Origin: Ministeria vibrans ATCC 50519 | Taxonomy: Eukaryota; Protista; Filasterea | Length of the DNA stretch: 43,125 bases | Direction of reading: 5' to 3' | NCBI GenBank assembly: GCA_943704425.1 | Contig: CALSCP010000491.1 | Location: 1 to 43,125 of the forward strand | In this document: positions 1 to 43,125 of the stretch, one piece after another | Numbering within the stretch: the stretch's first letter is position 1 | Layout: each line of letters opens with the position of its first letter | Program-made: the position numbers and the translations under genes | Notes under the pieces: model-generated | Told to the model about the DNA's origin: nothing | What the model saw: the letters and a program-made list of their open reading frames with translations, nothing else | Database searches by the model: none

Positions 1-1935
1 GAGTATCAGGCGCTGGTGTCGCTGCCCGAGGTCGAAGTGAAGACGATGGAGGAGGACGAGGATGCGGTGGTGACACTGCGCGCCAAGTCGTATCGATACG
101 ACCGCACTGCCAAGTCGTGGAAGGAGCGGGGCACGGGCGAGGTGAAGCTGCTGAAGCACCGAAACAGTGGCAAGGTGCGTGTGCTGATGCGACGGGACCA
201 GACGCTGAAGATCTGCTTGAACCATCTTGTGGTGAGCGGAATGTCGCTGACACTGTTTCCTGGGTACGGAAGCAAGGCGTGGATGTGGCACACGGCAGCG
301 GACATCAGCGACGGTCCGCCCGAAGCGGAGATGTTTGCAGTGCGATTTGCGAATGAGGAGCTCGCGAGTGAGTTCAAGAGTGCGTTTGATGTGGCCGTGG
401 ATGCGTGCGACAAGACGGATGCAACACCGAAGAAGACGGAGGAGAAGGCCGTCGTGGTGAAGGAGGAGGAGAAGAGTGAAGTGACGAGTGCGTCGATTGC
501 GGAGCGGTTCAAGGGGAAGGAAGGGAGCTGGGAGTGCAAGACGTGCATGGTGCGGAATGAGAAGGAGGCTGTCAAGTGCTGTGCGTGTGAGACGAGTCGC
601 GGTGGCGTGGGCAGTGTGAGTGGGAGCGCAGCGAAGCCGGTGTTCAAGCCGACGTTCCAGTTTGGGAGTACGCCCAAGGCAGGTGGGGAGGGCGCGACGA
701 CGTCGACTGAGGTGAAGGCTGAGGTGAAGCCGACGGTTGGGTTTGGCGCTGGTCCCGCGACTGCGTCGAGTGATGCGACTGTGAAGCCGGCGTTTACGTT
801 TGGCGGCACATCAACAGCGAAGAAGGAGGAGGTGAATAGTGACGAAACGGTTGAGGTGAAGCCGATGTTTGCGTCTGGCGCTGGTCTCAAGACTACTTCA
901 AATGATGTTTCTTCAAAAATCGGATCCCTCACGGATGATCATGCTCCTTCCACTCCGATTGCTGCCACGACGCCTTTGGTGAAGCCCACGTTTTCGTTTG
1001 GCACTCGGCCTTCGGCACTCGCCGGAACGACACCACCGTCTGCCATCAGCAGCTCGAGTGAAGATTCCGGCGCTTCCGCGACCCGCGATCCCGAAGATTC
1101 TCCCCTTGCCGTAACTCCTGTGTCTGTCTCAATGCCTGCCATTGTTTCTGGATCCATCACGGCCATCAAGAGCGATCCACCCTCCGCGAGTGCCTCTCCT
1201 TCGCGCCCGTCCACTCCGAGTAGCACCAGTGTCGGCGGTGGCAGTGCGCGCACATCTGTGTCGTCTGTGTCGCGCACCTTCTCTGATGACGGGGGGGTGT
1301 CGCCACTCTTCTCTAAACACACCAGTCGCTCTCCAACGACCATTTTTGGCGGAGGCACTGCGGTGGGCGGAGCAGGGTTTGCTGCGCTTGCCGGAGGCTG
1401 GGCCACGACAGACGACAAGGACAAGGATGTTGTCGGAGACACCACAGAGAAGGAGAATGGTGAAGAAAATGACGAGGATGAGGATGATGGGGAGGGTGGA
1501 GAAGACGAGGACACGGGTGGTGAGTATCAGGCGCTGGTGTCGTTACCCAAGGTCGAAGTGAAGACGATGGAGGAGGACGAGGATGCGGTGGTGACACTAC
1601 CCGCCAAGTCGTATCGATACGACCGCACTGCCAAGTCGTGGAAGGAGCGGGGCACGGGCGAGGTGAAGCTGCTGAAGCACCGAAGCAGTGGCAAGGTGCG
1701 TGTGCTGATGCGACGGGACCAGACGCTGAAGATCTGCTTGAACCATCTTGTGGTGAGCGGAATGTCGCTGACATTGTTTCCTGGGTATGGGAACAAGGCA
1801 TGGGTTTGGCATACGTCGTCGGACGTCAGTGACGGTCCACCCACCTCTGAGATGTTTGCTCTGCGGTTTTCAACCGAAGAACTTGCGAGTGAGTTCAAGA
1901 GTGCGTTTGAGGCGGCTGTTGGAGCTGCCCTGTAA
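1..1935 (+). CDS. RanBP2/Nup358-like nucleoporin, 5' partial: RanBD - RanBP2-type zinc finger - FG/FxFG region - acidic linker - RanBD
   Basis: The frame is open from position 1 (EYQALVSLPEVEVKTMEEDE). It has two Ran-binding domains (WKERGTGEVKLLKH...RVLMRRDQTLKICLNH), a W-x-C-x2-C-x3-N-x6-C-x2-C finger (WECKTCMVRNEKEAVKCCAC) and KPTFQFG/KPAFTFG/KPTFSFG repeats. Stop TAA at 1933-1935. Confidence 0.85.
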   Translation, partial: EYQALVSLPEVEVKTMEEDEDAVVTLRAKSYRYDRTAKSWKERGTGEVKLLKHRNSGKVRVLMRRDQTLKICLNHLVVSGMSLTLFPGYGSKAWMWHTAADISDGPPEAEMFAVRFANEELASEFKSAFDVAVDACDKTDATPKKTEEKAVVVKEEEKSEVTSASIAERFKGKEGSWECKTCMVRNEKEAVKCCACETSRGGVGSVSGSAAKPVFKPTFQFGSTPKAGGEGATTSTEVKAEVKPTVGFGAGPATASSDATVKPAFTFGGTSTAKKEEVNSDETVEVKPMFASGAGLKTTSNDVSSKIGSLTDDHAPSTPIAATTPLVKPTFSFGTRPSALAGTTPPSAISSSSEDSGASATRDPEDSPLAVTPVSVSMPAIVSGSITAIKSDPPSASASPSRPSTPSSTSVGGGSARTSVSSVSRTFSDDGGVSPLFSKHTSRSPTTIFGGGTAVGGAGFAALAGGWATTDDKDKDVVGDTTEKENGEENDEDEDDGEGGEDEDTGGEYQALVSLPKVEVKTMEEDEDAVVTLPAKSYRYDRTAKSWKERGTGEVKLLKHRSSGKVRVLMRRDQTLKICLNHLVVSGMSLTLFPGYGNKAWVWHTSSDVSDGPPTSEMFALRFSTEELASEFKSAFEAAVGAAL

Positions 1936-2258
1936 CTGTATATGTGTGGAGTGTGTGAAAGAATGAGAGAAGAGAGTGAATGAAAACATCATGTGAATTT
2001 GAAGAAGTGAATAGAATCGGTATCTGTCGGTCTACTATGGGTGCTGCATCTTCTTGGAGCTACTTAGTCTATGGCGGAAGCATTGTATTACTCTTCACTG
2101 TTTATATTTTCAATCTCCCTTGAAAACCATTTCGCTTCCACTCTCCAGTCTCTGCAATATATAGTTTTGTTGTGACATTGAGTTCAGCTCATGTATTTTC
2201 TTAATAGTATCAATTCTCAAAATCTCATTATTTTTCTTCTTTACAACCCATTCGATTG

Positions 2259-4082
2259 ATGTCCTTCAAATTCAAGTGGCCCGACTTCACCGAGGAGCAT
2301 GTTGAGCTTGCCAAAGCGCAGGTGTGACCAAGCGAGCCCTTTCCACTCTCCTTCTCATTCCGTCCAAACGTTCTTCAGCTCAACAAAGCGCTTAACTCCG
2401 GTGGCGAACAGCACCCTTCAATTGCTGGTCCTATACACGTTGAGACCGTCTCGTTTGGCACCAAGGTACGTCGACCGCAAGCGGTGGTGTGGAATTGCGT
2501 TTTCAGCTGACTCTGCGTCTCAGCCGCCCGACCTCGAACTGCTTGAGCTGTGTGACGTGAGTGCCGAGCGCTTTCGCGGCATATTCCGCTTCAAGTATGC
2601 AGGCGATGCGTTTCTTCGCATGCGTACAATGGCACAGGTGAGAGAGAGAGAGAGAGAGTGAGTGTGTGTGAGTGTGAAAATGACTCACTCGATTTTCACT
2701 CGATTTCGCTCTATCGTACTCCACAGGCAAACCCCATCAGCGGCACCAAGAAGCGGTCGACCTTTGTCAAGTCAAGTGTGTTTGCCGCAGACAAGCCCTT
2801 GATTGTGCCTATTTTCATCCATGTAAGCGCAAGAGAAACGAAGATTCGTCGAGACTCACTCACTATAAATTACTCTGCACTCTAGATCTCACAATTGCAA
2901 CTTCAGGGTATTGCCACGATTGAAGCGCGTGCTGACAGTGGCGTTACGCTGAGCTTTAAAAACGACCCACTTGTAAGCGTGCTGGTGAGCACGACATTCG
3001 ACGATCAGCCTTCGGTGCGTCGTATGCTTCAGCAGGTCATTGAAGAGCAACTGCGCTCCATGATCAACCGCACCATTCCCAAAATAGTCCATTCGCTCAC
3101 AACAAAGAAGGCCGCAGCGGCAGGATCACACCATCGCCAGCAGCAACCAGGCAGTGGTTTGAGTACAGCGTCGTCGTCGCGACAGTCAACACCCCCATCC
3201 ACTCCGCACCCGTCGTACGCGGACACATCCTCGGCCGCCTCCTCACGTCCCTCCTCCCCTACCAGTTTCGATTTCAACACCGATACCAACACCACCATGC
3301 TCCACACTACTCACGACACCTCTTCCTCCTCCTCCTCTTCCTCCCCCTCTTCCACCGCCGCCCCCTCTCCCTCCACCACCTCCCCCTCCACCCCTGAGCA
3401 GGAAATCACCATCGAATGGGAACCCGACCTGACTCCATTCACCACCCCCGCCCCCTCCCCGCCGCTCTCCCGCCGCTCCTCCTCCTCCTCTTCTCTCTCC
3501 CGACTCCATCACCATGACCACCACCAACTCCCCCCAAAGCACGTTCCCTTCCACCATCGCATCTTCAAGGGTGTCTTTCGGGACTTGGTCAACAAGAAGG
3601 ACGAGACTCCTCTAGTACATCAAATTATGTCTTGTATTTGACCTTGGTCCCCTAACATTTTCTTCTCATACGTGTATAGGACCATCTCGCACCATCACAG
3701 AACCGCGTGACTGCCCATATGCGCACTCTTCACCACAGTCGCGCAACTCTGTCACCCTTTGCCGTCAGTGCCGATCCGTCCGTCGTTGGCGGAGTCAAAG
3801 TCACAGACGACCTTGATTTTAGTGGTATGTTGTTACAAGCAAACCCTCACCCCAAATCCTAATCCTAATGCAAAATGTACTTTCACCTTCCTCTCTCCAT
3901 TAGACACTGTTTCTGAGGGCGGTCTTCCCATCCCTTCTCTGCCTTCTCCGTCGGGTCTTGCTCGCTCCCCTTCCGCCGTTCTCCTCTCGACATCTCCCCA
4001 GCGAGCCGATGGCTCTTTTGCCCGATTCATGCAACGCAGACCTACTTCAAACGCAGGACGTGACACAGAGGAGTATGAATAG
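2259..4082 (+). CDS. MDM34: ERMES subunit Mdm34 (SMP domain), about 7 exons
   Basis: Spliced reading: MSFKFKWPDF...|...ETVSFGTK|PPDLELLELCDVSAERFRGIFRFKYAGDAFLRMRTMAQ|ANP...|...SFKNDPLVSVLVSTTFD...IEEQLRSMINRTIPKIVHSLT. This matches fungal Mdm34 motifs (PPDLEILE, RFRGIF, YSGDAFL, QANP, FRNDPL, STFD). GT-AG introns keep the frame; the 3' exons are less certain. Confidence 0.9.
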
Positions 4083-4166
4083 TTTATAGTATTGTTGTGC
4101 ATTAGTAAATTTAATTTCTGTAACGATTACAAAAACAAAAAAAAAAACAAAAAGCAAAGACTTGCT

Positions 4167-7131
4167 CTACTGTTGAGCGGATGAGTGAGGAGCCGTGGTC
4201 AGGAGACCCGATGGAGCACGACCCAACTGTGCACTTACAGCAGTAGTCGTAGTCGTGTGAGTGGTATGGAGTGGAGGGAACACCACAGATGCAGCAGGAC
4301 CAGAAGTGTGTTGAGAGGTCATCGTTGCACTTGTGTCACTTGTGCGCAAACCGTGCTCCGCCAGTGACACCCCCGCGTCGCTCAGACGCGCCTCAGTTGC
4401 ACTCACAAGCTCACGATACCCTTTTGTCACCCGCGCAAGGTCATATTCCAGATCGCGAATCAGTGTGTTTTTGGCGCCCAGAAGTGCGTCCAGTTTGTGC
4501 GTTACTGCACTCAGTGCGGACGGGTCCAGATTGCACGAGCTCAGCACTTCGTTCAATTGCGCCTCCTAAACAAAATAATATTATTAATGAAATAATAATG
4601 CCGATAAAAAGGAGGGTGAGTCACATATTTATTAATGAACTTTATTGTACTTGTTTTTACAGCGTCGTATGACATTGAGTGGCACAAACTAATGACCCGT
4701 TCATTTGGAATGGTTACTAACCCTAACCCTAACCCAGAGTTCATTTTTGTTTCATTTTACCTTTTTTTCGAGTGATTCTTTGAGGGTCGACAGCCTTTTC
4801 TCGAGAATCAGGTTCTTCAAACCTGTTTTCTGTTTGACTTGATGAATCGCTCGCACAAACTGACTGTACAGCTCATTCCGCTCTTCTTCCGTCCTCTGAA
4901 ACCGCTGCGAAAGAACTAAAAACAAAGTAAAGAATAAATTTTATGACACAGCAGTCACCAGACAGCAAACACGCAATATCAATCACATTAAGGATCAAGA
5001 CGTGAAAAATCCAAACCCCCCTGTGATATTTATACACTAACCTTCTCGTTCCCACACAAGCGATTCGATTTCACTTTCGAGTTGTTTCACACGCGCTTTG
5101 TGTGTATTGAGCGAGGTTTTGTCCTTTGCGTAACTGCCCAACTGACTTCGAAGCTACAAAAAAACATCAATACAGAACCGATCAATCACAATCAATGCAC
5201 CTTTCGTTTTCTCACCTGTTCCATTTCCCTCTGAGCCTCACTCAATGGCCCACTCAGTCGTTTGTTTTCCGCTGATATTTCATGCAGTGTCTTTTCGCGC
5301 TCTTCCTCTCTCTTTTTCATGTCTTCCAACTAAATTTTGGGAGTAAGTGAAGTTTTGTTTTTTTTTTTGTTTGTTTTTTGGTTGTTTGTTTTTACGCGTT
5401 CTTTGAGCGATTGAATTAATGCCAAATTGCTCACAGTGACGTCGTTGTAATATGCTTTCATTTCGGCAAAGGCTCGTTCGTGTTCACTCATCAGAGTGCT
5501 GATCTGACTGTTCTTTTGCTCCTCAATGCTAAATACTTCGTTCTAAATCGACATCATAACAATTATAGGATGACGGTTTAGTGTTTTGTTGATTGATCAT
5601 GACTAGCTATGTATGTATAGACTCTCGTTTGTGTCTATACCTTTCTGCGGAGAGTGAGTTCTTCCCGGACAGTTTGCAATCGGTCTTCGTATTTCAATTG
5701 GACTTCGTTGATTCGTCGCTCAAACTCTTTGCGATTTTCTATGCATATGAAAACATAAAAAAAACCAACTTGTTAAACTCGTTCTGTTTTTCCTCGTTGT
5801 CTCCCAATTTTGCAGATACCAGTCAGTTCTCTTTGGTGATTCAATTTGAGCGATTGAAAGAGTTGTTCGTGTGCCAGCTCGGTTTCCTTCAGTTGCAGTT
5901 TCAGTGCGCGCAATTCTCGTCTTAGTCCCATTTCCTTTTCGCGTTCCTCCTCCTACACCAAAAACCATAATATAATAATTATAATCAATAATAATTGTAC
6001 AGCTCCCTATTCTCTATATTTTACTACAATATTTTAATATTATTCTATTATTGATGCCTTCGTGCAGGTTTAATGTTCGACTGTTCATACCTGTTCGGCT
6101 TTGAGTGCTTCTGTTGCGTCGCGTTTGAGTCCCGTTACTCCGTTTTGATGCTCAAACAATAAGTGTTTCACCTTTTGCTTGTACACTTTAATCTCAACTA
6201 AATAGTATTTCCTTGCTGATCAGTCTAGGGTGTGTGTTGATCCCTGGCAGGTTACCTTGGTGACGCTCCTCCATCTCTTCCATTTCTCGGTCTTTGTTGC
6301 GCAAGTCTGCGCGTCGTTCTTCCAGTTGGCGCTTGGTGACTTCCCAAAATGTATTCACTTTGTCCTACATGTGCGTATAATAATAAATAAAAAGATATAA
6401 TAATAATAATAAAATCACAAATTAAAGCGGTGACAATTGTTTGTTGTGAGAGCATTGCAACAACTCAACGTCGTTTCTAATGCAACTTACGCGCTCCAGC
6501 TGGAAGTAGTTGCGCTCCTCACGCTCGCGGTCGAGCTCTCCGCGGATCTGGCGAACGTTGTTTTCGAGTTCTTCTTTGCTCATGTCGGCTGAGAGAGAAG
6601 AGAGAGATCAGAGAGGAAAAAGAAAAAGAGAGAATGTCATTCAATGTCAATCGTGAGTGAAAATAATTATGGTTCTGGCGCTTATTATAAGTTTCGAAGT
6701 ACCGACGTTCTTGCCGTCAATGATGACTGGCATCGCAGGCTCCTTGGCCTTCTTCTTCTTGACAAGCTTCTTCTTGGGAGGCTAAAGAATTCGAAATGTT
6801 TCAAATAAGAAAACACTCAATACGAGACAGTGCGAGAGTCGTTTTGCCGTCAGCGTTTGGTGTCGTATGGTGCAATGGTCTAGGGTGCTTGTGAGGGTTA
6901 GGCGTGGAGAGCTAGAGGCCATCGCATAAGTTTTTTTTTCTCTCGCTCTCCAACAGATTATTCTGCTGAATATATAGACGAACGAGACGGCTGGCGTCGA
7001 GTAGTGTGGTGAAAGTGTGATTTGATTATAGTAATTGGTGGGGATAGCGGTAGAAGATAAAGAGGGAGCAAGCTTTTACAACTTCTTTGACAAGTCGGTT
7101 GTCTTGGAAACGCAAACTAAATCCATACCAT
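4167..7131 (-). CDS. GAS8: Dynein regulatory complex subunit 4 (GAS8/trypanin), multi-exon
   Basis: Exons give PPKKK..., [16 protein letters not shown]|[13 protein letters not shown]|[32 protein letters not shown] and [22 protein letters not shown], all hallmark GAS8 segments. The start is placed tentatively at an ATG|GTATGG micro-exon (7131-7129). Confidence 0.93.
4717..4735 (+). repeat. Short interstitial telomere-like (CCCTAA)3 tract within a GAS8 intron
   Basis: ctaaccctaaccctaaccc is seen directly. Confidence 0.5.
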
Positions 7132-7369
7132 AGTTTAATTGCTCTGTTGAGAAGTATGTGCTGTGCGGGAATGCGTTATTAGAGATAATGTTATATGGGA
7201 AGAGTTGTAGTAAACGAAATGACGAAAGGCGAAGAGAATTTAAAGAAGACAAAATTGGTTTATTATTAATTATTATTGTTTTTAACAAACAATACAATCT
7301 TGAATACAACTCGATCAGTGACATGGAGCCAGCCCGTGAACAACATGGACTGGAATTAATCGTACGTTT

Positions 7370-8371
7370 TCAGGCTTGAGTGGCTAATAGCCTGATGAGT
7401 AAGACGAGAGCACCGACGACGACGGTGAGAGTGACGGTGAGCTTGAGTGGTGTCTGAGGGACATGGTGGGCAACGAGAGCGCCAATGAGCACGGCGGGAG
7501 AAAGTGAGATGGCAAGAACACCTGCAAGAGCCCATTCAATGGGCTCTTTTAGCGCGACGGTGACAAGAGTGGCTGCCAGAGCAATGGGCACTTGGACAGC
7601 CTGAGCACAGCCGAGCGACGCGAGCAAGGGCCAGTCAGCAATGGAAAGAATGGGCAGCAGAATGACGGGCCCCGACGAGCCTGTTAGCGACGATGCAAAG
7701 CCTGTGATCGCACCAAATACGCTAGACAGAATGTCTTGTTTTCGAGTGGGCGGACGGCGCGGAGGCAATTCCTCGCACGCCTGACTGTCAGCGCCTTCTC
7801 CGTCGTCTTCTTTCTCGCTCTCCGGTGGTGGCGGTGACGGCAAATCGGTGTGCTGCACCTGTTGCTCGCCATCCAAACACGCCGTGTCATCAGATGGCAA
7901 GCTGGTGGCGGTTTCGGTCCTCTGCAGATCTCTGAGAGGAAGATGGTCGTCGTCTGAGGTGCTGTGCAGCGCCCTGCTGGTGCGTCTCTCTTGCCGGAGG
8001 CGACGGAGGGTGCGAATGAGCGAGAAGACGGAGGTGATGAGCAGGAGAGAGTAGAGGGTGCAGAGAAGTGCGAACCCTGAGACAAGTGTGAGAATGTATG
8101 AGCCAAGACCCGCAAAGGGAAACGCCGCCACCAGAAGCGGCATGGAGTGCCGCCACGAAATGGACTCCTTCCTGGCAAAGACCGACATGCCTGCGAGGCC
8201 AGCGGCAATGTAGGCAGCCATCGAGGCGCGCACGACCGAGTGGACGTCAAGACCGTCAAGGTGGATCAAAATAGGCACAAGCAGCACACCGCCCACGCCC
8301 ACAGCACCTATCAGTAGGCCAGCAACAAACCCAACGAGGGCACTAATGCCCAGTGTTGCCGCCGGGAGCAT
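7370..8371 (-). CDS. Sulfite exporter TauE/SafE (TSUP) family membrane protein, intronless
   Basis: Two hydrophobic halves begin GLLIGAVGVGGVLLVP and GFASSLTGSSGPVILLP, separated by an acidic loop. The first ATG is at 8371. Confidence 0.85.
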   Translation of the reverse strand: MLPAATLGISALVGFVAGLLIGAVGVGGVLLVPILIHLDGLDVHSVVRASMAAYIAAGLAGMSVFARKESISWRHSMPLLVAAFPFAGLGSYILTLVSGFALLCTLYSLLLITSVFSLIRTLRRLRQERRTSRALHSTSDDDHLPLRDLQRTETATSLPSDDTACLDGEQQVQHTDLPSPPPPESEKEDDGEGADSQACEELPPRRPPTRKQDILSSVFGAITGFASSLTGSSGPVILLPILSIADWPLLASLGCAQAVQVPIALAATLVTVALKEPIEWALAGVLAISLSPAVLIGALVAHHVPQTPLKLTVTLTVVVGALVLLIRLLATQA

Positions 8372-8458
8372 TAAATTGAATTGCGTTTTGAAAATTGACT
8401 TGATCAATGATCAATCAAAGCCTAAACTTTTAACTTTTTTTGTTTGTTTGTTTTGTTG

Positions 8459-9397
8459 ATGGAAAATCCATTTGCTGACGACTTCTTTGATGATCCAACT
8501 CCTGTGGTGGTGGAAAAGCCTCTAATTGAAGCGTATACGGCATGTCAGAGGGAGGCTAGGGTATTGAATTGGTGTGTGCAATAGAAACACGTTCGCTCAT
8601 ATGTTTCGCAGTGGTTTATGTCGAGCGCCACCGCTCAGTGCGACATTGAGGTGCTGATGAGCCGCGCCCAACAGCTCTATCTTGATGAAGACTACGAAGG
8701 AGCGCTGGCGGCTGCCTCTGAATGGCTGCTGCAGTGCAAGACTGAGTCGTCCCGTCGCGACGCCACAGACATGGTGGCACGGTGCCTCAGTCGCGCCTCT
8801 GCTGCGTACGCGCGCGCCGTCGAAGTGGCCCAGCGACTCACGCACATCTACCAGTCGCTGACTCCTCCGTCGGGTGCGTTTTCTTGGGCGCTTCTGGGCG
8901 ATATTCATGCGAAAGAGGAGCAGTGGGCGCTCGCAGACGAAGCGTACAAGCGGGCGTGTGCCTCCGACCCGATGACTGTACAGTGGTGGTGTCGTCTTGC
9001 GCGTGTCTATGTGTGTACCGGGAAACATCTATTGGCGCTGTATGCCTGTCAAATTGGGCGCATTGCGCTTCTGGGCGGTCGTGGCAAGTACGATCGGGCG
9101 GTGGCATTGCGTCGGGGTCACAGCGAGCAATTGAGTGACGACGAGAAGCGCATCTTTGGCATGGCACCACCCGCTGAAACCACCACGCCTCTGTTTCAAC
9201 TGTCGCATGCGCGTTTGCAGAGTCGACTGGACAGCATCGAGAGAGATGCACTTGGAGCAGAGAGCGATGACCCGCGTTCGGCCATTCGTTCCCGTCTCGA
9301 TCAAGAGAGTGTACCAACGCTGCTTGAGCTACACAACGGAGTCAGTGAGGTTTTGGAGTGTCTCGATGACTTTGAGCGGGTCTTTTTCAAATTGTAA
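8459..9397 (+). CDS. C8orf76-like TPR protein (exons 8459-8560 and 8612-9397)
   Basis: MENPFADDFFDD...AYTACQREAR|WFMS...YLDEDYEGAL...RRDATDMVARCLSR...DPMTVQWWCRLARVY parallels human C8orf76 (FEDSVF...SYCAKLCEPQWF...AYRRQEYQKAL...KRDVQEGQARCL...HPFNPWNWGKLAEAY). Intron 8561-8611 is in phase 0. Confidence 0.7.
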
Positions 9398-9502
9398 TCA
9401 GTTTGTATTAAAATATTTTAACAAATCATAACAGTCAACGACTCACTTTCTTTAGAAGAACATTTTTTAATTATCCATCGTATAACTATCGTGTGTGCGT
9501 TG

Positions 9503-11185
9503 ATGATCTCGGAAGAAGAGTCGACCCTTTGCGTCTCGCTGCGTCAGGCGGTCGAGGAAAAATTTGCCAAAGACTCAGAGGAGATTTCTCCCTATCAAAC
9601 AAAGCTCCTCGACGATGGCCACTTCCTTGTGAGGTAAAGATGGGAGGAGGGGTGTGAGGGGGAAGGGGTGAGAGGGCGAGAAAGGCGTGAAGGAGCGCGG
9701 ATCAACCTGTGAAACGTGACGCTGCTCGATCTTTTCTTTTGAACTTGTGACCGAAAAAAGCATCCAATGGCACGCCACTCTCTTGCGAGGCGTGATCTGT
9801 TGCAGTGGGTGTGTAGATCGGACACAATCGAGCACGCGAAGAGTGGATTTTGTCGTGTGGGTGACAGATGATGATGTTAACTTCCCCGATCGCTCTCGTA
9901 GATATCTGCGCGCCAGAGACGGCCACGTTGCCAAGGCAGCGACCATGATGTATTCTTCTTTGAAATGGCGCGATGCAAATCCGCCGGAAGACATTGAGTC
10001 GCAAACTATGGCTGATGATTTGAAAATGGTATGACGACAGACGATACTATTGTGGCGTTTGTGACTGTGTTTTATCTATTGTGTGTGACTGGGGCGTTTT
10101 GTGACTGTTTCTTACCTATTGTGTGTGACTGGGGCGTTTTGTGACTGTTTCTTACCTATTGTGTCTGACTGGGGAGTTTGTGACTGTTTCTTATCTATTG
10201 CGTCTGACTGTCGTGTGTGTGCCTGTTTCTTACCTATTGTGTCTGACTGGCGCGTTTGTGACTGGTTCTTACCTATTGTGTCTGACTGGCGCGTTTGTGA
10301 CTGTTTCTTGCCTATTGTGGTCTGTGGATCGTTAAATGGCTTGTGTACTTTTGATTGTGTAGGGTAAAATGTACATGAACGGACGGGACAAGGAAGGACG
10401 ACCGAGTACGTAACAATACTTACGGATCATCCAAGTACCCAAATTTGACTATTATTACTTGTAGTTGTGATATTCCGTCCGTCGCGCGACGATGATTCGC
10501 TGGGAACACTCGAGTCCAAAGTGCGCTTCTTTGTGTGGGTTATTGAATTTTCGATTGCACGAATGGCTCAAGGTTATACACAATTCAATCCGCTTATCCC
10601 ATTCACGCCGTGCTATGCTCCTCTCTTCATGCTGTGACACGTATCTCTCGACATCTCTCCACAGGCGTCACTCAAATGACGTGGATCATCGACATGAGCT
10701 CATACCACATTGGTCCGTCCGACCTCAAACGCGCATCTCTCGCCAAAGCACTCCTCAACACACTCCAGAACGAATATCCCGAGCGCGTCCATCGGCTTCT
10801 TGTCGTTGAGCCCCCATGGTACTTCCGCGTTGCCTTTGCTCTCATCAGACCCATTCTCAGCGCAAAGACGCTCGAGAAAGTGCTGATGGAGTACCGTTCC
10901 AAAGACTCAACGTAAACAACAAAAACAAAGTTGGTTCGACTGTTTCATACTTTTCTTTCTGGTGGAATTTTAGGGACGAAAAAGTTGTGTTTCCACAGTT
11001 AAGAGAGTTAATTGAAGAAGACCAGCTTGAAGTCGCGTTCGGGTCAGTGAAAAACGAGTGGAAAAAAATGTATCTTCTGACTTTGAATTGTCTTTGTATG
11101 TTTCCTTTTCTAAAGTGGAACTTTGGCTGAACCGAATTTTGAGGATTTCTTGCGGGGAAAAACTCCACATGATGTTGTAGAGTAA
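9503..11185 (+). CDS. CRAL-TRIO/Sec14-like lipid-binding protein, about 7 exons
   Basis: DDGHFLVR|YLRARDGHVAKAATMMYSSLKWR, GKMYMNGRDKEGRP, QMTWIIDM, LQNEYPERVHRLLVVEPPWYFRVAFALIRPILSAKTLEKV, IEEDQLEVAFG|GTL. Stop at 11183-11185. Confidence 0.9.
10047..10322. repeat. Intronic minisatellite, about 7 copies of a 39-40 bp unit
   Basis: The unit gtgactgtttcttacctattgtgtctgactgg(g)gcgttt repeats with starts near 10061, 10101, 10141, 10180, 10219, 10258 and 10297. Confidence 0.95.
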
Positions 11186-11772
11186 AAGATAGTATGACGT
11201 TATATTTGGTGAATGGGCGCACAGAGGGCGATTGCCTTGAGTGCAATTTTATGATCGAGTCTTTGCTGGGCGAAGGTTGCGGACGAGGATCTCTGCAAAA
11301 GAAAAAAAACAATTGGTTGATCGTTTTTGTTTTGGGGACCCTTAAAAAAGTAAACCCTGACAGAAATGAAATGAAACAGAAATTGCAAACGACCTCGACG
11401 TTCTCTGAGCCAATGACGATTGAAGAGGCATTGTAATCAGCGACGCCGGACCAAACCCAGTGTTTTTCAAAAGAGGAAGTGGTTGAGTGAGTGATTGGTT
11501 GGAGTTGACTTTGGTTTAGTCATTTGTTTTTCATGGAGTTGACTCGACCCATCTCTATAAAAAGAGCTTTTTGGCAAAGTTTGTATTCACTTTTTTCTCT
11601 TCTTCTCTTTTATAATCACTAAGAAACGCAGTTCATCTTCAATAATCAATTGCACACATGAAAAAGTCCACGTCGAGAGTTTGGAGCAATGATGAAATTT
11701 ATATTGCGCGCAAAAATTCTTTTCGTTCTGTCGCAAAACGTTGAAAAATATAACATTTTTAATAATGAAGCA

Positions 11773-11856
11773 ATCGCCATGCGGGGGGTTTGGTTAGCAT
11801 TAATAGAAAACAGGGCTTAGACCGATGAAGATGCGGTTCGACTTTGCGTCGTGCCT
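11773..11856 (+). pseudogene. Degenerate tRNA copy, first unit of the tRNA-Gln array
   Basis: cagggcttagaccgatgaagatgcggttcgactttgcgtcgtgcctctt aligns without gaps to the 3' part of the Gln genes and is followed by the same spacer start (ctctt.atataattatgttga). The stems are disrupted. Confidence 0.7.
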
Positions 11857-11942
11857 CTTGATATAATTATGTTGATATTTTTTTGTTTTGGTTTTGAGTT
11901 TGGTGGTTTTCTTTGCTTTGGTTATTTGGGTGTTCTTTATTT

Positions 11943-12014
11943 GGGACCATGGTGTATGGGTTATCATACATGGTTCTGACCCATGTGAACGCGGTTCGAG
12001 TCCGCGTGGTCCCT
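11943..12014 (+). tRNA. tRNA-Gln(CTG)
   Basis: Acceptor stem GGGACCA/TGGTCCC, anticodon arm CATGG-TT-CTG-AC-CCATG, T arm CGCGG-TTCGAGT-CCGCG, discriminator T. Confidence 0.95.
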
Positions 12015-12105
12015 CTTCATATAATTATGTTGAGTCTATTGTTTTTGATGTTTTTTTATTTTGTGTTCTTTGTTTCGCTGTTTTGTTTGTGATATCTTTG
12101 TGATT

Positions 12106-12177
12106 GGGACCATGGTGTATGGGTTATCATACATGGTTCTGACCCATGTGAACGCGGTTCGAGTCCGCGTGGTCCCT
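12106..12177 (+). tRNA. tRNA-Gln(CTG)
   Basis: Identical to the copy at 11943. Confidence 0.95.
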
Positions 12178-12266
12178 CTTCATATAATTATGTTGAGTCT
12201 ATTTTTTGATGTTTGTTTATTTTGTGTTCTTTGTTTCGCTGTTTTGTTTGTGATATCTTTGTGATT

Positions 12267-12338
12267 GGGACCATGGTGTATGGGTTATCATACATGGTTT
12301 TGACCCATGTGAACGCGGTTCGAGTCCGCGTGGTCCCT
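12267..12338 (+). tRNA. tRNA-Gln(TTG)
   Basis: Same body, anticodon arm CATGG-TT-TTG-AC-CCATG. Confidence 0.95.
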
Positions 12339-12429
12339 CTTTATATAATTATGTTGATTCTATTGTTTTTGATGTTTGTTTATTTTGTGTTCTTTGTTTC
12401 GCTGTTTTGTTTGTGATATCTTTGTGATT

Positions 12430-12501
12430 GGGACCATGGTGTATGGGTTATCATACATGGTTTTGACCCATGTGAACGCGGTTCGAGTCCGCGTGGTCCC
12501 T
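12430..12501 (+). tRNA. tRNA-Gln(TTG)
   Basis: Same body with TTG anticodon, followed directly by a T-run (Pol III terminator). Confidence 0.95.
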
Positions 12502-12552
12502 TTTTTCATGTCATATTATTCAGTTTCATTTCAACACTCAAAAGTATTCCCT

Positions 12553-14818
12553 TCACTTTCGTTTACGCTCTCTGGCACTCTCCTTCCCACTCTTTTTGCG
12601 TCCCTTTGGCGCACACCCAAACTCATCAGGCTCTCCCTCCTCCCCGGCACCACTCGCCAGTCCCCCCTCTTCATTGCCAGCCGTGTCAGTGCGGTTGAGT
12701 GGTGCTTCAATAGCACACGACTAAAACAAAAATATAATACACATATGAGTCAATGTTCAGAGACACAATCAAAACGATTAAAAAAGCGCAGAGCGTCAAA
12801 CACACAATATGCACTTACAACAGGAAACCAACCCCTTCGCTTTCCCTTCTTCTTCTTCTTCTTTTCCTTCTTGTCCTCCGAGCTTCCTTCTCCCTTCGTT
12901 TCTGCTCTCTCACTCGTTTCTTGCTTGGACGTTTCATATTCACCATAAGCCCATTCTTTGTACACCCGAGTCACAAGCACAATGTCCCCTAATGCGTGTC
13001 AAAGCATATCACACAAAATCAGAGATGTATGAGATATCATAAACAAGGAGCAAGAAGAGGAAAACAATGAGTGGCATTGCGATTGAGAGAGAGTGTGATA
13101 TTGTGTGAGAGTAATATGAGAGATAACAATAAAGAAAATCATTGTTATTATGGATTAAAAATGGCGAGATATTATCTCTACTCATCGTTCTATTACCTTC
13201 TTTGAGAGCCAATCGTCGCTCGTCAAACGTACAGCAATTTTGAAAACACATTTTCATTCCCAACGAAAAATTAATCCATTTCCCACTATACAAATAAAAC
13301 ACAATAATATTTAATATCCGTAATATGAAAACCCAGTTAACTTCTGCGTTGTTTTGACCTATATTCCTTGATTGCTTTGACTCGAGTCGCATTGGAGCGT
13401 TTAAACTCTTTTTGTTTCAGTTGTTCTTCCGTAAAGGTGTACTAAAACACAAACGCCAGTCAATATTGTCGGAAAGTCGTCACAATGATAGAGAAAAAAG
13501 GTCACGCAAAAGTCGTTGGGGAACATGAATATAATTATATGTTTGTCATTCGTTAAAACATCATAAATATGTTCAATATGATTCATAATTATTTCAAAAG
13601 ACAAAAATGCAACTCTTGATATCTGACCTGATCACAACCTGAAATTACTGGAAATTCAAGACCCTTTCCACCCTGGGTGTATCCTACACCCCACAAAAAA
13701 TATCAAAAACATACATCTTTTGAGTAATCGCGATTGGGGGTCTGACCTATGGGACACCACCACAGATAAAACGGTCCCATAACTTCATTGAAATTGCGCT
13801 TCCACCCCAAATCGTATGGGAAGTGAAATTCCTACAATACAAATGGTATGCATAAGCAATTCAATCACACTTGACACACTCCTTGAATCGTTTTTGGTAC
13901 CTTGGCCGGTTGTCTCATTTCGGCCTTTTCGCAAATCCAATCTTCAATGTCACTTTTGTTACTGAAAATGGACGAGAGTTGTGCCCACAGCAGAAAGCCC
14001 ACTGAGAGAATGACCGCGCAGCTCATTGCCAGGGCAAAAATATGAGGAATCACCCAAACCTCCGGTCGAACATACTGAAAACAACAACGATGAGTATGAT
14101 TATCTCCTTAGGACTGTGTCGCGCAGTCAACACACTTACCATTGTGAAGTCACGAAGAACAAAGAGTTTGAGGGTAATGAGACGATAGAGGTAGTAGAAG
14201 AGAATGGCAAGTGTGTGGATGCCGGAGAGGGGTGCGTAGAAGAGAAAGAGCACAAAAGCCTTGTGGTTGGCATAGCCAACGCAATTGTTGATCCACGGAC
14301 TGCAATGGAAATAAAGACGTTTACGACGGATCACACGCTGAAGACGACGACGTACCAGTGGTGATCCATCTTGATGACACACTTGTTGCAGGTGGAGCAG
14401 TGATGGGCGCTGAAACAGGAGCAGAAGACGACAAGTCAGAAGAGGGAACCATTCGATGGGTTGGGGTGCCTTACCGTGGCGACTTGAAGGTCTCACACTC
14501 CTTGCAGAACTGGACACGAGAATGGTCCTTCTTGTCGCGCGGCGTCCATCCCGCCGGAGTGTAGCCTGGGCCGCGTTTCATGGCGAGAAAGAAGCACCAA
14601 AGCATCATGAAGACACTTGCAACGTACACGCAGAAGTTGACCAGTCTACACACGACAGAACGATGAGAAACAACAGGCAGGTCAATGGAGGGCACGCATT
14701 ACGTGAAGGTCGAGCGCCAGGGAGGTGCAGCGGCAATGAGAGCGTGCAGGGCGGCAAGGAAGCACAGGATGATGATGCACAGGGCGAAAAGGGGGCCCCA
14801 GTGACACAGTCTCCACAT
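12553..14818 (-). CDS. ZDHHC6: DHHC palmitoyltransferase, ZDHHC6-type with C-terminal SH3-like domain, multi-exon
   Basis: MWRLCHWGPLFAL, GPGYTPAGWTP, QFCKECETFKSPR|AHHCSTCNKCVIKMDHHC|PWINNCVGYANH, NKSDIEDWICEKA, FPYDLG, TRVYKEWAYGE...RGWFPV|SC. These match human ZDHHC6 (RLCHWGP, NKTSIESWIEEKA, WLYGD, RGWFP). Confidence 0.9.
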
Positions 14819-14957
14819 TGCGGCTGGGGGATGGAAATGGAGGGTGGATGTGGAGCGTGTTACTCGAGGTTTCAAAAGAAGTTTGTATTCGGTATTGTTT
14901 TCACTTTGAATAATTGAGATGAGTAATTAGTTTTTTTTCAATAATATACAAATAAAT

Positions 14958-16529
14958 TCAGTCTTCCTTCTCCGAGTTGCTAGTGGGCGTCTCCGTCTCT
15001 TGCGCAGTCGTCTCAGTCATCTCATTCGCTTCTGGTGTAGTCTTATCGGTCTCCACAGTCTCTTCCACCGTCTCCGTCTCTTCCACCGTCTCCGTCGGTT
15101 TCTCCGTCTCCGTCTCTTCCGCTGTCTCAGTCTCTTCCGCTGCCTCAGTCTCTTCCGCTGTCTCAGTCTCTTCCGCTGTCTCAGTCTCTTCCACCGTCTC
15201 AGTCTCCTCCGCCGTCTCAGTTTCTTCCGCCGTCTCGGTCTCTTCCACCGTCTCAGTCTCTTCCGCTGTCTCAGTCTCTTCCGCGGTCTCAGTCTCTTCC
15301 GCGGTCTCAGTCTCTTCCGCGGTCTCAGTCTCTTCCGCGGTCTCAGTCTCCTCCGCGGTCTCAGTCTCTTCCGCCGTCTCGGTCTCTTCCACCGTCTCAG
15401 TCTCCTCCGCCGTCTCAGTTTCTTCTGTCGTCTGAGTTTGTTCGGTCTGCTCTGTCGTCTCAGTCGCTTTGGTTTCGCCAGTCTCAGTCTGTTGCGGTTC
15501 TTCCGTCTCAGGCTGCTCTGGTTCCGTCTCGACCGTCTCCTCAGTTTCTTCACCCTCGTCAGTTTCTGCTGTCGTCCCAATTGTCTCGGCCTCTTCGGTC
15601 TCCGCTTGAGTCTCTTCTAGCCCCGTCTCTTCTGCCTTCTCACTTTGTTCCGTCTCCTCTGTCCGTTCCGTCGCCACATTTGTCTCTTCTGATTTGGTCT
15701 CTTCAGCCTTTTTTGTTTCGCCTGCCGTTTCAGTCTCATGCGTCCCCTCAATCGACTCAGCCTCCTGCGTTGGAGTCTGTTCTGATGCCGTCTCTTCTGT
15801 CTCCTCTGCCTTCTCGGTCTCTTCTGCCTCTTCCACCACCTCTACCCCTTGCTCTTCCTCGACCACTGCCACCTCAGCATCATCCTCCCCCTCACCCACA
15901 GCGCCACCACCCTCTTCGCTCTCCTCCTCCACCGTCTCCACCAGTCGCCTCTGTCCGCCACCTTCGGGTCGCCAGGCGCCCGTCGACAGCTGCCGTCGCG
16001 CTCGCTTGCTCTTCTCAATCACTCGGTTCCGCTGCATCAGTCGTGCTTGAGCGGCGCGTCGCTTTGAATGCGCATCACTCTAAAGACGCAGAAACAACGA
16101 AAACAACGAAGACAGCAGTATTAGTGATAATAAGCTCAACGTCTCAAACCGCATCTCTCGCGTGATCCCTTACCGCCTGCTGCATCAAATCATCTTCTGC
16201 CTCGACAAGGACACGCTGCTGCAGCTGCACGGTTCACGATGGACAAGCGTAAACGGCACAAAGAAGAGTTGTGTTGCAAAAATGTAATACCTCATCAATT
16301 TCACCGTCGCGCGCCTTTATTCTGTCGCTGTCGACCGACACAGTCAGCTCAACTGTGCACCCCGCAACGATGTTCGGCGGCAAATGGGTCCTATTCAGCG
16401 CACGTCAGCTAATCGACACGAAAACGATCTGTCGTACATTGGATACTCCAAAAGAAGATTCTCTTCAGAGAGCAGCGTCGCCGCCGCACTCGTGACGGAA
16501 CTCACTGTGAACACTGCACTGTACGACAT
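14958..16529 (-). CDS. Chs5 N-terminal-domain-like protein with long acidic E/T-rich tail (about 454 aa, 4 exons)
   Basis: Exons 16529-16438, 16390-16291, 16224-16174 and 16079-14958 splice in frame. They give MSYSAVFTVSSVTSAAATLLSEENLLLEYPMTHLPPNIVAGCTVELTVSVDSDRIKARDGEIDELQQRVL, similar to yeast Chs5 N-term ([45 protein letters not shown]...IQAKIL). Confidence 0.7.
15055..15430 (-). repeat. Coding 18-bp tandem repeat (T[A/V]EETE)n
   Basis: About 20 copies of gtctcagtctcttccgc[g/t/c] on the + strand. Confidence 0.95.
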
Positions 16530-16606
16530 GGTAGACGAAGTCATTCAATCAACCTGTGATGAATATTTTTGAATTGTGATCAGACAGACTGATCACTAAT
16601 TTCACA

Positions 16607-17495
16607 ATGGCCGGCTTCCTTGACAGTTGCAAGGTCAAGTTCCAGGACGTGGCCCTCGTGGCCGACGATGGTGTACCGACTGCTCCCTTCCTTGACGCCT
16701 GTCAGGAAATCATTGCACTTCTCGGTATGTAAAGGGCGAAAAAAGAAAATGAGAATTTTGACGTGTCACTCTCTCTCTCTCTCTCTCTCGTTAAGACATT
16801 CTTGGCTCAACTGCATTTGCCCCTGTAAAGAGCGACATTGGCGGCAACATCAAGGTGAGGGTGGGGCTGACATGGCGTGCGTGGCTTCTGACGCGAGCGA
16901 TTCCTGTCGACACATTTCCTCTCTCTCCTCTCTCTCAGCGATTGCGCACTCGTTTGGCGGAAAAGCCGCAGCTGACGACGCTCCAGGCGCTCGTGGACGC
17001 CGAAATTGCCGAGGGGCAGCACAAACACAGTAAGTCGTGTGCTTTAGGACTGCTCTGGCTCAAGAGGTACGGCAGGAAGACGAATGAGTCGCAATACGGC
17101 TCTGAAAAAAAGCTGTCTCGTTATGATTTAGAGCCATCGAGTTTATTGAGGCATTCCTTTGCGAAGTACAGTCGAGCACGGGTGAGAACATGACCGCCTG
17201 TGCCACCGCTGCCTATGGAAAGACTCTCAAACAGTTCCACAACTTTATGGTGCGCGGAATCTTCTCGGTACGACTCAACCAATGCACACAAGGTGATTGT
17301 TGTCCGTGCTGACTCATGCATCTATGAAAGATGGCCGCTCGTGCCGTTCCCTACCGCAAAGATTTCATCCAGCACGTGGGCGGGCCATCGCGCACGCCCG
17401 CCGAGGTGGGAGTCGCCGTGCAGGCGTACACAGACGGCATGCGCGTGCACTTGGCCGTGCTCGACGCCTACTGCAAAGCCAAGGATATCAAGTAA
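16607..17495 (+). CDS. GLTP: Glycolipid transfer protein (GLTP/HET-C2 family), 5 exons
   Basis: VPTAPFLDAC...|DILGSTAFAPVKSDIGGNIK|...TLQALVDAE...ALGLLWLKR|AIEFI...AYGKTLKQFHNFMVRGIFS|MAARAVPYRKDF. The GLTP sugar-recognition motifs DxxGN, LLWLKR and H are present. Confidence 0.95.
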
Positions 17496-17613
17496 CGCAA
17501 CACAATGAAAGTCAAAACACACAAACAGGAAGTGGCAGTTAGGGTTACAAACGGTGTTGTTTACATTGGTGTATCGGAGTGTGTGTGTTTGTGTGTGTGT
17601 TTGTGCGGGTGCG

Positions 17614-18541
17614 TCACATTTCCATTGGAGTGCTGAGTGTGTTGCGCTGCTTTGCTAGTTCAAGAATGCGACCGCTTTCCAGCCACTCGAGGGTCGATCG
17701 TTCGTCTTCCCCTGCTGCGTTTGTGCTTGGTGTGATGATGCTCAGGCTCAGTGTGCTCTGGTCAAAGTCGGACAGTTGGCTCTGTGATTGCAGTCGTATT
17801 CTTGTTGAGCGTCGCACTGAGTTGGAGATAGAGAGGGGGGGAATGAGAGAGTGAGAGAGAGAGAAAGTGATAGAAAGAGAGAGAGATACAAAGTAAAAAA
17901 GAGAGAGAGAAACAAAGTGATAGAGAGAGAAAAACAAAGTGATAGAGAGAGAGAAACAAAGTAATAAAGAAAGGCAAATAAGTTGTGCGGTCCGTTGAGT
18001 AAAAGGCTCATAATAAAAATCTTATTGAATGAGTGACGACGAAAAATCAATCACTTGTTGCGTAAAAACACACCAAACAAACACGTTTTTCTACTAATAA
18101 TCTTATTAGGTATCATTCGCAATTGAGTTCCCCAACAAAAACAACCACCGTCACAGTTCACACACAACCCACTCGTGTAGTCAACTGAGAGACAAAACAT
18201 AAATCGTCCAAAAAATAAAACCACAATAAACAATGTTTTTGCGGTCACAAAATCCACACAGTGACACATTTCTTACACAGGGAATCTTCTGACATGGACA
18301 TGGTGCTCGCGACGCTGCTTGTCGACTCCGACCGCGTGCGGCCAAGCGAATCTACGCGGATCAGCGTCAGCAGTGGGGCGAGAAAAACTCCGTTGAGACA
18401 CCTCACCAGTGCGTTTGCGCCGCTTGGCGTTGTTCACCGTCGGCTCGCCGTTCTGGCTGTTGCAATCGAATGCATCGTCGTCAGGGCCTTCCAGGAGCCG
18501 TTTGGAGTTCGACCGCGTTCGACCGTGCAATCCACGACGGT
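17614..18541 (-). CDS. Hypothetical protein, 3' exons only (5' part probably in the N gap)
   Basis: There is a polypyrimidine/AG acceptor at 18542. GC-rich exons give ...NNAKRRKRTG..., ...RTRSESTSSVASTMSMSEDSL|LRRSTRIRLQ...PMEM*. No family recognised. Confidence 0.45.
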
Positions 18542-18569
18542 CTAAAAAAAAAAAAAAAAAAAACGGGGG

Positions 18570-18949
18570 NNNNNNNNNNNNNNNNNNNNNNNNNNNNNNN
18601 NNNNNNNNNNNNNNNNNNNNNNNNNNNNNNNNNNNNNNNNNNNNNNNNNNNNNNNNNNNNNNNNNNNNNNNNNNNNNNNNNNNNNNNNNNNNNNNNNNNN
18701 NNNNNNNNNNNNNNNNNNNNNNNNNNNNNNNNNNNNNNNNNNNNNNNNNNNNNNNNNNNNNNNNNNNNNNNNNNNNNNNNNNNNNNNNNNNNNNNNNNNN
18801 NNNNNNNNNNNNNNNNNNNNNNNNNNNNNNNNNNNNNNNNNNNNNNNNNNNNNNNNNNNNNNNNNNNNNNNNNNNNNNNNNNNNNNNNNNNNNNNNNNNN
18901 NNNNNNNNNNNNNNNNNNNNNNNNNNNNNNNNNNNNNNNNNNNNNNNNN
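18570..18949. other. Assembly gap (N run)
   Basis: Run of N. Confidence 1.
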
Positions 18950-18996
18950 ATAATTCTTATTTTAGTTATTAATTGTTTTTTGTCTGTTTGTTTACG

Positions 18997-20339
18997 ATGC
19001 TGTACCTGGCGCTGGTGATGTCACTCATGATGACAGTGTGCACCTGCCAGACGGCGGATGTGTTCAATGAGCAAGGGAACATCATTTTGGCGCCTGCTGT
19101 GGGCGGCAGCGTCTTGGTGCGCTCGGACGGCGGCCCTGACGTCGCCATTGCCTCCTCGACAGCGCCAACGTCCTCCTCTACCGCCTCCATGTGCATGGGC
19201 TCCACTTTGCTGCGGCAGGTCCATCAATTCAACGCGACGCTGGCGACCGTTGACGGGTGCACACTCGCAACGGCACTGCCCTTCTCGTGACCGGACCCAC
19301 TCCTTCGGCGTCCGCGTCCGAGCCCATGCTGGTACGAGTTTATCAGGCGTCCATCCACAAGGCGGGCACCAAGCCGGTGTTTCGACTCGTCCAGGAAATT
19401 CCCTCGCAAGATGTGCGTTCTGTCCGATGCTACACTGACGACGCTGTGACGTACCTGGTTGTGGCCAACTTTGTCAATCCCGCTGGCTCCAATTACTCCC
19501 AGTGGTCGGTTGTCTACCGCCTGAGCGACCTGTTTCTTCCTATCCAGTTCATTCCGACCGTTGGCGCATTCCATGCGGAGGTGTTCGCCGTCGACGCCTC
19601 TCGCTTTCTCGCCATCTCCCAGTACTACGACCTGGAAACGGCTCGAGCTGGCACCAGCGGCTTTGGTCTTGCCTCCCGAGTATTCAAGTGGAACATCGTT
19701 CTGTCTGAATTTGAAGAGACTGCCTCTGTAGCGACACTCGGCGCCAGCATGTTCAAACACTTTCGCTTCCACAACAGTGAATTTCTCTTCTTGACGGAGC
19801 GAGGTGCTGCCGCACACATCGAGGCAAACTCAACGCTGTACGTCTTCAATGGGTCCACGAGTGCCCTCACTCCCGTCGAGAGAGTGCCCACTCGCACGGC
19901 TCTTGGCTCGGACTTCTTCGAGGCGGACGACACGGGCTACCTTGTTGTGGCAAACTACCGTCTCGAGACGGATCTCAACCAATTTCTGTCCGTGTACACT
20001 CTGAATACGGATCCTGCTCCGCAACTCACGCTGCACCAGACCGTTCCGTGCGTCGGCTGTCTGTATCCCGAAGTGTTTCAGGCTAACGAGCGTACATTTC
20101 TCGCCGTCGCCGGACGCTACACTGGCTCTACCTTTGCCAATGTGTCTCCCTTGTATGTCTTCAACGCACAAACTCGATTGTTTGAGCATCTTGAAAATAT
20201 GCAGACAGACGGCATCTGGTCTTTAAAGCACTTTGCACTTGGTTCCCTTCCCTTCCACTTTTGTGTTGCCGCCGAGGGTCACCTCACTGGTCTCTCCTCC
20301 GTCTACTATGTAAATCATTTTTATGTTCAAGACGATTAA
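18997..20339 (+). CDS. Secreted EAR/EPTP-repeat beta-propeller protein (TSPEAR/LGI-like), with a frame break near 19250-19290
   Basis: Signal peptide MLYLALVMSLMMTVCTC. Repeats include FRLVQEIPSQDV...YLVVANF, SVVYRL..LFLPIQFIPTVGAFHAEVF...FLAISQ, SRVFKWN...FEETASVATLGA and SPLYVFNAQTRLFEHLENM. The N-terminal ORF and the repeat ORF are in different frames. Confidence 0.75.
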
Positions 20340-20501
20340 AGAAAATAAAATGACTCAACGGAATATATGAATATTGAATGGTGAAATGCTCAACAAGTGT
20401 ATTGAGATTTGAGACAAAATACATTGAGTGTATAATACTTTCTTTTGATCTTTGATCTTTCAGCTTTTTTAAAACATCTGTGATTCACTGTGAATGAATC
20501 G

Positions 20502-23500
20502 ATGTCGTCTTCGGAAACAACATCACCGACGACTAACAGTGGCCATTTGTTGACCTCGTTGGTACCATCCGACTCTGCGCCGGACAACTCCATCACAGTA
20601 AAGTGAAAAAAAAAAAAAATAACAAAACAATCCCTTTATTTCCGATATAGGATTCCTCCTCGTACGACCTGGATAACCTTCCTGACAGCCTTGGCAAGCA
20701 CAAGAGACGCGCAGCAACGACGCTTCGGCGCGCTTTGGGTTACGACAGCCGTCGCCTTGACAACCTGCATTTTGTGGACGCCGAGACTTGCGTGTACGCC
20801 GCAGGCTTCACCGTCGTCTTCTTTGACGTGCGCCAAGGTCGTCCCACGGGAAAGTACCTCTCGTCGTTGGGCGGCGGCGGCATTGGGGCCATTGCGGTTG
20901 ACAGCGAGCGTCGCTTTATCGCCGTCGCCGAGCAACGCGCGTCGCGGTCAACACCCCCGTTCATATTCGTCTATGCGTTGCCCCAATGCAACCTTGTCAA
21001 GATTCTCCGAGGCGGTGCGGACGAGCGCTTCTCGGCGTTGCGCTTTTCTCCCTCGGGCGAAAAACTCGCGTCGGTGGCCGGCGCACCAGACTTCATGCTC
21101 ACCGTGTGGGATTGGCACGCCGAGCGAATTGTGTTGCGCAGCAAGGCCTTCTCGCAAGACGTGCTACGCGTTACGTTCTCGCCCGACAACGAGGGACAGC
21201 TGACCACGAGCGGTGTGGGTCACATTCGTTTCTGGAGAATGGCCAACACTTTTACGGGTCTCAAGCTCCACGGTCAAATTGGACGCTTTGGCCGCACAGA
21301 ACTCAGTAACATTGTCGGCTACGTCGAGCTGCCCGACGGCAAGGTGCTCTCCGGCTCTGAATGGGGCAACCTTCTGCTGTGGGAGGATGGTCTCATCAAG
21401 TGCGAGCTCAGTCGTGCGCAGGGCATCCCATGCCACCGCGGCGCCATCCACGCCGTGCTCCTCGACGACGGCGAACTCATCACCGCCGGCGACGACGGCT
21501 ACGTGCGCGTATGGGACTTTGACACAGTTGATCGTGCCGAAGTAACTCTATCCGAGGCTGGTCCTGGCGAGCTCTTTGACAAGGACGACGCTGCAGGCGC
21601 AACCGGAGCGACCATCATCAAGGAGATGGGGGAGGTTCGTGTGGGCACGCGGGTGCGCATCCGCTCGCTTGTGCGCGCTATTCCTAGCACCTCGGAACAG
21701 GCTTCATCGTTGTACTACGCACAGGACGCCAACGGTGCCATCTGGCTGCTGGACCTGTCGCTGTCGGCCAAGGCAAGTGCGCCTCGTCCCATGGCCTCCT
21801 TCCACGCCGGTGCCATCCTTGCGTGTGCCGTGCCCCACCACCCGAGTGCATCGCTGCCTCTCTTTGCCTCCACCGGCGACGACGGCTCCCTCCGTATCGA
21901 TGACCAAGTCGTTGTGAGCTCTTCGCCACAACGCCCCTCCATCCTCCATTTCCCCAGTGCCGGCACTGCTCTCGAATGGGCACCCATTTCGCTCGACCCA
22001 TCGCAAAGTCTCCTCATTGCGGGGTTTGCCGACGGTTGCATCCGCCTCATCCAACATCACCCGGCCCAATCGACGCGTCTCGTTGCCGTTCACAAGGCAC
22101 ACAGTGGAGGGCCCATCACAGCTCTTGCCGTCTCGCCCGTTGCCCCGCACACCATTGTCACAGCTGGCTCCTCCGACGGCCGCCTTTTCTTCTTTACACC
22201 CACTGTCGCTCGGGACTCCATCACACTCACCCCACTTGCCTATGTTCAACTGGTTGCTCCAAACACGTCCATTACATCGCTGGCCTGGTCTCCCGACTCC
22301 CCTACGTTGCTCGTGGCGTGCTGCTCCGACGGTCCAATGCGTCTCGTGGACGTTGTCTCACCTGTCACACCGGTGCACGACAACTCGTTTGAGACTCACC
22401 TTCCCGTGCGCTCCGTGTCGCTCTCGTCGTCGTCTCCATTTGCGTTTGTGTTGCACCCACAGCAACGCGCCCAGCTTGCGGCGATGCGAGAGCGCGAAGA
22501 GGCACAACGCAAAGTGCGCGAGGCCGAAGAGGAGGAACGACGCAAAGAGGATGAGCAACGCGAGCTGCTGGAGAACGCCCTGGGGCCGAGTCAGTCGTCA
22601 CCGACGCGACGTCGACAACGCAGCAGTGCCATGGTACTCAACGAGCAACAGAAAGAGAACGGAACGAAGGGGGAGGAACAGAGGGAGGAGACGGCGAACG
22701 AGGCAGAGCAGCGCATGCTCACGCAGAGTGCTGTGCCTCTTCGCGTGCTTTTTTCTTCGCAGGGGCACACCATGTTTGTGTGTGTCGATGGCTCACACGC
22801 GCACACAGTCTACGAAGTATCGCTTGAGCTTGAGACACTTACAGTTACGCCAATGCGCCATATGACACTGGAGCGCGTCGACGATGCGGCAGTGTCGCTT
22901 GCGCTGCGTCCCACCGACCAGTCGCTGTGTGTGGGCACTGCCTCGGGCGCCCTTGCTCTCTTCGCGTCAACATCCAACGCGGTCACTGACGTCTGCTGGA
23001 CACTGCCCTGTGCCCACTACAGTCCCGCGTTGAGCTGTTCATCGGTCACTGCATTTTTGCCGTCGGCCAACGGGGCGCTGTTGATCAGTGCTGGCCGCGA
23101 TGGAAACGTATTTGTACTGGAGCACCCCTTTCAGACTGAAGTCGGCGACAATGCGAGTGCGCCGGACGCTCTGCCATCGCCAGTGTGTGTCGCGCATGCC
23201 GTGTCCGACATTGAAGACAGCGAGGCGTACACGCTGGAAGAAAGTCGTCTCAAGGCACAGCTGGATCGTGAAAGACAGACGGTGGAGCAACGACAGCAGG
23301 ACACGCGATTGCTCGTGAAGCAGTTGCGGCGACAGTTTCAAAAGGTACTCGAGCGCAACCAGCAGGTGGCCCCTCACCATCCAGTACCCCTGTTGAGCGC
23401 CGCCGAGCTCATGGTGGACAGTCACATTGACGTGGAGGCAGAACGACGACGCGTGCGTGCTCTTGCACGACTCGAGGCCGAAATGGAGCCTGTCGTGGTG

Positions 23501-26207
23501 CGTGCTCAATCGGCGCTGTCGACACTCGAGCGAGCGTACGCGTCGGAAATTGAGCGAGTCCCTGTTCTCGTGAGGTCGTTTTGCAACGCATCTCAGCTGT
23601 ATGTGTCGACTCTGGGCAGCGTGAGACATGCAGCCCAGTCGACGCAACACGACGACATGAATGGCGAGCTTGAGGCAAAGGGACGCTTTGGAGGAGTCGA
23701 AGACAAGCCAAAGGATCATCGGCACGAGACGAGTGACATGGTAACACCCTTGGGAGGCACCGGTACTGCAAGCGCCGGTGCCGGTCACATGCCACGCGTT
23801 GGCGGAAGCTTTTCAAATATTGGCTACGGCGGTGCAGGGGGAGCGCGCTTGCGTCGCCTGAGTCTGGCGAGTGCTGGGGGTTCGTCGTCGACGACCACGA
23901 CTACAACAGCCATTGGACGACGCATGATGCTTTCGGACTCGGGAGCAGCGCGGCGCATGAGTCAAAGCCACGAAATGCGACGTGAGCGCGACGTGCGTGA
24001 CGATGAGTGGCGTGCATTCAATGCGAGACGACCCACCGGCAAAGAGGATCCTAACGATGTGGCGGCCATTGCGCTTGCCCTTGACACCATCGGCGACTAC
24101 AAGCTCAAGACAGCGCCCGACTACGAAGTGCCGCCCGAGAAGCAAGTCAACGCGGCGAGCAAACGACGTGAACTTGCGGCGTTGCGTTTGTCCATGGAGA
24201 GCGCAGAGCAACGCTTCAATCGTGACGTGTTGACTCTGCGCGGCGAGAAGCGTACACTGTTGCGACAGCTTGCAGAGGATCGTGCTCAAATTGCCAAGCT
24301 AAATGTGACGCTTGAGTTGGACGCAAGTGAAGAACCGGAGCGACTGAAGGAGTTCACCCGCGAGCAAATGGACGCATTTCGTGTGCGAGAAGGGAAACGA
24401 CGTAGCGAGCGCAAGAAGGCGAAGAAGGCGATGGAGAAGGAGAAGGATGAGAGTGATGGGGGAGCATTTGGGTTTGTGGCACAGGGGATGGCAACAGAGA
24501 AAACGAAGAGTGCCGTGGAGGTGAGTAAAGTACACGAAGAAGTGGGGAAAGGAGAGGAAGCGGAGGACATGAGCGGAGCTCAAGACGATGGGCTGGCGTT
24601 GAGTGCGTTTGAGGAGGCACAGCGGCGACGGGAACGAGTGGCGAGTGAGTATGTTCGAGACGTTTGTGAGGCACGTGCACGGCAGAGCTGCGATGCGTTT
24701 GATGCCAAGGTGAGAGCAATGCGTGTGCGGCAATTGGCCTTGGACGGAGAACGGCATCGAAGCGAACTGCGACGATTGCTGCTTGAGGAAGAGTTGACGC
24801 TGTTGCAAGAGTTTGAAAAGCGCGAAGGGGTATTGGTGGAGAAGGAGGAGCGGTGTGTACGGGAGCGACGGGAGATGGAAGGACGCGTGCGGGCGTGCGA
24901 GGCGCGACTGGGTGAGCAGGAAAATCTGGTGGAGGCTTTTGAGGTGGTGGTGGAGCAGATGAATGGGGAGCGCTTTGAGGCGCTAGTGCCGGAGGGCCAT
25001 GCGTGTGCTGGTGCATTGGAGCGGCTGTATCGCAAGAAAGGCAAGACATTGAAGAAAAAGAGAAAAGAAGAGGAGGAGAGAAAGAGAAGAGGGGCGAACG
25101 AGGGGGGGGGAGAAGAGGAGGATGAGGAGGATTTGTCGGATCTGTCGGATTTGTCAGACTTTTCTGATCTCGATGATGATGAAGATGAAAAGGAGGAGAA
25201 GGAAGGAGGGGATGAGCCGGGAAGGGCAACGCTGGTGGACTGCGATGAAGATTTGCAGCGGGATGTGTTGCGCTTGCGCAATGAACGATGGGAGTCGGAG
25301 GAAGGACTGGTGGAGGCACGGCGGACGCTGGAAGGGATACGGAAGGAGCTGGAAGGACTGCGCAAACGACAGAAAGTTGTTGATGGGGCAATGAAAGCGG
25401 CCGAGCAGGAAACACGCGTGTTTCAAGGGGAGAAGCAGCGCCGACTGAACGAGCTCATGGCGGATGTTGCAGTGAAACGGTCTCAGGTGGAGTGTGATGT
25501 GGCGACCGTGCTGAGTCCTGAGCGCGATGCACTGGTGATACGACGAGCAACACTGCAGCGTCTCGAGGAGCGCATTGGGGAGTTGAAGGAGGAGACGGAG
25601 GCGCAGCGACAGGCGTTTCGGGAGATCCGCCAATTACACGTGACGCTCACCCGCTCGTTGGAGCGACGACGCGACGAACGACGCGAGCTCGAGGAGAAGA
25701 GTCGTGAGATGCAACGAATGACGTTTGGTTGCGTAGTGCGCGATGTGGATCGGGTATTGGCGCTGACGGTGAACCATGCAGTGGAGGACGCCAAGGAAGC
25801 ACTGATTGATGCGGATGAGACGCGGGGACGGGAGTTGCTTGAGCTGGAGCGAGAGCTGTTGGCGTGTCGAGACGAGTACGGACGGGCAGTGACAGAAAGT
25901 ACTGTGCTGCTGGAGCGCTATGCGGATTTGATGCAGGAGCGATGTGTGCTTGAGAGGAATCTCAATCGTGGAGAGAAAGTGAAGGTAAAAACAACACACA
26001 CAATCACAATTGGAAGTATGATAATGTGTTTTGTAGTTGGAATCAATCAATGCAATTCACGCGGGACCCACTAAGAAAGTGAAAGATGATGAACGACAAC
26101 TAAGAGAGCGGATGGAGACACAACAGCGGACACTCGAGGAGCTGCATCGCGAGATTGGCCTCTTGAAACGCAAGAGCGGCCCTGCGCCTCCCCTTCCAAT
26201 GTATTGA
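20502..26207 (+). CDS. CFAP44: Cilia- and flagella-associated protein 44 (WDR52); exons about 20502-20597, 20651-25984, 26037-26207
   Basis: GYDSRRLDNL, TSGVGHIRFWRMANTFTGLKLHGQIGRFG, GYVELPDGKVLSGSEWGNLLLWE, IGDYKLKTAPDY and C-terminal EIGLLKRKSG. WD40 repeats plus a long coiled coil. Confidence 0.95.
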
Positions 26208-26378
26208 ACTTTAGTTTTTGCATTGTATTTAATTTGTGTTCTTATTGTTCCCTAAGCCAGACCCCAGTAGCTTTAAGATATGAGAATCATAATAATTATA
26301 ATAATAATTATTACGACGATAAGTATTCATCATATTCACTATTCTTCACAGCTTCAGCTTTCACTTTCTACTGTGGTT

Positions 26379-29300
26379 ATGCCACGAAAACTTGCATTTT
26401 CTGTAGCATCATGCGCTTCTCACGATCCTGAAGTGCCTCCAAAGGAACTAGAGGTGCGTTTCTATCAACATGGTCGTTGCCACGGAAACCAACCAAAACG
26501 ATATTGCTCTGCCCCCTCTCAAAGCGCATCTCCTCTCCTCCGATAGAAGCATACTGCAACCACACGAGGCTGGCTCAGTGCTCGCTTTGTAGTCTATCCA
26601 GTCGACCTCACGATTCGACTTGAGCACAAATGTCGTGTTCTCAAAATTCAAATTCTCTCTCACGAGTAAGCGCAACAAACAACAAAACGACTGTCTCTCA
26701 GACTTGCGCACGCACCCCCCTCCCTCCGCACCAGACACACTTATACGCAACCTGTTCTTGTCGTGGCTCCTTCCCTGCTTATAGGTCCAAAATCCCGTCG
26801 CGCGTTGAAATTCAGATTGGTGCTTGTCCAGTGGGCGGTGAGACGCTCCTGGAGACGTGCCGCTTCCGGTCGCTGGGGCACGTGGTGTTCTCGACGAATG
26901 CGGAGACGGAGTACCGTGCGCGCGAGCTTAAGAGTGTCCGTGTCGACGAGATTGGACACTTCTTGCGCTTCCGTGTCCATCAATGCCACAGCAACGCACT
27001 CAATGTGTACAGCCAGGCCAGTCTCATCGCTGTCAATCCCATTGGCGAGCCTGTGCCCGAAGACACTCCAGCCCCCATCACCCCTGTACCCGATAGGGTG
27101 AGCGCCGATGCAAATGTATTGCCGCAGAGCATTGCATCGGCAGCTGCGGATCCTTCCTTCAACCTGCCGTCGGTTCCGTTTGTCGTGGCACAACACCGCC
27201 GACTCGACGACAAGCTGGTGCTTCTGCTTCAATCGGTGTACCGTCAAAAGACTGTGGCGGTGCAAGAGGAGCGCTACGACGACGCCAAGCGTGCCAAGGT
27301 CATGCTGGACGATCTCCAGCGCGACGCAGAGCGTCTAGCACACCTCGAAGATGTCAAGCAAGCGTCCGTCGCCAACGAAGATTATGACCGTGCCATGGCA
27401 ATCAAGACCGAAGTGGACCAGTTGCGCAGCGAAATCTATGAGCGCTGGAACATTTTGTCAACGAAGAAGGAGAGCGAAGAGGGAGAGACGCCTGCAGTGC
27501 AGCCCGTTGAAATGCCCACCATCGTTGATCGTGAGACGGCACCGCTGCACGTTGCGCCGGCGGCCGTTGTGGCCTGGGACGACCAACCGGTGGGTGCTGC
27601 GGCGACACTGTCGCCGTCGCGAGGCCAAAAAGTGATGTCGATGGCGCTGGCATCGGCGACCGTGGAAACCAAATCGCCAAAGACAAAGTCAAAGAAGAAG
27701 GGGTCGAAGGAGGAGGCAGAGACTGGCTTGCCGCTGTCGTCGGGGGCGTCGGCCTGGGACGAACGACCCGTGGGCAAAGGACGCGCCGTTGACATTCCCG
27801 AATATGCCGAGGGCGACAGCGGGGCTCCGACAGGAACAGCGGGAGGTGATGCACAGCGCCCGAGTGCGTTGAGTGATGCCCAGCGACAAGAGGCAGCGAG
27901 CGCTATAGAGGTATTTGGGGAAGAGCTGGTAATTGTGCTATATGGGAAGGTGTGGGCCGAGCGAGAAGCGGCTTTGAACACGGTGGAGAGTCAACTAAAG
28001 AACGGCTTGCCAGCTCAGGCGGGCCACTCGGCAAGTGTGGTGGTGCGCGGTGCGAGTGTGGCTATTGCCAAGGGATTGCAGGACACTGTGGCGAGTGTGT
28101 TTCACAGTGCAGTTCACGCGTGCGAGGCGCTCTTTGGCGAGTACGCGCCACAGCACTGTGCGTCGGACAACGGTGTAGTAGTGGAGGAGGGTGTGCGGCG
28201 GGTGCTGCCCGAGGTGTTTGAGCGGTGTGGCGACATGCAGGCGGGCACACGCGAGGCCGCCATGGCGCTGGTGGGCTTTGTGCTGAGCAGTCCGCGCTGT
28301 CGTGACACAGTGCTGCGCGTGGCACTCGTAGTGAATGAGAGTCGACCGACGACAAAAGGACGGTCTACACGGAGACCGTCGCCACGAGGACTGCGCGCAC
28401 GCATGGAGCTGTTTGCGGCGTTCATCCACGATGTGGGTTTTGATGAAACTGTGTTTCCACTGGAGCGTGTGCTCTCGCAGGTGATGCCGGTGCTTGCAGA
28501 TGCCAAGCAGGATGTGCGCGATGCGGCAATGGGAGCGTGCTTAGAGGCATATCGGCTGCGACGGGTCGCTGTGCGGGCTTACGTCGAGCAGACGAATGTG
28601 GAGCTGCGACCGCAGATGCGAGAGGCACTTGAGGGGGCCTTTGATAACATTGACGCAGAGACACAACAGGAGAAGCGGAGCAATCCACCGAGTTTTGTGT
28701 TGACACCACGACCTACAAGACGCGCAAAGGATAGGGAAACGAAGAAAAAGGAGGAGAAGGAGGAGGAGGAGGAGAAGGAGAAGGAGAAGGAGAAGGAGAA
28801 GGAGAAGGAGGAGGTTGTGGTGGAGAAAGGGGAAGAACATGTGGTGGTGGGACGCTCCGTGAGCACAGCGACGAGAACACTGCCAGCGCGAGTGGGGTCG
28901 TCGCTCATGGACGATGGAAGTGTTGTGACGACTGCTTCGGTACAGTTGCTGTTGGGACGGTCGGACGAGTCGCGTTTAAACCTGATGGAGACAAAACGTG
29001 AGCGTGTGGAGCAGTTGCAGAAACAGCTGCAAGACTTGAGGGCGCTGGCGGCGCAAGCAAAAACACTTGGAGAAGAAGATGAAGAAGAAGAAGGAGGGGG
29101 AGAAGGAGAAGAGGCAGGAAAGAGAGGGCAGATAAAACGAGGTGGGGAAGAGGAGCGACTGGAGCAGACACTGGCCATGGCACTGGTGGAGGAGGACATC
29201 TCCCCGACGCACATGTGTATATTCTGTGGGGAGTATGATCCGGCCTTCAACGATGAGACGCTGGACATGCACTACTGGAAAAATTGTCCAATGGTAAGAA

Positions 29301-29869
29301 ACCCAGTCGGTTTGAGAGAGTGTGAGACACGAAAACTCAAGGATCATAATTTTTATTCGTCTGTGATGAATGATAATATATTTTGCAATAATTACGTATC
29401 TCATTTTTTATTCACATTGATTGATTTTGAGACATACGATACTCTCTGAATGAATGTAATAATTTTGTTTTTTTTTTTGCTGTTTCTTGTTTTAGTTGCA
29501 CCAGTGTAAATACTGTAAGCAGATTGTGGAAGTGTCACTGTTGACAATGCACTGGCAGACAGAATGCGACAAGAAAGAGCTTTTGAAGCTGGTACGTACT
29601 ACAAGTCCAAATCCGGTTTTGCGTTTAACATTTTGTTTGGGGGGATAATGTAGTGTGCCCGATGCGGAGAAATGGTCGCACAATCGAAAATGGGGCGGCA
29701 CACGTCGGCGGGAGTGTGTGCGGTAGCACTGCCTGTGGAGCAAGCGAGTCGGTGTCCGCTGTGCCATGAGAACATCAAGCCGGGGGATCAGGGGTGGAGA
29801 GACCATCTGATGGGAAGCGGCTCGTTGACGGGCGAGGGAGTGTGTCGCCACAATAAGCGCAGGTTGTAG
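26379..29869 (+). CDS. CEP104: Centrosomal/ciliary tip protein CEP104 (jelly-roll, coiled coil, TOG, Zn fingers), multi-exon
   Basis: MPRKLAFSV...|...GWLSARF..YP...KIQILSHE, YRARELKSV, K..AVQEERYDDAK, a TOG region, CIFCGEYDPAFNDETLDMHYWKNCPM|LHQCKYCKQIVEV and RCPLCHENI...WRDHL. Confidence 0.95.
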
Positions 29870-30068
29870 TTTTAACCAAAAAAGACATAAAATAATAAAA
29901 TAATAATGACGTAATAATAATAATAACATTGATTTAGTATTATTACTACTATTACTGGTGATGATTTGGCATATTAATTTTCATGATTATTTATGACAGA
30001 ATATTGTAATAATTATTATTATTGACTCCTTGGTATCGCTTTTCCCTGTACACCTTTTAAAAGAGACA

Positions 30069-31429
30069 TTACTCGGTTTTCTCTTGTGCTTCTCGCTCCT
30101 GTTGTTCTTCGCGTTCAGAAGCAATTCGTTGCCAACGGCGATTCTCACGGTCGCGTTCAGTTGCGTTTTGGCGGTAAATGGGCTTTTTGTTGCTACAAAG
30201 GAGGTGGGAATAAAAATGAGATAAAGGTGTTTTGGCTAGCATGAGAGTGATTAAGTGTGTTGTAGCATGGGAGTGATTAAGTGTGTTGTGTTGTAGCATG
30301 GGAGTGATATAGTGTGTGTGTTGTAGCATGAGAGTGATTTAGTGTGTTGTAGCATGAGAGTGATATAGTGTGTGTGTTGTATTATGAGAGTGATTAAGTG
30401 TGTTGTAGCATGAGAGTGATATAGTGTGTGTGTTGTAGTATGAGAGTGATTAAGTGTGTTGTAGCATGAGAGTGATATAGTGTGTTGTATTATGAGAGTG
30501 ATTAAATGTGTTGTAGCATGAGAGTGATATAGTGTGTGTGTGTTGTAGTATGAGAGTGATTAAGTGTGTTGTAGCATGAGAGTGATATAGTGTGTGTGTT
30601 GTAGTATGAGAGTGATTAAGTGTGTTGTAGCATGAGAGTGATANNNNNNNNAGTGTGTGTGTTGTAGTATGAGAGTGATTAAGTGTGTTGTAGCATGAGA
30701 GTGATATAGTGTGTGTGTTGTAGTATGAGAGTGATTAAGTGTGTTGTAGCATGAGAGTGATTTAGTGTGCTGTAGCATGAGAGTGTTGTCAGTGAGTGCA
30801 TTGTTAAAACAGGTCAGAGAGAAATGGAGAGCGTCTGCAATCAACTGCATTGAGTGTAGCTGTGGCATTCGAAGGCAATTCATTTGAATGTCATATGAAA
30901 CGTAAAACGCTTTTGTGTGATCGCCACGACACTTTCCGCATATGCTGCGTGCTTCCGCCGTGGCGCATAAGCTGCGTCATGGGGAAGGTAAGGGGATGCT
31001 GCTGCGGGCGTGTGTGTGTATGTGTGTGTGTGTGTGTGTGTACGTGACGGCTGCTTCGTGGATGGCTTCCATGACATAGACGTTGTTCTTGTTTGCCTCT
31101 GTGATGGTCCGCTCGTACATCGCACGGCGCTCTTCGGGCACGGTCTGTGTGCGGGAAGGAAGGAGAGGGGCGGGGTTTGTGAGGCAAGAGGGTGACGGTC
31201 GGTCGGTGTGGAGTGACGAGAGAGAGACAGTGAAAGTGACGAAAACTGATCGAGAAAATGAAGACGACGAAGAAAGAGCACTTCTTGCAGTGTTTGCCGC
31301 AGGGGATTGTACCTCAAGGAAGTCGGCGATGTTGTCGGGGCCCGTCAGGTTGACTCGCATCCACCAGCCAAAGCCCATCAGAACGGAACTACCGACAATG
31401 ACTTTGGTCCACATCATGGAGCGCGACAT
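30069..31429 (-). CDS. Cbp4/UQCC3-like complex III assembly factor (113 aa; exons 31429-31313, 31144-31044, 30192-30069)
   Basis: WTKVIVGSSVLMGFGWWMRVNLTGP...LE|TVPEERRAMYER...VMEAIHEAAVT|NKKPIY resembles Cbp4 (WLKVYAIGGAIIGSG...TP...SPELRLQYER...QETSQSDDPIW). It has a single TM helix and consistent intron phases. Confidence 0.7.
30225..30785. repeat. Intronic minisatellite of 25-31 bp units (gtgtgttgtag[c/t]atgagagtgat...), mostly alternating A/B dimers
   Basis: About 20 units are seen directly, with a small N gap at 30644-30651. Confidence 0.95.
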
Positions 31430-31688
31430 TGGTGAGACGTGGGAGGGGGGGGGAGAGAAGTGTGATGGGGGTGTGTTGGAGGGGAGTCGAGGTGATGTCA
31501 GCTGAGATGAATAAGCAAAAAATTGATTGTCTTGATTGATAATCAGTCAAACTGACGCGATTTCGATCGTAATTCGTATGTTGAGAGGGAATTGCGCTTG
31601 GTCGATTCTGTAGTCGCTCTTACGACAAGATCATCGGTTAAGACTTTGCTCTAATATCGAGGTGAAGGGCTTTGTACTTGATTATTAT

Positions 31689-33318
<1,630 letters not shown>

Positions 33319-33436
33319 GAGATATGGTGGTGTTGCGTGAAGAAGAAAAGAGTATGAAAGTTTATTATTAAGTTTTTCAGTCACAGATCTCAAATCAAAC
33401 TGTAAAAATAATCCTTAAGCAACTCGCTCAATTCAT

Positions 33437-33564
<128 letters not shown>

Positions 33565-33570
33565 TTTGTG

Positions 33571-34226
33571 ATGGCGGACGACGAGGAGCACTCACCGCTG
33601 CTCCCGGGCTGTGATCGGCAGCTGGAGGCCAAGCGATGGTACATTCTGGCAGTGTATTCGCTGGCGGCCTTCTGTCAAGTACGCATTGCGCTAGAGGACC
33701 CCCACCCTGACCCCTGTGCGCCCTCCCAGGGCACCGTGTGGCTGACCTTCAGCTCTATTCCCATCTGCAAGCAGTACTATGCGGGCGTGACGGACCAGAC
33801 GCTTGATCTGCTGCTCAACTGGTACTGATTGTGTGTGTGTGTGTGTGTGTTTGTTTCTGTGTGTTTTGTGATCTTTATTACTGTGTCGCGCGTGTGTTGT
33901 GCCGCACTGGCCGGTCGCTTTATGTGTGTGTTGTGGTGTGTTTATGCCATACAGAGTGGTTTGTTTGTCTGGCGTTGCTGTGTTTCGTTAGAATTAACAT
34001 ATTGATTATTCTGTTATCTTTCTCGTTATGTCATGTTGTCTCTTTTATGAGTATACTGTTGTTCTCTTTATGAACTCTCTTACTGGTCTGTTTTGTTCTA
34101 TTTCATGAGCTATCTCATTGGTTGTTTATGTTCTGTATCACCTTGTTTCTCTCTCTCTCTCTTTCTCTATCACTTTCTTTTCTATCACTCTCTCTCTCTC
34201 TCTCTTTCTCTATCACTTTGTTTCTT

Positions 34227-34288
<62 letters not shown>

Positions 34289-34430
34289 TTTCTTTTTCTG
34301 TTCGATCATTCTCTTTAATGTATATTATATATAGGGGACCCATTGCATTCATTCCANNNNNNNNNNNNNNNNNNNNNNNNNNNNNNNNNNNNNNNNNNNN
34401 NNNNNNNNNNNNNNNNNNNNNNNNNNNNNN

Positions 34431-34527
<97 letters not shown>

Positions 34528-36405
34528 TTTCTTTTTCTGTTCGATCATTCTCTTTAATGTATATTATATATAGGGGACCCATTGCATTCATTCCATTTGT
34601 CTTCCTCCCAATGATTCTTCTCTCGCGTGGCCCCAAGGGACTGCGCTGGACTGTTCTTGGCGGCGCAGTCCTTACTGCCCTTGGCACTCTCATCCGTCTT
34701 GTTCCATCCATTGTGGGCGAGTCTCTTTTGAGTAACCCTAATTCTGGTAAAATCAACGTATTACTATTAAGAACACCACCATTAAAATCTGCTTTGTGTT
34801 TGTGTTTAGTGTACTTTCTTCATGTTGGACAGGTAATCAAACGCGCAATTTTCACAGTCTTGATCATTCATAATTATTTTATTATGTTTGTTTAGTTCCT
34901 AAACGGAGTGAGTGGCCCCTTTTGGATGTCATCACCCTCCACCGTCTCGTCTGTGTGGTTTGCACCGGGCGAGCGTACTCTATCGACAAGCATTGCTCAG
35001 CTGGCCAATGGCGCCGGTGCCTGTCTGGGGTTTCTCTTTGCACTCCCTATCACAACAGTGTCTCACATTGCCGCGCTGTTGTACGCTGAAGCGGCTCTCG
35101 CCGTACTTGTTGCCATTTGTGTCATTGCGTACTTTCCCGTGCAGCCACATGTGCCTCCGTCGCTTTCCGCCCACCAGCGCATCGAGAGTGCCCGCACTCC
35201 CTTCAGTGTTCTCCAGTACCTCAAAGACATGTTTGCCACCCTTAAGAACCCGCACTTTGTACTGCTTGCCCTGTCCGGTGGGCTTCAGGGCGGCTTTTTC
35301 AACGGTTGGAATGCCTCGTTGGCTCTCATTCTTGAAAATCGCTTTAGTGCCTCGCAGAATCAGTGGTTGGGCTTTGCTTCAGGTGTTGCGACGTAGGAAA
35401 ATGTTTATTTTTATCGATTGTTGTTTTAACGTTATCTCCATGTCCCATAGAATGATTGGTTCCTTCCTGATGGGCTACATTGCCGATCGGTTCCTCTCTC
35501 GTCGCTTTAAAAGTGCCATTATGTTTCTGTTAATCAGTGCGTTGGCTCTCTTTGCCGTCTTTAACATTATGGTTCCCGTCGCTTGGTTGCACAATCATGA
35601 AATTGGTAACAATCCGTATCCGCATTTTGTTTTTAACCGACACGTTTTTACATCGCATAACAAAAAATATGTAACTGTATCTATTTGGTGATGACCATTG
35701 TGCTTTTTTCGAGTGTTTCTTTTTGTTTTTGTGTCAATTGTAACGTATTAATGCGCTTTTAAGATGAACACTCATTGAATGCCTTTCGCATAGTCATCAC
35801 ATCCAATTACGCTTCCAATGTGGCGATTATTGCAATTGGGAGTGCTGTCTTGGGAGCGTCGAATCCACTGTTTTATGAACTGGCAGCGGAGACGCTGCAT
35901 CCGGCGCCCGAGTCTGTCAGTGCAGGAGTCATTGCAGAGGTAAGCATAGGAGCGGAGAGTAGTATTTTCGAGGGAATGGTGTGTGTGTGTGTGTGTATGT
36001 GTGTGTGTGTGTTGTGATTGATGTGTAATGGATATGTGAGCTGATGGTGTATGTGTCGTGCATGACGTGTGAGCACTGATTGAAATGGAAGAATGTTGAA
36101 TGGATTGGTGCGCTACGGCTGATGCTCTCTATAAAGCAACATAGACCAAAACACTCATCCTTTCTTTGCAGATTAACAACATTGGCTGTCTCATCCTCTT
36201 GTTTGTGCTTGCCAAAGTCGACCCTGGATGGGACACGTCGGTGCTCGTTATTGCGCTCATTGTGTGTGTGTTGCTCATGGTGTTTGCCCGGCCCAGCTAT
36301 AGCCGCAGTGATGACGATGAGGGCAAGGGCGAGGGCGACACCCTCCGTGATGATGATTTGGACGACCGCCGTCATCTTCTCGTGACCTCCAAGTCTGTAC
36401 AGTAA
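33571..36405 (+). CDS. MFS transporter of the SLC49/FLVCR family, DIRC2/SLC49A4-like, multi-exon
   Basis: EHSPLL...RWYILAVYSLAAFCQ|GTVWLTFS...LLLNW|GPIAFIP, HVGQ|FLNG, SSVWFAPGERTLSTSIA, PPSLSA, GYIADR and PLFYELAAETLHPAPE match DIRC2 motifs. Confidence 0.88.
34357..34430. other. Assembly gap flanked by duplicated sequence
   Basis: N run; 34282-34356 is repeated at about 34522-34596. Confidence 0.95.
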
Positions 36406-36622
36406 TACAACGTAGCAAGAGAAACAATCTCGCGTATGTATACTTGAGACTGTGAGTGATATGAATTATCAAGAAAATACTTACAGTCTTACTGATATGC
36501 ACATCAATTTTCACTTCATCTCACGTTTGGCTTGGAACTGCTAATATAATTAATGATTTCTTGCTTTTCCCTTTCTTGCTTGCTCTGGCATGCGACACGA
36601 AATATTAAATAAAACTAAAAAT

Positions 36623-39133
36623 TTACATTTGATTGCCTCTCAATTCACATTCAAAGGGATTCGCGGTGCCATCGCTGAAACGCTCGTCAAGCCCCAACAG
36701 CATCGCATCAAGACTACTCTCGTCGGTCTCACCAACAAACCCGTCGGAAGCGGTGCGCACCAGAGCCGCCGCCGACTCGCGCAGACGGTACTTGAGCTGC
36801 TCATTCTCTTGGCTCATGCGCGAGAAATTTTGCGTGCGACTCTCAAGCGCATCGCGAATGGCCTGCTCGCGTTCCTTGGCGCGCATCTCAGTCTCCTTGT
36901 AGACGCGCACAAGCTCCTCGAGCTCTTCGACGCGCGTCGCAAGTTTTCCTGCGCTCTTCTCCAGCTCGATAGCACGCTCGCCCCGCAGTCGCAAGGCGTT
37001 GTTTTCGGTACGCAACGTGCGCACCTCGTCGCTCTTCATCTCAACCACCACTTGCAGGCCTTCGAGTTCGCCACGGAGACTCTCGCCACGACTCAACGTC
37101 TCTATCTGGGACTTTTGGCGAGCACACAGTGCGTCGAGGTCGCGCCGTCGGCTCTCGCTGCGCTCCAAGCTCCCCTCGAGATCGCGCTGGAGCGTCTCAA
37201 AGGCGTCACGTTCGCTCTCGAGTTGTGCTTCGAGCTCCTCACGCGCCTCATTTTGGGCAAGCGTGTGCAGTTCAGCGTCGGCGCGCTCCTGTGCGTGCTG
37301 CTCCAGCTGAGCACGCAATTGGCTCTCGTGGTGAGTGCGTTCCTGTTTGAGTTGTGAGGCATGACGCTCTTCCATGGCGCGCTTTTCTGCCTCCCAGCGG
37401 TCCATGGTTGCGTTGAGGCCGTCGGCGACGCGTGTGAGTTCTTGTTGGTAGGTGGCTTGGACTTGCTGTAATTCCTTCTGATGCGCTGCGAGGACGTCTT
37501 GTAACTCTTTCTGGTGAGCAGCGAGGGCTTGCTGTAGGGCAATTTGGTGCGCCGCATCGGCTGCGGCCTTGACCTGCTCCAGTTCAGTCTGGTGGGCGGC
37601 AATGAGGCGTTGTGACTCCGTCTGGTGAGCGGCAATGAGGCGCTGTGACTCCGTCTGGTGCGCTGCATCCATTTCAGCCTTGACACGCTCCAGCTCAGTC
37701 TGGTGCGTAGCGAGAGTGTGTTGCAACTCCTTTTGGTGCGCCTCGCCCTTGACCCGTTGTAATTCGTCTGCTTCGGCCTTGACACGCTCCAGCTCAGTCT
37801 GGTGCGCAGCGACAGTGTGTTGCAACTGCTCCTTTTGGTGCTCCGCGTCTACATCAGTCTTGACGCGTTGTAATTCGTCTGTATCAGCCTTGACATTCAG
37901 AGTGTCACTCTCCGACGGATACGCCGCATTGTCTTCCTTGTCCTTCTCAGTAGCAGGCTTGATCTGTGTGGTGTCACAATCTGTCTCAGTATCCAACGCG
38001 TCTCGTTGCGCCGATGGACCGTGCGCTTTGTCTGCAACAGAGATCGACGTCGCATTGGAAGGAGGGGAGTGACGCTCACGGGATGACGAGGGTAGTGAAG
38101 CGGGTGCGGCAAGAGAGCGTCGAGTTGTTGGTACGGCGGATGTGGTGACTGTGGGCTTGCACTGTGAAGGAGTGGTTCTGGTCCTCATGGGGTGACGAGT
38201 CGACAGTGATGCGGATGGTGCGGTTTTGGAGGGTGACGTCCTGAGAGGTGTTTTGCGGGATGTAGAAGCAGGAGAGGAGGCGGGCGTGTGAGTTGGTTGT
38301 GTCTTGGTTGTCATTTTTGGTGATTTAGTGGGTGAAAGGGAGGAATCGTTGGGGACGGTTGAGTTTGTGGTGGACGTTGCGGCGGCTGCAGCAGTTGATG
38401 AAGCTGTGGTGGCAGCTGTTGGTGATGTAGCAGATGAGGATGCTTTTGTGGGCAGGGTTGCGGGTGTGGAAGAGCGCTGACGGGCGGGCGATTTGCCAGC
38501 GACGGTAGGAGAAGAAGCAGACAGTGTCGCTGGACGTGATGAGGAGGTTTTAGCAGAAGCGGCAGGGCGTTTGTGGGTGGGTGTTGAGGCTCCCGGTGAG
38601 AGACGAGCCCGCAAGGGTGTTGTGGGGCGCTTGGTGGATGGTCCTGAAGCAGTTGAGGAATCGGCGGCAGCACCCGATGCGGAAGAGGGCGTGGTGGGGC
38701 GCTTGTTTGGCGTGGAGGGGCGAGACGGAGAAGCGGTGGACGTCGCGGCAGCCATACTACTCGCCTTGGCTCGCTGCAATGCTGCCGACGGCGGGGTTCG
38801 ACCGGGAACCACTGCTGCCGTTCGCTTGGCTGGGCTCGCCGTGGACGGCGCCGTGTGAGCGACGCGCGAGACAAGAGACGATTTGACAAAAATTCCGTGG
38901 TTGGAATCGCAAGAGAAATACGATCGGCCAGAGACCGAACCGTCGTTCTTGCCAGAGGAATCGCTCAGCTCGATGCCACACCAGGTGCCCGTGGCGAACT
39001 CCACAGGACCCACAAAGCGCAGGAGGCCAGTGCGGCCGCCAGTGAGGACCTACAAAACACCACTGTTATGCTGCGGCTGCGATGCACGGTGGAAGCGCAC
39101 CGTTTGATTGAGCCACGAACGGTTGGCGGACAT
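36623..39133 (-). CDS. CAP-Gly domain protein with S/T/P-rich linker and MTUS/CCDC69-like C-terminal coiled coil (about 819 aa; exons 39133-39101 and 39049-36623)
   Basis: GRTGLLRFVGPVEFATGTWCGIELSDSSGKNDGSVSGRSYFSCDSNHGIFVK is a CAP-Gly domain with GKNDG. The C-terminus reads ELEGLQVVVEMKSDEV...RMSQENEQLKYRL. Confidence 0.85.
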
Positions 39134-39603
39134 TGCGAGAAAATTGATGATTGAATGATAGATATGAATATAGTTTGGTTATCAACTTTGAAAAAGAAGT
39201 CTCATCATATGACCCCGACCCGAGCACTCAGCACAGTCTACTAACTCTCAAGTAGTCTGTAGACTGTAGTCCAACTATAGTTATGGTCAGTCTTCGTCAG
39301 CACACCTAGCCTTTAAAACACTTCTCCAAAACGTCGATCCACCAGTCATAGTCATGACTAAATGAGCCCACAGGTGATCCGACACATCGTTAAAAGGTCC
39401 TCTCTCGGAATCAGACTTAATCAAGTATTAAGAGATTAGAGAGTTCTTAAGTTCTCGAAAGTAGCTCGAGTAGAAGTAAATTAAATGAAAAAAAAAATTA
39501 GTATCAATATTAATTATTATAATAATAATAATCATTACTTTCATTAGACAATTACGAAAAAAAAAAAAGAAAAAAAAAGAGAGAGGGAAATGAAACACGA
39601 ACC

Positions 39604-39620
39604 AAAAAAAAACAAAAAAA
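39604..39620 (-). terminator. Pol III T-run terminator of the permuted tRNA-Arg
   Basis: The minus strand reads TTTTTTTGTTTTTTTTT, starting 11 nt after the 5' half. Confidence 0.75.
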
Positions 39621-39631
39621 GAAGCAGGTAA

Positions 39632-39710
39632 CCGTAGGCAGGCGCCTTATCCAATTGGGCCATCCGACCGTAGAAGGTCGAACAGGGACTCGAACCCTGA
39701 ATCTCCTGCT
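39632..39710 (-). tRNA. Circularly permuted tRNA-Arg(ACG): 3' half 39710-39675, spacer TCTAC 39674-39670, 5' half 39669-39632
   Basis: Minus strand: AGCAGGAGATTCAGGGTTCGAGTCCCTGTTCGACCT-tctac-GGTCGGATGGCCCAATTGGATAAGGCGCCTGCCTACGG. Reordered, it folds as a full cloverleaf: acceptor GGTCGGA/TTCGACC, anticodon arm CCTGC-CT-ACG-G^A-GCAGG, T arm CAGGG-TTCGAGT-CCCTG. Confidence 0.9.
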
Positions 39711-40231
39711 GTCTGTTCGCCATTTGCTTCTGAAACTTTTTTGTCATAATGCGCATCTTAATATAATTTTCATTTTATTTAATAACAATATCCACTCTGA
39801 CGCTCCTACCTTCCCTATGTCTATTCTTGCAACTCTATTAAGCACAAAATGTTGTACAGTGTTGGAAAACGAGCGTTTTGTGAGAAATCAAAATTGCCAA
39901 ATTTTAAGAAAAACGACCTTGATGCGGCATCGACTGTCCATTCCATGGAAGGTGTTTTTGCATACTATATCATTACTGCATGGAGCATGAGCGACGAGAG
40001 CGCGCGCATTTTTGATTGATACGGCGAAAGATCAGTGTTGTTTCAGTTTGCTTCTCACATATCACATGTCATTCGATGCAAGGAGGAATGACTTTATTGA
40101 CTCGACTCACTTGACAGTTTAGAAAACACGAGAGAATAGCGTTGACCTGGAGCATTATTCCGAAATCGATTAATGTCAGTTTCAAATCAATCAATGCATA
40201 ATAATTATTTTTATTTTCAGTTCATGGGTAT

Positions 40232-40434
40232 TCAAATCGTGCCATGTTTTCCCATCTAGAGAGCAAACGTCAAATATGTTAGAAAAAGACGCTTTAAGAA
40301 TATATGGAGTGACTGAGAGAGTGAGACGCACGTTTGAGTAGTTTGTGAGACGGTGTAGTGTGAGTGTATTTGAGTTGTATTTTGAGTGAGTGTCTTTCCG
40401 TGAGAGAAAGAACGATTTTTCAATTTGACTAAAT

Positions 40435-40483
<49 letters not shown>

Positions 40484-42002
40484 TTACCGTTCTAGCAAAG
40501 AGAGCAGCAGCAGCCAAGCGTGCAGTCACATCCACCCTCTCCATCTCATGGCCCTGTTCCACCGTACCCCATCGCGCCTGTTGGTGTGAGCTCTCCAATA
40601 GTGCGCTCTCGCTCAGTGTGCAACTGCTAATGGGTCCATTGTCAACACATAGTGCGACAGACCCAATGATTGACTTGGAAGTCAGAGTCGCAAACTCGAG
40701 TCCTATTCACAGGCGTATTATTACTAGTGTATGAGCGAGTGGACAAAGAGTTGGGTCGACACAGATTGATACAAATGAAATAGTGTGAAGATAAAAAGAC
40801 GCAAATCTGACTAAAGCTGATGGGAACTGATTGAGTCTCAAAACAAAACCCCATATCAAACAGACAGAAATTCGTTTTAACCCGATTGAAACGGTTGCTG
40901 ACGAACCGATTAAACTCATTTATCCTAAAACAGAGACACCCCCAACACAACGTTTCGTACCGACCAGAAAATTTTCATCCGACTCATTTAAGAAGGACTC
41001 CAAACGCAACGCGGTCTGTGGGTCTTGCGAAAACAGAAAATTCTTTCCACTCGTCACTTTCACGGGCACTTTGAACGTTTCCGCAAACCTATTCAAAAAA
41101 TATTAAACCCGACGCGTTCTTTCTTTCTTTTTGTGTACCAATTTACGATTGGATCCCAATGTTCTTTCTGTTGCTTCAGCAGCTCTTCGTTGTCTGGTGA
41201 TCTCCAACTAAAAAATGAAAAGAAAAGATAAATGAATTGAAATAATTATAAAGGTATTATAACGGTACACACCAAATCGATACAAAAAAGAAGAGCACAA
41301 AATGTCTCCAACAATCAAACAAAACAATCATGATAATAATAATAATTATGTTCACTATTAGTATTATTGTTACCATACGACATCCGTTTCGAGAAATCGC
41401 ATCATTTGTGCAATTCGCTCCTTTCGCGGAATATTATTCTCAATGTCAATCGCTGTAAAGGTGAGTCCGCTCTACAGACACACCAGATTGTTTAGACGTT
41501 GCCCCTCCCTGCGGCCGTTCAATGGCGTACCAAGTGCATTGTGTGCGACTGAATCTCTGTACGCTGCGCATCAAACTCGCGTGCAATCCCATACGCCATT
41601 GCCTACGCCACCTGTCAGGCCATGCGCCATGCCAGCAGCAGCATCACCCCCTGACTTACCTCATGCGGCACCCTCACAATCGTCTTCTTCGCTGGTGTGC
41701 GCAGTGTGCGATGGTCAAGGCGAATCTGAAATTGATCGCCATCTGTCCTCAATTTTCACAGACCGAGAGAACCCCTTTTCAGTGCACGCTTGCACACTCT
41801 TCTCACGTGCACACTCCTCACCATCTTCTTTCACCACTGTCACTTCCTTGTAGAATCGCTTGATCACTTGGCGATCAGGGACGTTTCCACTCGCTGCCGT
41901 CTCCGTCGACATGGCGGCGACATTCCGAGCAACCGATCGCGACAGCCATCCGCCAGCTGCAGTGCCGCGGTTCAAGCGAAGGATTGATGACCGCAGGAAC
42001 AT
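40232..42002 (-). CDS. ATP12: Mitochondrial F1-ATPase assembly factor ATP12/ATPAF2, multi-exon
   Basis: An Arg-rich presequence is followed by IKRFYKEVTV, later WRSPDNEELLKQQKEHWDPIVNW and ESSHQQARWGTVEQGHEMERVDVTARLAAAALF. The last exon and stop position are tentative. Confidence 0.88.
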
Positions 42003-42459
42003 TATTAATGTGAAATTGAATAAAAACATACTCAAACCCACTTTCACACACTTTATAAGCTACAAGTAACATGAACGTCAACTGCCAAGAGACCGAGGGA
42101 TGTCAGAGATCAAATACAGGCTGTCTGATGGCCAGACAACTAACGCGATATATGGATGGAAACCTACAGCGCCAAAATCACTCAGATACATCGTGTTATA
42201 TATAATTATATAATTATATTGCTGGAAAGTTAATACAGCAAAAACACTCAGATACATCTTCTCTCTCTCTATACGTCTCTCTCCTCACTCCTTTACCTTA
42301 GTATGGTGGAAGCTTTTTGTTGCTCTTTATTGTATTAATTCTTCTCATTAGTACACTGCACTGAACTCAACTTTTCACTTTATTTCTTACTCATTAAACT
42401 TGAATCGAACACTCGACAGCTGTACGACTCATTTGCCATTTGCAACCGACCCCACCCGA

Positions 42460-42531
<72 letters not shown>

Positions 42532-42560
42532 CTCTCCCTCATAATCTCTCAGAGATTCCG

Positions 42561-43125
42561 ATGTTCCTGCTGTCGCGCTTCACCTGGGTCGGCTTTGATC
42601 TTGATCACACGCTCATCCGCTACCGCATGCCCCAGCTCTGTAACCTCATCTACCACGGTCTCTGTGAGTATCTTTTGGAGCATTGCCACGGCCTCTACGA
42701 CCATGCGGGTCTCGATCGTCCCTTTGAGCCCAAGTTTTGTCTCAAGGTTGCAAATGGCGATGCAAAACCACTCTCTGACCTTTTCCTCTTTCCCTCCTCT
42801 CTCTCTCTGTCTCTCTCTCTTTCTCCCTCCCTCTCGCTCTTCCGCAGGGTCTTGTGTTTGACCGACGGTACGGCACCTTCTTCAAAATCAGCGAGCATGG
42901 GCACATTGGGCCGCTGGTGACGCACGGCACAACTCCCCTGTCTGCCGCCCAGCGCAACTCCATCTATCCGCCCGACTGCGTTTTTGACGAATGGGACGCT
43001 CTGCGCAACTTTGAACGATCCTCGCGTTTCTTCTACTTCACCACTCACTTTGACCGACCGGCCGCTCTCATCTGTGCGCGCGTTGTCGATTCCCTCACCT
43101 CCTTCACTCAAGGTACTTGCGCAAT
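42561..43125 (+). CDS. NT5DC1: 5'-nucleotidase domain protein (HAD, cN-II family), NT5DC1-like, 3' partial
   Basis: VGFDLDHTLIRY...LIY...FCLK|GLVFDRRYGTFFK...HGT...FTTHFDRPAALICARVVD matches NT5DC1 (VGFDLDHTLCRY, FCCKGL, YFDLPGALLCARVVD). Confidence 0.88.

What the first reader, a model, noticed from the sequence alone, without database searches (positions are those of the whole stretch)
39632..39710. Circularly permuted tRNA-Arg(ACG) gene in an apparent opisthokont/holozoan genome
Seen in sequence (minus strand): tRNA positions 38-73 (39710-39675) come first, then a 5-nt spacer TCTAC, then positions 1-37 (39669-39632), an 11-nt trailer and a T7 run. Swapping the halves gives an intact tRNA: a 7-bp acceptor stem with one G-U, perfect 5-bp anticodon and T stems, and the CT-ACG-GA loop and AGATT variable loop typical of eukaryotic Arg(ACG). 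The break falls exactly at 37/38, the canonical tRNA intron site. Neither half has a partner in normal order nearby. Established knowledge: permuted tRNA genes mature through a circular intermediate, where the splicing endonuclease and ligase join the ends and RNase P and tRNase Z remove the spacer. I know them from Cyanidioschyzon merolae, Ostreococcus/Micromonas, the Bigelowiella nucleomorph and Thermofilum pendens, but not from opisthokonts. Inference: this is a functional permuted gene that arose independently in a close relative of animals and that standard tRNA scans would miss.
Basis: partly seen in the sequence, partly recalled or inferred. Interest (0 to 1): 0.95.

Follow-up and report, generated by a model that had tools for sequence, protein, structure and literature searches.

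The report
Circularly permuted tRNA-Arg(ACG) gene candidate
The two halves of an arginine tRNA gene sit in swapped order, split exactly at the normal tRNA intron site, in a flagellated protist whose proteins look most like those of animals and their unicellular relatives. If it is expressed, it would be the first such gene outside algae and one archaeon, but expression is unproven.

Summary
On the minus strand, 39710-39675 is tRNA positions 38-73, 39674-39670 is a TCTAC spacer and 39669-39632 is positions 1-37. An 11-nt trailer and a T7 run follow.

Swapping the halves gives a flawless tRNA-Arg(ACG). All invariant bases and the ArgRS identity bases A20, C35 and G36 are present. Positions 8-48 are identical to a conventional Arg(ACG) gene found in a metagenome. 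Standard scanners miss the locus, and no other copy of either half lies in the 43 kb.

The anatomy matches known type II (37/38) permuted tRNA genes. Their reported intervening sequences range from 1 to 74 bp, and two are 5 bp.

The flanking processing signals are weak. A C32:G(-3) pair and a 3-nt bulge are possible, but there is no canonical bulge-helix-bulge (BHB) motif. Leader-trailer pairing is not significant (p about 0.1). The TATA-like element and the T-run lie in AT/T-rich DNA.

Best protein hits are to animals and unicellular holozoans at 30-50% identity, so the taxon call is plausible but not proven. No related genome or RNA data could be reached.

Verdict: a genuine permuted arrangement, and probably (about 0.5) a functional gene. 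An undecayed, non-functional rearrangement is the main rival.

The parts
39757..39766 (-). TATA-like element TTATATTAAG, about 47-56 nt upstream of A38. It is a candidate TFIIIB site for initiation that does not need the internal promoter boxes in their normal order.
   Evidence: Read directly. It lies in an AT-rich stretch, so it could be chance. The four conventional tRNA-Gln genes show no comparable element upstream.
39711..39745 (-). Putative 5' leader; the transcription start is not known. It contains GAAGCA (39730-39725), which can pair with the trailer, and G(-3) at 39713, which can pair with C32.
   Evidence: Folds. The pairing is not significant against nulls (p 0.10-0.14).
39675..39710 (-). 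3' half of tRNA-Arg(ACG): positions 38-73. It holds the 3' strand of the anticodon stem, the variable loop AGATT, the T arm with the B box GGTTCGAGTCC, the 3' strand of the acceptor stem and discriminator U73.
   Evidence: Rfam finds a local tRNA T-arm hit.
39670..39674 (-). Intervening sequence TCTAC. Together with U73 it closes the acceptor stem as a 6-nt loop. It contains no T-run.
   Evidence: The length is within the known range of 1-74 nt, and two known genes have 5 nt (PMC3978253, Table 1).
39632..39669 (-). 5' half of tRNA-Arg(ACG): positions 1-37. It holds the 5' strand of the acceptor stem, the D arm with the A box, the 5' strand of the anticodon stem, and C32 U33 A34 C35 G36 G37.
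   Evidence: Positions 8-37 are identical to conventional genes in L001 and L002.
39621..39631 (-). 3' trailer TTACCTGCTTC. It would be removed at the 37/38 cut. TGCTTC (39626-39621) is complementary to the leader sequence GAAGCA.
39604..39620 (-). T7, then G, then T9: a likely RNA polymerase III terminator.
   Evidence: Read. The whole downstream region is T-rich, so the run is weak evidence on its own.

Best explanation
This is a type II (junction 37/38) circularly permuted tRNA-Arg(ACG) gene.

Inferred pathway:
- RNA polymerase III starts about 25-40 nt upstream of A38, helped by the AT-rich TATA-like element and possibly by TFIIIC bound to the B box alone.
- It reads through leader, 3' half, TCTAC, 5' half and trailer, and stops in the T7/T9 run.
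- The transcript folds into a tRNA body. The acceptor stem is closed by a 6-nt loop, and the anticodon stem forms between the two ends of the transcript.
- The tRNA splicing endonuclease measures from the mature body and uses the C32:G(-3) pair with the A-C-A38 bulge. It cuts after G37 and before A38.
- The tRNA ligase joins G37 to A38, giving a 79-nt circle.
- RNase P and RNase Z open the acceptor stem and discard TCTAC.
- CCA addition, A34-to-I34 editing and arginylation follow.

What is shown here: the gene order, the intact cloverleaf, the exact 37/38 tiling, and the absence of any internal terminator. Everything downstream of the DNA is inferred by analogy with Cyanidioschyzon merolae and the green algae.
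For: - The halves tile exactly at 37/38 with no overlap and no gap. Once swapped they give a clean tRNA-Arg(ACG).
- All invariant and semi-invariant bases are intact, as are A20, C35 and G36, which I recall as ArgRS identity elements.
- Positions 8-48 are 100% identical to a conventional Arg(ACG) gene in L002. Identity is 61/74 overall to each of two conventional genes, with the differences confined to the acceptor and T stems.
- The flanks show no significant trace of the missing halves. The retained halves, by contrast, carry no disruptive change. A decayed tRNA-Gln copy in the same window shows what neutral decay looks like in this genome.
- The spacer is 5 nt with no T-run, and there is no TTTT anywhere from the leader to G37. 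A T7 run starts 11 nt after G37.
- The cloverleaf-constrained fold of the 110-nt precursor has the same energy as the unconstrained minimum, -35.5 kcal/mol.
- The Rfam model for YrlA is described as resembling a circularly permuted tRNA with a closed acceptor stem (10.1101/312249). It aligns end to end over 39730-39606, and the T arm, closed acceptor stem and D arm align in that order. This is an independent read-out of the permuted topology.
- The anatomy matches published type II genes (PMC3978253).
- CGU, CGC and CGA make up 287 of 373 Arg codons in six long ORFs, so this tRNA species is in heavy demand.
Against: - There is no RNA evidence, no orthologous locus and no second permuted gene. 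All rests on one locus in one 43-kb window.
- There is no canonical BHB or hBH motif. The helix next to the 3' bulge has only two possible pairs, C32-G(-3) and U33-A(-4) (my reading; folds).
- Leader-trailer pairing is not better than chance. The TATA-like element and the T-run lie in AT/T-rich DNA.
- The A and B boxes are in reversed order. TFIIIC-dependent transcription, the norm in opisthokonts, may therefore fail, or may start inside the 3' half.
- Heavy CGN codon use implies several Arg(ACG) genes elsewhere in the genome, so this copy need not be under selection.
- A recent rearrangement would also look undecayed.
Confidence: 0.5

Rival explanations
1. It is a non-functional, still undecayed rearrangement product, that is, a permuted pseudogene. 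It could have arisen in two ways. One is a tight head-to-tail Arg-Arg gene pair that lost its outer halves. The other is reverse transcription and integration of an RNA bounded by splice sites, such as the piece '3' exon - spacer - 5' exon' cut from a dimeric intron-bearing precursor, or a circularised precursor (models B and C in PMC3978253, section 10). The exact 37/38 ends would then reflect how it was made, not present-day function.
For: - Tandem tRNA duplication and a decaying partial copy are seen in the same window.
- The processing signals in the flanks are not significant and there is no canonical BHB.
- The reversed A/B box order argues against normal transcription.
- Heavy CGN use implies other Arg(ACG) genes exist.
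- There is a weak hint of a decayed T arm (GGTTCGTGTTTC..., 39603-39584) downstream of the 5' half, p about 0.08.
Against: - Two independent deletions ending at the same tRNA position, and at 37/38 in particular, are improbable: roughly (1/74)^2 for random ends, by my own estimate.
- No disruptive substitution occurs in 74 nt, whereas the outer halves are unrecognisable.
- The spacer lacks the terminator that separate genes would need.
- The retro-copy route needs intron-bearing, co-transcribed Arg genes 5 nt apart, and no evidence for those exists here. No poly(A) tail or target-site duplication is evident.
Confidence: 0.33
2. It is a tRNA-like non-coding RNA that stays permuted. It might be a Y-RNA-like scaffold in the manner of bacterial YrlA. 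Or it might be a dedicated source of a 5' tRNA half, if TFIIIC uses the A box and starts transcription inside the 3' half. Either way it is never matured into a decoding tRNA.
For: - The best Rfam match in the region is YrlA, aligned end to end (25.6 bits, E 0.0013 for the 231-nt search).
- YrlA RNAs are described as resembling circularly permuted tRNAs with closed acceptor stems (10.1101/312249).
- The transcript ends can pair.
Against: - The YrlA score is far below the gathering score of 69, and non-standard pairs in the alignment fall mostly in the outer stems. The match therefore comes from the tRNA-like core.
- The anticodon loop halves CUACGG and A are kept exactly as in real Arg(ACG) genes, which a scaffold RNA would not need.
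- YrlA is bacterial.
- The terminal pairing is not significant.
Confidence: 0.08
3. It is an assembly or sequencing artefact, for example a mis-collapsed tandem array of normal Arg genes.
For: tRNA genes are repeats, and arrays exist in this window.
Against: - A collapsed array would leave at least one complete unit. Here unique sequence abuts both halves exactly at 37/38.
- A mis-join through a repeated tRNA keeps the normal order.
- The neighbouring Gln array was assembled with four distinct units.
Confidence: 0.04

Closest known systems
Type II (37/38) circularly permuted tRNA genes of Ostreococcus, Micromonas, the Bigelowiella natans nucleomorph and Cyanidioschyzon merolae (Soma 2007; Maruyama 2010; review PMC3978253)
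   Same: - The 3' half lies upstream of the 5' half on one strand.
- The junction is at 37/38.
- The intervening sequence is short and has no terminator. Two B. natans nucleomorph genes also have 5 nt.
- There is AT-rich or TATA-like DNA upstream and a T-stretch downstream.
- CCA is not encoded.
- The mature sequence has ordinary eukaryotic features.
   Different: - The host appears to be a non-photosynthetic, flagellated, opisthokont-like protist rather than an alga.
- The isoacceptor Arg(ACG) is not among the 34 listed genes.
- The leader and trailer do not form a convincing hBH motif; only an A-I-type C32:G(-3) pair and a 3-nt bulge are possible.
- Expression is untested.
Permuted tRNA-iMet and tRNA-Tyr of Thermofilum pendens (PMC3218864)
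   Same: Swapped halves, a very short intervening sequence (1 and 7 nt) and a single transcript.
   Different: The junction is at 59/60, CCA is encoded, both genes also carry an intron at 37/38, and transcription uses an archaeal promoter.
Bacterial Y RNA YrlA (Rfam RF02553)
   Same: The topology is the same: T arm, closed acceptor-like stem and D arm, enclosed by a helix formed from the two ends of the RNA (10.1101/312249).
   Different: The score is sub-threshold (25.6 against 69 bits). The outer stems do not fit the model, and I saw no Ro60-binding motif by eye. Here the enclosing helix is a true anticodon stem with both parts of an intact Arg anticodon loop. The host domain is also different.
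Closely spaced co-transcribed tRNA gene pairs, for example yeast tRNA-Arg/tRNA-Asp (from my own knowledge), and the dense tRNA cluster in L002
   Same: tRNA bodies separated by only a few nucleotides with no terminator between them. L002 has 5-nt spacing. This is a plausible ancestral state.
   Different: In those pairs both genes are complete and in normal order.

Membership tests
Circularly permuted tRNA gene (type II) | [quoted passage not shown] | tested here: met
   39710-39675, then TCTAC, then 39669-39632 on the minus strand.
Circularly permuted tRNA gene (type II) | Swapped halves give a canonical cloverleaf with the conserved tRNA nucleotides | tested here: met
   ARAGORN calls tRNA-Arg(ACG) on the swapped sequence. 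The invariant bases and 20 of 21 standard stem pairs are present.
Circularly permuted tRNA gene (type II) | Junction exactly at 37/38, the site cut by the eukaryotic splicing endonuclease | tested here: met
   The joined sequence reproduces the contiguous CCTACGG-AGCAGGAGA of conventional genes L001 and L002. Similarity ends sharply on both sides (read by eye).
Circularly permuted tRNA gene (type II) | Leader and trailer form a BHB or hBH motif at the junction | tested here: inconclusive
   A 3-nt bulge (A, C, A38) with C32-G(-3) and U33-A(-4) is possible, but the 4-bp central helix is not (my reading; folds). The terminal GAAGCA/UGCUUC helix is not significant.
Circularly permuted tRNA gene (type II) | Upstream promoter-like element, downstream T-stretch, and no promoter or terminator between the halves | tested here: met
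   TTATATTAAG at 39766-39757, T7 at 39620-39614, and no T4 from the leader to G37. Caveat: the surrounding DNA is AT/T-rich, so these elements carry little weight.
Circularly permuted tRNA gene (type II) | Circular RNA intermediate and a mature aminoacylated tRNA | not testable with these tools
   No RNA data were reachable.
Circularly permuted tRNA gene (type II) | The gene is needed, meaning no conventional gene exists for the same anticodon in the genome | not testable with these tools
   Only 43 kb is available, and the source genome is absent from the protein collections. Codon use suggests several Arg(ACG) genes are likely.
Conventional tRNA gene (Rfam RF00005 / ARAGORN) | Contiguous 5'-to-3' cloverleaf scoring above threshold | tested here: not met
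   No hit at gathering score and none from ARAGORN. The only match is a 12.6-bit local T-arm hit.
YrlA / Y RNA-like (Rfam RF02553) | Score at or above the gathering score of 69 bits, with the outer stems fitting the model | tested here: not met
   The score is 25.6 bits, and non-standard pairs in the alignment fall mostly in the outer stems.

The most novel reading that the evidence does not exclude
A close unicellular relative of animals expresses a circularly permuted tRNA-Arg(ACG). It is transcribed without the normal A-then-B box order and matured through a circular intermediate made by the TSEN-type endonuclease and the tRNA ligase. It would have arisen independently of the algal and archaeal cases, possibly from a dimeric Arg-Arg gene. 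This would show that the animal-lineage tRNA splicing machinery can carry out the permutation pathway in vivo.
Probability: 0.4. Interest if true: 0.85.

Novelty: new member of a known kind. Interest (0 to 1): 0.65.

Why it matters
Permuted tRNA genes are reported only from a few unicellular algae, a nucleomorph and one crenarchaeon. Reviews up to 2026 still list only those (PMC3978253, PMC13578239).

A working example in an opisthokont-like protist would extend the phenomenon to the lineage that contains animals and fungi. It would argue for repeated independent origin from ordinary genes.

It would also raise two testable questions. First, how does RNA polymerase III start when the B box precedes the A box? 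Second, can a ruler-type TSEN complex plus ligase circularise a pre-tRNA?

There is a practical point too. Standard tRNA annotation misses such genes, as ARAGORN and Rfam did here, so tRNA sets of protist genomes may be under-called.

Tried and rejected
- **Source genome and relatives.** Two word-seeded protein searches with CEP104 gave nothing. An exact look-up of the CEP104 ORF gave nothing. The full HMMER search found no relative above about 41% identity. The source genome and its close kin are therefore absent from the collections, and no orthologous locus could be fetched.
- **Scans for the permuted junction.** Scans of bacterial/archaeal genomes and of viral contigs, allowing a variable spacer, found nothing.
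- **Relics of the lost halves in the flanks.** Upstream there is none (p 0.34). Downstream there is a borderline match, GGTTCGTGTTTC... (p 0.08). By-eye in-register comparison gave 7/38 and 5/36 matches, which is below random expectation.
- **Leader-trailer helix as a processing signal.** It is not significant against three null models.
- **Canonical BHB.** None is present (my reading; folds).
- **Mobile-element origin.** The only candidate is a 15-nt AT-rich inverted repeat bracketing the locus. There is no target-site duplication or poly(A), so this was not pursued.
- **YrlA membership.** Rejected on score and on the outer stems.
- **Human origin.** I did not take the contig for human.
- **Spliced gene models.** None was built or searched.

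Full report
**1. Observation**

I read the minus strand of 39450-39900.
- 39710-39675 holds 36 nt corresponding to tRNA positions 38-73.
- 39674-39670 is TCTAC.
- 39669-39632 holds 38 nt corresponding to positions 1-37, with positions 17 and 20a present.
- 39631-39621 is the trailer TTACCTGCTTC.
- 39620-39614 is T7, followed by G and then T9.

ARAGORN and Rfam at gathering score report only the four tRNA-Gln genes at 11943-12501 and nothing here. When the two halves are joined in a script in the order 5' half then 3' half, ARAGORN returns a clean tRNA-Arg(ACG). The native order returns nothing.

Numbering the joined sequence shows:
- Twenty of 21 stem pairs are standard. The exception, C13-A22, is shared by the conventional genes described below.
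- One pair in the acceptor stem is G-U (G6-U67).
- U8, A14, A15:U48, G18G19, A21, U33, G37, G53-U54-U55-C56, A58 and C61 are present.
- A20, C35 and G36 are present. I recall these as the main ArgRS identity elements.

Neither half has another copy in the window with up to three mismatches, and none is expected by chance. A permutation-aware scan found this as the only permuted tRNA in the 43 kb. That scan self-concatenated sliding segments and ran an intron-tolerant ARAGORN on them.

**2. The break is exactly at 37/38**

A metagenome scan for positions 8-37 returned two conventional Arg(ACG) genes from other organisms (L001, L002). Both carry the contiguous sequence ...CCTACGG-AGCAGGAGA.... 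This is precisely what the window's two halves give when joined.

Positions 8-48 are identical to L002. Overall identity is 61/74 to each gene, and the differences are confined to the acceptor and T stems. The bases just outside each half bear no in-register resemblance to the missing half. I counted this by eye on the sequence: 7/38 matches upstream and 5/36 downstream.

**3. Independent read-out of the topology**

An Rfam scan of 39560-39790 at E-value threshold gave the bacterial Y RNA family YrlA as its best hit. The alignment ran end to end over 39730-39606, at 25.6 bits and E 0.0013, against a gathering score of 69.

YrlA RNAs are described as resembling circularly permuted tRNAs with closed acceptor stems (10.1101/312249). 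In the alignment the T arm, the closed acceptor stem and the D arm align in that order, while non-standard pairs fall mostly in the outer stems. I read this as confirmation of the permuted geometry, not as membership of the YrlA family.

**4. Flanks**

*Upstream.* A TATA-like TTATATTAAG lies at 39766-39757, inside an AT-rich stretch. The conventional Gln genes have nothing comparable upstream.

*Internal terminators.* No run of four or more T occurs from the leader to G37. T7 begins 11 nt after G37.

*Fold.* A 110-nt precursor starting at 39730 folds with the leader sequence GAAGCA paired to the trailer sequence UGCUUC. Forcing the cloverleaf costs nothing: -35.5 kcal/mol both with and without the constraint.

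*Weaknesses.*
- The overall z-score of the fold is only -1.26.
- The leader-trailer duplex is matched or beaten by 10-14% of null sequences.
- A canonical bulge-helix-bulge is absent. Next to the possible 3-nt bulge (A, C, A38), only C32-G(-3) and U33-A(-4) can pair.
- That C32:G(-3) pair is the anticodon-intron pair that eukaryotic endonucleases use (PMC3978253, section 8), but a single pair arises by chance one time in four.

*Traces of the lost halves.* Tests for relics in the flanks were negative upstream (p 0.34). Downstream they were borderline (GGTTCGTGTTTC... at 39603-39584, p 0.08).

**5. Organism**

The window is gene-dense, with GC-rich coding sequence and AT/T-rich spacers. It encodes:
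- a RanBP2-like protein, CFAP44, CEP104 and a CAP-Gly protein;
- a TauE-family protein and an EPTP-domain protein.

The organism is therefore a flagellated eukaryote.

The best CEP104 relatives are only about 30% identical overall (the highest of the 150 listed, a short fragment, is 41%). The named proteins among the top twenty are:
- animals (Nematostella, Ptychodera, Oscarella, Ciona and others);
- Chromosphaera, an ichthyosporean;
- Salpingoeca, a choanoflagellate;
- Pigoraptor;
- one streptophyte alga, at rank 15.

The best named CFAP44 hits are animals at 36-50%, then chytrids. Brown algae, green algae, parabasalids and dinoflagellates rank lower. That search saw only proteins 0.55-1.75 times the length of the 671-aa piece I used, so it is biased toward fragments.

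The source genome and any close relative are missing from the collections. I did not take the contig for human.

**6. Comparison with what is known**

The 2014 review lists 34 permuted tRNA genes. They come from C. merolae, two Ostreococcus and two Micromonas species, the B. natans nucleomorph and T. pendens (PMC3978253). Key features from that review:
- Type II (37/38) is the commonest class.
- Intervening sequences range from 1 to 74 bp, and two genes have 5 bp.
- Upstream TATA-like or AT-rich DNA and a downstream T-stretch are typical.
- The junctions of the green-algal and nucleomorph genes form an hBH motif.

A 2026 review still places eukaryotic permuted genes only in certain unicellular algae (PMC13578239). 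My literature searches found no paper linking permuted tRNAs to holozoans or other opisthokonts.

The locus meets the structural criteria of the family. It is inconclusive on the hBH criterion and untestable on expression.

**7. How it most likely works**

The best-supported reading (about 0.5) is a functional type II permuted gene:
- Pol III initiates upstream of the 3' half and terminates in the T7/T9 run.
- The transcript folds into a tRNA body with a closed acceptor stem.
- The splicing endonuclease cuts after G37 and before A38.
- The ligase joins these two ends into a 79-nt circle.
- RNase P and RNase Z remove TCTAC.
- CCA addition, I34 editing and charging follow.

One geometric point is worth noting (inference). 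The TATA-like element lies about 70-85 nt upstream of the B box. That is roughly where TFIIIB sits relative to the B box of a normal gene. TFIIIC bound through the B box alone could therefore still place TFIIIB there.

The strongest arguments for function are:
- the exact tiling at the splice position on both sides;
- the complete integrity of 74 nt next to flanks that retain nothing of the lost halves;
- the terminator-free 5-nt spacer.

A decayed fifth tRNA-Gln copy at about 11778-11870 shows that dead tRNA copies in this genome do accumulate substitutions and indels.

**8. Rivals**

- **Non-functional rearrangement (about 0.33).** It would be young enough to be undecayed. It could come from a tight Arg-Arg pair or from a retro-copied RNA bounded by splice sites. 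It is favoured by the weak flank signals, the reversed box order, and the likelihood that other Arg(ACG) genes exist: CGU, CGC and CGA make up 287 of 373 Arg codons in six long ORFs.
- **A tRNA-like RNA that stays permuted, or a source of 5' halves (about 0.08).** It is suggested by the YrlA echo. The exactly preserved anticodon-loop halves count against it.
- **Assembly artefact (about 0.04).** It does not fit unique flanks abutting both halves at the same tRNA position.

**9. Verdict**

The locus is a new member of a known kind. If it is expressed, it is the first outside algae and archaea. The deciding data are a genome-wide tRNA inventory, long-read confirmation, detection of the circular intermediate, and tRNA-seq for this gene's own acceptor and T-stem sequence.

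Noticed in passing
window 11943-12501 (+), and about 11778-11870: There is a tandem array of four tRNA-Gln genes with a 163-bp period: two CTG copies followed by two TTG copies. A fifth, decayed copy lies just upstream. It carries a 15-nt insertion in the D region and many substitutions, yet its 3' flank (TCTTGATATAATTATGTTGA) is almost intact.
   Followed up: partly
window 16-1935 (+): This is a RanBP2-like ORF that probably runs off the window start. It has two RanBP1 domains and a RanBP2-type zinc finger. By eye the two RanBP1 domains look close to 90% identical to each other, which suggests a recent internal duplication or gene conversion.
   Followed up: no
window 39477-39491 and 39767-39781: A 15-nt inverted repeat, 93% complementary, brackets a roughly 305-bp segment that contains the permuted tRNA locus. 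It is AT-rich and may be chance. No target-site duplication was seen.
   Followed up: partly
window 39584-39603 (-): GGTTCGTGTTTCATTTCCCT lies 28 nt downstream of the 5' half and loosely resembles the T arm and acceptor 3' strand of the same tRNA (16 of 22 positions with a 2-nt gap, p about 0.08). It may be a relic of a lost downstream 3' half, which would fit a tandem-duplication origin.
   Followed up: partly
L002 600-1220 (metagenome contig Ga0098074_1014422): This contig holds a dense cluster of eukaryote-type tRNA genes (Ala-AGC, Asn, Arg-ACG, Lys-CTT, Met). One pair (Arg-Lys) is only 5 nt apart. An apparent intron-bearing tRNA-Arg(TCT) at about 858-945 was missed by ARAGORN. The source organism is unknown.
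   Followed up: no
window 10054-10324, 15056-15437 and 30237-30785: Three minisatellites are present: a 39-bp unit x 6.9 copies, an 18-bp unit x 21 copies (inside an ORF on the minus strand), and a 26/56/82-bp unit spanning about 550 bp. Long TC, AC and CA dinucleotide runs lie at 33442-34527, 40436-40481 and 42462-42528.
   Followed up: no
window 18276-19020: This roughly 700-bp stretch is open in all six reading frames and has very low third-position GC (0.01-0.26). It looks like an AT-rich, low-complexity island between genes.
   Followed up: no
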